This document shows, piece by piece, positions 1-64,000 of a stretch of DNA of 64,000 nucleotides. The stretch's first letter is position 1; each line of letters opens with the position of its first letter. Where the stretch lies: the NCBI GenBank assembly GCA_965117015.1, contig OZ220747.1, positions 457,812 to 521,811 of the forward strand, given 5' to 3'. Origin of the DNA: Acidimicrobiales bacterium (GTDB lineage Bacteria > Actinomycetota > Acidimicrobiia > Acidimicrobiales > Aldehydirespiratoraceae). The translations under genes and the position numbers were made by a program. The notes beneath the pieces were generated by a model. That model did not search any database. It saw nothing but the letters and a program-made list of their open reading frames with translations, and was not told the DNA's origin.

Positions 1-834
1 GAGCATCCCGCCCAGCGACACCGTCACCCAGGCCGGAGCGTTGCGACGCTGCAGGGCGAGCATCAACCCGCCCATGACGGCGCCCGCGATGAGCCCACCG
101 AAGTGGCCGCCTATCGACACCCGTGGCACCAGCAGGGTGAAGACGATGTTGAGCATCAGCAGCGGAGCCAGCGGCGTGCGCCAGATACTTCCGCCGATGG
201 CCCGCTGGACTAGCACCGTGGCCCCCATCAGGCCGAACACGGCCCCCGAGGCTCCGACCGTCGGCGAATTCGGCGACAGCAACAGCACTCCGAACGCGCC
301 GCCGAGCATCGACACGACGAACAGCGACAGGAACCGGGCACGCCCGAACCCGGCCTCGAGGATCTGCCCGAGGATCCACAGGACGTACATGTTGAAGGCC
401 AGATGGAAGATGCCGTCGTGGAGGAAGGCGGACGTGACCAGCCGGTAGTACTCACCGGTGTCCACTCCGATCAGCTTGAACTCGAAGCCGTCGATGAGCC
501 GGGCCCGAGCGAACAGGCCACCGTCGATGAGCAATCCCTGGTCGATCCGGGTGATGCCGCTGGCCGAGCGGCTCAGGACCACCGAGTACAGGAAGGCCAG
601 CCCGTTCAATGCAAGGAGAATCTGAGTGACCACCGGGCGTGAGGAACTCATCACCATGCGTGGCCGAGCGGTCATCGACGTTGAGCCGCGCGGGGCCGCG
701 CACTCGGGGCAGTGGAAGCCGACTGACGCCTGGTGCATGCAGTCCGGGCAGATGGGGCGCTCACAACGCTGGCAGATGACCCCGCCGCGGCGGTCGGGGT
801 GCCGGTAGCAGCGGCGCTCAGGGGGCCGGGGCAC
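1..834 (-). CDS. rhomboid family intramembrane serine protease with N-terminal zinc ribbon (3' end runs off the window)
   Basis: Own translation of the minus strand; the ORF is open-ended, so it is absent from the track. GTG at 834, then PRPPERRCYRHPDRRGGVICQRCERPICPDCM..VGFHCPEC (4-Cys ribbon). Rhomboid motifs HLAFNMYVLWILGQ (420-379) and GASGAVFGLMGA (255-220) are in the same frame, which stays open to position 1. Confidence 0.85.
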   Translation of the reverse strand, partial: MPRPPERRCYRHPDRRGGVICQRCERPICPDCMHQASVGFHCPECAAPRGSTSMTARPRMVMSSSRPVVTQILLALNGLAFLYSVVLSRSASGITRIDQGLLIDGGLFARARLIDGFEFKLIGVDTGEYYRLVTSAFLHDGIFHLAFNMYVLWILGQILEAGFGRARFLSLFVVSMLGGAFGVLLLSPNSPTVGASGAVFGLMGATVLVQRAIGGSIWRTPLAPLLMLNIVFTLLVPRVSIGGHFGGLIAGAVMGGLMLALQRRNAPAWVTVSLGGML

Positions 835-870
835 GACCTCCGGCGTGTCGCTCACAGCGCGGCCCAAGGT

Positions 871-1215
871 CTACAGCGAGACGAACGTCTCGCTCATGCC
901 CAGGGCGTTGACCTCGACCACCTCGGTCACGCCGGGCACGCGGTCCCGCATGATCCGCTCGATGCCGGCCTTGAGGGTCTGGGTGGACGCCGGGCAGGTG
1001 ACGCAGGCGCCGAAGAGTTCGACGGTGACGATCCCGGTGGACTCGTCCACATCGATGAGATCGATGTCTCCCTCGTCGGCCTGGATGGCCGGCCGGATGA
1101 TCTCGATGATCCGCTCCACTTCCGCCTGCACGGGCCCAGTCTCGCAGCGCCCGGCCCCAACTCCGACCCCGCCCCCTCGTAGGCTCGCGGGATGGGCCTG
1201 ACGGTGCTGGCACAT
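871..1215 (-). CDS. NifU-like (Nfu-type) Fe-S cluster assembly domain protein; start uncertain (ATG 1215 or GTG 1131)
   Basis: ORF track 114 aa. Sequence VERIIEIIRPAIQADEGDIDLIDVD..VTVELFGACVTCPASTQTLKAGIERIM is typical of the NifU C-terminal domain, including its CxxC. Confidence 0.8.
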   Translation of the reverse strand: MCQHRQAHPASLRGGGVGVGAGRCETGPVQAEVERIIEIIRPAIQADEGDIDLIDVDESTGIVTVELFGACVTCPASTQTLKAGIERIMRDRVPGVTEVVEVNALGMSETFVSL

Positions 1216-1338
1216 CAGGGCGGATGGGATGAGGCGCTGCTCGTGGCCGGGCCGCTGTTGCTGTTCGCCGGCATCGTCTGGAACGCCAAGCGGCGGGCGG
1301 TCAAGCAGTCCCAGACCAACCCGGGCCCCGATGAGTGA
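1192..1338 (+). CDS. possible small membrane protein (48 aa), speculative
   Basis: Own translation: MGLTVLAHQGGWDEALLVAGPLLLFAGIVWNAKRRAVKQSQTNPGPDE, with one hydrophobic helix. TAGGCT lies 6 nt upstream of the ATG (leaderless-type -10). Too short for the ORF track, and it would overlap the nifU ORF if that starts at 1215. Confidence 0.2.
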   Translation: MGLTVLAHQGGWDEALLVAGPLLLFAGIVWNAKRRAVKQSQTNPGPDE

Positions 1339-1356
1339 CCTGCCGGTCTTCCCGGC

Positions 1357-2634
1357 CTATTCGGCCCGCACGTCGGCGCCGAGCGACGCCAGGTCGCCGG
1401 CCAAGTCCTCGTAGCCTCGGGCCACATGATGGGCGTCGGTCACCACGGTGGGCCCGTCGGCACCGAGCCCGGCGACCGCCAGTGCGGCCCCGGCCCGGAT
1501 GTCGTGGGCTCGCACCGGTGCTCCCGAGAGCCTCTCCACGCCCCGCACCACTGCGTGGTGGGCGTCGGTGCGGATGTCGGCCCCCATGCGGCGCAACTCG
1601 TCGACGTAGCGGAACCGCCCCGGGAACAGGTTCTCGGTCACGATGCCCACACCCGAGGCGGTCGCCATCATCACCACCAGGAAGGGCAGGTGGTCGGTGG
1701 CCACGCCCGGGTAGGGCAGCGTGGAGCAGTCCACCGAGTCGAGGCGGCGCGGCGCTATGGCCCGGATGCCGTCGGTGTCCGGGGTGATCAGCATCCCCAT
1801 CTCGGTCAGCTTGTGGCAGAGCAATTCCATGTGGTCGTAGCGGGCGCCGGCCACGAGCACGTCTCCGGAGGCCACGCCCAGCGCGGCCAGGTAGGTGGCC
1901 GCCACTATCCGGTCGGGAATGACCGAGTGGTCGGCGGCCTGAAGGAACTGGGCTGTCCCCGCTCCTTCGACGACGAGCGTGGACGAGCCGGCGCCCGAAA
2001 CGCGGGCTCCCATGCGGACCAGGAACCGGCAGAGGTCGGATATCTCCGGCTCGCGGGCCGCGTTGTCGATCACGGTGGTGCCCTTGGCCGCCACCGCGGC
2101 CATCAGCAGGTTCTCGGTAGCTCCCACGCTGGGGAACTCGAGCACCACCCGGCCTCCGAGCAGCTCGGTTGCGGAGGCCTCGATGTAGCCGTGCACGACA
2201 TCGACCTGCGCGCCCAGCTCGACGAGGCCGCTCACGTGCATGTCGATGGGCCGGGGACCGAAGTCGTCGCCCCCGGGCAGGGCCACTCTGGCCTCGCCGC
2301 AGCGGGCCAGCATGGGCCCGAGCACGACGACCGAAGCCCGGAACCGCTCCACGATGTCATAGGGGGCCACCGGGGTGATCTCGGCAGGCACGTCGATGCG
2401 GATCGCCGCGTCCTCGGTCGGATCCCACTCAACGGTGCACCCCACGGCCCGCAGGAGCTCGGCCATGAGGTCCACATCGACGATGCGGGGCACGTTGCTG
2501 AGGCGGTAGGTGCCTTCGGCCAGCAGCGTGGCCGCCATGAGCTTGAGCACCGAGTTCTTGGCTCCGGCCACAGCAACAGTGCCCTCCAGCGGGGGGCCGG
2601 AGCGAACGACTATCCGCTCGATCGCCACCCTCAA
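1357..2634 (-). CDS. murA: UDP-N-acetylglucosamine 1-carboxyvinyltransferase
   Basis: 425-aa ORF. N-terminus GPPLEGTVAVAGAKNSVLKLMAATLLAEGTYRLSNVPRIVDV and full-length MurA-like sequence. Confidence 0.95.
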   Translation of the reverse strand: MRVAIERIVVRSGPPLEGTVAVAGAKNSVLKLMAATLLAEGTYRLSNVPRIVDVDLMAELLRAVGCTVEWDPTEDAAIRIDVPAEITPVAPYDIVERFRASVVVLGPMLARCGEARVALPGGDDFGPRPIDMHVSGLVELGAQVDVVHGYIEASATELLGGRVVLEFPSVGATENLLMAAVAAKGTTVIDNAAREPEISDLCRFLVRMGARVSGAGSSTLVVEGAGTAQFLQAADHSVIPDRIVAATYLAALGVASGDVLVAGARYDHMELLCHKLTEMGMLITPDTDGIRAIAPRRLDSVDCSTLPYPGVATDHLPFLVVMMATASGVGIVTENLFPGRFRYVDELRRMGADIRTDAHHAVVRGVERLSGAPVRAHDIRAGAALAVAGLGADGPTVVTDAHHVARGYEDLAGDLASLGADVRAE

Positions 2635-2656
2635 AGCCTATGACCGCGGAGGCTCG

Positions 2657-4267
2657 ATGACCGTCTTGCGCATCGTGCGGCGCGGCGGCGCGGCCGAGAT
2701 GGAGCGCCAACGGGCCGTTCTGCGAGAGCCGCGGCGCGACCTCGTGGCCGAACGAGCGGTGGCCGACGACCGCTTTGAGGCCGTAGGCGGCCCTTTCCGG
2801 CACTACGAGCGCCGCCTGCAGCTGACGGGGCTCGATCTGGGCGAATCCGGCGGCGCCGACGGCGAGCGAGACGGCGGACGGTACGAGCTCGTCGAGACCA
2901 CCACCTACCGGCTGGCGGTGCCGGTGTGGGCCTGGCTGTTCCACTTCCCGGTAAGGCACGCGCTACGGCACCGCAAGGAGGTCTACGGCTACTGGTGGGC
3001 ACCCCCCGACCGGATCGACGCCCGCGCCTCGGCCGTGCTGGGCCTGCTGTGCACCGTCCAAGTACTGGACGGTTACCTGGGCACCGTCCTCTCCCAGACC
3101 CTCACGTTCGCGGCCGACGAGTTCGGCCACGGCAATACCGCCCAGGGGATCGTGCTGGCCGTGGTCCGCGTCGGCGTGCTGGTCGCGCTGGCCAGCGTGG
3201 CCCTGGCCGACCGCCATGGCCGGAGACGCCTGCTGCTGGCGACCGGGGTGGCCAGCTGTGTCGTCACCGCGGTCGGGGCGCTGTCACCGGGACTGTGGTT
3301 CCTGGGAGCCACGCAGTTGCTGGCCCGGGGGCTGTCGACCGCTCTGGGGATCCTCATCGTGATCCTCGCCGCCGAGGAGATGCCGGCCCGGTCGAGGGCG
3401 TGGGCGATGTCGGTGCTGGTGCTGTGCGCCGGACTGGGCTCCGGTATGGCGGTGTGGGTGCTGCCGGTGGCCGACCTGCACATCTCGGCCTGGCGCGCGG
3501 TGTACGTAGTGCCGCTGGCCGGTGTGGCCGTCATGGCCTGGGTGGGACGGCACCTGCCCGAGAGCCGCCGTTTCGAGATCGCTGGCCCCGGATTCCCGCC
3601 CCGCGACGACCGCCCGGCCAGCATCGCCTCCGATGCCGAAGCCGCCGAGCGTCGGCGCAGGCGGCTGGCGCTGCTGGCGGCCTCGGCGTTCCTGATCGCC
3701 ATGTTCGCCGCTCCGGCTTCGGGGCTGCGCAACGACTTCCTCAAGGACGAGCGGGAGTTCTCCGCCGCAGCCATCTCACTGTTCACCGTGGTCACCAACA
3801 CCCCGATCGGCATCGGCGTCCTCGCAGGCGGCTATCTGGCCGACCGGCGGGGCCGCCGTCCCGTCGGCGCGGCCGGCCTGGTGGCGGGCGCGGTGTTCGT
3901 TGCGTGGGCCTATTTCACCGACGGTGCCGCGTTGTGGTCGCTGACCCTGGCCGGAGGGGTGCTGGGCGCGGTGGCTGTGCCCGCGCTGGCCGTCTACGGG
4001 CCGGAGCTGTTCGGCACCTACCGGCGTGGCCGGGCCAACGGACTGATAGTCACTGTCGGCGTGGCCGGCAGCGCCCTGGGTCTCTTCGTGGCCGGGTGGC
4101 TGTCCGACGCGCTCGATGGGCGTCTGGGTCCTGCCCTGGCCCTCCTGGCGGTCGGTCCGTTGGCGGTGGCCGCCCTAGTCGTGTGGAAGTACCCCGAGAC
4201 CGCCGGCCAGGAACTCGAGGAGCTCAATCCCGAGGACCGGGACCCGGGCGATCCGCCGGCCGGCTAG
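2657..4267 (+). CDS. MFS transporter with about 130-aa non-membrane N-terminal extension
   Basis: The track ORF 2510-4267 overlaps murA, so the first non-overlapping ATG (2657) is used. Multiple hydrophobic helices and MFS-like loops ([21 protein letters not shown]). Confidence 0.8.
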
Positions 4268-5520
4268 TCCTCGGTGTCGAGCCCCGGGTAGGGAGGCTTG
4301 GCCGCGCAGAGTTCCTTGGCGTCGGCCCTCACGGCTGCTACCGCGGCCTCGTCGGTGCGGTTGCGCAGCGCCCTGGAGATGAGGTCGGCGATGGTGGCCA
4401 TGTCGTCGGTGTCCATGCCCTGGGTGGTGACCGCAGGCGTGCCGATACGGACACCGGAAGTGACGAAGGGCGATCGGGGGTCGTCGGGGACCGTGTTCTT
4501 GTTGAGGCTGATGCCGGCGGCGTCGAGGGTGGCCTGGGCCTCCTTGCCGGTCAGGTCGGGATCGAAGGTACGCAGGTCCACCAGCATCAGATGGTTGTCG
4601 GTGCCGCCCGAGACCAGCCGGAACCCGTGCCCGGCCAGCGCCGACGCCAGGGCTCGGGAGTTCTCCACGATGCGGGCCGCGTAGTCGGCGAACTCGTCGG
4701 TGGCTGCCTCGGCGAAGGCCACCGCCTTGGCCGCCACCGCGTGGTCGAGCGGGCCGCCCTGGATGCCGGGGAACATGGCCTTGTCCACCGCCGGCGCGTA
4801 GTCGGAGCGGCAGATGATGGCGCCGCCCCGGGGCCCTCGCAGGGTCTTGTGGGTGGTGAACGTCACCACATCCGCGAACTCAGTCGGGTTGGGGTGCACG
4901 CCGCCTGCGATCAGCCCTGCGATGTGGGCCGCGTCGAACATGAGCAGCGCTCCGGACTCGTCGGCGATCTCCCGCAGCGGCTCGGGATGGATGAGGCGGG
5001 GGTAGGCGGTGGCGCCGGCCACGATCAGCTTGGGCCGCTCGGCCAGGGCGAGGTCGCGCAGCTGGTCCATGTCGATCCGCTCGTCGCTGGCGGTGACCCC
5101 GTAGGACACGAACCGGTACTGCAGACCCGAGAAGTTGACCGGGGACCCGTGGGTGAGGTGCCCGCCGTGGTCGAGGCTCATGCCCAGCACAGTGTCGCCC
5201 GCCTCGATGAGGGCGTGGTAGGCGCCCATGTTGGCGATGGCGCCGGCGTGGGGCTGCACGTTGGCGTGATCGGAGCCGAACAGCTCGCAGGCCCGGCGGC
5301 GGGCCAGGTCCTCGACTTCGTCGACCACCATGTTGCCGCCGTAGTAGCGGCGACCGGGATACCCCTCGCTGTACTTGTTGGTGAACACCGATCCGGTGGC
5401 GGCCATCACCGCCGGGCTGGCGAAGTTCTCTGAGGCGATGAGCTGGATGGTGGTGTTCTGGCGGTGAACCTCTCGACGCATCAGGTCGAAGACCGCCTCG
5501 TCAGCGGTGGGCCAGGGCAT
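4264..5520 (-). CDS. glyA: serine hydroxymethyltransferase
   Basis: 418 aa. [36 protein letters not shown] and [12 protein letters not shown] motifs. Confidence 0.95.
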
Positions 5521-5623
5521 TGATTCCTCGATTCGGTTCGGTTGGGCTCTGATTCAGAACCGATTGCCGCGCCGCACCGTAGCGAAGCACGAAGGGCAAG
5601 CGGCGCCGCGCCTGTCGTGAAGA

Positions 5624-6076
5624 TCAGCCAGAGTTGCCGAGCGCGTCAAGCTTGGCGATGCGTGCCTGGTGGCGGCCACCGTCGAAACCAGCAGCCAGCC
5701 AGGCGTCGAGCGCCTCACGGGCCACCTCGGCACCGGTGAGCCGCTCGCCTATGCACAGCACGTTGGCGTCGTTGTGGGCCCGGGCCAGGCGAGCCGAGGT
5801 CACGTCGTAGGCCACCGCGGCCCGCACGCCCGCGACCTTGTTGGCCGCCATGGCGATCCCGTTGCCGCTGCCGCACACGCACACGCCCAGATCAGCCTGG
5901 CCCTCGGCGACGGCCCGGCCCACTGCCGCGCCGAAGTCTGGATAGTCCACCCTGTCGTCGGAGTGGGTGCCGCAGTCGGTCACATCGTGGCCGGAGGCCC
6001 GCAGATGCTCGGCCAACGCCTGCTTGAGCCCGTAGCCGGCATGGTCGGCCCCCACCGCGATCCTCACGACCGCCAT
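5624..6076 (-). CDS. rpiB: ribose-5-phosphate isomerase B
   Basis: [18 protein letters not shown]...[23 protein letters not shown]. Start taken at the internal ATG (6076) of the 176-aa track ORF. Confidence 0.9.
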
Positions 6077-6193
6077 CCTAGGTCTCCGAGCCGCCCCGGT
6101 GGACGTAGAGGGACTGGATCCCGAATTGGCAGCGGAGAAGGCCGTTTCGGGCACTCACAGCTGCCAATTCGCTAACTGCGGTGACTCAGCCTC

Positions 6194-6817
6194 TCAGACC
6201 TGCACCACAGCCAGGATCTCGTCGAGGCTGATCGGACCCTCGCGCAGCACTGTTGGGGTCGACCCGGTCACGTCCGCGACCGTGGACGACGCGCCGGGGC
6301 GGGGGCCGCCGTCGACGACGAGGCCCAGGGTCGGGAACAGCTCGGCCACGCCTCCAGCGGTGGACGGGGTGGGGCCGCCGTGGAGGTTGGCGCTGGTGAC
6401 GGCCAGCGGCCCCGGGCCGGCGATGGCCCGCATGATGTCGTTGTCGGGCACGCGCACCCCGATGGTGTCACCCGTCCCTAGGTGGGGGGGTGCGGAGGGG
6501 GTGCGGGCCGCCACGATGGTGAGTGGGCCGGGCCAGAAATGCTCGGCCAACCTCTTGGCCGGCCCATCGAGCTCCACCAACGCCGCGGCTGCGGACACGT
6601 CGGCGACCAGCACCGCGATGCTGCGGTCCGCAGGGCGCTCCTTGAGTTCGAAGAGCCGCTGGATCGCATCAGCGTCGCCGCCATCGGCAGCCAGTCCGTA
6701 GACGGTGTCCGTGGGAACACCGACCGGCTCGCCAGCCCTGAGTGCCACGAGGGCCGCGGCTGCCGCTGCGGCCAGCTCTTCAGGGTTGGTGACGGGCACC
6801 ACCCGGCCAGAACTCAT
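6194..6817 (-). CDS. tsaC: L-threonylcarbamoyladenylate synthase (YrdC/YwlC/Sua5 family)
   Basis: 207 aa. PTDTVYGLAAD, FWPGPLTIV and TSANLHGG motifs. Canonical position after prmC, with a 4-nt overlap. Confidence 0.85.
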   Translation of the reverse strand: MSSGRVVPVTNPEELAAAAAAALVALRAGEPVGVPTDTVYGLAADGGDADAIQRLFELKERPADRSIAVLVADVSAAAALVELDGPAKRLAEHFWPGPLTIVAARTPSAPPHLGTGDTIGVRVPDNDIMRAIAGPGPLAVTSANLHGGPTPSTAGGVAELFPTLGLVVDGGPRPGASSTVADVTGSTPTVLREGPISLDEILAVVQV

Positions 6818-7710
6818 GACAGGCGCGCTATCACGACCCGTTCCAGGCCGGCCAGATCACGCTCCACTCGCACGTCACAGAAACCGGCACCGGTGACGAG
6901 AACGGCCGACTCCGCAGCTCGATGGGACGCCACCTCCATGACTAGGGCCCCGCCCGGACGCAGCCACTCCGACGCTCCGCCGATCACCTGCTCGACGGCT
7001 TCGCGCCCGGTGGGCCCCGACCAGAGCGCCACGGGCGGCTCCCAGTCGGCCACCACCGGCGGCAGTTCCTCGCCGCTGCCGATGTAGGGCGGGTTCGACA
7101 CCACCACGTCGACCGATCCCCGCAGGGCGACGGGCAGGGCCTCGAACCAGTCGCCTGCGTGCAGGCTGACCCGGGTCGCGGCCCGTCCCAGGCCGGCAAG
7201 GTTCGCGCTGGCCACCGCCAGGGCGTCGCTGGACACGTCGGTGGCGAACACTCTGGCGACCGGGCACTCGACCGCCACCGACAGCGCGATGGCGCCCGAG
7301 CCGGTGCCCAGGTCCACAACCACCACGTCGCGGTCACCGCGCCCATCACTCGAGAGCCTGGCCACCTCGTCTACGGCCCAGCCCGCAACGACCTCGGTCT
7401 CCGGCCGGGGGATGAGCACCCGTCGGTCGACCATCAGGTCGAGGGTCCTGAAGCTCCACGAGCCCACCACGTACTGCAACGGCTCGCCCGCGGCCCGTCG
7501 TTCCAGCATCGAGAAGAACCAAGTCGCGGCCCGTTGCGTGGCCGGCTCGTCGAGGACGCTCTCATACTCCGCGGGAGCTGCCCCGGCCGCGGCCTCCACG
7601 ATGCGCCGGGCGTCGATGTCGGGCGAGTCCACCCCGTCGGTTCCGGCCAGGCGCTGCCGCGCCTCCTCGAAGAGGCTGCGCCAGCGGACGGCATCGACAG
7701 TGGAGACCAC
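6814..7710 (-). CDS. prmC: peptide chain release factor N(5)-glutamine methyltransferase
   Basis: 298 aa. VDLGTGSGAIAL SAM motif and VVSNPPYI (NPPY). Lies directly downstream of prfA. Confidence 0.9.
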   Translation of the reverse strand: MVSTVDAVRWRSLFEEARQRLAGTDGVDSPDIDARRIVEAAAGAAPAEYESVLDEPATQRAATWFFSMLERRAAGEPLQYVVGSWSFRTLDLMVDRRVLIPRPETEVVAGWAVDEVARLSSDGRGDRDVVVVDLGTGSGAIALSVAVECPVARVFATDVSSDALAVASANLAGLGRAATRVSLHAGDWFEALPVALRGSVDVVVSNPPYIGSGEELPPVVADWEPPVALWSGPTGREAVEQVIGGASEWLRPGGALVMEVASHRAAESAVLVTGAGFCDVRVERDLAGLERVVIARLS

Positions 7711-7727
7711 CGGGATCCCGCTCGGCC

Positions 7728-8798
7728 TCAGCCGCTCTCGCCGTCGGCCAGCAGCGTGCGCTGCTCGTCCTGCACCAGGGCGTCGCTCAACTCGTCGAGC
7801 TCGCCAGCGAGCACCCGGTCGAGCTTGTAGAGGGTGAGCCCGATGCGATGGTCGGTGACCCGGTTCTCCTTCATGTTGTAGGTGCGGATCTTCTCGGATC
7901 GGTCGCCGCCGCCCACCTGACCCCGGCGCATGGCCGACTGCTCGGCGGAGGCTCGGTCGTGCTCGGCCTGCAGCAGCCGCGACCGCAGCACCCTCATCGC
8001 CTTCTGCTTGTTCTGGAGCTGGCTCTTCTCGTCCTGCATGGCCACCACCAGGCCGCTGGGCAGGTGGGTTATCCGCACCGCCGAGTCGGTGGTGTTCACC
8101 GACTGTCCACCCGGTCCCGACGAGCGGAAGACATCGACCTGCAGGTCGGCATCGTCGATCTGCACATCGACTTCCTCGGCCTCGGGCAGCACCGAGACCG
8201 TCGCCGACGACGTGTGGACCCGGCCCTGCGACTCGGTCACCGGAACCCGCTGCACCCGGTGGGTGCCCGCTTCGTGCTTCATGCGGGTCCAGGCCTGATC
8301 GCCCGAGATGAGCCCGCTCACCTCCGTGTATCCCCCGAGGCCCGTGGGCGAGGCGGCCAGCGGCTCGAGCTTCCAGCGCTGCCGCTTGGCGAAGGCCTGG
8401 TACATGCCGAACAGGTCGCGGGCGAAGAGGTTGGCCTCCTCGCCGCCGGCCGCGCCGCGTATCTCGACGATCACGTTGCGGCCCTCGTTGGGGTCGGGCG
8501 GGAGCAGCAGGACCCTCAGTTCCTCGGTGGCCGCGGCCACGGCTGCTTCGAGTTCGTCGATCATCTCACGCAGGTCGGCCCTCTCGGCTGCGTCGGCCGC
8601 GCTGTGCATGCGGCGAGCCTCGTCGAGGTCGTCCTGGACTGAGCGGAGCCGCTGTCCGGTGGCCACGATCTCGCTGAGCTGCTTGTGGCGGCGGCCCAAC
8701 TCGGCCAGACGGCGCGGGTCGGACTGCACCGCGGGGTCACCCAGGCGCATCTCCACATCTCGCAGCTCGTTCTCGAGGCCGGCGATCCGCTCCAGCAT
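7728..8798 (-). CDS. prfA: peptide chain release factor 1
   Basis: 356 aa. [23 protein letters not shown] (GGQ motif) and RF1-type sequence throughout. Confidence 0.95.
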
Positions 8799-8847
8799 GG
8801 TTCGAGACTACCGGCCCTACCGGTGCGCTCTGGGCGCCCCGCAAGGA

Positions 8848-9435
8848 TCAGAGCAGGGCCAGGAAGGAGTCGACCGCGGCCACAATCTCAACGTCGAACC
8901 GTGGCTTGGGGTTGTGGCCCTGGCCCTCGAGCCAGCGGATGGTCACCTCGCCGGAGATGGCTCCGATGTGGGCCGCGAACTCCTCGGGAGTGCCGAAGGG
9001 ATCCCGGTCGCCGTTCACAAGCAGCGTGGGCACGTCCATGCCGCTGAAGTGCTCGACCCGCAGTTTCTCGGGCTTGCCCGGCGGGTGCAGCGGGTAGCTG
9101 AGCAGCACCAGCCCGGCCGCGGGCAGCCCCCCGGCTACTGCCATGGAGCACATGCGACCCCCCATCGAGCGTCCTCCCAGCACGAGCCGGTCGGTGGTGG
9201 TGCCGAGATCGGAGGCGAACGCTTCGGACTCGGAGCGGACTGTCTCGATCAGCTTCGGTGCCCGGTCCGGGAACCGCCTGCCCTCACGCCTGTAGGGGAA
9301 CTCAATGCGGCGAACCGGCATGTCGAGGCCCTCCTTGAGGGCGACGAGCGTGTGCTGGTCGGCGCCTCCGCCCGCACCATGGGTCAACAGCAGCCCGGCC
9401 ACCGCGGTGGACCTGGATTCGGGGCCTGGCTGCAT
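8848..9435 (-). CDS. alpha/beta hydrolase (dienelactone-hydrolase-like, COG3571-type)
   Basis: LLLTHGAGGG...LVLGGRSMGGRM nucleophile elbow...NGDRDPFG...GQGH. Start taken at ATG 9435 inside the 239-aa track ORF. Confidence 0.7.
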   Translation of the reverse strand: MQPGPESRSTAVAGLLLTHGAGGGADQHTLVALKEGLDMPVRRIEFPYRREGRRFPDRAPKLIETVRSESEAFASDLGTTTDRLVLGGRSMGGRMCSMAVAGGLPAAGLVLLSYPLHPPGKPEKLRVEHFSGMDVPTLLVNGDRDPFGTPEEFAAHIGAISGEVTIRWLEGQGHNPKPRFDVEIVAAVDSFLALL

Positions 9436-9495
9436 CCCTCGAAGAATACGTTCGGATGACCGGCCTGCCTTCGGCGGCAGAACTAGCGTCCGACC

Positions 9496-11016
9496 ATGGA
9501 CAGACCCAACATCCTGGTGGTCATGGCCGACCAGCTGGCCCCGCACTTCACCGGTGCCTACGGACATCCGCTGGTTCGCACTCCCGCTATGGATTCACTG
9601 GCCGAGCGGGGAGTCCGCTTCGACGCCGCCTACTGCAGCTCGCCGCTGTGCGCACCGTCGCGCTTCTCGATGATGTCGGGGAGGCTGGCGTCGGAGATCG
9701 GGGCGTTCGACAACGGAGCCGAGTTCACAGCCTCGATCCCCACCATGGCCCACTACCTGCGCCTGGCCGGCTATCGCACCACGCTGTCGGGAAAGATGCA
9801 CTTCGTCGGACCGGACCAGCTCCACGGCTTCGAGGAGCGCCTCACCACCGACGTCTACCCGTCCGGCTTCGCCTGGGCCGCCAACTGGGACGCGGCCGCC
9901 CAGCATCCCGGCAAGTGGTACTACGACTTCGAGTCGGTGACCGGGGCCGGACCGGTGCTGGCCAACTTCCAGATCGACTACGACGACGAGGTCGGATTCG
10001 CAGCCGTGCGCCGCCTCTACGACTTGGCCCGGCCCCACGCCGACGACCGGCCGTTCTTCCTGGTGGCGTCGTTCATCCATCCCCACGACCCCTACGAGGC
10101 CCGTCCCGAGTGGTGGAACCTCTACGACCACGACGACATCGACCCGCCCGATCCCATCCGCGACGAGGCGGTCGACCCCCACACCCTGCGCATCCGCCGG
10201 GGCACCCAGGGCGACACCGCCGGCTATACGGAGGCCCACTACCGCAACGCCCGCCACGGGTACTACGCGGCGACCAGCTATTTCGACTCCTGGCTCGGCC
10301 GCCTAGTCGATGCGCTGGCCGAGACCGGCCGCCTGGACGACACCGTGGTCATCGTCACCAGCGACCACGGCGACATGCTGGGCGACCGGGGCGTGTTCTT
10401 CAAGATGTCGTTCTTCGAGCGCTCGGCCCGGGTGCCGCTGATCATGGCCGGGCCCGGGATCGCGCCCGGCACGACCGTTCCGAACGCCTGCTCGCTGCTC
10501 GACCTTCTGCCCACCCTGCTCGACATAGCCTCCGACGGCGGTGCCTGGCCCGAGTTCGACACGCCGATCTCGGGGCGCAGCCTCTGGGAACTGGCCTGCG
10601 GCGGCAGCGACGACATCGACGAGACCGTCGGCGAGTACATGGCCGTGTTGACGTCGCATCCGGTCTTCATGATCCGTCGGGGCCGCCACAAGTACATCCA
10701 CTGCGACTCCGATCCCCCGCTGCTCTACGACATCGAGGCCGACCCGCTCGAGCGCACCAACCTGGCCGACGAACCCGGCTGCGCCGAGTTGGCCGCAGCC
10801 TTTGCAGCCGAGACCATGCAGCGTTGGGACAGCGCGGCCATCCGCGAGCGCGTGCTCGCCTCCCAGCGGTCCCGGCGCGCCGTCCAGGCCGCGATCGGCA
10901 CCAGCGGGCCCGGCTGGGACTACCGGCCCGAGCGCGACGCCAACACCGAATACGTCCGCGACCACACGACCTACGCCCAGATCGGTGCCCGCAGCCGGAT
11001 CACCCTCCCGGCCTGA
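9496..11016 (+). CDS. betC: choline-sulfatase-like type I sulfatase
   Basis: 506 aa. MDRPNILVVMADQL...SSPLCAPSRFSMMSG (C-x-P-x-R formylglycine motif). Overall choline sulfatase-like. Confidence 0.8.
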   Translation: MDRPNILVVMADQLAPHFTGAYGHPLVRTPAMDSLAERGVRFDAAYCSSPLCAPSRFSMMSGRLASEIGAFDNGAEFTASIPTMAHYLRLAGYRTTLSGKMHFVGPDQLHGFEERLTTDVYPSGFAWAANWDAAAQHPGKWYYDFESVTGAGPVLANFQIDYDDEVGFAAVRRLYDLARPHADDRPFFLVASFIHPHDPYEARPEWWNLYDHDDIDPPDPIRDEAVDPHTLRIRRGTQGDTAGYTEAHYRNARHGYYAATSYFDSWLGRLVDALAETGRLDDTVVIVTSDHGDMLGDRGVFFKMSFFERSARVPLIMAGPGIAPGTTVPNACSLLDLLPTLLDIASDGGAWPEFDTPISGRSLWELACGGSDDIDETVGEYMAVLTSHPVFMIRRGRHKYIHCDSDPPLLYDIEADPLERTNLADEPGCAELAAAFAAETMQRWDSAAIRERVLASQRSRRAVQAAIGTSGPGWDYRPERDANTEYVRDHTTYAQIGARSRITLPA

Positions 11017-11034
11017 ACCCGCCGAGAGGTTGGC

Positions 11035-12054
11035 TCAGATGGCCTTGACAGCGTCCATGACGGCCTGCCAGAGGTCGGGGTCGCCCCGGAACGGGGCGGA
11101 GAGCGAGGTCCGGGTGATGACATCGCCGTAGCGGCGGGCGAGCTCGGGAGCGATCTGATCGGGCGGCGCGACCACCGCGAAGGCGTTGAGCATCTCGTCG
11201 TCGATGAGGGCACCCATCTCGACCCACCGGCCCCGCTTGGAAAGGGCGTTGAGCTCGGTCTGGAGGCCGCCCCAGCCGTGGATCTCCAGCACGGGCCGGT
11301 AGGCGGGGGTGGAGCCGTAGAAGGCGATCTGCTGGCGGGTGGCGGCCGCGGCCCGCTCGATCTCCTCGTCGGTCTCACCGGTGATCACGAACGACGACCC
11401 TGCGATCTGGTAGCCGTCCATCTCGGCGCCCGCCTCAGCCCGACCCCGCTCCAGCGCCGGCAGCGTCACCTCGCGCAGGAACTTCTCGGTGGTGAACGGG
11501 TGGCACAGGAACCCGTCGCACACCTCGCCGGCCACTTCGGTCATCAGCGGGCCGACCCCGGCCAGCAGGATGGGCGGCGGCCCGAATTCGCCGAGGTCGC
11601 CGGCGTGGGGCGTGAACATCGGCGTCATCAGGGTGTGGCGGTAGAACTCGCCCTCGAAGCGCAGCGGCGTGCCGTGCTGCCAGGCGTCCCAGATGGCCCG
11701 GACAGCCTGCACCATCTCGCGCATGCGGGCCGCGGGCTTGCTCCACTCCATCGAGAAGCGCTTGGTGATGTGGGGCTTGATCTGGCTGCCTAGCCCCAGC
11801 ACGAAACGGCCCTGCGACAGCGTCTGCAGGTCCCAACCGATGTTGGCCAGCAGCATCGGGTTGCGGGCGAAGGCCACTGCGATGGCGGTGCCCAGTTCGA
11901 CCTCGCGGGTGCTGGTCGCGGCGACGGCCAGGGGCAGGAACGGGTCGTGGGGCCCCTCCAGCGTCCACACGCCCGAGTAGCCGGCCGCCTCCAGCTGGGC
12001 GGCCGCGGTTCCGGCCTCGGTGATCGAGCCGGTGAGCAACGCATCGACCTTCAT
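11035..12054 (-). CDS. LLM-class (luciferase-like) F420-dependent oxidoreductase
   Basis: MKVDALLTG... luciferase-like monooxygenase fold sequence resembling the TIGR03617-type family (recalled). Alternative start at 12078. Confidence 0.8.
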   Translation of the reverse strand: MKVDALLTGSITEAGTAAAQLEAAGYSGVWTLEGPHDPFLPLAVAATSTREVELGTAIAVAFARNPMLLANIGWDLQTLSQGRFVLGLGSQIKPHITKRFSMEWSKPAARMREMVQAVRAIWDAWQHGTPLRFEGEFYRHTLMTPMFTPHAGDLGEFGPPPILLAGVGPLMTEVAGEVCDGFLCHPFTTEKFLREVTLPALERGRAEAGAEMDGYQIAGSSFVITGETDEEIERAAAATRQQIAFYGSTPAYRPVLEIHGWGGLQTELNALSKRGRWVEMGALIDDEMLNAFAVVAPPDQIAPELARRYGDVITRTSLSAPFRGDPDLWQAVMDAVKAI

Positions 12055-12084
12055 GGCGAGCGACGGTACTGCGATCACGCCACC

Positions 12085-13233
12085 ATGCGAGAGCGCCTAG
12101 CCTCAGCGCTCATCGCCGCACGCGCTCACTCCACCGGAGAGGACCTGTACCGGATCGTGTGCGACTACGCCGCGCTCGGGCACCACCGTTCTGGAACCGA
12201 CCGCGATGCCGCTACCACGGAATGGTTCGTTGAGCTGATGAGCGACCTTGGAGACGTGACCACCGCACCGGTGGAGTTCGATCGCTACGAAGCCAGCAGC
12301 GAGCTGACCGCCGACGGGCGCCCCTTCGAGCACCTGCCCCTCTACTACGAGTTCACCGGGGTTGTTGACACCTCGGATGTGGCCGTCCGCCGGCTCGATC
12401 CCCTCGCGGGTGGCTACCCGCGGGTGGCCGATGAACTCATCGACGAGATCCAGAGAGCTGGACACCAGGCGCTGGCGATAGCCACCGAGCATCCCGACGG
12501 CGATCTCGTCGCCATCAATCGCGACCTGGCTGCGTCTGCTTCCGGTTTGCCGACGGTGCTGGTCGCTGGACGTCACTACGAGTCGCTGACGTCATCGGCG
12601 CTTCGTCTGAGGCTCGACGCGCGGCTGACGGCTGGCCGCACGGCCAACATCGAGGTCAACAACGACCACCTCGGCCGTCGTCTCGTGCTGACCACGCCGC
12701 TGCACGGGTGGTTCGGCGCCGCCGGCGAGCGGGGCACGGGCATTGCCGTGCTGCGCTCCGTGGCCGAGCGGCTCGCCCACCGTCCGCTGACGATCGTGGG
12801 CACCGGGGGCCACGAGTTGAGCTACCTGGGCGCGTTCGCTTGGGTGGGCCGATGTGCCCAGCCGCCCGCCTGCGTTGCTCATATCGGGGCGTCGCCGGCC
12901 GTCGAGGCACCGGGCCCGGACGGTTCTCGCCGGCTGATCGACAGCCGCATCGCCATGACCACGCTGGGCGAGTCATCTGGCGGTCCGGTTGGTGCCGCGC
13001 TTCAAGACGCCGGGATCAGCCTGCGGTGCGATTCGGACTCGTGGCTCGGCGAGGGCGAGGCATGGAGCCGGTTGGGTGTTCCCGTGCTGTCGACGACTGG
13101 AGCCGGCCCGGACTTTCACACTCCCTCCGACTCTGCCGAGCGATCAACCTCGCCGGAGGCCCTGGCCCTGGTGGCCGACGCCGTGCATCGGGCCGTGGCC
13201 TCCTTCTGGGACGCCGCTACGGTCGGCTCATAG
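12085..13233 (+). CDS. hypothetical protein, possibly M28-like metallopeptidase fold
   Basis: First non-overlapping ATG of the 428-aa track ORF. GTGGHELSYLG and DFHTPSDSAE resemble M28 peptidase metal and YHTxxD motifs. Weak assignment. Confidence 0.5.
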   Translation: MRERLASALIAARAHSTGEDLYRIVCDYAALGHHRSGTDRDAATTEWFVELMSDLGDVTTAPVEFDRYEASSELTADGRPFEHLPLYYEFTGVVDTSDVAVRRLDPLAGGYPRVADELIDEIQRAGHQALAIATEHPDGDLVAINRDLAASASGLPTVLVAGRHYESLTSSALRLRLDARLTAGRTANIEVNNDHLGRRLVLTTPLHGWFGAAGERGTGIAVLRSVAERLAHRPLTIVGTGGHELSYLGAFAWVGRCAQPPACVAHIGASPAVEAPGPDGSRRLIDSRIAMTTLGESSGGPVGAALQDAGISLRCDSDSWLGEGEAWSRLGVPVLSTTGAGPDFHTPSDSAERSTSPEALALVADAVHRAVASFWDAATVGS

Positions 13234-13260
13234 GGGCAAGCAGGACTCAAGGAGTACGGC

Positions 13261-14103
13261 ATGCAAGTTCGGAGAGTCGCCGGAGCGCTGGGCGCGGAGA
13301 TCATCGGCGTCGACCTCCGGGATCCCGACCTCGACTTCGACGCCGTCTATGGGGCCTTCCTCGAGCACGAGGTCATCTTCTTCCGGGAAGCGCATCTCAC
13401 CGAGGAGGAGCACCTCGCCCTCGGTCGCCGCTTCGGCACGCCCAGCATCTACCCGGTCGCTCGGGTCATGGGCGCGACCGAGCCCACCATGACCGTCATC
13501 AAGGACGGCCCCGACAGTCCCAACGCCGCCGACCTCTGGCACACCGACGTCACCTGGATAGCCACCCCGCCCAAGGCCGCGCTGCTGCACATGGAACTGG
13601 CTCCCGAGTACGGCGGCGACACGCTGTGGGCTTCGGCCACTCGCGCCTACGAGATGCTCAGCCCGGCGGTGCAGGAGTTCTTCGCTTCGCTGACGATCGT
13701 GCACTCCAACGAGGGGTACCTGAAGCGAGTGGACGAGAAGGCCGGTGAGCACGCCGAGGCGATCGCCGAGGCGATCAGGCGCGACTACGCCCCGGTGGAG
13801 CATCCCCTGGTGCGCACCCATCCGGAGACCGGCAAGCGGGCCCTGCTGTACGCCGAGAGCTTCGTCGACCATGTGGCCGGGGTGAGCCGGGCTGAGAGCG
13901 ACATGGTCCTCAACTTCCTGCGCGAGCACGTGGCCGAGGTGTCCCTGCATTGCCGCTGGCAGTGGCAGAACGGCGATCTGGCCATCTGGGACGAGCGCTC
14001 CACACTGCACCGGTCCGCGGCGGACCACTTTCCCCAGCGCCGCATCATCCGTCGCCTCGAGATCGACGGCGACCGCCCCTACTTCGACCCCAACGGCTCG
14101 TAG
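13261..14103 (+). CDS. TauD/TfdA family Fe(II)/2-oxoglutarate-dependent dioxygenase
   Basis: 280 aa. LWHTDVTW (HxD facial triad), RRIIRRL tail. AAGGAG RBS 7 nt upstream. Confidence 0.85.
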   Translation: MQVRRVAGALGAEIIGVDLRDPDLDFDAVYGAFLEHEVIFFREAHLTEEEHLALGRRFGTPSIYPVARVMGATEPTMTVIKDGPDSPNAADLWHTDVTWIATPPKAALLHMELAPEYGGDTLWASATRAYEMLSPAVQEFFASLTIVHSNEGYLKRVDEKAGEHAEAIAEAIRRDYAPVEHPLVRTHPETGKRALLYAESFVDHVAGVSRAESDMVLNFLREHVAEVSLHCRWQWQNGDLAIWDERSTLHRSAADHFPQRRIIRRLEIDGDRPYFDPNGS

Positions 14104-14138
14104 TCGCTCGCCTTCGACTCCCTGCCCGCGGCGGGTCG

Positions 14139-14558
14139 TCAGCCGAGCTCGTCGTCGCTCGTGCCCGTTGCGTCGGGGGCGCTCGGGCCGGTGAGTCGCC
14201 CCGCTAAGGCATTGTCCACCGCGGCGGTGGCGTTGAGGTGGGCTATCAGCGCGGTCAGCTTCCGGTCGATCTCCGCGACCGCCGCTTCGAGCTTGTCGAA
14301 TCGGGCATCCATCTTGGCCTCAAGGCGATCGACCTTGGCCTCGAGGCGATCGATGCGCGCGTTGGTGTCGTCGATGCGGATGTGGGGGCTGACTATCGCT
14401 GCGGTCAGCAGGGCGATGATTACGAGGCCGAAGAAGCTCAGCAGCGGATTCTCCGCAACCTGATCCCGCAGGCTGGGCCTGACCATGGTCGCGGCGCCGG
14501 CCCGCGCTTGCGCCTGGTCGGTCGCTGCCTCAGGTGCGGTGTCAGACGGGTTGACCAT
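14139..14558 (-). CDS. hypothetical membrane-anchored coiled-coil protein (start uncertain)
   Basis: C-terminal part of the 221-aa track ORF. TM helix LLSFFGLVIIALLTAAIV followed by heptad-like RIDRLEAKVDRLEAKMDARFDKLEAAVAEIDRKL. The upstream part of the track ORF crosses the AT-rich promoter region. Confidence 0.5.
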   Translation of the reverse strand: MVNPSDTAPEAATDQAQARAGAATMVRPSLRDQVAENPLLSFFGLVIIALLTAAIVSPHIRIDDTNARIDRLEAKVDRLEAKMDARFDKLEAAVAEIDRKLTALIAHLNATAAVDNALAGRLTGPSAPDATGTSDDELG

Positions 14559-14610
14559 GGGAGATGTCGCTTCGGCGGCGGGTATCGGAGCGGATGACAG
14601 ACCCAATATC

Positions 14611-14639
14611 ATATTATATGTCTTGATGCTTTGTGCCAA
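14611..14639 (-). promoter_or_regulatory. sigma70-like promoter candidate for the minus-strand gene
   Basis: Minus strand reads TTGGCA (14639-14634), 17 nt, TAATAT (14616-11). TATAAT also overlaps at 14618-13. The region is 20 G/C in 60 nt (14601-14660) by my count. Confidence 0.3.
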
Positions 14640-14677
14640 TATATTGATGCTCTGTGCTATTGTGGTACTTGCTGTGC
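14623..14677. repeat. phased direct repeats TTGATGCT(T/C)TGTGC x2 plus a degenerate third copy
   Basis: 14623-14636 and 14644-14657 differ at one base, with a 21-nt period. CTTGCTGTGC at 14668-14677 is a partial third copy. Located in the divergent intergenic region. Confidence 0.6.
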
Positions 14678-14775
14678 GTCGGACCGGGCTGCAACGCCTG
14701 CCACGACTTCGGCCGCATCGGAGCCGTCGAAAGCTCCCGCCTAGTTGAAACCCGCAACAGGAAGGGAGACCGCAG

Positions 14776-15195
14776 ATGGCGATGACCAACACACAGCGCG
14801 CCACGCTCTACGCGACATTGGCAGAAACCATCGGACAACAAGAAGCCGAGACGCTTATGGAGCAGCTCCCGCCGTCGGGCTGGGACCAAGTAGCCACCAA
14901 GGACGACCTCAGAGTCCTCGGAGCCAACTTCGCCGCCGCGCTCGCCGAGACGAACGCCGCCATAGTCGCGACCAACGCCGCCATGACCGCAGGCTTCGCC
15001 GAAACCAACGCCGCCATGACCGCAGGCTTCGCCGAGACCAACGCCGCCATGAAGGCTGGCCTCGCCGAGGCGGCCAAGGAGCGGGCCGAGATCGTCAAGA
15101 GCCAGGCCAGGCAGCTCTACATCGCCACGGCCACGATCATCGCGGCCACCGTGTCGATCTGGATGGCGCTCTTCACCGGCGCCGGTGCCAGCTAG
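14776..15195 (+). CDS. hypothetical tail-anchored protein, DUF1640-like N-terminus, internal 11-aa tandem repeats
   Basis: 139 aa. LAETIGQQEAETLMEQLP..WDQVATKDDL resembles DUF1640-type proteins (recalled). AETNAAMTAGF x3. C-terminal TM helix LYIATATIIAATVSIWMALF. Confidence 0.6.
   Translation: MAMTNTQRATLYATLAETIGQQEAETLMEQLPPSGWDQVATKDDLRVLGANFAAALAETNAAIVATNAAMTAGFAETNAAMTAGFAETNAAMKAGLAEAAKERAEIVKSQARQLYIATATIIAATVSIWMALFTGAGAS
14944..15069 (+). repeat. 33-bp in-frame tandem repeat (about 3.5 copies)
   Basis: ACCAACGCCGCCATGACCGCAGGCTTCGCCGA(A/G) at 14971-15003 and 15004-15036, with diverged copies on both sides. Confidence 0.8.
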
Positions 15196-15282
15196 GACCA
15201 CAGCGCCCGCTCGAGTACACGTCCCCCGACGAGACCCTAGACAGCGGCAACGGCTCTGGAGCGCTGCCCCACATCATGGCTG

Positions 15283-15780
15283 ATGTCTCACCCGGTCCGT
15301 ACGGTGGCCATCATGGTGTCAGGCGTCGAGACGGGCTTCGAGGTCAGGCTCGGTGACATGAGGGGCTGTGTTCTCATAGAGAACGCCGTAACCGTCGTAG
15401 TCGAGACCGTCGCCGAGGCCCGGGAGGCCATTCTTGGCTACGCGACGGACGCGCTCGGCCACCACGCCCACGATCCGGAACGGCGAGAGTACCTGCGCCT
15501 GAACGTACGACCGGACGGCGCGACCTGGAAGGATCTGGCCGAGTGCGAGGAGGGCCGCCGCTACGACCCGGCAGATCCCGACACCGGCATGACGTGCAGC
15601 TACCTCCTCTACATGCAGGGCGGCCTGGAAGGCGTCGGCGGCGTGATGTGGACTTACGGCGTAACGATCTGGGCCACCGCACCCCCGAAAGTCTGGGACC
15701 ACCCCACCGGCCAACCCGCCGGTATGGACGAGGACGACATCCGCGGCGACGATGTAGGAATCGACACAGACTCGGATTGA
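15283..15780 (+). CDS. hypothetical protein (165 aa), acidic C-terminus
   Basis: Track ORF with GC-rich third positions. No family recognised. Ends 28 nt before mcrB. Confidence 0.5.
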   Translation: MSHPVRTVAIMVSGVETGFEVRLGDMRGCVLIENAVTVVVETVAEAREAILGYATDALGHHAHDPERREYLRLNVRPDGATWKDLAECEEGRRYDPADPDTGMTCSYLLYMQGGLEGVGGVMWTYGVTIWATAPPKVWDHPTGQPAGMDEDDIRGDDVGIDTDSD

Positions 15781-15807
15781 CGTCCGCCAATCCCGAAAGC
15801 GAGCACC

Positions 15808-18420
15808 ATGTCCCTGACCGACGAACCCGCCGACATCCGGGAAGCAGGCCTCCCTCCCGAGAGACCCGACGACGACGCGCCAAGCACAGTCCCCACCATC
15901 GCCACTCTGCGATGGCCGATCGTCCAAGCGCTCCGCGATGTCGGTCAGGCATCTGACGCTGAACTAGTTGAACTTGTAGCCGACTCCCTGAAGCTGACCG
16001 ACCAGCAGAGAGCTGAGATGATTCCCTCAGAACAGGAGACCAGGCTCAAGAATCGCGTCAGCTGGGCCGCACACGAACTCAAGCAGATTGGTGCTGTCTA
16101 CTACCCCGCGCCGAGCTTCCGTGCGTTGACAGCGCTCGGAAACGAGATCGACGACGACCAGATTAGGGACTTGCACCGCGCCTTCGAGGCAGAAGAGCGA
16201 CGACGCAAGAAGGCCAAGAAGAAGGGGGAGCAAGTGCCGACCGACACTCCGACCGCGTGGCTCATCAGAGCAGGCGGACAGGGTGAACTCGCGGAGTCCT
16301 TCATCGAGAACAAGATCGTCGCGGTCGGCTTTGGCCAGCTTGGCGACCTGTCCGAGGTTTCGAGCCGTGACAAGGTTCTCGAACTAGTCAAGCTTGACTG
16401 GCCAGAGTCCAGCGACGGGCAGGCCCTCGCTAGGGCGAACCAACTCTGGGCGTTGTCTTCGCAGGTCCACCGCGGCGATGTGGTTGTGATGCCGAGCACG
16501 AACAATTCTGGGTTTGCGCTAGGAACAGTCACGGAGGAGTACTCGTATAGGCACGATGCTGCCGATACGCGCTACCACGCCGTGTCGGTGGAATGGAAAC
16601 CCGACGAAGTCCCGCGTACGGCCCTGCAGCCCGATCTTCTCAAGGCACTTGGCCTTCGGCCGACGGTCAACATGATCCGAGACGGTGACCACGCGCGCCG
16701 TGTTCAGCAACTGCTTGAAACAGGTCTAGATCCCGGCCCACAATCCGCACTCAACCTTCCCGATCTGGTCAAGCAGTTCTACCGCGAGACGGGTTATCCG
16801 ACTGAAGCCCATAAGGAGCAGAGGCGATTGCGGGAGGAATGGGCCAAGAAGCTGTCGCGTGAGAACATCTTGTCTCTGAGCCGCGAGGACCTTCACGCCT
16901 TCACAAGTAACGCGGTCGACTATTACGAAGGCGAATATGTCAAGGCAAGTGGAAACCAGTCGAAGTGGATTAGAGACCTAGATGACGCAGAGTTTCTGGG
17001 GCTCCTAAACAACATCAAGGATCTTTGCTGGGGCGAAGACGAACTATCCACCCGGATCGACCGCCTTGCCCACTATCGCGGCTATCAACGGATTACAGGA
17101 ACAAAGGGCTTCTCGGGCAGCAATGTGGGAGCGGCTCTCGCTATCTGTCTCCCACACGAGATTATTCCGACCTCTTCTCAGAATGGCAAGAGATGGGGAC
17201 GCAACGTGATGTTGCGCAGACTCGGCCTCCCCGATACGCCCTATGGACAGGGTCTGAGTTTCGGATCCGAGTTCGTAGACGCCAACGACCGACTCCGAAC
17301 GCATCTCGCTCCACAGTTCAAGGGCGATACGCAGGCAATGGGAGTCTTCCTGCATTGGCTGGTCTATCAGGACTATTGGCTGGTCGATCCGGGCGCTAGT
17401 GGGTCCGGTTCCGATGCCGAGTTGGATTTTCCCGACTTGGCGGACAGGTTGTTGATTGATGCACAGTTCCTGACGGACATTGTGTCTCTGTTGAAGGACA
17501 AGGGGCAGGTGATCTTGTATGGGCCTCCGGGGACCGGGAAGACGTTCCTGGCGCGGGAGCTGGCGAAGGAGTTGGCGCCGGAGGAATCGTGCCGAGCGCT
17601 GGTGCAGTTCCACCCGTCCACGACCTATGAGGATTTCTTCGAGGGATACCGGCCTGCGGGGACCGGCGACGACGGAGGCATCCGCTACAAGCTGACACCG
17701 GGGCCTCTGAAACGCATGGCTAAGCGGGCTCGCAATGCACCTGACGACAAGAAGCACGTGATGATCATCGACGAGATCAACCGGGGGAACCTGCCCAGCG
17801 TGCTTGGGGAACTGCTATTCCTGCTGGAATACCGGGACGAGAGCGTGGAGACGCTCTACCGGCCAAAGAAGCCGTTCTCGCTCCCCGACAACCTCTGGTT
17901 CATCGGCACCATGAACACCGCCGACCGGTCGATTGCGCTGGTGGACGCGGCGCTGCGGCGGCGGTTCCACTTCGTGCCGTTCTTCCCCAACAGGGGGCCG
18001 ATGGCTGGACTCCTCGGCCGCTGGCTTGCTCGCGAGGGTGAGCCCGCGTGGATCGGCCACCTAGTCGATGCGGTCAACAACGAACTCAAGGAGATCCTTG
18101 AGGGCTCCCATCTCCTACTTGGTCCGAGCCACTTCATGAAAGAGTACGGCTCGTCGCTGGACACCCAGCGGGAGCGACTGCGGCGCATCTGGGAGTACAA
18201 CATCGAGCCGTTCATCGAGGACCAGTTCTTCGGCGATCCCCAACAGATCGACCGTTTCCGGTTCGACGCGGTGATGAGGCGCAATGGGCCGTTGACAGAG
18301 TCCGATGTCGACGCCAGCGACGACGGCGACGATCTGGAGAATACCGACGGCTCCGATGCAGCCGCGGAGGGAGATGCCGCCGTCGAGCCCGGCCTTACGC
18401 AGCCCGAGGGCGAGGGATGA
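15808..18420 (+). CDS. mcrB: McrB-family AAA+ GTPase of a type IV restriction system, with Mrr_N winged-helix plus an unassigned N-terminal domain
   Basis: 870 aa. Residues about 40-125 match the Mrr_N pattern (IATLRWPIVQAL...RLKNRVSWAAHELKQIGAV). Walker A LYGPPGTGKTF, Walker B VMIIDEINRGN, McrB signature FIGTMNTADRS, RRRFHFVPF. GC is visibly lower than in the flanks. Confidence 0.9.
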   Translation: MSLTDEPADIREAGLPPERPDDDAPSTVPTIATLRWPIVQALRDVGQASDAELVELVADSLKLTDQQRAEMIPSEQETRLKNRVSWAAHELKQIGAVYYPAPSFRALTALGNEIDDDQIRDLHRAFEAEERRRKKAKKKGEQVPTDTPTAWLIRAGGQGELAESFIENKIVAVGFGQLGDLSEVSSRDKVLELVKLDWPESSDGQALARANQLWALSSQVHRGDVVVMPSTNNSGFALGTVTEEYSYRHDAADTRYHAVSVEWKPDEVPRTALQPDLLKALGLRPTVNMIRDGDHARRVQQLLETGLDPGPQSALNLPDLVKQFYRETGYPTEAHKEQRRLREEWAKKLSRENILSLSREDLHAFTSNAVDYYEGEYVKASGNQSKWIRDLDDAEFLGLLNNIKDLCWGEDELSTRIDRLAHYRGYQRITGTKGFSGSNVGAALAICLPHEIIPTSSQNGKRWGRNVMLRRLGLPDTPYGQGLSFGSEFVDANDRLRTHLAPQFKGDTQAMGVFLHWLVYQDYWLVDPGASGSGSDAELDFPDLADRLLIDAQFLTDIVSLLKDKGQVILYGPPGTGKTFLARELAKELAPEESCRALVQFHPSTTYEDFFEGYRPAGTGDDGGIRYKLTPGPLKRMAKRARNAPDDKKHVMIIDEINRGNLPSVLGELLFLLEYRDESVETLYRPKKPFSLPDNLWFIGTMNTADRSIALVDAALRRRFHFVPFFPNRGPMAGLLGRWLAREGEPAWIGHLVDAVNNELKEILEGSHLLLGPSHFMKEYGSSLDTQRERLRRIWEYNIEPFIEDQFFGDPQQIDRFRFDAVMRRNGPLTESDVDASDDGDDLENTDGSDAAAEGDAAVEPGLTQPEGEG

Positions 18421-18439
18421 CCGGATCGCTGCCTAGGTC

Positions 18440-18709
18440 GTGCCCTGGGTGCCATCAGCGATGGCCCGACTGCACCTGCAGGACTGGCAGGCGATGCTCG
18501 CAGAAGCCCACGCCGACGCCGAGCCCGAGTTCCGCGGTAGGGGCCTGCTCATCGGAATCAACGTCGATGACATCAAGGTCGGCGACATCCTCACCACAGG
18601 CCAGGACATCGAAGTCGCCGATGCTTGGCACTGCAGCGCCACGGGCTGCGGCTTGAAGAACATCGATCGTGCCGTGATCGAAGGCCACATTGCCCACCTG
18701 CGCCGCTAG
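18440..18709 (+). CDS. small hypothetical protein (89 aa) between mcrB and mcrC
   Basis: Track ORF. Codon third positions are GC-rich, as in real genes here. The competing antisense ORFs look like low-complexity artefacts. No family recognised. Confidence 0.45.
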   Translation: MPWVPSAMARLHLQDWQAMLAEAHADAEPEFRGRGLLIGINVDDIKVGDILTTGQDIEVADAWHCSATGCGLKNIDRAVIEGHIAHLRR

Positions 18710-18782
18710 GCGCCCTCTGGCGACGATGCCCGAGCGGACGAAGAAAGCTGACTTGGCGGATGCGCTCGATGCGTAACTACTC

Positions 18783-20198
18783 ATGAGCCTGACGGCGCTC
18801 GATGACACCGCCGTTGCGGCGGACCGAGTCACGGCGGGCGCACACGACCCCAAGGCCTTGGCCGCTACGCCCCTCCAGCCGCCGGACAGGATCGAACTGC
18901 GCGAGTACGGCCGCGCGGTGCTGCCGCTGACCGACGAGCAGGCTGCCACGCTCAATCGGGTGGGCGGTGGGCAGTACCTGTCGGTTGAGCCGGGTGAGCA
19001 CTCGGGGCGCTGGCAAGTGTCTGCCCACAACTACGTCGGGTCGATCAATGTGACGGGGTTGCAGCTGCTGGTGCGGCCGAAAATCCCGTTGCGCAACCTT
19101 TTCTTGCTGCTCGAAGTGGGGCTGCGCGAGCGGGACTGGCATGACGAGGCCGTCCGCTTCGAGACCACCGGCGACCTGCTGCCCGCTCTCATTTCGTTCT
19201 TCGCCCGCACCACCGAGACCACCCTCGCCCGCGGGCTGTACCACTCCTACCGGGAGCAGCACGACCGGCTCGTCGCCCTGCGGGGACGCGTTGACATCGC
19301 CCGGCAGTTCACTCAGCCCGGCGTTGCCATACCCACAGCCTGCAGGTTCACGGAGTTCACTGCCGACCTGGTCGAGAACTCCTATCTGAAGGCGGCCGTG
19401 TCCCGATCACTGAGGGTGGCCGGCGTGCAGGCCATCGACCGTCGCCGGCTCATGCAGCACCTCGTCACCCTCGAAGACGTTGGCGACGTAAGGCATCATC
19501 ACACCGACCACGAGCGCGTCATGTTCAGCCGCCTCAACGAGCACTACAGGCCCGCGCTGCGGCTGGCTCGGCTCGTGCTGGCCAACCTGACGCTTCAAGA
19601 CGTTCTCGGCGAGACGCAGGCATCGTCGTTCATGCTCGACATGAACGAACTCTTCGAGCGCTTCGTCACCGAGCGCTTGCGGCGGGCGCTACGGGGCCGC
19701 CTCGACGTCAAGGGCCAGCACCAGGACCGACTCGACAAGGAGCGCTACATCACCATCAAGCCCGACCTGCTGTTCAGCGCGAACGGCCAACCGAGGTTCG
19801 TGGCCGACATCAAGTACAAACTCACCGACGACACGGCCGCTGGCCGCAACGCCGACTACTACCAGTTGCTGGCCTACACCACCGCGCTCGGCCTGCCCGA
19901 AGGCGTCCTCATCTACTGCCTGGACGCCAACCGTGCCGACGACTCCGACAGCGACGGAGCGTCGGCCACCACTTCCCGGCCCGAGAGTTCCCTGCCCGCC
20001 GAAGGCACACCCGACGACAGCCTTCCAGGCCTGCGGTCGATACAGGTCCGCAACGTTGGGAAGGTGCTCCACACCTACGCGTTGGACATGTCCGGCACCA
20101 CCGAGGATGTCGCCCGCAACTTGGACAGGCTCGCCGACTGGATCGAGGACCGGGCCGCAGCGACTCTGGGAGTGGGCGAACCTGCCCACGGGAGCTAG
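18783..20198 (+). CDS. mcrC: McrC-family nuclease subunit (PD-(D/E)xK)
   Basis: 471 aa. IELREYG...YVGSINVTGLQLLVRPKI N-terminal McrC pattern. IKPDLLF...FVADIKYKL nuclease motif. Confidence 0.85.
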   Translation: MSLTALDDTAVAADRVTAGAHDPKALAATPLQPPDRIELREYGRAVLPLTDEQAATLNRVGGGQYLSVEPGEHSGRWQVSAHNYVGSINVTGLQLLVRPKIPLRNLFLLLEVGLRERDWHDEAVRFETTGDLLPALISFFARTTETTLARGLYHSYREQHDRLVALRGRVDIARQFTQPGVAIPTACRFTEFTADLVENSYLKAAVSRSLRVAGVQAIDRRRLMQHLVTLEDVGDVRHHHTDHERVMFSRLNEHYRPALRLARLVLANLTLQDVLGETQASSFMLDMNELFERFVTERLRRALRGRLDVKGQHQDRLDKERYITIKPDLLFSANGQPRFVADIKYKLTDDTAAGRNADYYQLLAYTTALGLPEGVLIYCLDANRADDSDSDGASATTSRPESSLPAEGTPDDSLPGLRSIQVRNVGKVLHTYALDMSGTTEDVARNLDRLADWIEDRAAATLGVGEPAHGS

Positions 20199-20632
20199 TC
20201 GACTGGGTTTCCGTCGATCTCTACGCGTTGGCGGCGTAGCACCATGCGGGTGATCTGCCAGCGTCCGTCGATTCGCTCGTACTCCTCCTCGTACCAGCCT
20301 GCGCCCCAGAGCGTTCGGACCGGGCTCCCCTCGGGGAACCAGATGCGGTCCTCCATCGCCCACACGCCCGAAGCGCTGTCGGGACCGGTCATCTCGATCT
20401 CCTCGTTGTGACCGTGATGCACGGTGACCGCACCGTGCAGGATCTTCGACACCGTGGCGATGAAGCTGTCGCGGCTGCTGTAGACGCCGCGACTTGAGCC
20501 GCTCACGGTGCTGCTTGAGACATCGATCTGGGCGTCCGGAGAGAACACGTCGCCGACGCCCTGCCAGTCCTGCTGGTCGAGCATGCGGAAGTAGCGCGCC
20601 TTGAGCCTGCGGATCTCCTCGATGGCTTCCAT
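20195..20632 (-). CDS. SnoaL-like / NTF2-like fold protein
   Basis: Last 145 codons of the 390-aa track ORF: MEAIEEIRRLKARYFRMLDQQDWQGVGDVF...WYEEEYERIDGRWQITRM, typical of the SnoaL_4 family. Confidence 0.75.
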   Translation of the reverse strand: MEAIEEIRRLKARYFRMLDQQDWQGVGDVFSPDAQIDVSSSTVSGSSRGVYSSRDSFIATVSKILHGAVTVHHGHNEEIEMTGPDSASGVWAMEDRIWFPEGSPVRTLWGAGWYEEEYERIDGRWQITRMVLRRQRVEIDGNPVD

Positions 20633-20776
20633 GGACCCGCCGTCGCCGTCGCCTGGCGGGACACGGTCGGCCTTCGTGCTCACGGGCCCCACCGTAACCC
20701 GCCCCGCCGCGCACGCCCGACGGGTCTGGCAGGATTGCGGTCCGCAAGACCGCAACGAACCAAGGAGATGCGGCCG

Positions 20777-21469
20777 ATGGGTGAGATGGTGGAGTTCGCT
20801 GCCAATGGATCGACGGCGCGGGGCTATGTGGCGGCTGCGGCCGGGGGTTCGGGCCCTGGTGTGATCGTGCTGCAGGAGTGGTGGGGGCTGGTGCCGCAGA
20901 TCAAGGGTGTGTGCGACCTGCTCGCCGACGAGGGGTTCACCGCTCTGGCGCCCGACCTGTACCAGGGCGAGATGGCCACCCACACCGAGATGGACAAGGC
21001 CGGCGAGCTGATGACCAGCCTGCCGCCGGAGCGGGCCGCACGCGACATGTCCGCCGCCATCGACTACCTGTTGGGCCACGACGCCTGCTCCTCGTCCACC
21101 GTGGGCGTCACCGGCTTCTGCATGGGCGGGCTGCTCACCCTGCGCATCGCCGCTATCGCCGGCGACCGGGTGTCGGCTGCGGCCCCGTTCTACGGCGCGC
21201 CCCTCGGCGACGACTCGCTCGACTGGAGCAACCTCAGCGCCAAGGTTGAGGGCCACTTCGCGGCCAGCGACGACTTCTTCCCGCCCGACGCCTGCGAGGC
21301 GCTCGCCCAGCAGCTCCGCGACTTGGGCAAGGACGTCGTCTTCCACACCTACGACGGCACCGGCCACGGGTTCGGCAACTGGGAGGACCCCCTCGGCACC
21401 TACAACGAGAAGGCCTGGAACACCGCTTGGTCCCGCACCCTCGCCCTGCTGCGCGCCAACGTGACGTGA
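20777..21469 (+). CDS. dienelactone hydrolase family protein
   Basis: GVIVLQEWWGLVPQIKGVCDLLADEGFTALAPDLY...GFCMGG...GTGHGF. AAGGAG (20762-67) lies 9 nt before ATG 20777. Confidence 0.85.
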   Translation: MGEMVEFAANGSTARGYVAAAAGGSGPGVIVLQEWWGLVPQIKGVCDLLADEGFTALAPDLYQGEMATHTEMDKAGELMTSLPPERAARDMSAAIDYLLGHDACSSSTVGVTGFCMGGLLTLRIAAIAGDRVSAAAPFYGAPLGDDSLDWSNLSAKVEGHFAASDDFFPPDACEALAQQLRDLGKDVVFHTYDGTGHGFGNWEDPLGTYNEKAWNTAWSRTLALLRANVT

Positions 21470-21501
21470 TCAGGCCGTGACGGGAACCTGAGGTATCGCT
21501 C

Positions 21502-22338
21502 CTAGTAGGCCTCGGGCACGAACGTCTGGTCCGAGATCGGCGGTCTCACGTAGCCCACCCCGGACTGGCGCTCAGGCAGCTCCACGTCCTCCCACGCCAC
21601 AGTCTCGTACGGGATCATCGACAGCAGGTGCGTGATGCAGTTGAGCCGGGCCCTCTTCTTGGAGTCGGCGTCGACCACGTACCACGGGGCCTGCTTGATG
21701 TCGGTGTGGGCGAACAGGGTGTCCTTGGCCTTGGAGAAGTCCACCCACCGGGCCCGACCCTGCACATCCATGGGCGACAGCTTCCAGCGCTTTAGCGGGT
21801 CCGCGATCCGGCTCTGGAACCGCCGCTCCTGCTCGGCGTCACTAACCGAGAACCAGTACTTGATCAGGATGATCCCCGACCGCACCAGCATCCGTTCGAA
21901 CTCGGGACACGATCGGAGGAACTCCTTGTACTCCTCCTCGGTGCAGAACCCCATCACCGGCTCGACGAGACCGCGGTTGTACCAACTGCGGTCGAACAGC
22001 ACCATCTCCCCCGCCGCGGGCAGCTCGGCCACATAGCGCTGGAACCACCACTGGGTCTTCTCGCGGTCGCTGGGCGTGCCCAGGGCCACCACCCGCGCAA
22101 CCCGGGGGTTCAGCCGCTCGGTGATCCGCTTGATGACCCCGCCCTTTCCGGCCGCGTCGCGGCCCTCGAAGATCACCACCACCTTCAGTCCCTTGTGACG
22201 GATCCAGCGCTGGAGCCGCACCAGTTCCTCCTGCAGGCGGCTCAGCTCCCGCTCGTAGTCCCTGTTCTTGATCTTCTTGCGCTCGGCGGGAGCCTCATCG
22301 CCCGACTGTGCGTCACCGAGGGTCACATCAACGCTCAT
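21502..22338 (-). CDS. ppk2: polyphosphate kinase 2
   Basis: VVIFEGRDAAGKGGVIKRITERLNPR...FDRSWYNR. Start at the internal ATG 22338 of the track ORF. Confidence 0.9.
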   Translation of the reverse strand: MSVDVTLGDAQSGDEAPAERKKIKNRDYERELSRLQEELVRLQRWIRHKGLKVVVIFEGRDAAGKGGVIKRITERLNPRVARVVALGTPSDREKTQWWFQRYVAELPAAGEMVLFDRSWYNRGLVEPVMGFCTEEEYKEFLRSCPEFERMLVRSGIILIKYWFSVSDAEQERRFQSRIADPLKRWKLSPMDVQGRARWVDFSKAKDTLFAHTDIKQAPWYVVDADSKKRARLNCITHLLSMIPYETVAWEDVELPERQSGVGYVRPPISDQTFVPEAY

Positions 22339-22384
22339 GAACCCGACAATAGTGCCAATAGTGCAGACAGCACACTGCGAACTC

Positions 22385-24007
22385 GTGCGGAGGCTGCACA
22401 ATGGGGGCGTGGAATCTCAGCCGGACGGAAGCCCCCGCTCGTTCACGACGATGTCTGGCGTGCCCGTGGACGCCGTGTACGGCGAGGGACCGATGCCCGG
22501 GGAGTTCCCCTACACGCGGGGGATCTACCCGGAGATGTACCGCAGCCGGTTGTGGACGATGCGGATGTTCGCAGGGTTCGGCACTGCGGTGGACACCAAC
22601 GGCCGCTTCAAGGAGATCCTGCGCCACGGCGGCACCGGTCTGTCCACCGCGTTCGACATGCCCACGCTGATGGGACGCGACTCCGACGACGAGGTGTGGT
22701 CCGCCGGTGAGGTCGGCCGGGCCGGGGTGGCCGTCGACACCCTCGCCGACATGGAGGACCTGTTCGCCGACATTGATCTGGGCTCGGTGTCGACCTCGAT
22801 GACCATCAACGGTCCCGCCATCGTGGCTCTTGCCCAGTACATCGCGGTCGCCGACAAGGCCGGCGTGGATCGGGCCGCCCTGTCGGGCACGATCCAGAAC
22901 GACATCCTCAAGGAGTACCAGGCCCAGAAGGAGTACATCTTCCCGCCGCGGCCGTCGATGCGCATCGTCACCGACATGATGCGCTTCACCACCGCGGGGA
23001 TGCCCCGGTGGCATCCGGTGTCGATCTCGGGCTACCACATCCGCGAGGCCGGCTCCACCGCCGCGCAGGAACTCGGCTTCACGTTGGCCAACGGCTTCGC
23101 CTACGTGGAGGCGGCCCAGGCCGCCGGCCTCGACGTGGACGACTTCGCGGGCAGGCTCAGCTTCTTCTTCAACAGCCACAGCGACTTCTTCGAGGAGATC
23201 GGCAAGTACCGGGCCGCGCGGCGGATCTGGGCCACCTGGATGAGACAGCGCTACGGCGCGACCGCGGAACGCAGCCTGATGTGCCGGTTCCACACCCAGA
23301 CCGCGGGGGTGTCGCTCACCGCTCAGCAGCCCGAGATCAACATCGCCCGGGTGGCGCTGCAGGCGCTGGCCGGCGCTTTGGGCGGCACCCAGTCGCTGCA
23401 CACCGACGCCTACGACGAGGCCATGGCGCTACCGACCGAGAAGGCGGCTCGCATCGCCTTGCGCACCCAGCAGATCGTGGCCCATGAGACCGGGGTGGCC
23501 AATGTCGCCGACCCGCTGGGCGGCTCGGCCTACGTCGAGTGGATGACCGACGAGATGGAGCGTCGCGCCACTGAGATCTTCGACCACCTGCTGGAGTTGG
23601 GCGGCGGCTCCATCCTCGAGGGCGTCTACGAAGGCATCGACAACGGCTATTTCGTGGGCCAGATCGCCGACTCCGCCTACCGGTTCGAGCGCGAGGTCAA
23701 CGACGGCACCCGCATCATCGTCGGCGTCAACGCGTTCACCGAAGGCGACGACGGCGAGAAGAACCTGCTGAGGATCGAACAGGACACCGAGGACCTGCAG
23801 CTCAAGCGTCTCGCCGCGGTCAAGCAGCAACGAGACGACGCGGCGGTGCGCAGCACTCTGGAGGCCGTACGGGGCGCCGCGCGGGATCCAGAAGCCAACC
23901 TCGTGCCGCCGATCATCGAAGCAGTGAGCGCCTACGCCACCGAGGGCGAGATCTGCGACGCCCTGGCCGATGTGTTCGGCCGCTACACCGAACCAGCCAT
24001 CGTGTAA
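22385..24007 (+). CDS. B12-dependent acyl-CoA mutase large (substrate-binding) subunit, isobutyryl-CoA-mutase-like
   Basis: FPYTRGIYPEMYRSRLWTMRMFAGFGT...GTIQNDILKEYQAQKEYIFPP. Start uncertain (GTG 22385 or ATG 22451); the track start 22268 overlaps ppk2. Confidence 0.85.
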   Translation: MRRLHNGGVESQPDGSPRSFTTMSGVPVDAVYGEGPMPGEFPYTRGIYPEMYRSRLWTMRMFAGFGTAVDTNGRFKEILRHGGTGLSTAFDMPTLMGRDSDDEVWSAGEVGRAGVAVDTLADMEDLFADIDLGSVSTSMTINGPAIVALAQYIAVADKAGVDRAALSGTIQNDILKEYQAQKEYIFPPRPSMRIVTDMMRFTTAGMPRWHPVSISGYHIREAGSTAAQELGFTLANGFAYVEAAQAAGLDVDDFAGRLSFFFNSHSDFFEEIGKYRAARRIWATWMRQRYGATAERSLMCRFHTQTAGVSLTAQQPEINIARVALQALAGALGGTQSLHTDAYDEAMALPTEKAARIALRTQQIVAHETGVANVADPLGGSAYVEWMTDEMERRATEIFDHLLELGGGSILEGVYEGIDNGYFVGQIADSAYRFEREVNDGTRIIVGVNAFTEGDDGEKNLLRIEQDTEDLQLKRLAAVKQQRDDAAVRSTLEAVRGAARDPEANLVPPIIEAVSAYATEGEICDALADVFGRYTEPAIV

Positions 24008-24023
24008 CTGGGCCGAGCCGAAC

Positions 24024-24458
24024 ATGATCCAACCCGCAGCAGCGACCGGAAACGGAACCCCGATACGGGTGGTGCTGGCCAAGCTTGGCCTCGACGGCCA
24101 CGACCGGGGCCTCAAGGTGGTGGCCCGAATGCTGCGCGACGCCGGCATGGAAGTCGTCTACCTCGGCCTGCGCCAGACCACCGACACGGTGATCGCCGCA
24201 GTCGAACAGGAGGATGCAGACGTGATCGGCCTTTCGATGCACAACGCCGGCCATCTCGCGCTCGCCCCGCGCATAATGCAAGCCCTCACCGATGCCGACC
24301 TCGACTTGCCAGTAGTGATCGGCGGGATCGTCCCCGAGGCTGACGTGCAGACGCTCAAGGAGATCGGCATCAGCGCGGTGCTCCACCCCGGCGCGTCGGC
24401 GGTGGAAGTCGCCGAGGCAGTCCGCGACTCGCTCGGCGACCGGCCGGTCCCCGACTAA
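24024..24458 (+). CDS. acyl-CoA mutase small subunit (cobalamin-binding domain)
   Basis: IRVVLAKLGLDGHDRGLKVVARMLRDAGMEVVYLG (DxHxxG B12-binding motif). Confidence 0.85.
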   Translation: MIQPAAATGNGTPIRVVLAKLGLDGHDRGLKVVARMLRDAGMEVVYLGLRQTTDTVIAAVEQEDADVIGLSMHNAGHLALAPRIMQALTDADLDLPVVIGGIVPEADVQTLKEIGISAVLHPGASAVEVAEAVRDSLGDRPVPD

Positions 24459-24470
24459 GTCTGGGAATCG

Positions 24471-25433
24471 GTGACCGAAACCGGCGATCTGCTGGAGCGT
24501 GCCGTTGCGGGCGAGCGGCGGGCGCTCGGCCGGCTGCTCAGCCTGGTGGAGCACGGCGGCGCGCCCGCCGACGAGATCGCGGAACTGGTCCACGGCCGGG
24601 CCAACGGCAAGGCCGCCGTGATCGGCATCACCGGCGCTCCCGGCACGGGCAAGTCCACACTGGTGGGACACCTGCTCAACCAAATGGCCGGTGAGGGACG
24701 CCAACCCGCGGTTCTGGCCGTCGATCCGTCCTCCCCACTCACCGGCGGCGCAATTCTCGGCGACCGCATCCGCATGGACGGAGTGGCCGCCGGCCGTGCG
24801 TTCATCCGCTCGATGGCCACCCGCGGTCACGCGGGCGGGTTGGCGCTGGCCGTGCCGGCATCCCTCCGAGTCTTCGAGGCATGCGGTTACGGGCCCCTGG
24901 TGATCGAGACCGTGGGTGTGGGCCAAGTAGAGGTGGACGTAACCCGCACCGCCGACACCACGGTGGTGATGGTGGCGCCCGGAATGGGCGACGCCGTGCA
25001 GGCCAACAAGGCCGGCCTCCTGGAGGTAGCCGACGTGCTGGTGGTCAACAAGGCCGACCGCCCCGGCGCCGACGACACCCGCCGCGATCTAGAGCACATG
25101 CTCGACCTAAGCCGCATCACCGGCCAGACGCGGGATTGGCGCCCCAAAATCATCATGACCACCGCCACCACCGGCACCGGAGCGGACGAGGTCCAGACAG
25201 CCATCCAAGCCCACCAAGCCCACCTGGCCAACACAGGCCAGCGAGAAACCCGCCGCCAATCAAGGATCCACCAAGAAGTCCTAGACCGAGTAACCCAGCA
25301 CCTAGGCAACAAGGCGTCGCAGTACCTGAGCACGAATCCAGATGCACTGCGAGAGGCGCTCAACGGCGACAGAACGCCGGCCGCCACCGCGGCCAAGATC
25401 AGCAAGCACCTATTGAGCAACCAGCCCCCCTAG
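24471..25433 (+). CDS. meaB: methylmalonyl/isobutyryl-CoA mutase-associated G-protein chaperone
   Basis: 320 aa. GITGAPGTGKSTLV P-loop, VETVGVGQ, VVNKAD. Follows the mutase subunits. Confidence 0.9.
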   Translation: MTETGDLLERAVAGERRALGRLLSLVEHGGAPADEIAELVHGRANGKAAVIGITGAPGTGKSTLVGHLLNQMAGEGRQPAVLAVDPSSPLTGGAILGDRIRMDGVAAGRAFIRSMATRGHAGGLALAVPASLRVFEACGYGPLVIETVGVGQVEVDVTRTADTTVVMVAPGMGDAVQANKAGLLEVADVLVVNKADRPGADDTRRDLEHMLDLSRITGQTRDWRPKIIMTTATTGTGADEVQTAIQAHQAHLANTGQRETRRQSRIHQEVLDRVTQHLGNKASQYLSTNPDALREALNGDRTPAATAAKISKHLLSNQPP

Positions 25434-25506
25434 ACAACTCAGAGCGATCCACCTGCCGCAGGAGAGACGCGGCCGGCGAGGCCGGGGGGTGGCGCCGGGT
25501 CCGGGC

Positions 25507-25536
25507 GGTCGACAATGGGGCGAAGCCCCGTCGACC
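25507..25536. terminator. hairpin between convergent meaB and the J-domain gene (possible bidirectional terminator)
   Basis: GGTCGAC-aat-GGGG-cgaag-CCCC-GTCGACC read directly. No clear U-tract. Confidence 0.3.
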
Positions 25537-25585
25537 GGACGGACCCTGCGACAGGACCCGCCGGCCGGGAGGGCAATGCCCTTGA

Positions 25586-26314
25586 CTACCGCGCCAGGAG
25601 GATCCGACGAGCCTCGCTCAACTCCGCAATGCGATCGGCAGCCTCAGCCGAGGCCGCGCCGAGATCGGGATGAGCGGCTCGCAGTGCCTCCCGGAACCCG
25701 CGCCGGACCGCGGCCTGCTCGGGCGGCTCGACCTCGCGGTCGAACCCCAGGACTTCCAGTGCCCAACCGACGGGATCAGCCACCGCTCGGGCCGGCCTCG
25801 ACGCCCGCCGACCGGCCGCCAGGTATGCGAACAGCGCCGGACCCAGGTCGCCTCGCCACGCCAGACCCCTCCGAACTGCCCGGAGGGCCTCGGCGCGGAC
25901 CGCAGGACCGGCCAGGCCCGCCGCGTAGGCGGAACCCAGGACGAGCTGGCTTGCGGTAGCCCGCGACCCGTCGAACTCACAGGTCAGGTCTTCGGGGGTG
26001 CCGTCGCCGTTAGCCCCGTAGAGCCTCTGCCGGCTGCGAGTCAGGCCGACCCGGTCGCGCTGCAAGCGGTGGCGCAACCGGGGTTGAGCCACAGAGCGTC
26101 CCTGCTCCAACTCGTGGACGAGCTCCATGACCTCCCCCAGCCGATCGGGGGTGAGGTCGGGCCCGAAGTGAGCGCATACTGCACCCACCAGCAAGCCGCC
26201 GAAACCGGGGCCTGAGCCATCAGGCGAGGCAGGAAGCCACACCCGGCCCACTGCGATCCGGCGGGTGGGGGCTATCGGTCTGGAGTGGAAGATCTCCAGC
26301 TCGGCCAGCAGCAC
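25586..26314 (-). CDS. hypothetical protein with C-terminal J-domain (HPD motif)
   Basis: 242 aa. C-terminus ALEVLGFDREVEPPEQAAVRRGFREALRAAHPDLG..AADRIAELSEARRILL fits the DnaJ J-domain helix II-HPD-helix III pattern. N-terminal 170 aa unassigned. Confidence 0.6.
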   Translation of the reverse strand: MLLAELEIFHSRPIAPTRRIAVGRVWLPASPDGSGPGFGGLLVGAVCAHFGPDLTPDRLGEVMELVHELEQGRSVAQPRLRHRLQRDRVGLTRSRQRLYGANGDGTPEDLTCEFDGSRATASQLVLGSAYAAGLAGPAVRAEALRAVRRGLAWRGDLGPALFAYLAAGRRASRPARAVADPVGWALEVLGFDREVEPPEQAAVRRGFREALRAAHPDLGAASAEAADRIAELSEARRILLAR

Positions 26315-26355
26315 CAGGCCAAGCTAGCGGGTGAGGAATCCTGGCGACCCCGTCG

Positions 26356-27549
26356 TCAAGCGCTCGTGGCGCTGGCCGGGTCGGTCGGAGTCTCCGTGAG
26401 CCCGGGCTCCAGCTCCTCGAGAAAGCCCTGCAGCCCGTCGAAGAAGCCTCCCAGGCCGAAGTCCTCCAGCATCTCCAGCATCTGTTCGATCTGGGCGCGT
26501 TCTTCGTCGGACAGCTGGTCGAGGTCGGCGATGCACTCCTCCTGCTCCTCGCCCAGTTGGAAGCAGAGGCCGTCGCCGGTCCCATCGCCTCGGAACCGGA
26601 AACCCCGGTCACCGCGGTCGAGCCGTTCCTCAAGGAACTCTTCGAGATCGAACGGCGGCTCCTCCCCCGAGAACCGCTCACCGAAGAACTCTTCCAGATC
26701 GAACGGCACGCCGTCCCTGAACGGCCAAACATCCTCGAAAGGCCCACCGTCGCGATCCCACGGAATGAGGCCGGGACCGAACGGCCGCTGACGACCCTGG
26801 AAGGGCCACTCCTCGCCTCCCATGCCGTAGAAGGGGAACACGTCCTGGGGGAGCTTCCGGTACCTGAAGTAGCCGCCCTCGTCGCCGGGCTTGAAATCCG
26901 GCCACTCGGCTCCCGGCGCCTTGCAGACCAGGATCGTGACCGCGTTCTCGCCGCTGCCGAAGCGGTGGATCGTGGTGCAGCCTTCGGCCGCATCCGCCTG
27001 GTCCGGCTCACTCCCGTCGGCCTCCTTGCTGCCGTATCTCTCCTCGCGTTCGTCGCCGAGGCCGCGCTTGTCGCGCTCGGCCCGCTTGCCCCTGTCGCGG
27101 TCGAAGCGTTCGCCGCGCTCGCGGTCGAAACGCTCAGCGCGGCGCTCTGCCCGTTCGCCCCGGTCGCGGTCCGCGCGAGGCCCCCAGTCGCGCTCCGCGC
27201 CACGCAACTCCTCGGGGGCGATGGACGTCGCGTAGTCCTCGTAGCAGCAGGCGTCGTAGTCATCGTCACCGTCGACGATGGCCGAGATGGCCCACACCGC
27301 GCCGGTGATGGCCGCTGCGCTGGCCAGAACCGCGCCCGCAACCACGGCAGCTACCCGGGCCGTACGCCACCGAGGCTGGCTCGCACTCGTGCTGCCGCCA
27401 TCCTGGGCGCTGGTCTCGGCTGCCGCTTCCTCGGCCGGAGCCGCGTCCTCGATAGAGGTGCCTTCAACGGGCACGTCCTCGGCGGGCGCGTCCTCGACGG
27501 GTGTGTCTTCTGCTGGAGCGTCTTCTACTGGAACGTCTTCGTCGGCCAT
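26356..27549 (-). CDS. hypothetical single-pass membrane protein, extremely acidic/aromatic, repeat-rich
   Basis: 397 aa. N-terminal (V/T)PVEDAPAED repeats, TM helix VAAVVAGAVLASAAAITGAVWAISAIV, ERFDRERG repeats, PFDLEEF x2. GC-rich third positions support coding; the two alternative frames look artefactual. Confidence 0.55.
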   Translation of the reverse strand: MADEDVPVEDAPAEDTPVEDAPAEDVPVEGTSIEDAAPAEEAAAETSAQDGGSTSASQPRWRTARVAAVVAGAVLASAAAITGAVWAISAIVDGDDDYDACCYEDYATSIAPEELRGAERDWGPRADRDRGERAERRAERFDRERGERFDRDRGKRAERDKRGLGDEREERYGSKEADGSEPDQADAAEGCTTIHRFGSGENAVTILVCKAPGAEWPDFKPGDEGGYFRYRKLPQDVFPFYGMGGEEWPFQGRQRPFGPGLIPWDRDGGPFEDVWPFRDGVPFDLEEFFGERFSGEEPPFDLEEFLEERLDRGDRGFRFRGDGTGDGLCFQLGEEQEECIADLDQLSDEERAQIEQMLEMLEDFGLGGFFDGLQGFLEELEPGLTETPTDPASATSA

Positions 27550-27602
27550 GCGGCAAGAATGTAGGGCTCGACGTTGAGAGTCTGGTTAGAAGCGAGCCCG
27601 AC

Positions 27603-28463
27603 TCAGACGAGCGTCCTGAGGGTGTCGCTCATGCGGTGGGCCAGCTCGCGCAGATCGTCTCTGTCGGTATCTTCGCTCTCCACCAGGTCGAGCAGCTCAC
27701 CCACCGAGTTGCGCAGCGTTCGCCAGCTGGGAGCAGAGAATCCGAACGGTGTCCGCACTCCGGCGATCCGGCGAGCGTTCGTCGTCACGCCGCGCACGCC
27801 GTCGAGGTCGCCGGGATCCTTCCGCAGCCGGTCGCACGCCACGAACAGGCTGCTGAGCAGTTCGTTGACCTCGAGGCCGTCGAGCTCCTCGAACTGAGCT
27901 TCCTCCTCGCGGGCCAGCAGATCGTCGATCACCAGCTCGACGCGGTCCTCGTCCGCTTCGCGGACCAGCAGGTCGCAGACCTCGCCCGGCTCGGTCTCCT
28001 GATCGGCGTCGCCCTCGGCGGCGTCGCCCTCGGTGTCCAGGATGTGCGGCACGCGGGCCTGCACGAGGCGCTCCAGTAACTCCGACCTCAACGCCTCCGA
28101 CCATTCTGCGAGCTCGAAGGCCGTCAAGGAGTCCTCGGGTCCGATCGGTCGGCTCGTCGCTTCCTTCGCCTTCTCGGTCTCATCGACCTCGTCCACGAGG
28201 CTGTCGACCTTCTCCTCCAGCGACTCGTGGACCATCAACGTGGTGCCCTGCCACGAGTGGACGACCTTGTCGACGGTGAGCAGTTGCTGCAGCATCACCC
28301 GGCTCTCGAGCGACCACTCATGAAGCTCGTACGCCAGCCATTCCCCGGCTTCGCCGTCGGTGGGATCCTGGTCGGCATCCTGGTCAGCCGGACCGCTCGG
28401 GAACAGCTCGGACCCGGTGTCGGCCGAGCCTCGGCGAAACCTGTCTCGGAACGCGGCAGCCAT
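27603..28463 (-). CDS. hypothetical acidic protein with two copies of an about 50-aa (Y/F)ELxEWS module
   Basis: 286 aa. [35 protein letters not shown] and [36 protein letters not shown]. Confidence 0.55.
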
Positions 28464-28595
28464 GTCACAATCTTGCCACCGCGGCCGCCCATTGCGGCAC
28501 GGCTGAGCTGCTACACCGCTCAGATCGCGCCGGCGCCACTCACGTGCTACTCACCTACCACTCACCGACGCCTGGCTTGGGATAGGTTCGCGCCC

Positions 28596-29576
28596 ATGGT
28601 CGCATCGACGCATCCCAAACCCGATCGCAACATCGCGCTGGAGCTGGTTCGAATCACCGAGGGAGCGGCCATAGCTGCGTCCCGCTGGATGGGACGGGGC
28701 GACAAGGACGGCGCCGACGGGGCCGCGGTGGACGCCATGCGCAGGGTGCTGAGCGACATCTCGATGGACGGCGTCGTCGTGATCGGCGAGGGCGAGAAGG
28801 ACGAGGCGCCCATGCTCTACAACGGCGAGCGAGTCGGCAACGGCCAGCTGCCCCAGACCGACGTAGCCGTCGACCCGATAGACGGCACCACGCTGACCTC
28901 GCTGGGGCGGGCCAACGCCCTGTCGGTGATCGCGGTGGCCGACCGGGGCACGATGTTCGATCCCGGCCCGTGCGTGTACATGGAGAAGATCGCCACCGGC
29001 CCCGAGGCCGCCGACCTGATCGACATCACCAAGTCGCCGACCGACAACCTGAAGGCGGTGGCCGAGGCCAAGAACGAGTTCGTGCACGACCTGACCGCCG
29101 TGATCCTGGACCGCGACCGCCACGACGACCTGATCGCCGAGGTCCGCGAGGCCGGTGCCCGCATCAGGCTGATCCCCGACGGCGACGTGGCCGGCGCCAT
29201 ATCCACCGCCTGGCCCAACACCGGCGCCGACATCCTGTTCGGCATCGGCGGCACTCCCGAGGGCGTGATAACTGCGGCTGCCATCAAGTGCATGGGCGGC
29301 GCTCTGCAGGGCCGCCTGTGGCCCCGCAACGAGTACGAGCGGAAGGCCCTCACCAAGCTGGGCTACGACGTGGAGCGAGTGCTGACCCAGGACGACCTCG
29401 TCAACACCGACAACTGCTTCTTCGCCGCCACCGGGGTGACCGACGGCGACCTGCTCCAGGGCGTCCACTTCGACGCCAACTACTGCCACACCCAGTCGCT
29501 GGTGATGCGCAGCCGGTCCGGCACGGTGCGCCTCATCGAGGGGCGGCATCGCCACCGCAAGGCCCGGGATCTGTAG
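28596..29576 (+). CDS. glpX: class II fructose-1,6-bisphosphatase
   Basis: [38 protein letters not shown].... Start at ATG 28596 within the 449-aa track ORF. TAGGTT lies 7 nt upstream (leaderless-type). Confidence 0.95.
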
Positions 29577-29595
29577 AACCGCCCCGGACGGCGCT

Positions 29596-29994
29596 CTAGG
29601 CGACCGCGACTCTCAAACGCAGCTCGGCCCGCTCCAACGCCGCGACCGCCTCAACGTCCTCGGCGTCGACTGCAAGCGCGTCCGCCGCCTGTTGCCGGGC
29701 GACCTCGGCCCGGGCGGTGTCGATCTCGCCGGCGGCCTCTGACACGTCCGAGAGGATGGTCACCTTGTTGTGGCTGACCTCGACGAAGCCCCGGTGCACG
29801 GCGAAGGTGTCGCGCTCGCCGCCGGGCCGCAGCACGTCGACCGACCAGGGGGCCAGCACGCCCAGGAAGGGCACGTGCCCGGCCTGGAAGGCGATGTCGC
29901 CCTCCTCCACCGTGCGCACGATCACCATCTCGGCCGAGCCCGAGTAGGTCACCTCCTCGGGCGAGACCAGCTCGACGTCGAGCTCTACAGCCAT
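29596..29994 (-). CDS. atpC: F1 ATP synthase subunit epsilon
   Basis: 132 aa. Position after atpD. VELVSPE..AFQAGHVPFLGVL pattern. Confidence 0.9.
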   Translation of the reverse strand: MAVELDVELVSPEEVTYSGSAEMVIVRTVEEGDIAFQAGHVPFLGVLAPWSVDVLRPGGERDTFAVHRGFVEVSHNKVTILSDVSEAAGEIDTARAEVARQQAADALAVDAEDVEAVAALERAELRLRVAVA

Positions 29995-30012
29995 GCTCGG
30001 CCCCCGCGCATG

Positions 30013-32485
<2,473 letters not shown>

Positions 32486-32519
32486 GGTTCTGCCTCAGTC
32501 CTCCAGAACCCCGGGCGCC

Positions 32520-34154
32520 CTAGCCCTCGTCCCGGCTCAGGTCCTCTTCGGGCAGGGTGGTCTCGGCGTCGACCATGGTGGCCTGCTCCGCGCCCTGCTC
32601 GACCGCGTCGGGCTCGGTTCCGGCGGCGGCGTCCGAGGTCTCGAACTGGTCGGCGAAGGCCTTCACCCGGGCATCGAAGTCGTCGGTGTCGGAGATGGCC
32701 CCGCTGTCGCGGATCTCGGCCAGCGTGGCGGCCTCGCGGGCGCGGAACCAGTCGAGCAGCTCGCTCTCGAAGCGCCGCACATCGCCAATGGGCACATCGT
32801 CGAGGTAGCCGTGGGTGCCGGCGTAGATCGACACCACCTGTTCCTCGACCGGCAGCGGGCTGTTCACGCCCTGCTTGAGCAGCTCGGTGAGGCGGTAGCC
32901 CCGCTCGAGCTGGGCCTTCGACACCGCGTCGAGGTCGGAGCCGAAGGCGGCGAAGGCCTCGAGCTCCCGGAACTGCTGCAGGTCGCCCTTGAGGGTGCCC
33001 ACCGCGGTCTTCATGGCTTTCACCTGGGCCGCGCCGCCGACCCGGCTCACCGAGATGCCCACATCGACCGCGGGACGGATGCCCGACTTGAACAGGTCGT
33101 CCTGCAGGAAGATCTGGCCGTCGGTGATGGAGATGACGTTGGTGGGGATGTAGGCCGAGACGTCGCCGGCCTTGGTCTCGATGATCGGCAGCGCGGTCAG
33201 CGAGCCCGCGCCCCGATCGTCACTGAGCTTGGCCGCCCGCTCCAGCAGGCGGCTGTGGAGGTAGAACACGTCGCCGGGATAGGCCTCGCGCCCCGGCGGC
33301 CTGCGCAGCAGCAGCGACACCTGGCGGTAGGCCTCGGCCTGCTTGGAGAGATCGTCGTAGATGACCAGGGCGTGCTCGCCGTTCTCCATCCAGTGCTGGC
33401 CCATGGCGCACCCGGCGTAAGGGGCCAGGTACTTGTAGGGGGCGGGGTCCGACGCCGGCGCCACCACCACCACCGTGTACTCCATGGCTCCGAGCTCGTC
33501 GAGGGTGGCCACCGCCTGGGCCACGGTCGAGGCCTTCTGGCCGATGGCGACGTAGATGCACTTCACGTCGAGGCCGCGCTGGTTCAGGATGGTGTCGAGC
33601 GCGATGGTGGTCTTGCCCGTCTTGCGGTCGCCGATGATCAGCTCACGCTGGCCCCGGCCGATGGGGATGAGGGAGTCGATGGACTTGATGCCGGTCTGCA
33701 TCGGCTCGTGCACCGGCTTGCGGCCGGTGATGCCCGGCGCCTGGATCTCCATGCGCCTCGGGATCGGGTTGGACAGGGGTCCCTTGCCGTCCACCGGCTC
33801 GCCCAGCGGGTTGACCACCCGGCCGAGCAGGCCGTCGCCCACCGGGATCGACAGGATGTCGCCGGTGGCCTGAACGGGCTGGCCTTCCTCGATGCCCTCC
33901 ACATCGCCGAGGACCACCGCGCCGATGGAGGTCTCGTCGAGGTTCAGCGCCAGGCCGACGGCGCCGTTGGCGAAGCGCAGCATCTCGTTGACGGCTGCGT
34001 CGGGCAGCCCGGACACGCGGGCGATGCCGTCGCCCACCTCGAGCACGCGGCCCACCGTGGACTGCTCCAGCGCGGGGGTGAATCCCTCGAGGTTCTGGCG
34101 GATGGCAGCCGCGATGTCCGCGGTGTCGATCGTTAGTTGTGCCGTGTCGCTCAT
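32520..34154 (-). CDS. atpA: F1 ATP synthase subunit alpha
   Basis: 544 aa. [12 protein letters not shown]-loop, full-length alpha. Confidence 0.97.
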
Positions 34155-34192
34155 GTCTGGTCGCTCAATCTCCTAGAAGAATCTCGGCGTGC

Positions 34193-34735
34193 TCAGCCGA
34201 GGCCGCTTCGCATCTGCTGCAGGCGGCTGCGCACGCTGCCGTCGATCACGTCGTCGCCGATCTCGGTGACCACCCCGCCGACCACGCTGGGATCGACGAT
34301 GGCCTGGATCTCCACATCGAGTCCCGAGGAGGCCTTGATGGCCTCGGTCAGCCGGGATCGCTGCTCGCCGGTGAGCTCCACCGCGCTGCGCACCCGGGCC
34401 ACCCGCCGGTTGCGCCCGGCCGCGGCCCGGTCGATGGCGGCGTCGATGATCTCGACGAGCTCGCCGCCGCGGCCTGCGCCGACCACCAACGACACCAGCG
34501 CCGCGGTCGTGGGGAGAGCCTTGCCTCCGAGCAGGTCCTCGGTGATCTGCAGCCGGCGCTCAACGTCGATGACCGAGTCGGCGAGGGTGGACTGCAACTC
34601 GTCGCTGGAGCGCAGGGCATCGGCGAAGCGGGCCAGCTCGGACTCGACCTCGGCCTGGGCGCCCTCGGCGCGGGCCACCGCCAGCACGGCGTCGGCGTAG
34701 CCGCCGATGCGGTCGGAAGCGGGCTGGTCGACCAT
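34193..34735 (-). CDS. atpH: F1 ATP synthase subunit delta
   Basis: 180 aa. Operon position and OSCP-like C-terminus (VDPSVVGGVVTEIGDDVIDGSVRSRL). Confidence 0.85.
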   Translation of the reverse strand: MVDQPASDRIGGYADAVLAVARAEGAQAEVESELARFADALRSSDELQSTLADSVIDVERRLQITEDLLGGKALPTTAALVSLVVGAGRGGELVEIIDAAIDRAAAGRNRRVARVRSAVELTGEQRSRLTEAIKASSGLDVEIQAIVDPSVVGGVVTEIGDDVIDGSVRSRLQQMRSGLG

Positions 34736-34798
34736 CGCTCAGATCCTTCCGATGGTCCGGGGGTCAGCGCCCCGCAGGTGCCCGGCCGGTGTCACCGT

Positions 34799-35533
34799 TC
34801 AGCTCCCGTCCCCGTTGCTACCTGCGCCGGCCACCTCGTCGATGTAGCCGTCGATCAGGGAGCGGTGCACATCGGCGTCGAGGCTGGCCCCGACCACGCG
34901 CTCGGCCGCGCCCACCGCGATGGCGGCCACCTCGGTGCGCAGATCGTCGATGGCCTGGCGGCGGCTCGACTCGATGTCGGTCGCGGCCCGGGCCCGCTGC
35001 TCAGCGATGTCGGCCTCGGCGCGGGCCTGGAGGTCCTGGCGGAGCTGGTCGGCCTGGCCCCGGGCCTCGTCGATGATGGCGGCTGCGGCCGTCTTGGCCT
35101 CGGCCAGCTGGGCCTCGTACTCCGACTTGGTGCGCAGGGCGTCCGCCTTGGCGGTGTCGGCCGCGTCGAGGTCGGCCCGGATCTTCTCGGAGCGGGCGTC
35201 CATGGCCCGCTTCACCGCCGGGAAGCCCTTCCACCACATGAACGCGAACAGGATCACGAAGGCCAGGCCGCCCCAGATGATCTCGTCGAGCTCGGGCAGG
35301 ATCGGGCTGGGCGCCTCGACGCAGCCCTCGAGGTCCGCCTCGAAGGACTTGAAGGCTTTCTCGTCCGCTTCGACGGCGCTAAGGCTGCCGTATTCATCCT
35401 CGGCGTGGTGCACCTGCTCGAGGACGCAGCCGCCGATCGTCTCGCCTGCGGCCCATGCCGGCCCGGCCGCGGCGAGCAGCACGGCGCTCGCAACGCCCAG
35501 GGTGGCGATGAGCCTCAGGGTTGTTCTTGCCAT
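34799..35533 (-). CDS. atpF: Fo ATP synthase subunit b with about 75-aa signal-peptide-like N-terminal extension
   Basis: 244 aa. Canonical b part begins near IIWGGLAFVILFAFMWWKGFPAVKRAMDARSEKI and is preceded by MARTTLRLIATLGVASAVLLAAAGPAWA-AGE... Confidence 0.85.
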   Translation of the reverse strand: MARTTLRLIATLGVASAVLLAAAGPAWAAGETIGGCVLEQVHHAEDEYGSLSAVEADEKAFKSFEADLEGCVEAPSPILPELDEIIWGGLAFVILFAFMWWKGFPAVKRAMDARSEKIRADLDAADTAKADALRTKSEYEAQLAEAKTAAAAIIDEARGQADQLRQDLQARAEADIAEQRARAATDIESSRRQAIDDLRTEVAAIAVGAAERVVGASLDADVHRSLIDGYIDEVAGAGSNGDGS

Positions 35534-35550
35534 GATCGCGTCTCCCGCTT

Positions 35551-37101
<1,551 letters not shown>

Positions 37102-37105
<4 letters not shown>

Positions 37106-37401
37106 GACTGGCCGGGAGCCGCAGGGTCGGGCCCGGCGTAGGTCGTCCTGCGGCTCTCGAGCGCCTCGTCCATCGAGGCGCCGTATGTACGGGCGAAGCT
37201 CCACACCTGGTAGCCGAAGACCACCAGGGCGAGCAGCAGGGTCACCAGCGGAAACGTCCCGAGGCGACCGTCGACGAGCCAGCCGCCGAACCCGAAGATG
37301 GCAGGGGTGGCGATCATCTCGAACGCCTTGGCCAGCGCGTCGCCCGCGCCGGAGCGGACCTCGGCCGCGCCAGCGCGAGAATTCGCCTCGGTGTGTTCCA
37401 T
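37102..37401 (-). CDS. AtpZ/AtpI family small membrane protein
   Basis: 99 aa. AKAFEMIATPAIFGFGGWLVDGRLGTFPLVTLLLALVV pattern. First gene of the atp operon. Confidence 0.65.
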
Positions 37402-37430
37402 CGCCGACGGTGCCCGCGGACCCTGCGTGT

Positions 37431-37688
37431 CTACTCGCGGCCCTTGCGGCGGCCGTAGCGACGCTCGAAGCGCTCGACCCGGCCCGCGGTGTCGACGATC
37501 TGCATCGTCCCGGTGAAGAACGGGTGGCTGGCGCTGGAAATCTCAACCTTGGCCAGCGGATACGTGTTGCCGTCGGACCACTCGATGGTGTCGTCGGTGG
37601 AGATGGTCGAGCGGGTGAGGAACGAGGTGCCGGCGGACTGGTCGGAGAAGACGACCAGCCGGTACTCGGGGTGAATGTCAGTCTTCAT
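37431..37688 (-). CDS. rpmE2: 50S ribosomal protein L31, type B (no CxxC zinc site)
   Basis: [28 protein letters not shown]...[10 protein letters not shown]. Cys ligands are absent. Start at ATG 37688. Confidence 0.9.
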
Positions 37689-37770
37689 CGGGGCACCAGT
37701 CTGTAAGTCGGGCGGGCCGGTCACAACCCCGGCGGCAACGAACTTTCGCCTTTTCCGCGTGGAGCCGCGC

Positions 37771-39300
37771 TCAGCGCAGCAATTCCGAATTGGAGGCGGT
37801 GCTGCGCAGCTTGGAGAGGGCCGTCTCCAGGGCCTTCACGACGGCCCCCGGATCGTCCTCCGCGCCGCCGGTGAAGCTGCGCCGCAGGTCCTGGAGAGCC
37901 TGAACTTCGTCTGCGTCGATGAAGCGATCCTCGTCGCGCGACACGGAGCCGCTCACGTCGATGGCCGGGAACAGACCGAGTTGCGCGGCCCACCGGTCGA
38001 GCCGGATCTCGGTGTTGGCCGTGCCCACGAACTCGTCGCTCAGGACGCCGGGCAGCGAACTCGAGCCGTCGGAGACGATCGAGGCGATCATGGTGAGGGA
38101 GCCGCCCTCGGAGACGTTGCGGCCAGCTCCGAAGAGCTTCTTGGGCATGTGCACGGCACCGCTCTCGACGTTGCCGCTGTAGGCCCGTCCCGCGTTCGAC
38201 AGCGCAGCGTTGTAGGCCTGGGCCAGGGAGGTGAGGCTGTCGAGCACCACCACCACGTTGCGTCCGGACTCGACGAGGCGCTTGACCCGCTCGATGGTCA
38301 TCTCGGCCGTCTGCACATGCTCCTCGGGGGTCTGGTCGAACGATGTGGCGGCCACATCGCCGTTGCGGACGCACCGCCGCACCTCGGTGATGTCCTCGGG
38401 CCGCTGGTCGAGGAACAGACCCATCACGAATATGTCCGGCTCGTTCGTCTCGATCGCGGTGATCAGAGAGGTGAGCAACTCGGAGGCTCCGGACCGCCGG
38501 GGGCCGCTCACCAGGACTCGCTGGCCGATGCCGATCGGCGCGACCAGATCGATGAGCCGGGCCGCGATCGCTTCGGGATCCTCGGGCTGCTCGAGCGACA
38601 GGCGTCGCACGGCGTGGATCGGCGTGAGGCTCTCGAACTGCGGACGATCCGACAGTTCCGCGGGGCCGTCGTTGATCGACTCCAGTGTCAGCAGGGCAGG
38701 GTTCTTCTCGGCCCGGTTGGCCGGCCGGGACGTGCCGGTGAGGTGGTCGCCGCGTCGCAGGCCGTACTGGCGGATCGTCTTGACCGGCACGTAGGCGTCG
38801 TTGCGGTTCGGCAAGCAGCCGTCGACCCGGAGGAACCCGTAGCCCTCGTCGCGCAGATCCAGACGGCCTGCGACCGCGACGGGGTCGCCGTCCCAGCTGT
38901 CGTCACGGTCGCGGTCGCGATCGCGGTTGCGGCGGCGCCGGCGCCGGTTGCCCGGATCCACCTCGTCCTCGCCGCGGTCCTTGGGGCGGCTCTCCTCACG
39001 GTTGTTGGTCGCCGATCCCTCGCCGTTCTGATCGCCGTCGCGCCCGGCGGCAGGGGCGTTGTCGGTGGACCGCGGTCCTTGATCGGCCTCGTCCGGTCCG
39101 CCCGGCGCGGCTTCAGTTGGCGGGCTCTCGCTCGGCTGGGAGATCCGGGCGCCGTCGGCGGTCAGGTCGATGATCAGCTGGATGATCTCGTCCTTGCGGG
39201 CCCGGCTGGAGGGCTTGGCCCCCAGAGCGGCGGCGATTTGATTGAGTTCGCCACGGTCTTTGCGTTGCAGCGTGGACCGCCGCATCTCGGTCGCTTCCAC
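37771..39300 (-). CDS. rho: transcription termination factor Rho with R/D/N-rich N-terminal insertion
   Basis: 509 aa. [17 protein letters not shown] Rho-[13 protein letters not shown]-loop, actinobacterial-type insertion. Confidence 0.95.
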
Positions 39301-39476
39301 GGATGAATTCCCCGGTTGTCGGACTCAGGCATCCCGGCTCGGCGAAGCGACGCATCACGAGCCGGAGAACAGCCACCGCGCCGAAGGCGCGAGGCGTTGC
39401 AGCGAAGGCTACGCAGCAAAGGGCGGTTGCCGCAACCAGCGCGGCACGGCGTTCAGCCTCTGCCTCTGTTTCTGCC

Positions 39477-40874
39477 TCAATCTCTCCGCACCGAGCGCAC
39501 GAAGTCCTCGACCTCGTCGAGGCGGTTCGGCAACGAGGTGCAGCGCTCAGGGAGGTCGGCCACGGCTGCCAGCGCCGGGGGCGGATCCGGCAGGCATCCG
39601 GTCGCGCTCAGGACGGCATCACCGAACTTGGCCGGATGGGCGGTGGCCAGCGACACGACCAGCTCGCCGGGCCTGCGGCAGCGCTCGGCCACGCCCACAC
39701 CGACCGCGGTGTGGGGATCGATGAACATCTCCGACTCGGCATGAACACGGCCCATCACATCGAGCGTCTCGGAGTCGTCGAGACGGTCGCCGGCGAACTC
39801 CGACCGCAGGCGCTCGTGCTGCTCCGTGCTCAACCCGGCCCGGCCTTCAGCCCGGAATCGGGCGAGCAGGGCGGCGGTGGCTGCTCCGTCGCCGTCGAAC
39901 AGCTCCGACAGCAGGCGCTCAAGATTGGACGAGATCTGGATGTCCATGCTGGGCGAGAGCGTGGGCACCACGTCGTGGGCGGCCAGCTCCCCGGTCTCGA
40001 TGAGCCGGCTGAGGATGTCGTTGGTGTTGGAGGCGATCAGAAGACGCTCTGTTGGCAGTCCCATGCGGCGGGCGTAGTGCCCCGCCAGCACGTTGCCGAA
40101 GTTGCCGGTGGGGACGCAGAACGTGACCGGGCGGTCACCGGCCAGTCGTTGCACCGCCCAGACGTAGTAGACGATCTGGGCCGCCACTCGGGCCCAATTG
40201 ATGGAGTTGACCGCGGCCAGCTTCGACTCGGTGCGGAACGGCTCATCCGCGAACATGGCCTTCACCAGGTCCTGACAGTCGTCGAAGGTCCCGTCGACGG
40301 CGACCGCATGGACGTTGGGCGCGTCCAGCGTGGTCATCTGGCGTCGCTGGACCTCGCTGGTGCGCCCGGCGGGGTGCAGCACCACGATGTCGAGGCGGTC
40401 GCGGCCGGCCACCGCCTCCATGGCCGCGGAGCCGGTGTCGCCCGAGGTGGCCGCCACGATCATGGCCCGGTCGTCGCGGCGCTCCAGTTCGTGATCGAAC
40501 AGCCGGGCCACCACCTGCAGGGCGATGTCCTTGAAGGCGAACGTGGGCCCGTGGAACAGCTCGAGCAGCCAGTGGTCGTCGTCAAGGGCAACCAACGGAC
40601 ACACGTCGGGATGGTCGAACGTGGCGTAGGCGTCGGCGACCAGTGACGCCAACTCGTCGTCGTCGACCGCTCCGCCGACGTAGGGAGCCATGATGCGGGC
40701 GGCCAGCTCGGCGTAGCTCAGGTTGCGGGCTTCCGGGCCGGCGGCCTCGGGCAGTTTGGGCACGTGTTCGGGGATGTAGAGGCCCCCGTCGACTGCGAGC
40801 CCGCCCAGCAGCACGTCGTCGAACGCGAGACGGTCGCCGTGACCCGGCTCCGACCGGGTGCTCATGTACCGCAT
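39477..40874 (-). CDS. thrC: threonine synthase
   Basis: Start ATG 40874, 4 nt after the hom stop. MRYMSTRSE...FAFKDIALQ (PLP Lys). The N-terminal 156 aa of the 621-aa track ORF is an out-of-frame overlap with hom. Confidence 0.9.
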   Translation of the reverse strand: MRYMSTRSEPGHGDRLAFDDVLLGGLAVDGGLYIPEHVPKLPEAAGPEARNLSYAELAARIMAPYVGGAVDDDELASLVADAYATFDHPDVCPLVALDDDHWLLELFHGPTFAFKDIALQVVARLFDHELERRDDRAMIVAATSGDTGSAAMEAVAGRDRLDIVVLHPAGRTSEVQRRQMTTLDAPNVHAVAVDGTFDDCQDLVKAMFADEPFRTESKLAAVNSINWARVAAQIVYYVWAVQRLAGDRPVTFCVPTGNFGNVLAGHYARRMGLPTERLLIASNTNDILSRLIETGELAAHDVVPTLSPSMDIQISSNLERLLSELFDGDGAATAALLARFRAEGRAGLSTEQHERLRSEFAGDRLDDSETLDVMGRVHAESEMFIDPHTAVGVGVAERCRRPGELVVSLATAHPAKFGDAVLSATGCLPDPPPALAAVADLPERCTSLPNRLDEVEDFVRSVRRD

Positions 40875-40878
40875 GGCA

Positions 40879-42186
40879 CTACTGAGGGTTCTCGTCCCCG
40901 ACGACCCGGATGACGTTGCCCAGTTCGTGGACTGCCTCCAGGCCCCGGAGGTCGCGCAGCGTGGCCTGCAGGTCGCGCTCGCGGCACTCATGAGTGATGA
41001 ACACGAGGCGGGCGTCGTCGCCCAGGCCGTGCTGCTCCATGGAACGGATGGACACTCCGTGGCGTCCGAACACGTCAGCCACCGAGGCCAGCACGCCGGG
41101 CCGGTCGGCGACCTCCAGGCCGATGTAGTACTCGGACCGCAGGTCGTCGATCGAGCGGATGCGGGCCCGGACGAGCCGCCCGATGCGGCCCGGACCGCCC
41201 GAGGCGAGGTTGACGGCCGCGTCGACGAGGTCGCCCAGAACGGCCCCGGCGGTGGGGCGGCCGCCGGCGCCCCGGCCGTAGAACATGAGCTCACCGACCG
41301 CGTCGCCCTGGATGAACACCGCGTTGAAGCTGTCGCGCACACTGGCCAGTGGGTGCTGCACCGGCACCATGGCCGGATGGACCCGCACGGCCACCTCGGG
41401 CGCCTCGCCGTTGCCCCACCCGGTGCGCTCTGCCACCGCGACGGCTTTGACCGCGTAGCCCAGGCGCCGGGCCATCTCGATGTCGTGACTGGTGATCCGG
41501 GAGATGCCCTCGTGGTAGACGTCGCCGGCCACCACTACGGCACCGAAGGCGACGGTGGCGATGATGGCGGCCTTGGCCCCGGCGTCGAACCCCTCGACGT
41601 CCGCGGTCGGGTCACGCTCGGCATAGCCCAGGCTCTGGGCCTCGCTCAACGCTTCGGCGTAGCTCGCACCGCCCTCCGACATCTGCGTGAGGATGTAGTT
41701 GGTGGTGCCGTTGACGATGCCCATGATCCGCTGGACCGGCTCAGCCGCCAGCGACTCCCGGAGGGGACGGATGAGGGGGATTGCTCCAGCGACGGCGGCT
41801 TCGAACAGCAGGTCGACGCCGGCGTCGTCGGCCGCCGCGAACAGCTCCGCGCCGTAGTTGGCCAGCAGCTCCTTGTTGCCCGTCACGACCGGCTTGCCCG
41901 CGGCGATGGCGTCGTGCAGCAGGCTGCGGGCCGGCTCGATGCCGCCGATGACCTCCACCACGATGTCGATCTCGGGATCGGAGACGATCGCGGCCGCGTC
42001 GGTGCAGAACACCGACGGGTCGATGTTCAGGCCGCGGTCCTTGGAGGTGGAGCGCACCGCGATTCTGGTGATCTCCAGCTTGATGCCGGTGCGGGTCGCC
42101 ACCGCGTCCCGCTGCTCGTCGAGCAGCGTCACGAGCGCGGCGCCCACGTTGCCGCAGCCGAGGAGTCCGATTCGGAGCCGGTTCAC
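40879..42186 (-). CDS. hom: homoserine dehydrogenase (with C-terminal ACT domain)
   Basis: 435 aa. IGLLGCGNVGAALV NAD motif, full-length match. Confidence 0.95.
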   Translation of the reverse strand: MNRLRIGLLGCGNVGAALVTLLDEQRDAVATRTGIKLEITRIAVRSTSKDRGLNIDPSVFCTDAAAIVSDPEIDIVVEVIGGIEPARSLLHDAIAAGKPVVTGNKELLANYGAELFAAADDAGVDLLFEAAVAGAIPLIRPLRESLAAEPVQRIMGIVNGTTNYILTQMSEGGASYAEALSEAQSLGYAERDPTADVEGFDAGAKAAIIATVAFGAVVVAGDVYHEGISRITSHDIEMARRLGYAVKAVAVAERTGWGNGEAPEVAVRVHPAMVPVQHPLASVRDSFNAVFIQGDAVGELMFYGRGAGGRPTAGAVLGDLVDAAVNLASGGPGRIGRLVRARIRSIDDLRSEYYIGLEVADRPGVLASVADVFGRHGVSIRSMEQHGLGDDARLVFITHECRERDLQATLRDLRGLEAVHELGNVIRVVGDENPQ

Positions 42187-42278
42187 CCCTCCAAGCTACC
42201 GGCCCGCGGCTTCGGGCCCGGCCGGGATGCGTTCGGGCTTGCTCAACGAACCGAACGCCGGGGGCGAACTGCGGATCG

Positions 42279-42518
42279 CTAGTGACCGTGCCCCGGTTGA
42301 CCCGGAGGATGGAACCCCGCCGGATGATCATGGCCCGGGGCGCCCGGAGGATGGAATCCCGCCGGTTCGGTGTCGTGGAGGGCGAACGCGGTGCCGGCAG
42401 CGGACAGCGACAGCGCCGTCACGGCCACAAGTCCGACGACCAAGTTCCGCAAGCGACGAGCCCACGGTTGAGTGCCCCGACGACTCGCCGGTTGTGCTGG
42501 TGTTTGCTTGATGACCAT
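42279..42518 (-). CDS. small secreted/membrane-anchored His-rich tandem-repeat peptide (79 aa)
   Basis: GGAGG precedes ATG 42518. Sequence: MVIKQTPAQPASRRGTQPWARRLRNLVVGLVAVTALSLSAAGTAFA-LHDTE-PAGFHPPGAPGHDH-PAGFHPPGQPGHGH. The underlying DNA repeat is at 42301-23 and 42343-65 (1 mismatch). Confidence 0.5.
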   Translation of the reverse strand: MVIKQTPAQPASRRGTQPWARRLRNLVVGLVAVTALSLSAAGTAFALHDTEPAGFHPPGAPGHDHPAGFHPPGQPGHGH

Positions 42519-42638
42519 GATGCCTCCGGTCCTGAGGACTGCTCCGTCCTCACCCCTTGAATGGCCCGTAGTGGCTGCCGCTTTCGGATGTTCTGCCGAG
42601 AATTGAGATGGAAATATCATTGGATATATTTCAAAATC

Positions 42639-43517
42639 ATGAACAGTGAGCTGCATGAGTTCTCAAAGGGCGGCTCTACAGCAGAGAGTTCTGCACGGGA
42701 GGCTCGGTACCTCCGCACCCTGAGCGGCCCCGGGATCGTGCGCCTGCACGGGCGGAGCGATGGAGGCGAACTGCTGCTCGAGAAGGCGGCCTGCTCTCTC
42801 GCCGATGTGCTTCATGAGCGGGGACGGCTTCCCGCCGAAGAGATCCGGGCCGTGGGCGCGGCAGCCGCGGCTGCGCTAGCTCGAGTGCACCAGGCCGATC
42901 TCGTGCATGGAGACGTCAAACCGGCCAACCTGCTGTTGAGCCGATCGGGTGAGCTGCTGCTGGCCGACTTCGACGCGGCCGCGCCAGCCGACGGCCGGAG
43001 GCTCTCCCGGTCCAGCCCCCCTCGGTCAGCCCCCGCTGCTGCGGCCCGACCGGCAACGGATATTCTCGCCCTCGCCATCACGCTGGTGGAGTTGTCGACC
43101 GGCGCGCTCATCGATCCCGGCGTTGTGTGGCGCGCCGGGGATCTGCGCAGACTCGGGTGCCCGCCCGGGCTGAGCGCTGAGATCTCCTTCATGCTCGGCC
43201 ACCAGGGCTCGACTCCGAGCGCTCAGAGCGTGGCCGAGATGTTCCAGCGGTGCGGCCGCGGCGCCCTGCCCGTGCCCGTGATCAACGCCCGGCGCGTCGA
43301 TCCCACGCCTACCGTGGAGTTCATGCCGGCGAGAGCCCGGACGCAGGCCGCGCCGTCACTGCCCGACTCGCTGCCCGGCTCGGCCGCAGCCAAGCCCGCA
43401 TCCCGGTGGTGGCGGCGTCTCGCCGCATCCTGGCGGTCCCGCGCCACGAGCCCTGCCGCCGCGGGCCGGTTCCCGGATCAGGCGTTGGGCAGTTCGCAGG
43501 CCAGCAGGTCGTCGTAG
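42639..43517 (+). CDS. protein-kinase-like protein lacking the N-lobe (pseudokinase or gene remnant)
   Basis: LVHGDVKPANLLL (HxD catalytic loop) and LADFD (DFG-like) are present. No Gly-rich loop or VAIK Lys after ATG 42639. The low-complexity tail overlaps lysA antisense. Confidence 0.5.
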   Translation: MNSELHEFSKGGSTAESSAREARYLRTLSGPGIVRLHGRSDGGELLLEKAACSLADVLHERGRLPAEEIRAVGAAAAAALARVHQADLVHGDVKPANLLLSRSGELLLADFDAAAPADGRRLSRSSPPRSAPAAAARPATDILALAITLVELSTGALIDPGVVWRAGDLRRLGCPPGLSAEISFMLGHQGSTPSAQSVAEMFQRCGRGALPVPVINARRVDPTPTVEFMPARARTQAAPSLPDSLPGSAAAKPASRWWRRLAASWRSRATSPAAAGRFPDQALGSSQASRSS

Positions 43518-44785
43518 GTCTCGCGGCGGACCACCAGGCGGGCTTCGCCACCGGCGGCGAAGACCACCGCGGGCCGCAGGACCTTGTTGTAGTTCGAGCC
43601 CATGGAGTGCCCGTAGGCGCCGGTGACGGGCGTGGCCAGGATGTCTCCCACCGCAATGTCGGAAGGCACGGCGGCGTCGCGCACCAGCGTGTCGCCGGAC
43701 TCGCAGTGCTTGCCCACCACGGTCACGACCCGGTCGCGGGGCGCATCGACAGCCCTGGGCAGGAACGCCTCGTAGCCGCTGCCGTACAGAACCGGCCGCG
43801 GGTTGTCGCTCATCCCGCCGTCGACGGCCGCGTAAGTCCGGACCCCCTCGATGACCTTGATGGTGCCCACCGTGTAGAGGGTTATCGCCGCGGCCGCCGC
43901 GATGGCGCGACCTGGCTCCGCGGTCACCCTCGCCGTTACGCCCGCCGACCGGCATGCCTCGCGCACCGCTTCGCCCCACTGGGCGATCGTCGGTGCCGAC
44001 TCGTCGGCCACGTACGGCACCCCGAGCCCCCCGCCGATGGAGATCTCATCCACATTGAAGGGCGCGGCCGCTTCTGCGATCACCGCCACCGCCCGCGCGA
44101 ACGAGGACGCCTCGAACACCTGGCTGCCTATGTGGGAGTGGACGCCGACGACCTCGACCGCGGCCGAGGCCCGGGCCCGCTCCATTGCGGCCGCAGCCGC
44201 GCCGGTAGACACGGTGAAGCCGAACTTGGAGTCATCGGCCCCCGTGACCAGGTACGTGTGGGTGTGGGCCTCCACCCCGGGAGTGAACCTGAGCAGCACC
44301 CTGGGACGCGCTCCGGTCTCGGCATGCAGAGCCTCGAGGCGGTCCAACTCGTCGAAGCTGTCCACCACGATGCGCCCGACGCCGGCCGCGACGGCCTCGC
44401 GCAGCTCGCCCATCGACTTGTTGTTGCCGTGCAGCACGAGGCGGTCCGCGGGCACGCCCGCAGCCAGCGCCACGTGCAGCTCGCCGCCGGTGGCCACATC
44501 GAGGCCCATCCCCTCCGAGTGCACGAGGCGAGCCATGGCGACGCACAGGAACGCCTTGGCTGCGTAGGCCACGTCCGGCCCGAACGCGGCCACCGCCTTG
44601 CGGCAGCGGCTGCGCAGGTGCTCCTCGTCGTAGACGAACAGGGGCGTCCCGTGGGTGTCGGCCAGCTCGAGCACGTCGCATCCCCCGATACTGAGCCGAC
44701 CCTGTGTCACGTCGTGGTTGTCGGGCAGCAGACGGCGGGGCAGCGGCGAGGCCTGGGCGGGTGAAGAAGCCTGCGCTCCGGCCAT
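43478..44785 (-). CDS. lysA: diaminopimelate decarboxylase
   Basis: 435 aa. Full-length PLP decarboxylase: YAAKAF (PLP Lys), GGGLGV, CESGD. Confidence 0.95.
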   Translation of the reverse strand: MAGAQASSPAQASPLPRRLLPDNHDVTQGRLSIGGCDVLELADTHGTPLFVYDEEHLRSRCRKAVAAFGPDVAYAAKAFLCVAMARLVHSEGMGLDVATGGELHVALAAGVPADRLVLHGNNKSMGELREAVAAGVGRIVVDSFDELDRLEALHAETGARPRVLLRFTPGVEAHTHTYLVTGADDSKFGFTVSTGAAAAAMERARASAAVEVVGVHSHIGSQVFEASSFARAVAVIAEAAAPFNVDEISIGGGLGVPYVADESAPTIAQWGEAVREACRSAGVTARVTAEPGRAIAAAAAITLYTVGTIKVIEGVRTYAAVDGGMSDNPRPVLYGSGYEAFLPRAVDAPRDRVVTVVGKHCESGDTLVRDAAVPSDIAVGDILATPVTGAYGHSMGSNYNKVLRPAVVFAAGGEARLVVRRETYDDLLACELPNA

Positions 44786-44789
44786 CGCG

Positions 44790-46399
44790 CTAGAGCCTCT
44801 CCGGGGCCGACACCCCGAGGATGCCCAGGGCCACGGCCAGGCCCACCCGGGCTCCCTCCACCAGCCACAGACGGGCCTGGCGCAGCTCCTCGCCCACGTC
44901 GTCGCGCAGGATGGGGCAATCGTGCCAGAACCGGTGGAAGGCGGCCGCCAGCTCGCGGGCCCAGCCAGTCACCTGGTGCGGGGCGCGGGCTCGGGTCGCG
45001 GCCAGCACCGTGTCGGGCAGGGACGCCAGGGCCCTCAGCACGTCCAGCTCACGCTCGTGCACGAGTACCGACAGATCACATCGTCGAGCGGTGCCCGTTG
45101 AACGTCGCGGGCCGCGGCCATCCGCCCCAACGAGTGGATGCGGGCGTGCGCGTACTGCACGTAGTAGACGGGGTTCTCGGCTGATTGGGCCGACACCACG
45201 TCGACGTCGATGGTCTGGGTGGTGTCGATGGACTGGAGCAGGTACACCAGCCGGGTCACGTCGGGCCCCACCTCGTCGAGCAGGTCCGCGACCAGCACCA
45301 TGTCGCCGGCCCGCTTGGACAGGCGTACCTCGGCCCCGCCCCGCCGCAGGGTGACGTTCTGGCCGATCAGTGTCTCGTAGGCGTCCGCCGGGTGGCCCAA
45401 CGCGCCCAGCGCGGCACGCATCCGGGGGACGTAGCCGTGGTGGTCGGCTCCAAGGATGTCGATGACCAGGTCGCCCCGAGAGAACTTCTCGTGGTGGTAG
45501 GCGATGTCGGGCAGGAAGTAGGTGGGCTCGCCGTCGCTCTTGACCAGCACCCGGTCGGCGCTGTCGCCGAACTCGCCGGTGCGGAGCCATACCGCGCCGT
45601 CCCGGGTGTAGACCATGGCCCGGCTGCGCAGCTCGTCGAGGACGCTGTCCATCGCGCCCCGGGCGACCAGCGCCGACTCGCTGGTGTACAGGTCGAAGTC
45701 GACGTTCATCGCGGCCATGGTCTCGACCTGGTCCCGGTGGGCGCGCTCCAGCCCCCACTGGCGCACCTCCGCGGCATCGGACATCTCGGCGGCCCATTCG
45801 GCCACGTACTCGCCGTGGTAACCGTCGTCGGCCGGCTCGGCGCCGCGGCTTCGAGCCTCGAGGGAGGCGGTGAACAGGTCGATCTGGCGGCCCCGATCAT
45901 TCACGTAGAACTCCCGGCACACCGCGTAGCCGCAGCGTTCCAGCAGCCGGCACAGCGAGTCTCCGTAGGCGGCCCAGCGTCCGTGGCCGGCATGCAGCGG
46001 TCCGGTGGGATTGGCCGACACGAACTCCACGCTCACCGAGCGTCCCGCCCCTGCGGTGCTGCGGGCGTAGCCGTCGACGCCGGCTTCGATCACCGCTCCG
46101 AGCACTTCGTGCAGCCAGCTCGGGGCCAGCCTGAAGTTCACGAAGCCGGGGCCGGCGGCCTCCACCGTCACCACGTGCGGGGGTGGCTCGGCGTTCAGCC
46201 GGGCGACGATCTGCTCGGCCAGCTCTCGGGGTGGACGCCCCGCGGCCTTGGCCGCGGCCAGGGCGACATTGGACGACCACTCACCGTGGGAGCGGTCCCG
46301 GGGACGCTCGATGGCGATCTCGGCGGGCGCGCCGTCGACGCCGGCTCCTTCGAGAGCCGAGCGCAGCCCGTCCCGCAAGCCGTCGCGCACATCCGGCAT
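44790..46399 (-). pseudogene. argS: arginine--tRNA ligase interrupted by an apparent 1-nt deletion near 45077
   Basis: The 45035-46399 frame encodes the N-terminal and catalytic parts (SANPTGPLHAGHGR) and then stops. The DALR anticodon-binding end (HERELDVLRAL...GILGVSAPERL) continues in the 44790-45797 frame. The junction reads GAT GTG ATC TGT where GAT GTG GAT CTG would restore one ORF. Confidence 0.85.
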
Positions 46400-46466
46400 C
46401 GACCGATCCTACCGGCGGGCCCCTGTCTCCTCGGTGAGCCGCGCGCCGCTAGCATGACCCGGCCCA

Positions 46467-46538
46467 GCCCCCGTAGCTCAGGGGATAGAGCATCGGCCTC
46501 CGGAGCCGTGTGCGCAGGTTCGAATCCTGCCGGGGGCG
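46467..46538 (+). tRNA. tRNA-Arg(CCG): tRNA-Arg (anticodon CCG)
   Basis: Hand-folded cloverleaf. 7-bp acceptor GCCCCCG/CGGGGGC, D arm GCTC-AGGGGATA-GAGC, anticodon loop CT-CCG-GA (46498-504), 4-nt variable loop, T arm GCAGG-TTCGAAT-CCTGC, discriminator G. No encoded CCA. One U-U mismatch at 27:43. Confidence 0.9.
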
Positions 46539-46539
46539 C

Positions 46540-47721
46540 ATGACCGTCACCGACGCCGCCCCTGCGCCGGCCAAGAAGCCCCGCTGGACCTACCAGTGGA
46601 AGGAACTCCACGACGAGGTCATCACCTCGGGGCTATGCACCGGCTGCGCGGGGTGCGTGATCGCCTGCCCCCACCACGTGATCGGCTACACCCACGAGCC
46701 CGGCGCCTACAAGCCGTTCCACCTCGAGGACGACGAGTACGGTCCTGGGGACTGCGTCCACGGGGTGAAGGGCTGCACCTCGTGCACGAGGGCCTGCCCC
46801 CGGTTCCGCATGTGGGAGCCCGAGGCCGACATGCACCTGTTCGGCCGGGAACGGGATCCTGACGAGATGTCGGGCATCTACTCCGACATCCTGCTGACCC
46901 GGGCCAGCGACGACTTCGTGTACGAGGTGGGCCAGGACGGCGGGCTGGTGTCGGCCATCCTGATCTGGTGCATGGAGAACGACATCATCGACGGGGCCCT
47001 CACCAGCGGGGTGGAGTCGCTGGCCAACGGGGAGCCGGGCTGGAAGGCGTTCCCGATGGTGGCCACCAACCGCGACGAGGTGCTGCGGGGCGCGGGCAGC
47101 CGCTACACCTACTCGGCCAACCCCATCGCCTTCGAGGAGGCCCGCGAGAAGGGCCTGGACCGCCTAGCGCTGGTGGGCATGAGCTGCCAGACGTCGGTGG
47201 GGCCGGTGATGTGGCACCGCAAAGTGGGCAAGGTCAGCAAGCCGATCAAGCTCAACATCGGCCTGCTGTGCTCGAAGTCCTTCGACGACTCGCTGTTCGA
47301 CGAGCTCTTCGAGGTGAAGTACGGGCTGCCCAAGGAGCGGATCTCGAAGATGAACATCAAGGGCGTCTTCCAGATCTGGACCAAGGACGGCGGCTACCAC
47401 GAGATCAACCTCAAGGAGTGCCACGCCTGGACCCGGGAGGGCTGCAACCTGTGCCCGGACTTCGCGGCCGAGCACGCCGACATCTCCACCGGCGGCATCG
47501 GAGACCTGACCGACTGGACCCTCACCATCGTGCGCACCGAGCTGGGCCGGGCCGTGATCGACGCCATGGTGCGCGACGGGGCGATCGAGACCCGTCCGGG
47601 CGACGACGACCCGGGCGCCATCGCGCTGATGCACCGCCTGTCGGCCAAGAGCCGGGAGCGCTGGCCCCACTGGGCCGACGGCGCGGCCCGCCTAGGCCTG
47701 CCCGAACGCAAGACGGCCTGA
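46540..47721 (+). CDS. coenzyme F420 hydrogenase/dehydrogenase beta-subunit (FrhB/FdhB/FpoF) family protein
   Basis: ATG 46540 inside the track ORF. SGLCTGCAGCVIACP and GCTSCTRACP Fe-S motifs, FrhB-like body (GGLVSAIL..., LVGMSCQ, CNLCPDF). Confidence 0.8.
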   Translation: MTVTDAAPAPAKKPRWTYQWKELHDEVITSGLCTGCAGCVIACPHHVIGYTHEPGAYKPFHLEDDEYGPGDCVHGVKGCTSCTRACPRFRMWEPEADMHLFGRERDPDEMSGIYSDILLTRASDDFVYEVGQDGGLVSAILIWCMENDIIDGALTSGVESLANGEPGWKAFPMVATNRDEVLRGAGSRYTYSANPIAFEEAREKGLDRLALVGMSCQTSVGPVMWHRKVGKVSKPIKLNIGLLCSKSFDDSLFDELFEVKYGLPKERISKMNIKGVFQIWTKDGGYHEINLKECHAWTREGCNLCPDFAAEHADISTGGIGDLTDWTLTIVRTELGRAVIDAMVRDGAIETRPGDDDPGAIALMHRLSAKSRERWPHWADGAARLGLPERKTA

Positions 47722-47753
47722 TACACAGACCTCCCAACCCCGAGGAGCCTGAC

Positions 47754-48368
47754 ATGGACATCGAGTTCTGGATCGACCCGCTTTGACCGTGGTGCTGGGT
47801 GACGGCCCGTTGGGTCGTCGACGAGGTGCAGCCGGCCAAGGATCTGAACATCACCTGGCAGCCGATCAGCCTGTTCTTCAAGAACGATCCCGACCCCGAC
47901 TCGGAGTACTACACGCACTCGTACTTCAGCTTGCGGCTGATGAGGGTGCTGGAGTCGGTGCGTGAAGCCGACGGCGACGACGCGGTGGGGCCCCTGTACT
48001 GGGAGTACGGCCGGCGCCTGCACCACGACGGTGTGCGCGAGTTCCCGGTGGCCGACGCGCTGGAGGCGGTCGGCTACGACACCTCCCACGGGGCCGCCTT
48101 CGATGACGATTCGTGGGATCCCGAGATCCGCAAGCGCATGGACGAGGGCCTGGCCCTGTGCGGCGACCAGGTCGGCACCCCGATGATCGCATTGAAGGAC
48201 CGCAACGGCGACAAGCAGGGCTACTTCGGCCCGGTAATCACCCGGGTGCCGCCCCCCGAGGACTCCCTGGCCATGTGGGACGCCCTGGTGGCCATGATGA
48301 ACGTGTCCGGCTTCTGGGAACTCAAACGCACCAGAACCGAACGCCCCGAATTCGGCCCCCGCCCCTAG
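47754..48368 (+). CDS. DsbA-family, Rv2466c-like thiol reductase with an in-frame TGA (47784-47786) at the first Cys of the CPWC motif: candidate selenoprotein, or disrupted gene
   Basis: GAGGAG (47742-47) then ATG 47754: MDIEFWIDPL-TGA-PWCWVTARWVVDEV... in frame with track ORF 47799-48368. C-terminus ...FWELKRTRTERPEFGPRP resembles Rv2466c (recalled). Confidence 0.7.
47801..47819 (+). promoter_or_regulatory. SECIS-like hairpin 14 nt downstream of the in-frame TGA
   Basis: GACGGCCC-GTT-GGGTCGTC: 8 bp including one G-U pair. The apical loop begins with GU. Confidence 0.3.
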
Positions 48369-48411
48369 TTCTTACGGCACCTTCGTTGCGCGAAACTCGT
48401 CTAAGGCCGGC

Positions 48412-49530
48412 CTATGGGCCGCAGAAGTGTGACCATACGGCCTCGGACCTGGCCGGGCCGATGCCTCTTACTGCTTCAAGCTCTGCGCGGCTGGAGAAGG
48501 GCTGGGCCGCGGCCAGCCGGGCGGAGAGCACCTCGCCGATGCCGGATACCGCGTCGTACTGGGCCTCGGTCTTGTTGGCAATCACGCACCGCTCCGCGAC
48601 GGCGGTAGTGGTGGTCGGCGACACCGTCGTGGTCGGCGACACCGTCGTGGTCGGCGACACCGTCGTGGTCGAAGTGTCCTGAGGCGCGGTCGAGACTTCG
48701 GGCGCCTGATCGCCACACCTGGCAAGCGTCGCACTGAGGGCATCCGCCTCGGCCCGGTCGACAGCAAGGCCCCACTCCGACTTGACCGCAACCGTGGTCA
48801 CCGCCAGGAAGCAGCGTCCCGCTGCAGTGACCGTGTACCCGCCGCCGCACGCCGACGACCGGGCGATGTCAGCGTCGGACCACTCGAAGATGTCGTCGGC
48901 ACCCTTGGACTGGTTCACGCAAGCCCGCGACGCCACGTGGTTGTCGGGGTCCTGACTGAACTGCCGCTTTGCGCTTGCGGGCCAGTCCCAGCCGCCCGAC
49001 TCATGGGCCTCGTGGAGCGCCACCACGTGGTCGACGTTGCAAGTGTCGATGGGAGTGCCGGTGTAGGGATCGGGAGAACCCACCGCTCCGCCGCACAATC
49101 CGCTGTTGTGCGGCCCCCAGTCATCACGGTCATAGCCCGAGCCGTACTCGGCCGCCACCGGCAGCACCACGTCGGGCACCGACACCTCAGGCACAGACAC
49201 CTCGGGAACCGCGGCCTCAGGCACAGACGTCGACGGAACCACTGCCTCAAGCACAGACGTTGTCGGCACAGACACCTCAGGCGCCGCGGCCTCAGGCACA
49301 GACGTCGACGGAACCACTGCCTCAAGCACAGACGTTGTCGGCACAGACACCTCAGTCGTCTCTGCCTCAGGCACAGACGTCGACGGAACCACTGCCTCAG
49401 GCGCCGACGTTGTCGACAGAGGGTCTGCGGCTGGTTGGGCGACTTCGGGAGAACCGCACGCCGCGGCGCCCGCCAATACAAGCACGGCTGCGAACCGGAC
49501 CGGCCGGCCAAACCGGCAACCAGCGATCAC
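48412..49530 (-). CDS. secreted lipoprotein: DUF1524/HNH-like nuclease domain plus C-terminal ComEA-type helix-hairpin-helix, with repeat-rich linkers
   Basis: GTG 49530 overlaps the stop of the upstream gene (GTGA). Lipobox LVLAGAAAC. YDRDDWG...DPYTGTPI...VDHVVALHEAHESGGWDW...VNQSKG. C-terminal VSGIGEVLSARL...LEAVRGIGPARSEAV. The rest of the 560-aa track ORF is an out-of-frame overlap. Confidence 0.75.
   Translation of the reverse strand: MIAGCRFGRPVRFAAVLVLAGAAACGSPEVAQPAADPLSTTSAPEAVVPSTSVPEAETTEVSVPTTSVLEAVVPSTSVPEAAAPEVSVPTTSVLEAVVPSTSVPEAAVPEVSVPEVSVPDVVLPVAAEYGSGYDRDDWGPHNSGLCGGAVGSPDPYTGTPIDTCNVDHVVALHEAHESGGWDWPASAKRQFSQDPDNHVASRACVNQSKGADDIFEWSDADIARSSACGGGYTVTAAGRCFLAVTTVAVKSEWGLAVDRAEADALSATLARCGDQAPEVSTAPQDTSTTTVSPTTTVSPTTTVSPTTTTAVAERCVIANKTEAQYDAVSGIGEVLSARLAAAQPFSSRAELEAVRGIGPARSEAVWSHFCGP
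48613..48666 (-). repeat. 18-bp in-frame tandem repeat x3 (TTVSPT)
   Basis: GGTCGGCGACACCGTCGT repeated three times, read directly. Confidence 0.85.
49215..49410 (-). repeat. 75-bp in-frame tandem repeat (about 2.6 copies), encoding the V/P/S/T/E-rich linker
   Basis: Units at 49215-49289 and 49290-49364 are near-identical, plus a partial third copy. Confidence 0.85.
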
Positions 49531-50486
49531 GGAGCGAGCGGAACGGTCTCCACTGGCTCGCCCTTGAGGGCGGCGAGGACCTTGGCCACCACCTGGACTG
49601 AGACGTCGCGCTGGGCTGCGCCGGTGCTGGCACCGAGATGGGGGGTGTGAACGACCCTGGGGTGGCCGATCAGAGGGTGGTCGGCCGGTGGGGGCTCGGA
49701 GTCGTAAACGTCGAGACCCAACCCTCCGAGGCGGCCGTCGTCGAGGGCGGCTCGGGCAGCGGTCGAGTCGATCAGGCTGCCCCGAGCCGCGTTGACCACG
49801 ATGGCGCCCGGCTTGATGGTCGCGAACGCGGCCTCGTCCAGCAGAGCGGAGCCGTCCTCCTGCGCCACTGCGTGAAGGCTCACGAAGTCGGACGCGGCCA
49901 GCAGTTCCGGCAGTTCCACCATCCTGGCCCCGTGCTCGGTGGCCACCTCGGCCGGTATGTACGGATCGGTGGTCAGCACGGCCATCTCGAAGGCCAGCGC
50001 CCGGTGACCCACCGCCCGACCGATGCGGCCGAAGCCGACCAGGCCGAGCGTGGCCCCGGCCAGCTGCACACCCACGTACTGCTTGCGGTCCCAACTGCCT
50101 CCAGCCAGAGAGTTGTGGGCCTCGGTGATGCGCCTGGCCGTCGCCAGCATCAGTGCGAAAGCGTGCTCAGCCGCGGCCAGCGTGTTGGCCTCCGGCGTGT
50201 TGACCACCGCGATGCTCCGCTCGGCCGCGGCGGCCAGGTGGATGTTGTCGACGCCCACACCGGCGCGGCCGATGACCCGCAGGCTTGTCCCCGCCGCGAT
50301 CAGCTCGGCGTCGGCCTGCGTGCCGCTACGAACGATCAGGGCGGCCGCGTCCCGGATCGACTCCAGCAGCTCGACGCGGCTCTGACCGTCCGCGAATACA
50401 GCCTCAACGCCGGGAGCGGCCTGCAGGCGGTCCGCGCCGGCCTGGCCCAGCGGATCGGCCACCAGCACCTTGTGTCGCTCAGGCAT
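49527..50486 (-). CDS. D-isomer-specific 2-hydroxyacid dehydrogenase (phosphoglycerate dehydrogenase-like, no ACT domain)
   Basis: MPERHKVLVADPL...GLVGFGRIGRAVG NAD motif...HTPHLGAST. Start ATG 50486. Confidence 0.85.
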   Translation of the reverse strand: MPERHKVLVADPLGQAGADRLQAAPGVEAVFADGQSRVELLESIRDAAALIVRSGTQADAELIAAGTSLRVIGRAGVGVDNIHLAAAAERSIAVVNTPEANTLAAAEHAFALMLATARRITEAHNSLAGGSWDRKQYVGVQLAGATLGLVGFGRIGRAVGHRALAFEMAVLTTDPYIPAEVATEHGARMVELPELLAASDFVSLHAVAQEDGSALLDEAAFATIKPGAIVVNAARGSLIDSTAARAALDDGRLGGLGLDVYDSEPPPADHPLIGHPRVVHTPHLGASTGAAQRDVSVQVVAKVLAALKGEPVETVPLAP

Positions 50487-50577
50487 CGGACACCTCCTGA
50501 TCGCTTCCGGCGTGCCGCGCCTCGCCCGCCTCTCGTTCGAGCGCGGCACTCCCCCGAGTCTCGCGGCGGAGAGTCCG

Positions 50578-51801
50578 CTACTCGTGGATACCGAAGCGGT
50601 GCAGCCCGTAGGCGTTGATGGCGTTGCCCCGCAGCACCTTGTAGCACTCGTCGGCGTCCATGCCGACCGCGGCGAACATCGAGTGGGCCACCTTGCGGGA
50701 GTGCGGGAAGGTGCCGTCGGAATGGGGATAGTCGGTCTCGAACAGGATCTGGTCGATGCCCACGTCGTTGCGCTGCTTGAGCCCCACCAGGTCGTCGAAG
50801 ATGCAGCCGAACACCCGGCCCTGCACGATCTCGCTGGGCAGCGGGCCGTCGCCGCCCACGCCGCCCCGGCCCTCCTTGAACACCGAGTCCATCCGCTCCA
50901 CCTGGAACGGCATCCAGCCCACCTGGCTCTCGGCGTAGGTGATCTTGATGTCGGAGAACCGCTGCAGCGTGCCCGAGAACACCCAGTCGACCATCGACCC
51001 CTCGGCGTTCTGGGCGTACAGCGACATCGAGGTGGCCAGCGGCGCGTCGGCCGAGGTGGACGGCATCGAAGATGACGACCCGATGTGCATCGACACCGTG
51101 GTGCCGGACTCCTCGCAGGCCTGCCACACGGGATCCCACTCGCCGGTGTACATCGACGGCAGACCCAGCTTGGACGGGTTCTCGGAGAAGGCCACCGCGA
51201 AGCAGCCCTTGGCCGCGCAGCGCCGCACCTCGGCCGCGGCCATCTCGGTGTCCCACAGCGGCAGCAGGGCCAGCGGAATCAGCCGACCCCGCCCCGCGCC
51301 CCCGCCCCAGTCGTCGATCATCCAGTCGTTGTAGATGCGCAGGCACTCGGCCGCGAGCTCCTTGTCGTCACGCTCGAGGAAGCCCTGCCCGCAGAACCGG
51401 GGGAAGATGTTTGGGAAGTTGATGGCGGCCTCCACATGGTTGAGGTCCATGTCGGCCAGCCGGGCGGTCTGCTCGTAGGTACCGGGACGGAGATCCTCGT
51501 AGCGGGCGGCCACGTTGCGCTGCTCCTCCCGGGGCATGCCCGCGGGGCCGTGCAGCAGGCCGGTGGGAGTGACGCTGTCCTCGAACAGCCACACGTCGCA
51601 CCAGTGCCCGTCGGGGTCGTTGCGCTCGAAGCCGTAGTGGCCGCCCGTGAAGTGCAGCCTCACCTTCTCCTGCACCACCCTGGGCCCGCGGGCTCGCATC
51701 GACGGCGGCAACTGCTGCTGCCACAGGTCCTTGGGCTCCATGACGTGGTCGTCGACGGAGATGATGAGCGGCAGTTCGGTGATGGCGGGAGTAGGCGTCA
51801 C
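50578..51801 (-). CDS. amidohydrolase family 2 (ACMSD-like) metal-dependent hydrolase
   Basis: 407 aa. ISVDDHVMEP (HxH-like metal site), ILFETDYPHSD. Confidence 0.85.
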   Translation of the reverse strand: MTPTPAITELPLIISVDDHVMEPKDLWQQQLPPSMRARGPRVVQEKVRLHFTGGHYGFERNDPDGHWCDVWLFEDSVTPTGLLHGPAGMPREEQRNVAARYEDLRPGTYEQTARLADMDLNHVEAAINFPNIFPRFCGQGFLERDDKELAAECLRIYNDWMIDDWGGGAGRGRLIPLALLPLWDTEMAAAEVRRCAAKGCFAVAFSENPSKLGLPSMYTGEWDPVWQACEESGTTVSMHIGSSSSMPSTSADAPLATSMSLYAQNAEGSMVDWVFSGTLQRFSDIKITYAESQVGWMPFQVERMDSVFKEGRGGVGGDGPLPSEIVQGRVFGCIFDDLVGLKQRNDVGIDQILFETDYPHSDGTFPHSRKVAHSMFAAVGMDADECYKVLRGNAINAYGLHRFGIHE

Positions 51802-51841
51802 TGCCTGGACCTCCGGCTCGGCGACCTACCCGCTCGCGTTC

Positions 51842-52243
51842 TCAGGCGTCGACCCTGCGGGCGCATGACCTGAAGATATCTTCCGCGATGTCGTCCCACA
51901 GGTCCTCGACCTCGTCGTCCAGATCGCTCGGGTTGGGGGTGGAGCGCAGCGCCTTGTCGAGGGATTGGAACTCCGCGAGCGTCAGGCTCTGGCGCAGCCC
52001 GTCGAAGGAGCATCCGCACAGCACTCTGGCCTCGGCCTCGGTGAGGTTCTCGGTGTTGGCCTCCATGCACGAGGCCAGGAAGTTGTGCTCCACGGCGGAC
52101 TCGGCCCCGAACTCCTCGTCTTCGAAGCGTCCGTCCTGCTCGGCCTCGTCCCAGGTCTCCGGGTCGGCGCTGTTGCCGCAGCCCGCCACCACCAGCACGA
52201 CGGCCGCGGCAAGAACCCAGACAGGACGGAGGCGTGCTCGCAT
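51842..52243 (-). CDS. small acidic lipoprotein (133 aa)
   Basis: MRARLRPVWVLAAAVVLVVAGCGN lipobox. Start ATG 52243 inside the 253-aa track ORF. Confidence 0.6.
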   Translation of the reverse strand: MRARLRPVWVLAAAVVLVVAGCGNSADPETWDEAEQDGRFEDEEFGAESAVEHNFLASCMEANTENLTEAEARVLCGCSFDGLRQSLTLAEFQSLDKALRSTPNPSDLDDEVEDLWDDIAEDIFRSCARRVDA

Positions 52244-52269
52244 AGCGGCTCCGAGGCTACCGGGTGAGG

Positions 52270-52950
52270 TCAGCCACTCAGTTCCCGCGCTCTGGTGAAC
52301 ACGGCGTCGAGCATGGGCTCGGTGAGGCGGCCGGTGAAGGTGTTCTGTTGGCTGGGGTGGTAGCTGCACAACAGGGTGCGGCCGTCCGGAAGCGGCGCCT
52401 CGGCGCCATGGCCGAAGCGAGGGCGCGGACCCGATCCGAGTTCGCGCCACACCACCTGGTGGGCGAAGCCGCCCAGCACGACCACCACCTTCAGCGAGCC
52501 GAGCGCGGCCAGCTCGCGCCTCATGAACGGCACGCATGCGTCGCGTTCGGCGGGGGTGGGCTTGTTGTCGGGCGGCGCGCACTTCACCGGCGCGGTGATC
52601 CATGCTCCGGTGAGGGCCAGACCGTCACCGAGATGGGTCGACTGGGCCTGGTTGGCGTACCCGGCGCGGTGCAGGGCCCGGTACAGCCAGTCCCCGGAGC
52701 GGTCGCCGGTGAACATCCGGCCCGTGCGGTTGGCCCCGTGGGCTGCGGGCGCCAGGCCGACCACCAGCAGGCGGGCGTCGGGGTCGCCGAACCCGGGCAC
52801 GCCGCGGGCCCAGTACTCGTCGTCGCGGTAGGCGGCCCGCTTGGTGCGCCCGACCTGCTCGCGCCACTCCACCAGCCGGGGGCACACCCGGCATGCGGTC
52901 ACCTCCGAGGCCACCTCGGCAAGGACACGGCGCGAGCCGGGGGACTCCAC
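52270..52950 (-). CDS. udgB: uracil-DNA glycosylase, family 5-like (UdgB)
   Basis: 226 aa. [40 protein letters not shown]. Confidence 0.85.
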
Positions 52951-52978
52951 GGACGATCAGGCTACGTTGGCCTGCATC

Positions 52979-53659
52979 ATGGCCACGAGTTCTGCCCGCA
53001 CTTCGACCAAGGCCGCCTCCAAGGCCGGTGCTGAAGCCGCGGCCGTCGTGCTGTTCGTGCGCCACGGGCAGACACCGACCACGGGGTCGGTGCTGCCGGG
53101 CCGGGCGCCGGGTCTCCATCTGTCGTCCGAGGGTGTGGAGCAGGCGCAGCGGGTGGCCGAGCGGCTGGCCGGGCTGGGCCGGATCAAGGCGGTCTACGCC
53201 TCGCCCATGGAGCGCACCGTCGAGACGGCCGCACCCATAGCGCGGGCCTGCAAGCTGCGAGTGCGGCGGAGCCCCGGCCTCATCGAGTGCGACTTCGGCC
53301 GGTGGACGGGACGCAAGCTTCACAGCCTGCGCAGGCGCAAGGACTGGACCACTGTGCAGCGCCACCCGAGCGGGTTCCGCTTCCCCGGCGGCGAGTCGTT
53401 CGCCGAGATGCAGGCCCGAGCGCTCGACGCGGTGGCCGCCATCTGCGCCCGCCACGCCGGCGAGACGGTGGTGGCCGTGTCCCACGCCGATGTGATCAAG
53501 GCGGTGGCCGCGGCGGCGGCCGGCACACCGCTGGACCTGTTCCAGCGGATCGTGATCTCGCCGTGCTCGGTCACCGCCATCGCCTACCACCCCTCCGGTC
53601 CGATCCTCCTGACCGTGAACAACACCGGCGACGACCTCGCCTCGCTGCGCCCGTCGTGA
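52979..53659 (+). CDS. histidine phosphatase family protein (MSMEG_4193-type putative phosphomutase)
   Basis: VVLFVRHGQT (RHG)...YASPMERTVETA...VSHADVIK. Start ATG 52979. Confidence 0.85.
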   Translation: MATSSARTSTKAASKAGAEAAAVVLFVRHGQTPTTGSVLPGRAPGLHLSSEGVEQAQRVAERLAGLGRIKAVYASPMERTVETAAPIARACKLRVRRSPGLIECDFGRWTGRKLHSLRRRKDWTTVQRHPSGFRFPGGESFAEMQARALDAVAAICARHAGETVVAVSHADVIKAVAAAAAGTPLDLFQRIVISPCSVTAIAYHPSGPILLTVNNTGDDLASLRPS

Positions 53660-54144
53660 GCGAGTCGTTCCACTTCGAGGCGGTCGACATGCTGACTGTG
53701 GGCACACTCGGGCCCAAGGGCGAGCGGGTCTTCTACCTGCAGTGCCTCGCCGAGGGCGAGCTGGTGTCGCTCAAGTTCGAGAAGCGCCAGGCGGCCGCCC
53801 TGGCCGAGTACCTGGAACGGGTGCTGGGCGAGCTGCCCGAAGCCGAGGAAGCAGACCCGCCCGACGACCTCGACATGCGCGAGCCGGTGGTGGAGGCATG
53901 GACGATCGGGGCCCTGGGAATCGCCTACGACCAGGAGGAAGGCCTCGTGATACTCGTGGCCGAGGAGTTGGTCGAGGACCCCGACGACACGGGAGCGTCG
54001 GCTCGGTTCACCCTGACCCGCCCCCAGGTCAGGGCGCTGGTGACCCGGGCGCGGGCCGTGGTCGCCGCCGGCCGGCCACCGTGCCCGTTCTGCCTGCGGC
54101 CCCTGGAACCGTCCAACAGAGACTGGTGCCCGTGCCACAACTGA
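53656..54144 (+). CDS. DUF3090 family protein with C-terminal Cys4 ribbon
   Basis: GTG 53656 overlaps the upstream stop (GTGA). GPKGERVFYLQCLAEGELVSLKFEKRQAAAL...[20 protein letters not shown]. Confidence 0.8.
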   Translation: MSESFHFEAVDMLTVGTLGPKGERVFYLQCLAEGELVSLKFEKRQAAALAEYLERVLGELPEAEEADPPDDLDMREPVVEAWTIGALGIAYDQEEGLVILVAEELVEDPDDTGASARFTLTRPQVRALVTRARAVVAAGRPPCPFCLRPLEPSNRDWCPCHN

Positions 54145-54896
54145 GCGCGAGTGAGAGCGCCGGTCAGTCCCCCATCCGGGACCGCCCCCCCATCGAGACT
54201 GCCCGTGCGCTGGCCTTGCTGTCCGGCGGCGAAGTGGAGCTACGGGGACGGATGCCCTACAGCTCCAACGCGACGTTCTTGGTGGACGTGACCCATGAGG
54301 GACTCGACGCCCAGGCCATCTACAAACCGGTGCGCGGCGAGCGGCCGCTTTGGGACTTCCCCTCCGGACTGGCCCACCGCGAGGCGGGCGCCTTCTGGAT
54401 GGACGCCGCGCTCGGGTGGGACGTGGTCCCCCCCACCGTGGTGCGCTACGACCTGCCCTTCGACGAGGGGTCGCTTCAGCTGTTCATGCCCGCGAACTTC
54501 GAGGAGCACTACTTCACACTGGTGGAACAGGAGCAGCTCAGACCCGAACTGGAGCGCATCTGCGCGCTCGACATCGTGATCAACAACACCGACCGCAAGT
54601 CGGGCCACTGCCTGCTCGGCACCGACGGCACCGTCTGGGCTATCGACAACGGCCTGTCGTTCCACGCCCAGTTCAAGCTGCGGACCGTGATCTGGGACTT
54701 CGCCGGCGATCCGCTGCCCGACGACGTGAGCCGGGACCTTCGCTCACTGTTGGACGCCGGCCTTCCCGAGCCCTTGGCCGCGGCGCTCACGGCCCAGGAG
54801 CAGGACGCCACCCTGGCCCGGACCGAGACCCTGCTGGCGTCGGGCCGGTTCCCGTCCGACGGTCACGGCCACCGCTGGCCCTGGCCCTTGGTGTAG
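54132..54896 (+). CDS. SCO1664 family protein (PI3/4-kinase-like fold)
   Basis: SSNATFLV...[15 protein letters not shown]...[15 protein letters not shown]...AIDNGLSF. Start approximate (GTG 54126/54132 or CTG 54141). Confidence 0.75.
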
Positions 54897-54935
54897 GCGC
54901 GGCGGCCGCGCCGGCGGGTCGGGACCTCTGGAGGG

Positions 54936-55907
54936 TCAGCGGCCTTCTAGGGCCTCCGTGAGCTTGGGCAGCACCTTGTGCACGTCGCCGACGATGCCGA
55001 GGTCGGCCACCGCGAAGATGGGGGCCTCGGAGTCCTTGTTGATGGCGATGATGTTCTTGGAGCCCTTCATGCCCACCAGGTGCTGGGTGGCGCCCGAGAT
55101 GCCGCAGGCGATGTACACCGTGGGCTTGACCACCTTGCCGGTCTGGCCGACCTGGTAGCTGTAGGGCACCCAGCCCGCGTCCACGATGGCCCGGCTGGCC
55201 CCCGGCGCGGCGCCCAGCTGCTTGGCCAGGCCCTCGATCATCGAGTACGCCTCCGCGGCGCCCAGCCCCCGCCCGCCGGAGACCACGATGGCCGCCTCGT
55301 CGAGCTTGGGGCCTTCGGACTCCTCGGTGAAGCGGTCGCGGACCACTGCGCCGCCGGTCGAGCCGAGGTCGGGAACGGGAAGGTCCACAACCTCCGCCGG
55401 CGGGCCGCCCACCGCCGCTGGCTCGAAGGACTTCGGGCGGACCAGCCAGATGTCGGGGCCGCCGTCGGTGAACCGGGAAGTCACGTTGAGGGTGCCGCCG
55501 AACACCGGCTCCACGCCCACCAGGCGGTCCCCGTCGACGCGCAGGTCGACCACATTCGACAGCACGCTGACGTCCAGCTTCACCGACAGCCGGGCGGCCA
55601 CGTCGCGGCCGTCGTAGGTGGTGCCCAGCAGGAAGGCATCGGGCGCGGCCACACTGCCGTCCGAGATGGCGGCGGCCACCGCCGAGGCGACCGACACGCC
55701 CTTCATGCGCCCGTCGAGGTCGCCAGTGGCGTACACCGCAGTGACCCCATGGTCGCCGAGCTCGGCCGCGCAGGCCGCGCCGTCTCCCCCGCAGAACACC
55801 TCGACGGTGCCGGCCACCTCCCGGGCCTTGGCCAGCATCTCAAGCGTGATCGTGGCCACGCCGTCGTCGCCGGCCTCACAGAACACCCAGATCTTGTCCA
55901 ATGTCAT
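54936..55907 (-). CDS. etfA: electron transfer flavoprotein subunit alpha
   Basis: 323 aa. Full-length. [20 protein letters not shown] motif. Confidence 0.95.
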
Positions 55908-55919
55908 GGCGCCGGCCTC

Positions 55920-56699
55920 CTATATCACCTTGAGTTCGTCGAGGAAGGCCACGATGCGTTCGTGAGCGTCGCCCTCGTCCACCACTACTTCGCCTGCGGC
56001 TCGCTCGGGAGCCTCGGCAACGTCGGTGATCTCCTGGCCCGCACCAGCCCAGCCGACACGCTCAGCGGCGATGCCGAGATCGGCGATCTTCAGCTGGTCG
56101 ACCGGCTTGTTCTTGGCCTGCATGATCCCCCGGAACGACGGGTATCGGGGCTCGACCACTCCTGCCGTCACCGAAACAACTGCGGGCAGCGGGCACTCGA
56201 CCAGGTCGGCGCCGGCCTCGGTCTGGCGGCGCACGGTGGCCGTGGCGCCCTCGACGGCTATCTCCTTGGCGAACGTCACCGAGGGCAGGCCGAGCAGTTC
56301 GGCCACCTGGGCGGGCACCACGCCGGTGTAGCCGTCGCTGGACTCGGTGGCGGCCAGCACCAAGTCGGGCTCGGCCCTCTCAATAGCGGCGGCGAGCACG
56401 CGGGACGTGCCCAGAGCGTCGGAGCCGGCCAGCGCTTCATCGCTGATGAGCGTGGCCGAGTCGGCACCCATGGCCAGGGCGGTGCGCAGGCCGCTCACCT
56501 CGTCGTTGGGCACCATCGAAACCAGGTGCACAGAACCCTCGCCGGCGGCGTCCACCAGCTGCAGGGCCATCTCCACCCCGTACGAGTCGGACTCGTCGAG
56601 GATGAGCTTCACATCGCGCCGCAGCGTCCTGGTCTCCGGGTCCAGTGCGCCGGGATCGGCGGGATCGGGAATCTGCTTCACGCAGACGACAACCTTCAT
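55920..56699 (-). CDS. etfB: electron transfer flavoprotein subunit beta
   Basis: MKVVVCVKQIPDP.... 259 aa from ATG 56699 within the 437-aa track ORF. Confidence 0.95.
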   Translation of the reverse strand: MKVVVCVKQIPDPADPGALDPETRTLRRDVKLILDESDSYGVEMALQLVDAAGEGSVHLVSMVPNDEVSGLRTALAMGADSATLISDEALAGSDALGTSRVLAAAIERAEPDLVLAATESSDGYTGVVPAQVAELLGLPSVTFAKEIAVEGATATVRRQTEAGADLVECPLPAVVSVTAGVVEPRYPSFRGIMQAKNKPVDQLKIADLGIAAERVGWAGAGQEITDVAEAPERAAGEVVVDEGDAHERIVAFLDELKVI

Positions 56700-56823
56700 G
56701 GGCGCCAAGTGTGCCAGCGCCCGGCCAGAAACGAACCTCTGCCAGACCACGAATTCGTGCGCCTCGTGCTCTGTGACGCGCGATCGTGGGCGCGCTGGGC
56801 CCGCGAGCCGACAGACTGGGTGA

Positions 56824-57735
56824 GTGCGAGTCCTGCTGCTGGTGAACTCGGCCGCCTCCTCGGTGACCGGGCGGCGCCGCGTGGTGATCCAGAAGGCGTT
56901 GTCGGCCGACCATGAAGTGACCCTTTCCGAAACCGTCCGCCGCGGCCATGCCACCCGGCTGGCCCGGTCGGCCGCCTCCGACGGCATCGATGTGGTGGTG
57001 GTTCTGGGCGGGGACGGCACGCTGAACGAGGCCGCCAACGGCCTGGCCGGCACCGACACCGCCCTGGCGGCGCTGCCGGGAGGAAGCACCAACGTGTTCG
57101 CCCGCATCATCGGTCTGCCCGACGACCCCATCGAAGCCGCCGGCCAGCTCCTCGACGCCCTCGACCGGGGAGCCGTCGCCAGGATCGGGCTCGGAGTCGT
57201 CGACGGGCGGTACTTCCTGTTCCACTGCGGCATCGGGTTCGACGCGGCCGTTGTGGAGCTGGTCGAGAGCCGCGGCCCGCTGAAGCGCTGGGCCGGGCAC
57301 CCCCTGTTCGTCTACGCGTCGGTAACCACCTGGCTGCAGCGGGCCAACCGGCGACGTCCCCCCATGCGGGTGCTCGATGCCGACGGTGACACGCTGGCCG
57401 AGGGCCTGTTGACAATCGTGCTCAACCTCAACCCCTACACCTACCTGGGCAGCCGCAGCTTCGACCTTGTGCCGGGCCTCGGCCTGGACGAGCCCCTGGT
57501 CAGCGTGACCCTGCCCAGCCTCTCGCTGCACCGGATGCTGCCGGTGGCCCTGAAGGCCCTGCGCTCCGGTGACGTGCGAGGCCTGCCCGGAGCGACGGTT
57601 CACGAGGGCCTGAGGGACCTGACCGTGAACGCGGAGCCGCCCGTTCCGTACCAGGCCGACGGCGACCACCTCGGCGCGGCGCCCCGCCTGAGGATCCGCT
57701 GGGTGCCCGACGCCCTGCGGCTGGTCCTGCCCTGA
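56824..57735 (+). CDS. diacylglycerol/lipid kinase family protein (YegS/BmrU-like)
   Basis: 303 aa. VVVVLGGDGTLNEAANGL motif. Confidence 0.85.
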   Translation: MRVLLLVNSAASSVTGRRRVVIQKALSADHEVTLSETVRRGHATRLARSAASDGIDVVVVLGGDGTLNEAANGLAGTDTALAALPGGSTNVFARIIGLPDDPIEAAGQLLDALDRGAVARIGLGVVDGRYFLFHCGIGFDAAVVELVESRGPLKRWAGHPLFVYASVTTWLQRANRRRPPMRVLDADGDTLAEGLLTIVLNLNPYTYLGSRSFDLVPGLGLDEPLVSVTLPSLSLHRMLPVALKALRSGDVRGLPGATVHEGLRDLTVNAEPPVPYQADGDHLGAAPRLRIRWVPDALRLVLP

Positions 57736-57762
57736 GCGGCTTCCGCCCTCAAGGCCACTGGC

Positions 57763-58446
57763 TCAGGCTGCGTCGACCAGGGCCCGGGCCACGTCGGGCA
57801 CGTCGGTGATCAGGCCGTCCACACCCATCGCCAGCAACTCCGACATGCGCTCCGCGGCGTTGATGGTCCACACGTTGACGGCCAGCCCGGCGTCGTGGGC
57901 CCGGCGAACGAATGCCGCGTCGCACATGGCGTCGAAGGCGTGCACTGCCACCATGCTGTGGGCACTGGCCCGGGCCACGGCCTGCGCGGGCGCCACGATC
58001 CCGCAGATCAGCGCGGTGCGAATGGTCGGATCGACAGCCCGCACCGCATCGGCCGCGTCGACGTTGAACGACGACACCACGGCCCGCTCCGGGCCGAGAT
58101 AGGCCGCGATAAGACCGGCCACGGCGTCGGCGACGAGGTTCTCGCTGTCGTAATCGGGGTCGTCGGGCATGTTCTTGATCTCGAGGTGCACTCCCATACC
58201 CTCGCACGCCTCCAGGGCCTCGGCCAGGCTGGGCACGTAGTCGGGAAGTTCATCGGCGTGGAGGTGGCCGATCCGCCGCCCGTCGGCGAGGTGGGCGTCA
58301 TGGTGGACCACGGCCACGCCGTCAGTGGTGCGGCGCACGTCGAGTTCGACCCAGTCGGCGCCGAACTCCCGGGCCAGCCGGAACGCCTCCAGCGTGTTCT
58401 CGGGCGCGGCCTGACTGGCGCCCCGATGCGCGATCACCGCTGCCAC
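57763..58446 (-). CDS. glycerophosphodiester phosphodiesterase
   Basis: 227 aa. VIAHRGAS..PENTLEAF...WVELDVRRTTDGVAVVHHD. Confidence 0.85.
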   Translation of the reverse strand: MAAVIAHRGASQAAPENTLEAFRLAREFGADWVELDVRRTTDGVAVVHHDAHLADGRRIGHLHADELPDYVPSLAEALEACEGMGVHLEIKNMPDDPDYDSENLVADAVAGLIAAYLGPERAVVSSFNVDAADAVRAVDPTIRTALICGIVAPAQAVARASAHSMVAVHAFDAMCDAAFVRRAHDAGLAVNVWTINAAERMSELLAMGVDGLITDVPDVARALVDAA

Positions 58447-58533
58447 CCCGGCAGTCTCGCACAGACTTCCTGCCGGCAGGAATCCATGGGCACGCGCGGC
58501 TGACGTCTACTACCGTGGCCAGCCCGCCCTGCG

Positions 58534-59640
58534 ATGAACGTTCCCGGTACCTCACAAGAGTCCGACGCGAGGTGGATTCCGACGTTGCGAGCGATCGGCG
58601 CGGTCCTGGTCGTGCTGGCATTGATCTGGACGATCGCGCTCGGTCCGTCGGGGGCACGCGCCGCGCACTCCGGCAGCCACGGGTCCACAGACCAACTCGA
58701 CTGGCCCGACGGCAAGGCCGCTCTGCCGCCTCGCTACACGCCGGGCGGCCGCTGCGTCGGGCTGTTCAACCGGGCGTTCGCCGACGAGGTCGCAGCCGCT
58801 CATCCTGGGGCCCGGTTCACGGCAGCCGTCCATGACCACCGCACGGGCTGCCGGTACGAACTCAACGGCGGCCTGGAGATCACCACCGCGAGCGTCATCA
58901 AGGCCCAGGTGCTTGCCGGTGTCCTGCTCGCGGCCCAGGACGCCAGCCGCCCGATCAGCCCGTCTGAGGCGGCCGACGTCAAGTTGATGATGCACTACAG
59001 CCACAATCGCCCGCCCACCTCCAGGCTGTACTTGCAGCTCGGCGGGGCGGCCGGCATGGAAGCGCTGGACGAGCGCTTCGGGATCGTCGGCACGAGCCAC
59101 ACCGCGTGGTACGGCCGGACGCTGTCCACCGCGGAGGACCGGACGCGGCTCGTGGAGCAGCTGCTCATCGGCGGAGGGCCCCTGAGCGCTGAGTCGGTGC
59201 AGGCGGCATGGGAGTGGATGTCCAGCGTGAGCGCGGCACAGAGTTGGGGGGTCACCGCCGGCCTCCCGGTCGGATACGAGGCTGCGTTGAAGAACGGTTT
59301 CTTCCCGATGTCCGGTGCCGGGTGGCGGCTGGGCACCACCGGGGTGGTGCGCGACCCGAACGGCGGCTCCTACGCCATGACAGTGATGACGGACAACAAC
59401 CCGAGCGAGTCGGCCGGCATCAGGCTCGTGGAGGAGATCGCCCGCCACATCAACTCCGCGCTCACAACCGGCGCGCCCGCCGAGCGCGCCGTGGACCTGG
59501 CGGAGTGCGTCGAACCGCCCAGGGGGTCGTCGTGGTCCTCGGTCGCCGAGATGCTCGGCGGAGTCGACGCCGCCAGGCTGAGGTATCTCAACGGCGGCGA
59601 GCCCAGACCGCTGACCGGTCAGCGAGTCTGCTGGGTGTAG
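58534..59640 (+). CDS. membrane-anchored serine hydrolase, class A beta-lactamase-like
   Basis: 368 aa. N-terminal TM helix. TASVIK (SxxK), YSHN (SxN), KNGF (KxG). Confidence 0.7.
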   Translation: MNVPGTSQESDARWIPTLRAIGAVLVVLALIWTIALGPSGARAAHSGSHGSTDQLDWPDGKAALPPRYTPGGRCVGLFNRAFADEVAAAHPGARFTAAVHDHRTGCRYELNGGLEITTASVIKAQVLAGVLLAAQDASRPISPSEAADVKLMMHYSHNRPPTSRLYLQLGGAAGMEALDERFGIVGTSHTAWYGRTLSTAEDRTRLVEQLLIGGGPLSAESVQAAWEWMSSVSAAQSWGVTAGLPVGYEAALKNGFFPMSGAGWRLGTTGVVRDPNGGSYAMTVMTDNNPSESAGIRLVEEIARHINSALTTGAPAERAVDLAECVEPPRGSSWSSVAEMLGGVDAARLRYLNGGEPRPLTGQRVCWV

Positions 59641-59699
59641 CCGCGATCGCGTAACTTTGTGGAAGCGGACGGGTGAGCTAGTGGCAAGGAGGCCCCGCA

Positions 59700-61337
59700 A
59701 TGACTCTGTCAGCCGCCGAGGGGCCGACCTCGGTGCCGTTGCTGGAGGAGACGATCCCGCAGAATCTGGCCCGAACCGCTGCCGAGCACGGTGGGCGCGA
59801 TGCGCTGGTGTCGGTGGAGCAGGGTCTGCGTTACACCTACACCGAGTTCGCCGGCGAGGTCGACCGGGTGGCCCGGGGGCTAATGGGGCTCGGTGTGGCC
59901 AAGGGCGACCGCGTCGGGATCTGGAGCCCGAACTACGCCGAGTGGGTGCTGGTGCAGTACGCCACGGCCCGCATCGGCGCCATCCTGGTGACCATCAACC
60001 CGGCCTACCGGTCGTCGGAACTCGAGTATGTGCTGAACCAGTCACAGATCTCCGTGCTGGTGGCGGTGGAGTCGTTCCTGACCAGCGACTACCGCTCGAT
60101 GATCACCGAGGTGTGGGACCGGGTGCCGGCCGAGCGGGTCGTCTACCTGCACACTTCGGATTGGGACACGCTGCTGGAGGCAGCCGGGACGGTCTCGGCG
60201 GGCCAGCTGGAGGAGCGCAGCGCGCAACTCGAGCCCGACGACGCCATCAACATCCAGTACACCAGCGGCACCACCGGCTTCCCCAAGGGCGCCACGCTGA
60301 GCCACCGCAACATCTTGAACAACGGTCTGTTCATCGGCGAGGCCTGCCAGTACACCGCCGAGGACCGGGTGTGCATCCCGGTGCCGTTCTATCACTGCTT
60401 CGGGATGGTGCTGGGCAACCTGGCCTGCACCACCCACGGCGCCGCCATGGTGATCCCCGCCGCCGGATTCGACGCCGGTGCAACCCTCAAGGCCGTCGCC
60501 ACCGAGCGCTGCACGAGCCTGTACGGGGTGCCGACGATGTTCATCGCCGAGCTCGGAGAGCCCGATCTGGCCGACTACGACCTGTCGTCGCTGCGAACCG
60601 GGATCATGGCCGGCTCGCCGTGCCCCATTGAGGTGATGCGCCAGGTGGTGGATCAGATGAACATGAGCGAGGTCACCATCGCCTACGGCATGACCGAGAC
60701 GTCGCCGGTGTCCACCCAGACGTCCGCCGACGACCCCTTGGAGAAGCGGGTGACCACGGTGGGGCGGGTCCATCCCCACGTCGAGATCCGCATCGTCGAC
60801 CCCGCCACCGGCGAGGTTGTGCCTCGCGGCACCAGCGGCGAGTTCCAGACCCGGGGCTACTCGGTGATGCTGGGCTACTGGAACGACCCCGAGCGCACTG
60901 CGGAGGCCATCGACGCCGACGGCTGGATGCACACCGGCGACCTCGCGGTCATGGACGGCGAGGGCTACGTGAACATCGTCGGGCGCATCAAGGACATGAT
61001 CATCCGCGGTGGCGAGAACGTCTATCCCCGCGAGGTCGAGGAGTTCCTCTACACCCACCCCGACATCGTGGACGTGCAGGTCATCGGCGTGCCCGACGTC
61101 CGCTACGGCGAGGAGGTCATGGCCTGGGTCCAGTTGCGCGACGGCGCCGGCACCACCGAGGACGACATCAAGGACTTCTGCCGCGGCACCATCGCCCACT
61201 ACAAGGTGCCCCGCTACATCAAGCTCACCGACACCTTCCCCATGACCATCACCGGCAAGGTCCAGAAATTCAAGATGCGCGAGCAGTCCATCGAAGAACT
61301 CGGCCTCGACGAGGCAGCCCGAGTAAGCAGCGCCTAG
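59700..61337 (+). CDS. AMP-binding acyl-CoA synthetase (fatty-acid--CoA ligase family)
   Basis: 545 aa. [51 protein letters not shown]. Confidence 0.9.
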
Positions 61338-61349
61338 CGCAGGCTTGCG

Positions 61350-62948
61350 CTAGCCGACCGGTGATGGGACCGAACGGCGGGGGACGGTCACCTCGATCAC
61401 GGTGCCGCGGGGCGCGTCGGCTGAAACGGCTTTGATGGTGATCGAGCCGCCGAGGTCGTGAACCACGAAGGTGCGCACGATTGTGAGGCCGAGCCCGGCG
61501 TCGCGGTCCAGGGAGAAGCCCTCTCCAACGCCGGGACCGTCGTCGGTGACGCGCATGGTCAGCGTGCTGGCGGTGCGGGCCAGGCGCACCTCGACCAGCT
61601 CCCCCGCGCCCGCGGGAGGTGCGGCGTGCTGGAAGGCGTTCTGCACCAGCTCCACCAGCACCACCGCCAGCGGCATCGCCGTCTCGCCGTCGATCTCGCC
61701 CACAACCCCCTCCACCCGGATCTTGAGGGGCCGCTCCACCGGGGCGAGTCCATCCTCCACCAGGCGCACGAGCGGACCCACGATCTCATCGAAGTCGAGC
61801 TCGGAGGTGGTGTCGAGAGCCAGATGCTCATGCACCATGGCGATCGACGAGACCCGCCGCACAGAGGACTCGACGGCTGTCTTCGCCTCCGCGCTGCCGA
61901 GGCGGCGAGCCTGGAGCTGCAGCAGCGAACTCACCGTCTGCAGGTTGTTCTTGACCCGGTGGTGGATCTCGCGGATGGTCGCATCCTTGGACAGGAGCAG
62001 GCGGTCGTGATGACGCAACTCGGACACATCTCGGAGCATCGCCACCGCCCCGGAGATCCGGTCCTCGGCCACCATGGGGTAGGCCCGCAGCACGACCACG
62101 ATCATCGATCCGGCAGTGAACTCGGCCACGGTGGAACGCCGGCGCCAGAACGAGCGGCGTATCACCGTGTCGTCCAGTCCGAGGTCACCGAGACGGCTGC
62201 CCGGCACCGAGCGCGTCACGCCCAAGCGGTGCAGGGCGCTGCGGGCGTTGGGCGAGGCGTAGCTGATCCGGCCCTCCCGGTCCAGCACCAGCACTCCATC
62301 GCCGACACGGGGCTCGCGGAACTCGCCGACCCGCTCCATGCGCTCGTAGGGGAAGGCGCCCTCGGCGATCATCCGCGCGAAGCGGGTGTACAGACCGCGG
62401 TAGATGGTCTCCAGCGGGTTCTCGTGGCGGATGGGGGCCGGTGCCGCCTCGTGCGAGAGCACCGCCACCGGCGCATCGTCGCAACGTACGGGCACATAGT
62501 CCACGACGCGGCGGCGGTCGCGTAGCGGCAGGCTGTCGACCTCCTCCACAACCGTGTCATCGCCCACGACAGGCAAGGATCCGGCCTCTGCCACCTCCGC
62601 CTCGCCCGCCTCGCCGGTGTCCATCGCGGCATGCAGCCAGGCCAGGGCGGGCCCCTGAACGATGGTGCCCACGGGGTCGACCACATGAACGGTGGGCCCG
62701 GTGTTGGCCCGGGCGTGGGCCAGCACCACGAAGTCACCGTCGGCGCTGACGGTCTCGTTGGCGCCCAGATCTGAGGCGCCCGCCATCGTCGCCGGATCGA
62801 ATCCGGCGACGCAGGGGGCGTACAGCAGCAGATCCCCGAAGGAGAGGTCGGCCAGCGGCGCCCACGAGGCCACCAGCCGGTGCAGATGATCGATGGAGCG
62901 CTCGTCGAGCGCGGTGCCGGCCCGGGCCAACTCCGCGAGACCGACCAC
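61350..62948 (-). CDS. pdtaS: PdtaS-like GAF-PAS sensor histidine kinase (HisKA_2)
   Basis: 532 aa. REIHHRVKNNLQTVSSLLQLQARR H-box, C-terminal HATPase (DDGPGV, GLGLTIV). Confidence 0.8.
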   Translation of the reverse strand: MVGLAELARAGTALDERSIDHLHRLVASWAPLADLSFGDLLLYAPCVAGFDPATMAGASDLGANETVSADGDFVVLAHARANTGPTVHVVDPVGTIVQGPALAWLHAAMDTGEAGEAEVAEAGSLPVVGDDTVVEEVDSLPLRDRRRVVDYVPVRCDDAPVAVLSHEAAPAPIRHENPLETIYRGLYTRFARMIAEGAFPYERMERVGEFREPRVGDGVLVLDREGRISYASPNARSALHRLGVTRSVPGSRLGDLGLDDTVIRRSFWRRRSTVAEFTAGSMIVVVLRAYPMVAEDRISGAVAMLRDVSELRHHDRLLLSKDATIREIHHRVKNNLQTVSSLLQLQARRLGSAEAKTAVESSVRRVSSIAMVHEHLALDTTSELDFDEIVGPLVRLVEDGLAPVERPLKIRVEGVVGEIDGETAMPLAVVLVELVQNAFQHAAPPAGAGELVEVRLARTASTLTMRVTDDGPGVGEGFSLDRDAGLGLTIVRTFVVHDLGGSITIKAVSADAPRGTVIEVTVPRRSVPSPVG

Positions 62949-62972
62949 CGCCGCGGTCCTCCTCTCGGCCTC

Positions 62973-63200
62973 TCAGCCGAAGCCAATGGGGTGGGAGCCG
63001 GGCGGACCCATCTCGACATGGGTGACACGCGACGCGGAAACCGCAATCTCCCGGCCCTTGTCGTCGGTCAGCCACAGCACCGGGACCTCGCCCTTCAGCG
63101 CTGCCTCGACAGACGCCTTGATGTCCTCGCGGTCGGTGTCGTCGGGGAGGTTCACGGTGATGGGTTGGGGGTTGTCGGCGATGCCGATGCGAAGCTCCAC
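62973..63200 (-). CDS. DUF3107 family protein
   Basis: GTG 63200 is preceded by AAGGAGAGCAGA. VELRIGIADNPQPITVNLP...LWLTDDKGREIAVSASRVTHVEMG...IGFG. Confidence 0.75.
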   Translation of the reverse strand: MELRIGIADNPQPITVNLPDDTDREDIKASVEAALKGEVPVLWLTDDKGREIAVSASRVTHVEMGPPGSHPIGFG

Positions 63201-63211
63201 TCTGCTCTCCT

Positions 63212-64000
63212 TCAGACGATCTTCAACTCGGGGTGGGTTCGTTTGGTGGGGCCGTGGGCTTCGATCCACGACGCCATCGCCGCGAAGACCGACGACGCTT
63301 CAGAACCGGGATCCACCGCCATTATGGGTCGACCGTGATCGCTGCCCTCGCGCAGCGGGATGGTCATGGGAACCTGGCCTATGAGTTCCACGTCGAGCAC
63401 GCGGGCCAGCTCCGCGCCGCCGCCTGAGCCGAAGAGCTGGTAGCGCTTGCCGTCGTCGCCGGTGAACCACGACATGTTCTCGATCACACCTCGCACGGCG
63501 ATGTTCACCTTGGAGAACATGAACGCCGAGCGCTGGGCCACCCTCTGGGCCGCTGGGTTGGGGGTGGTCACCACATAGGCCTCGGCCCGGGGCAGGAACT
63601 GCGCCAGCGACAGCGATATGTCGCCGGTGCCGGGCGGGAGGTCAACCAGCAGGAAGTCGGGATCGTCCCAGAACACGTCGGTGAGGAACTGCTCGAGCGC
63701 CTTGTGCAGCATCGGGCCCCGCCAGATCACCGGCTGGTCCTCCTGGGCGAAGAAGCCCATCGAGATGCAGCGCACGCCGTGCACCTCCGGCGGAACGATC
63801 ATGTCGTCGATCACCACCGGCGCCCGGTCCACTCCCAGCATCCTCGGGATCGAGAAGCCCCACACATCGGCGTCCACGACGGCAGTGGAGTGGCCCTGCG
63901 CGGCCAGGGCGATGGCCAGGTTGGCGGTGACCGACGACTTGCCCACCCCGCCCTTGCCCGAGGCGATCAACAGCGTGCGGGTGGCATTGCCGGGCTCTGC
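63212..64000 (-). CDS. Mrp/ApbC-type Fe-S cluster carrier ATPase (5' end beyond the window)
   Basis: LIASGKGGVGKSSVTANLA deviant Walker A, CISMGFF. The frame stays open to 64000. Confidence 0.9.
   Translation of the reverse strand, partial: AEPGNATRTLLIASGKGGVGKSSVTANLAIALAAQGHSTAVVDADVWGFSIPRMLGVDRAPVVIDDMIVPPEVHGVRCISMGFFAQEDQPVIWRGPMLHKALEQFLTDVFWDDPDFLLVDLPPGTGDISLSLAQFLPRAEAYVVTTPNPAAQRVAQRSAFMFSKVNIAVRGVIENMSWFTGDDGKRYQLFGSGGGAELARVLDVELIGQVPMTIPLREGSDHGRPIMAVDPGSEASSVFAAMASWIEAHGPTKRTHPELKIV

Follow-up and report, generated by a model that had tools for sequence, protein, structure and literature searches.

A candidate selenocysteine codon at the redox centre of an Rv2466c-like DsbA-fold reductase in Acidimicrobiales

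Selenoproteins of the thioredoxin fold that carry a UxxC motif, the DsbA-like proteins included, are textbook cases. A “DsbA-like protein” family of UxxC selenoproteins goes back to a 2005 study of the Sargasso Sea, which reported nine sequences of COG2761; further members come from Anaeromyxobacter, Desulfovibrio and Desulfotomaculum. In one survey, which covered about 5,200 genomes, 45 DsbA-like selenoprotein sequences were recorded in 41 organisms, and reviews from 2022 and 2026 both list the DsbA-like selenoprotein as PF01323, UxxC, the later of the two giving NIP15863.1 as the representative of a “form 1” DsbA-like family.

The closest known proteins to the one described here are Rv2466c of M. 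tuberculosis (mycoredoxin-2, a mycothiol-dependent reductase/nitroreductase) and the “DsbA-Mrx1 cluster”, with NCgl2339 and NCgl2478 of C. glutamicum. The active-site motif of the cluster is C-P-W/F-C, and in Rv2466c Cys19 is the nucleophile and Cys22 the resolving cysteine (PMC8280269). The literature searched contained no paper linking Rv2466c with selenocysteine, and mycothiol and mycoredoxin are absent from the text of the 2026 review.

The decoding of UGA as selenocysteine in bacteria is associated with a SECIS hairpin, for which the bSECIS model provides explicit criteria. These are an apical loop of 3-9 nt that has a G among its first two nucleotides (G[G/U]), an upper stem of 4-16 bp, a distance of 16-37 nt from the UGA to the loop, and an energy of at most -7.5 kcal/mol (PMC13188914).

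The window analysed in the present work is a stretch of 64,000 nucleotides from an Acidimicrobiales bacterium. Its gene at 47754-48368 is predicted from homology to encode a 204-residue cytoplasmic Rv2466c-like DsbA-fold protein, a thiol-disulfide reductase of the “mycoredoxin-2” type, and the reading frame of this gene is interrupted by a TGA at the position of the first active-site cysteine. This TGA at 47784 is very probably read as selenocysteine, which would yield a full-length U-P-W-C reductase. The features of the locus are as follows.

46540..47721, + strand: upstream neighbour, FrhB/FdhB-like Fe-S/flavin protein, assigned by the Pfam families of genes called in the related loci L075, L076 and L077
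47742..47747, + strand: Shine-Dalgarno-like GAGGAG, read from the sequence, with the start codon 6 nt downstream
47754..48368, + strand: full coding sequence of the candidate selenoprotein, 204 codons plus TAG; Rv2466c-like DsbA-fold thiol reductase with U11-P-W-C14
47784..47786, + strand: in-frame TGA, putatively read as selenocysteine, residue 11; column of the nucleophilic Cys19 of Rv2466c
47793..47795, + strand: TGC, resolving Cys14 of UPWC, 5' of the annotated GTG start
47799..47801, + strand: GTG chosen by the gene caller as the start of the 189-aa called product; really Val16
47801..47819, + strand: SECIS hairpin (putative), with 5' arm GACGGCCC at 47801-47808, loop GUU at 47809-47811 and 3' arm GGGUCGUC at 47812-47819
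48366..48368, + strand: TAG stop that ends the 204-codon frame

From ATG 47754, which is the first codon, there are ten sense codons (MDIEFWIDPL) and the TGA is the eleventh; the translation reads MDIEFWIDPL, the TGA, and then PWCWVTARWVVDEV...FWELKRTRTERPEFGPRP, the frame running on after the TGA as PWCWVTARWVV... to the TAG. A mechanical listing of open reading frames instead gives a frame of 189 amino acids from GTG 47799. An earlier examination of the DNA letters without database searches (the sequence-only reading) had located the Shine-Dalgarno sequence, the ATG, the TGA, the GTG restart and the hairpin, and re-reading of the sequence returned the same coordinates for all of them. The FrhB/FdhB-like neighbour is syntenic with both the Sec and the Cys forms in the closer relatives; it is context only, and any role in the system would be putative.

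The assignment of the protein to the Rv2466c family was evaluated with cysteine substituted at the TGA. The resulting 204-residue protein matches the Pfam family PF22234 (Rv2466c-like) with 120.9 bits (cut-off 27; E=9e-35), and its match to PF01323 (DSBA), at 24.5 bits, lies just under the cut-off of 25.6, the UxxC motif being present. The Rv2466c structures 4ZIL, 4NXI and 5XUR in the PDB align at E ~3e-35 over residues 4-201, that is, over the full length, and these residues are homologous to residues 12-207 of Rv2466c. In the alignment to the structures the TGA column is the first Cys of DPLCPWCW, so that the homology to Rv2466c and the placement of the TGA exactly at the first Cys of CPWC, both of which the sequence-only reading had asserted, are borne out. 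No NCBIfam model was found for the protein.

Features common to the present protein and Rv2466c are the PF22234 DsbA fold, a conserved VGTP loop, an equivalently placed x-P-W-C motif and a C-terminal ELKRTRTE motif. It differs in that the codon for the nucleophilic Cys19 of Rv2466c is here a UGA, the candidate Sec codon, with a putative SECIS inside the coding sequence, and in that the host of Rv2466c belongs to the Mycobacteriales whereas the host of the present gene belongs to the Acidimicrobiia. The C-P-W/F-C motif of the DsbA-Mrx1 cluster is thus present as U-P-W-C, with the predicted Sec first. With the “DsbA-like protein” family of selenoproteins the present protein shares the DsbA superfamily, the UxxC motif, Sec (here predicted) at the N-terminal redox position, the existence of Cys homologues and an occurrence in marine metagenomes, but that family is PF01323 whereas the present protein is PF22234, and the two are likened by description and not by sequence.

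The distribution of the TGA among relatives was determined by an orthologue scan over a collection with one genome per species, which returned 74 loci, 72 of them containing the motif. All but three of the 74 loci are labelled as Acidimicrobiia or Acidimicrobiales metagenome-assembled genomes; many bear the name Candidatus Aldehydirespirator or were binned from sponge metagenomes. Complete chromosomes with the TGA form include OZ241903.1, OZ242033.1, OZ241894.1 and OZ244836.1. The sequence-only reading had proposed an alignment of orthologues in order to see which codon occupies the active-site column, and the column proves to hold either TGA or a cysteine codon: TGA in 62 of the 72 motif-bearing genome loci and TGC or TGT in the other 10, and TGA in 17 of 28 JGI/ENA metagenome contigs and cysteine codons (TGC/TGT) in 11. 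There are accordingly about 80 independently assembled sequences with TGA at the same column, from sponge-associated and marine Acidimicrobiales, and their protein identity to the window protein ranges from about 57% to 98%. The TGA is also present in L075, an independent contig with 99.6% identity to the window, while the syntenic orthologues P0011 (74% identity) and P0014 (72%), at loci L076 and L077, have Cys at the column. Across about 100 loci the TGA interchanges with Cys codons only, and a TGA that lies at the catalytic Cys column and is swapped with Cys codons alone is the signature of selenocysteine.

In a rough neighbour-joining tree, the Cys forms are nested at five or more places inside the TGA forms. 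The predicted Sec form is old and is spread through a deep Acidimicrobiales clade. The nesting of the Cys forms in the rough tree, together with the near-identity of the candidate SECIS in the TGA forms, suggests that the Sec form had one old origin that was followed by repeated reversion to Cys.

If the TGA is decoded rather than obeyed as a stop, then coding constraint should be visible on both sides of it, and the 62 distinct TGA-form sequences allow this constraint to be read codon by codon. The start codon is ATG in 57 of these sequences and GTG in 3. The nine codons that separate the start codon from the TGA have low amino acid entropy except for the last, while their third positions vary (Ile as ATC/ATT/ATA, Asp as GAC/GAT, Pro as CCG/CCC/CCT/CCA). 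The P-W-C-W codons that lie between the TGA and GTG 47799 are invariant as amino acids and show synonymous changes only: four codons are used for Pro at +1, and Cys at +3 is TGC in 47 sequences and TGT in 15. Because synonymous variation is combined with fixed amino acids on both sides, the reading frame is translated through the TGA; in particular, the P-W-C-W stretch would be untranslated if initiation took place at GTG 47799, and its restriction to synonymous change therefore indicates that it is translated. The gene is under strong purifying selection over its whole length and has no further disruption. Reassignment of TGA in this organism was considered and rejected because TGA terminates 33 of the 61 genes called in the window; it is the commonest ordinary stop there, and the genetic code is therefore the standard one. 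Translation that spans the TGA, and the position of the TGA at the Cys19 column, are thus observations.

The sequence-only reading had also pointed to a SECIS-like hairpin whose loop starts with GU about 22 nt from the UGA. The hairpin, GACGGCCC-GUU-GGGUCGUC, begins 14 nt downstream of the TGA, with 22 nt from the TGA to the start of the loop; the stem has 8 bp, the loop 3 nt, and the energy is -13.7 to -14.3 kcal/mol. The loop (3 nt, starting with G-U), the stem, the spacing and the energy all lie within the four published requirements for a bacterial SECIS, as had been claimed. The element resembles the bSECISearch model and the E. coli fdhF type in being placed within the coding sequence just 3' of the UGA and in having a small loop that starts with G-U. 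It differs from the bacterial SECIS consensus in that its loop has the minimal length of 3 nt, in that comparison supports no bulged nucleotide, in that its sequence is almost invariant over about 60 species, and in that it matches no Rfam model. At the gathering thresholds, an Rfam search of the whole window yielded only a tRNA-Arg, and at E<=10 around the TGA it returned no SECIS family and three chance-level matches.

The fold of the single sequence is unremarkable at 69% G+C (z = -2.0 over the 29-nt core, z = -0.87 over 60 nt), and it is the comparison across species, not this fold, that raises the hairpin above chance. Much of the complementarity of the stem is imposed by the peptide T-A-R-W-V-V, and one Cys form, L078, still folds a complete stem. 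In 44 distinct TGA forms the stem is paired at 99.4% of positions, compared with 78% in 12 Cys forms, and three pairs that depend on wobble positions hold in 132 of 132 cases in the TGA forms but in 20 of 36 in the Cys forms. For codons +5 to +11 (GTG ACG GCC CGT TGG GTC GTC), the third-position entropy over the 62 distinct TGA forms is 0-0.46 bits, while comparable fourfold-degenerate codons elsewhere have 1.0-1.3 bits. In the Cys forms, the corresponding codons for Thr, Ala, Arg and Val reach 1.5-2.0 bits. The Arg codon that provides the GU of the loop is CGT in 59 of 62 TGA forms, whereas its third position has an entropy of 1.78 bits in the Cys forms. L076, L077 and L078, all of them Cys forms, encode the identical WVTARWVVDEV, yet their sequences depart from the TGA forms at precisely these wobble bases. 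A nucleotide-level constraint on a SECIS-shaped hairpin therefore exists only where the TGA exists. The sequence-only reading had set down beforehand, as a result that would count against it, close relatives with Cys and an unconserved hairpin; what is found is that the TGA relatives keep the hairpin down to the single nucleotide and that Cys relatives with the same peptide drift, an outcome that favours selenocysteine.

The variation that does occur within the hairpin is of limited kinds. The loop in the 44 distinct TGA-form rows is GUU in 38, GGU in 5 and an opened 5-nt AGGUG in 1, and the changes in the stem among the TGA forms are almost all from G-C to G-U or the reverse. L095 and L096, which represent one lineage in two separate metagenomes, carry a double compensatory change from G-C to U-A that is made up of two synonymous substitutions, and the covariation of the hairpin consists of this single compensatory event. 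RNAalifold independently predicts the same helix and adds a U47800-G47820 pair. The longer lower stem of the single-sequence fold (G47799-C47822 and U47800-A47821, with G47820 bulged) was rejected, as it is broken in L062, L063 and L073 and also in rows with a different wobble base in the Asp codon at 47820-47822.

Explanations that dispense with selenocysteine have to account for these observations. The TGA might have been miscalled, or it might be a true nonsense mutation in a gene that is decaying, and the window does contain noise of this general kind: it differs by 13 indels over 20.5 kb from the 99.6% identical contig, and one of these, a 1-nt deletion near 45076, splits argS, which is intact in that contig, so that the frameshifted argS remarked upon in the sequence-only reading is real. 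The differences between the sister contigs are, however, mostly indels and none falls at the TGA codon, the same TGA is present in the roughly 80 independent assemblies, which represent many species and sequencing platforms, and selection is purifying along the whole gene with no other disruption. The recurrence of the TGA in sequences of 57-98% identity, combined with coding conservation on both sides, excludes error and nonsense alike, and the chance that either is correct is negligible. It might alternatively be supposed that translation stops at the TGA after a conserved leader of 10 residues and re-initiates at GTG 47799, with the production of a 189-residue protein that has no CxxC. This is the model adopted by the gene caller, 67 of the best 120 clusters begin at that point, and the restart codon is GTG or ATG in 61 of the 62 distinct TGA forms. 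Nevertheless, the product would be deprived of strand beta-1 and of both redox residues, on which the activity of the fold depends, as the sequence-only reading had foreseen when it stated that a restart would remove this strand and the first Cys; there is no ribosome-binding site 5' of GTG 47799; the TGA-form orthologue L073 has CAG at the equivalent codon and hence has no start codon there; and the invariance of P-W-C-W under synonymous change marks that stretch as translated in frame. A restart is accordingly highly improbable.

The remaining alternatives accept that the UGA is read through and concern the identity of the residue and of the factors. The UGA could be read by a near-cognate Trp or Cys tRNA or by a suppressor tRNA, without Sec machinery, and the hairpin could be a generic stimulator of read-through; this is allowed by the fact that the comparison reveals read-through and a constrained hairpin rather than the identity of the inserted residue. 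The codon, however, lies at the catalytic Cys column and interchanges with Cys codons only, the hairpin fits the SelB-type consensus down to the G-U at the loop start and the spacing, UxxC DsbA-like selenoproteins are established, and published reports place Sec machinery both in this class and in symbionts of sponges, so that ordinary read-through is very unlikely, if slightly less so than a restart. For the same reason, namely that the evidence bears on read-through and on the hairpin and not on the inserted residue or the factors, it is conceivable that these genomes are without canonical selA/B/C/D and that UGA at the catalytic Cys is recoded independently of SelB under the control of the conserved hairpin, for example with insertion of Cys or Trp, but such recoding is about as improbable as the restart. 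The selenocysteine reading (UPWC with a SECIS) is supported by the conservation of the TGA, by coding conservation on both sides of it and by a hairpin specific to the TGA forms, and we infer that the inserted residue is Sec and that the hairpin is bound by SelB.

The Sec machinery was searched for within the sequences at hand. Neither the 64-kb window nor the 107 fetched loci, each of which extends a few kb around the gene, contains selA, selB or selD; tblastn with approximate E. coli SelA, SelB and SelD queries gave no match in the window or in these few-kb loci, and ARAGORN, run on the same sequences, detected no tRNA-Sec. Published reports bear on the wider group. Slaby et al. 2017 found SelA together with SelB in most of the symbiont bins from Aplysina sponges; in their Table S4, bin76, whose best 16S match is Acidimicrobium ferrooxidans, has two SelA and one SelB, and bin134, also Acidimicrobium-like, has no SelA/SelB. 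According to a 2026 preprint, selA/B/C/D are present in all 84 complete genomes of Actinomarina, of the class Acidimicrobiia. When the window and the loci were scanned by coding potential for in-frame TGAs, three candidates emerged but no second selenoprotein gene. Two of the candidates were rejected because each is a pair of adjacent genes in one frame (atpD/atpC at 30015, a small protein and a histidine kinase at 62973), and the third, in L089, looks from its translation like another such pair.

The decoding steps that would follow from the selenocysteine reading can be set out after the canonical bacterial pathway (PMC13188914). Translation would initiate at ATG 47754, and when UGA 47784 enters the ribosomal A site, SelB-GTP-Sec-tRNA(Sec) would bind the apical part of the hairpin, with the result that Sec would be inserted as residue 11 in place of termination. 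If the enzyme behaves like Rv2466c and NCgl2478, its U11 selenolate may then attack a mixed disulfide, such as one between a protein and a low-molecular-weight thiol, in a monothiol mode, while intramolecular disulfides may be attacked in a dithiol mode together with Cys14. Cys14 would resolve the intermediate with the formation of a Se-S bond, and re-reduction would presumably proceed through a low-molecular-weight thiol/reductase pathway.

The candidate is an unannotated selenoprotein of a type that is already known (UxxC DsbA-like, since 2005), and its mechanism is not new; since the UxxC thioredoxin-fold type is familiar, the finding of an Rv2466c-like selenoprotein changes no general concept. 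The NCBI records inspected are all of 189 aa and are named “hypothetical protein” or “disulfide bond formation protein DsbA”, and among the best 120 protein clusters at 90% identity at least 67 start at the false restart (xTARW). This amounts to a systematic mis-annotation, in which the called 189-residue product is without both redox residues while the real protein would have 204 residues and a U-P-W-C centre, and NCBIfam offers no model from which pipelines could call the 204-residue form correctly.

For the family, the protein would be a natural Sec version of the Rv2466c/mycoredoxin-2 class, which activates the antitubercular prodrugs TP053 and nitrofuranylcalanolides, and together with its Cys orthologues it would offer a ready Sec/Cys pair for the study of the effect of selenium on Rv2466c-type chemistry. 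The five or more nested Cys forms would constitute a clean case of Sec-to-Cys turnover, in which the SECIS decays after loss of the UGA. For the organisms, the finding would imply that sponge-associated Acidimicrobiia decode Sec as an entire family (Aldehydirespiratoraceae/UBA11606 and relatives).

Among the TGA forms, a double compensatory change in the stem of the candidate SECIS hairpin occurs solely in two marine metagenome contigs, which have in common the replacement of a G-C pair by U-A (L095:10031-10078 and L096:10031-10078), the underlying codon changes being ACG to ACT and GTC to GTA. In another locus, L103, a change of CGT to AGG opens the closing pair and leaves a five-nucleotide loop, AGGUG.

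The gene immediately upstream of the predicted selenoprotein gene is the following.

Window 46540-47721, + strand: FrhB/FdhB-like Fe-S/flavin protein, directly 5' of the selenoprotein gene.

In the closer relatives this gene is syntenic with the Sec form, in L075 (an independent contig 99.6% identical to the window, carrying the TGA form), as well as with the Cys form, in loci L076 and L077. Its synteny is absent in the more distant Cys form L078. The encoded protein could be a redox partner of the reductase, or the adjacency could be mere synteny.

Relative to L075, in which argS is intact and encodes 536 amino acids, the window lacks one nucleotide near 45076, and its argS gene (44790-46399, - strand) therefore falls into two reading frames. 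The window and L075 differ by 13 indels in 20.5 kb, concentrated at 51.3-53.3 kb, and the window indels, including the argS split, have the look of noise from long-read assembly, not of decaying genes. Long-read noise also marks the assembly of the contig that carries the Cys-form orthologue P0011, on which a lysA-like gene and argS are called in several pieces (L076:666-3803).

The genome of the orthologue locus L021 carries the selenoprotein gene a second time, at L065:3001-3690 (OZ220727.1). The two copies are identical over about 133 residues, including the TGA; beyond that point the L065 copy has a frameshift or has diverged. This copy is a pseudogene that arose by duplication, or else an artefact of the assembly.

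Two other places in the window mimic a gene with an internal TGA, and both were rejected as ordinary adjacent genes in a common frame separated by a single TGA: atpD/atpC (29596-31533, - strand), and a pair in which the gene for a sensor histidine kinase comes after that for a small protein (61350-63200, - strand).

On the 3' side of the selenoprotein gene, a self-offset blastn match at window 49190-49415 (151 nt, 93% identity, 75-nt shift) indicates a short tandem repeat. Further downstream lies a conserved gene trio.

Window ~53.3-54.9 kb, corresponding to L075:15566-17108: His_Phos_1, DUF3090 and PI3_PI4_kinase-like genes.

This trio tracks mycothiol-using Actinobacteria, an association which, if true, would bear on the identity of the reductant of the Rv2466c-like enzyme.
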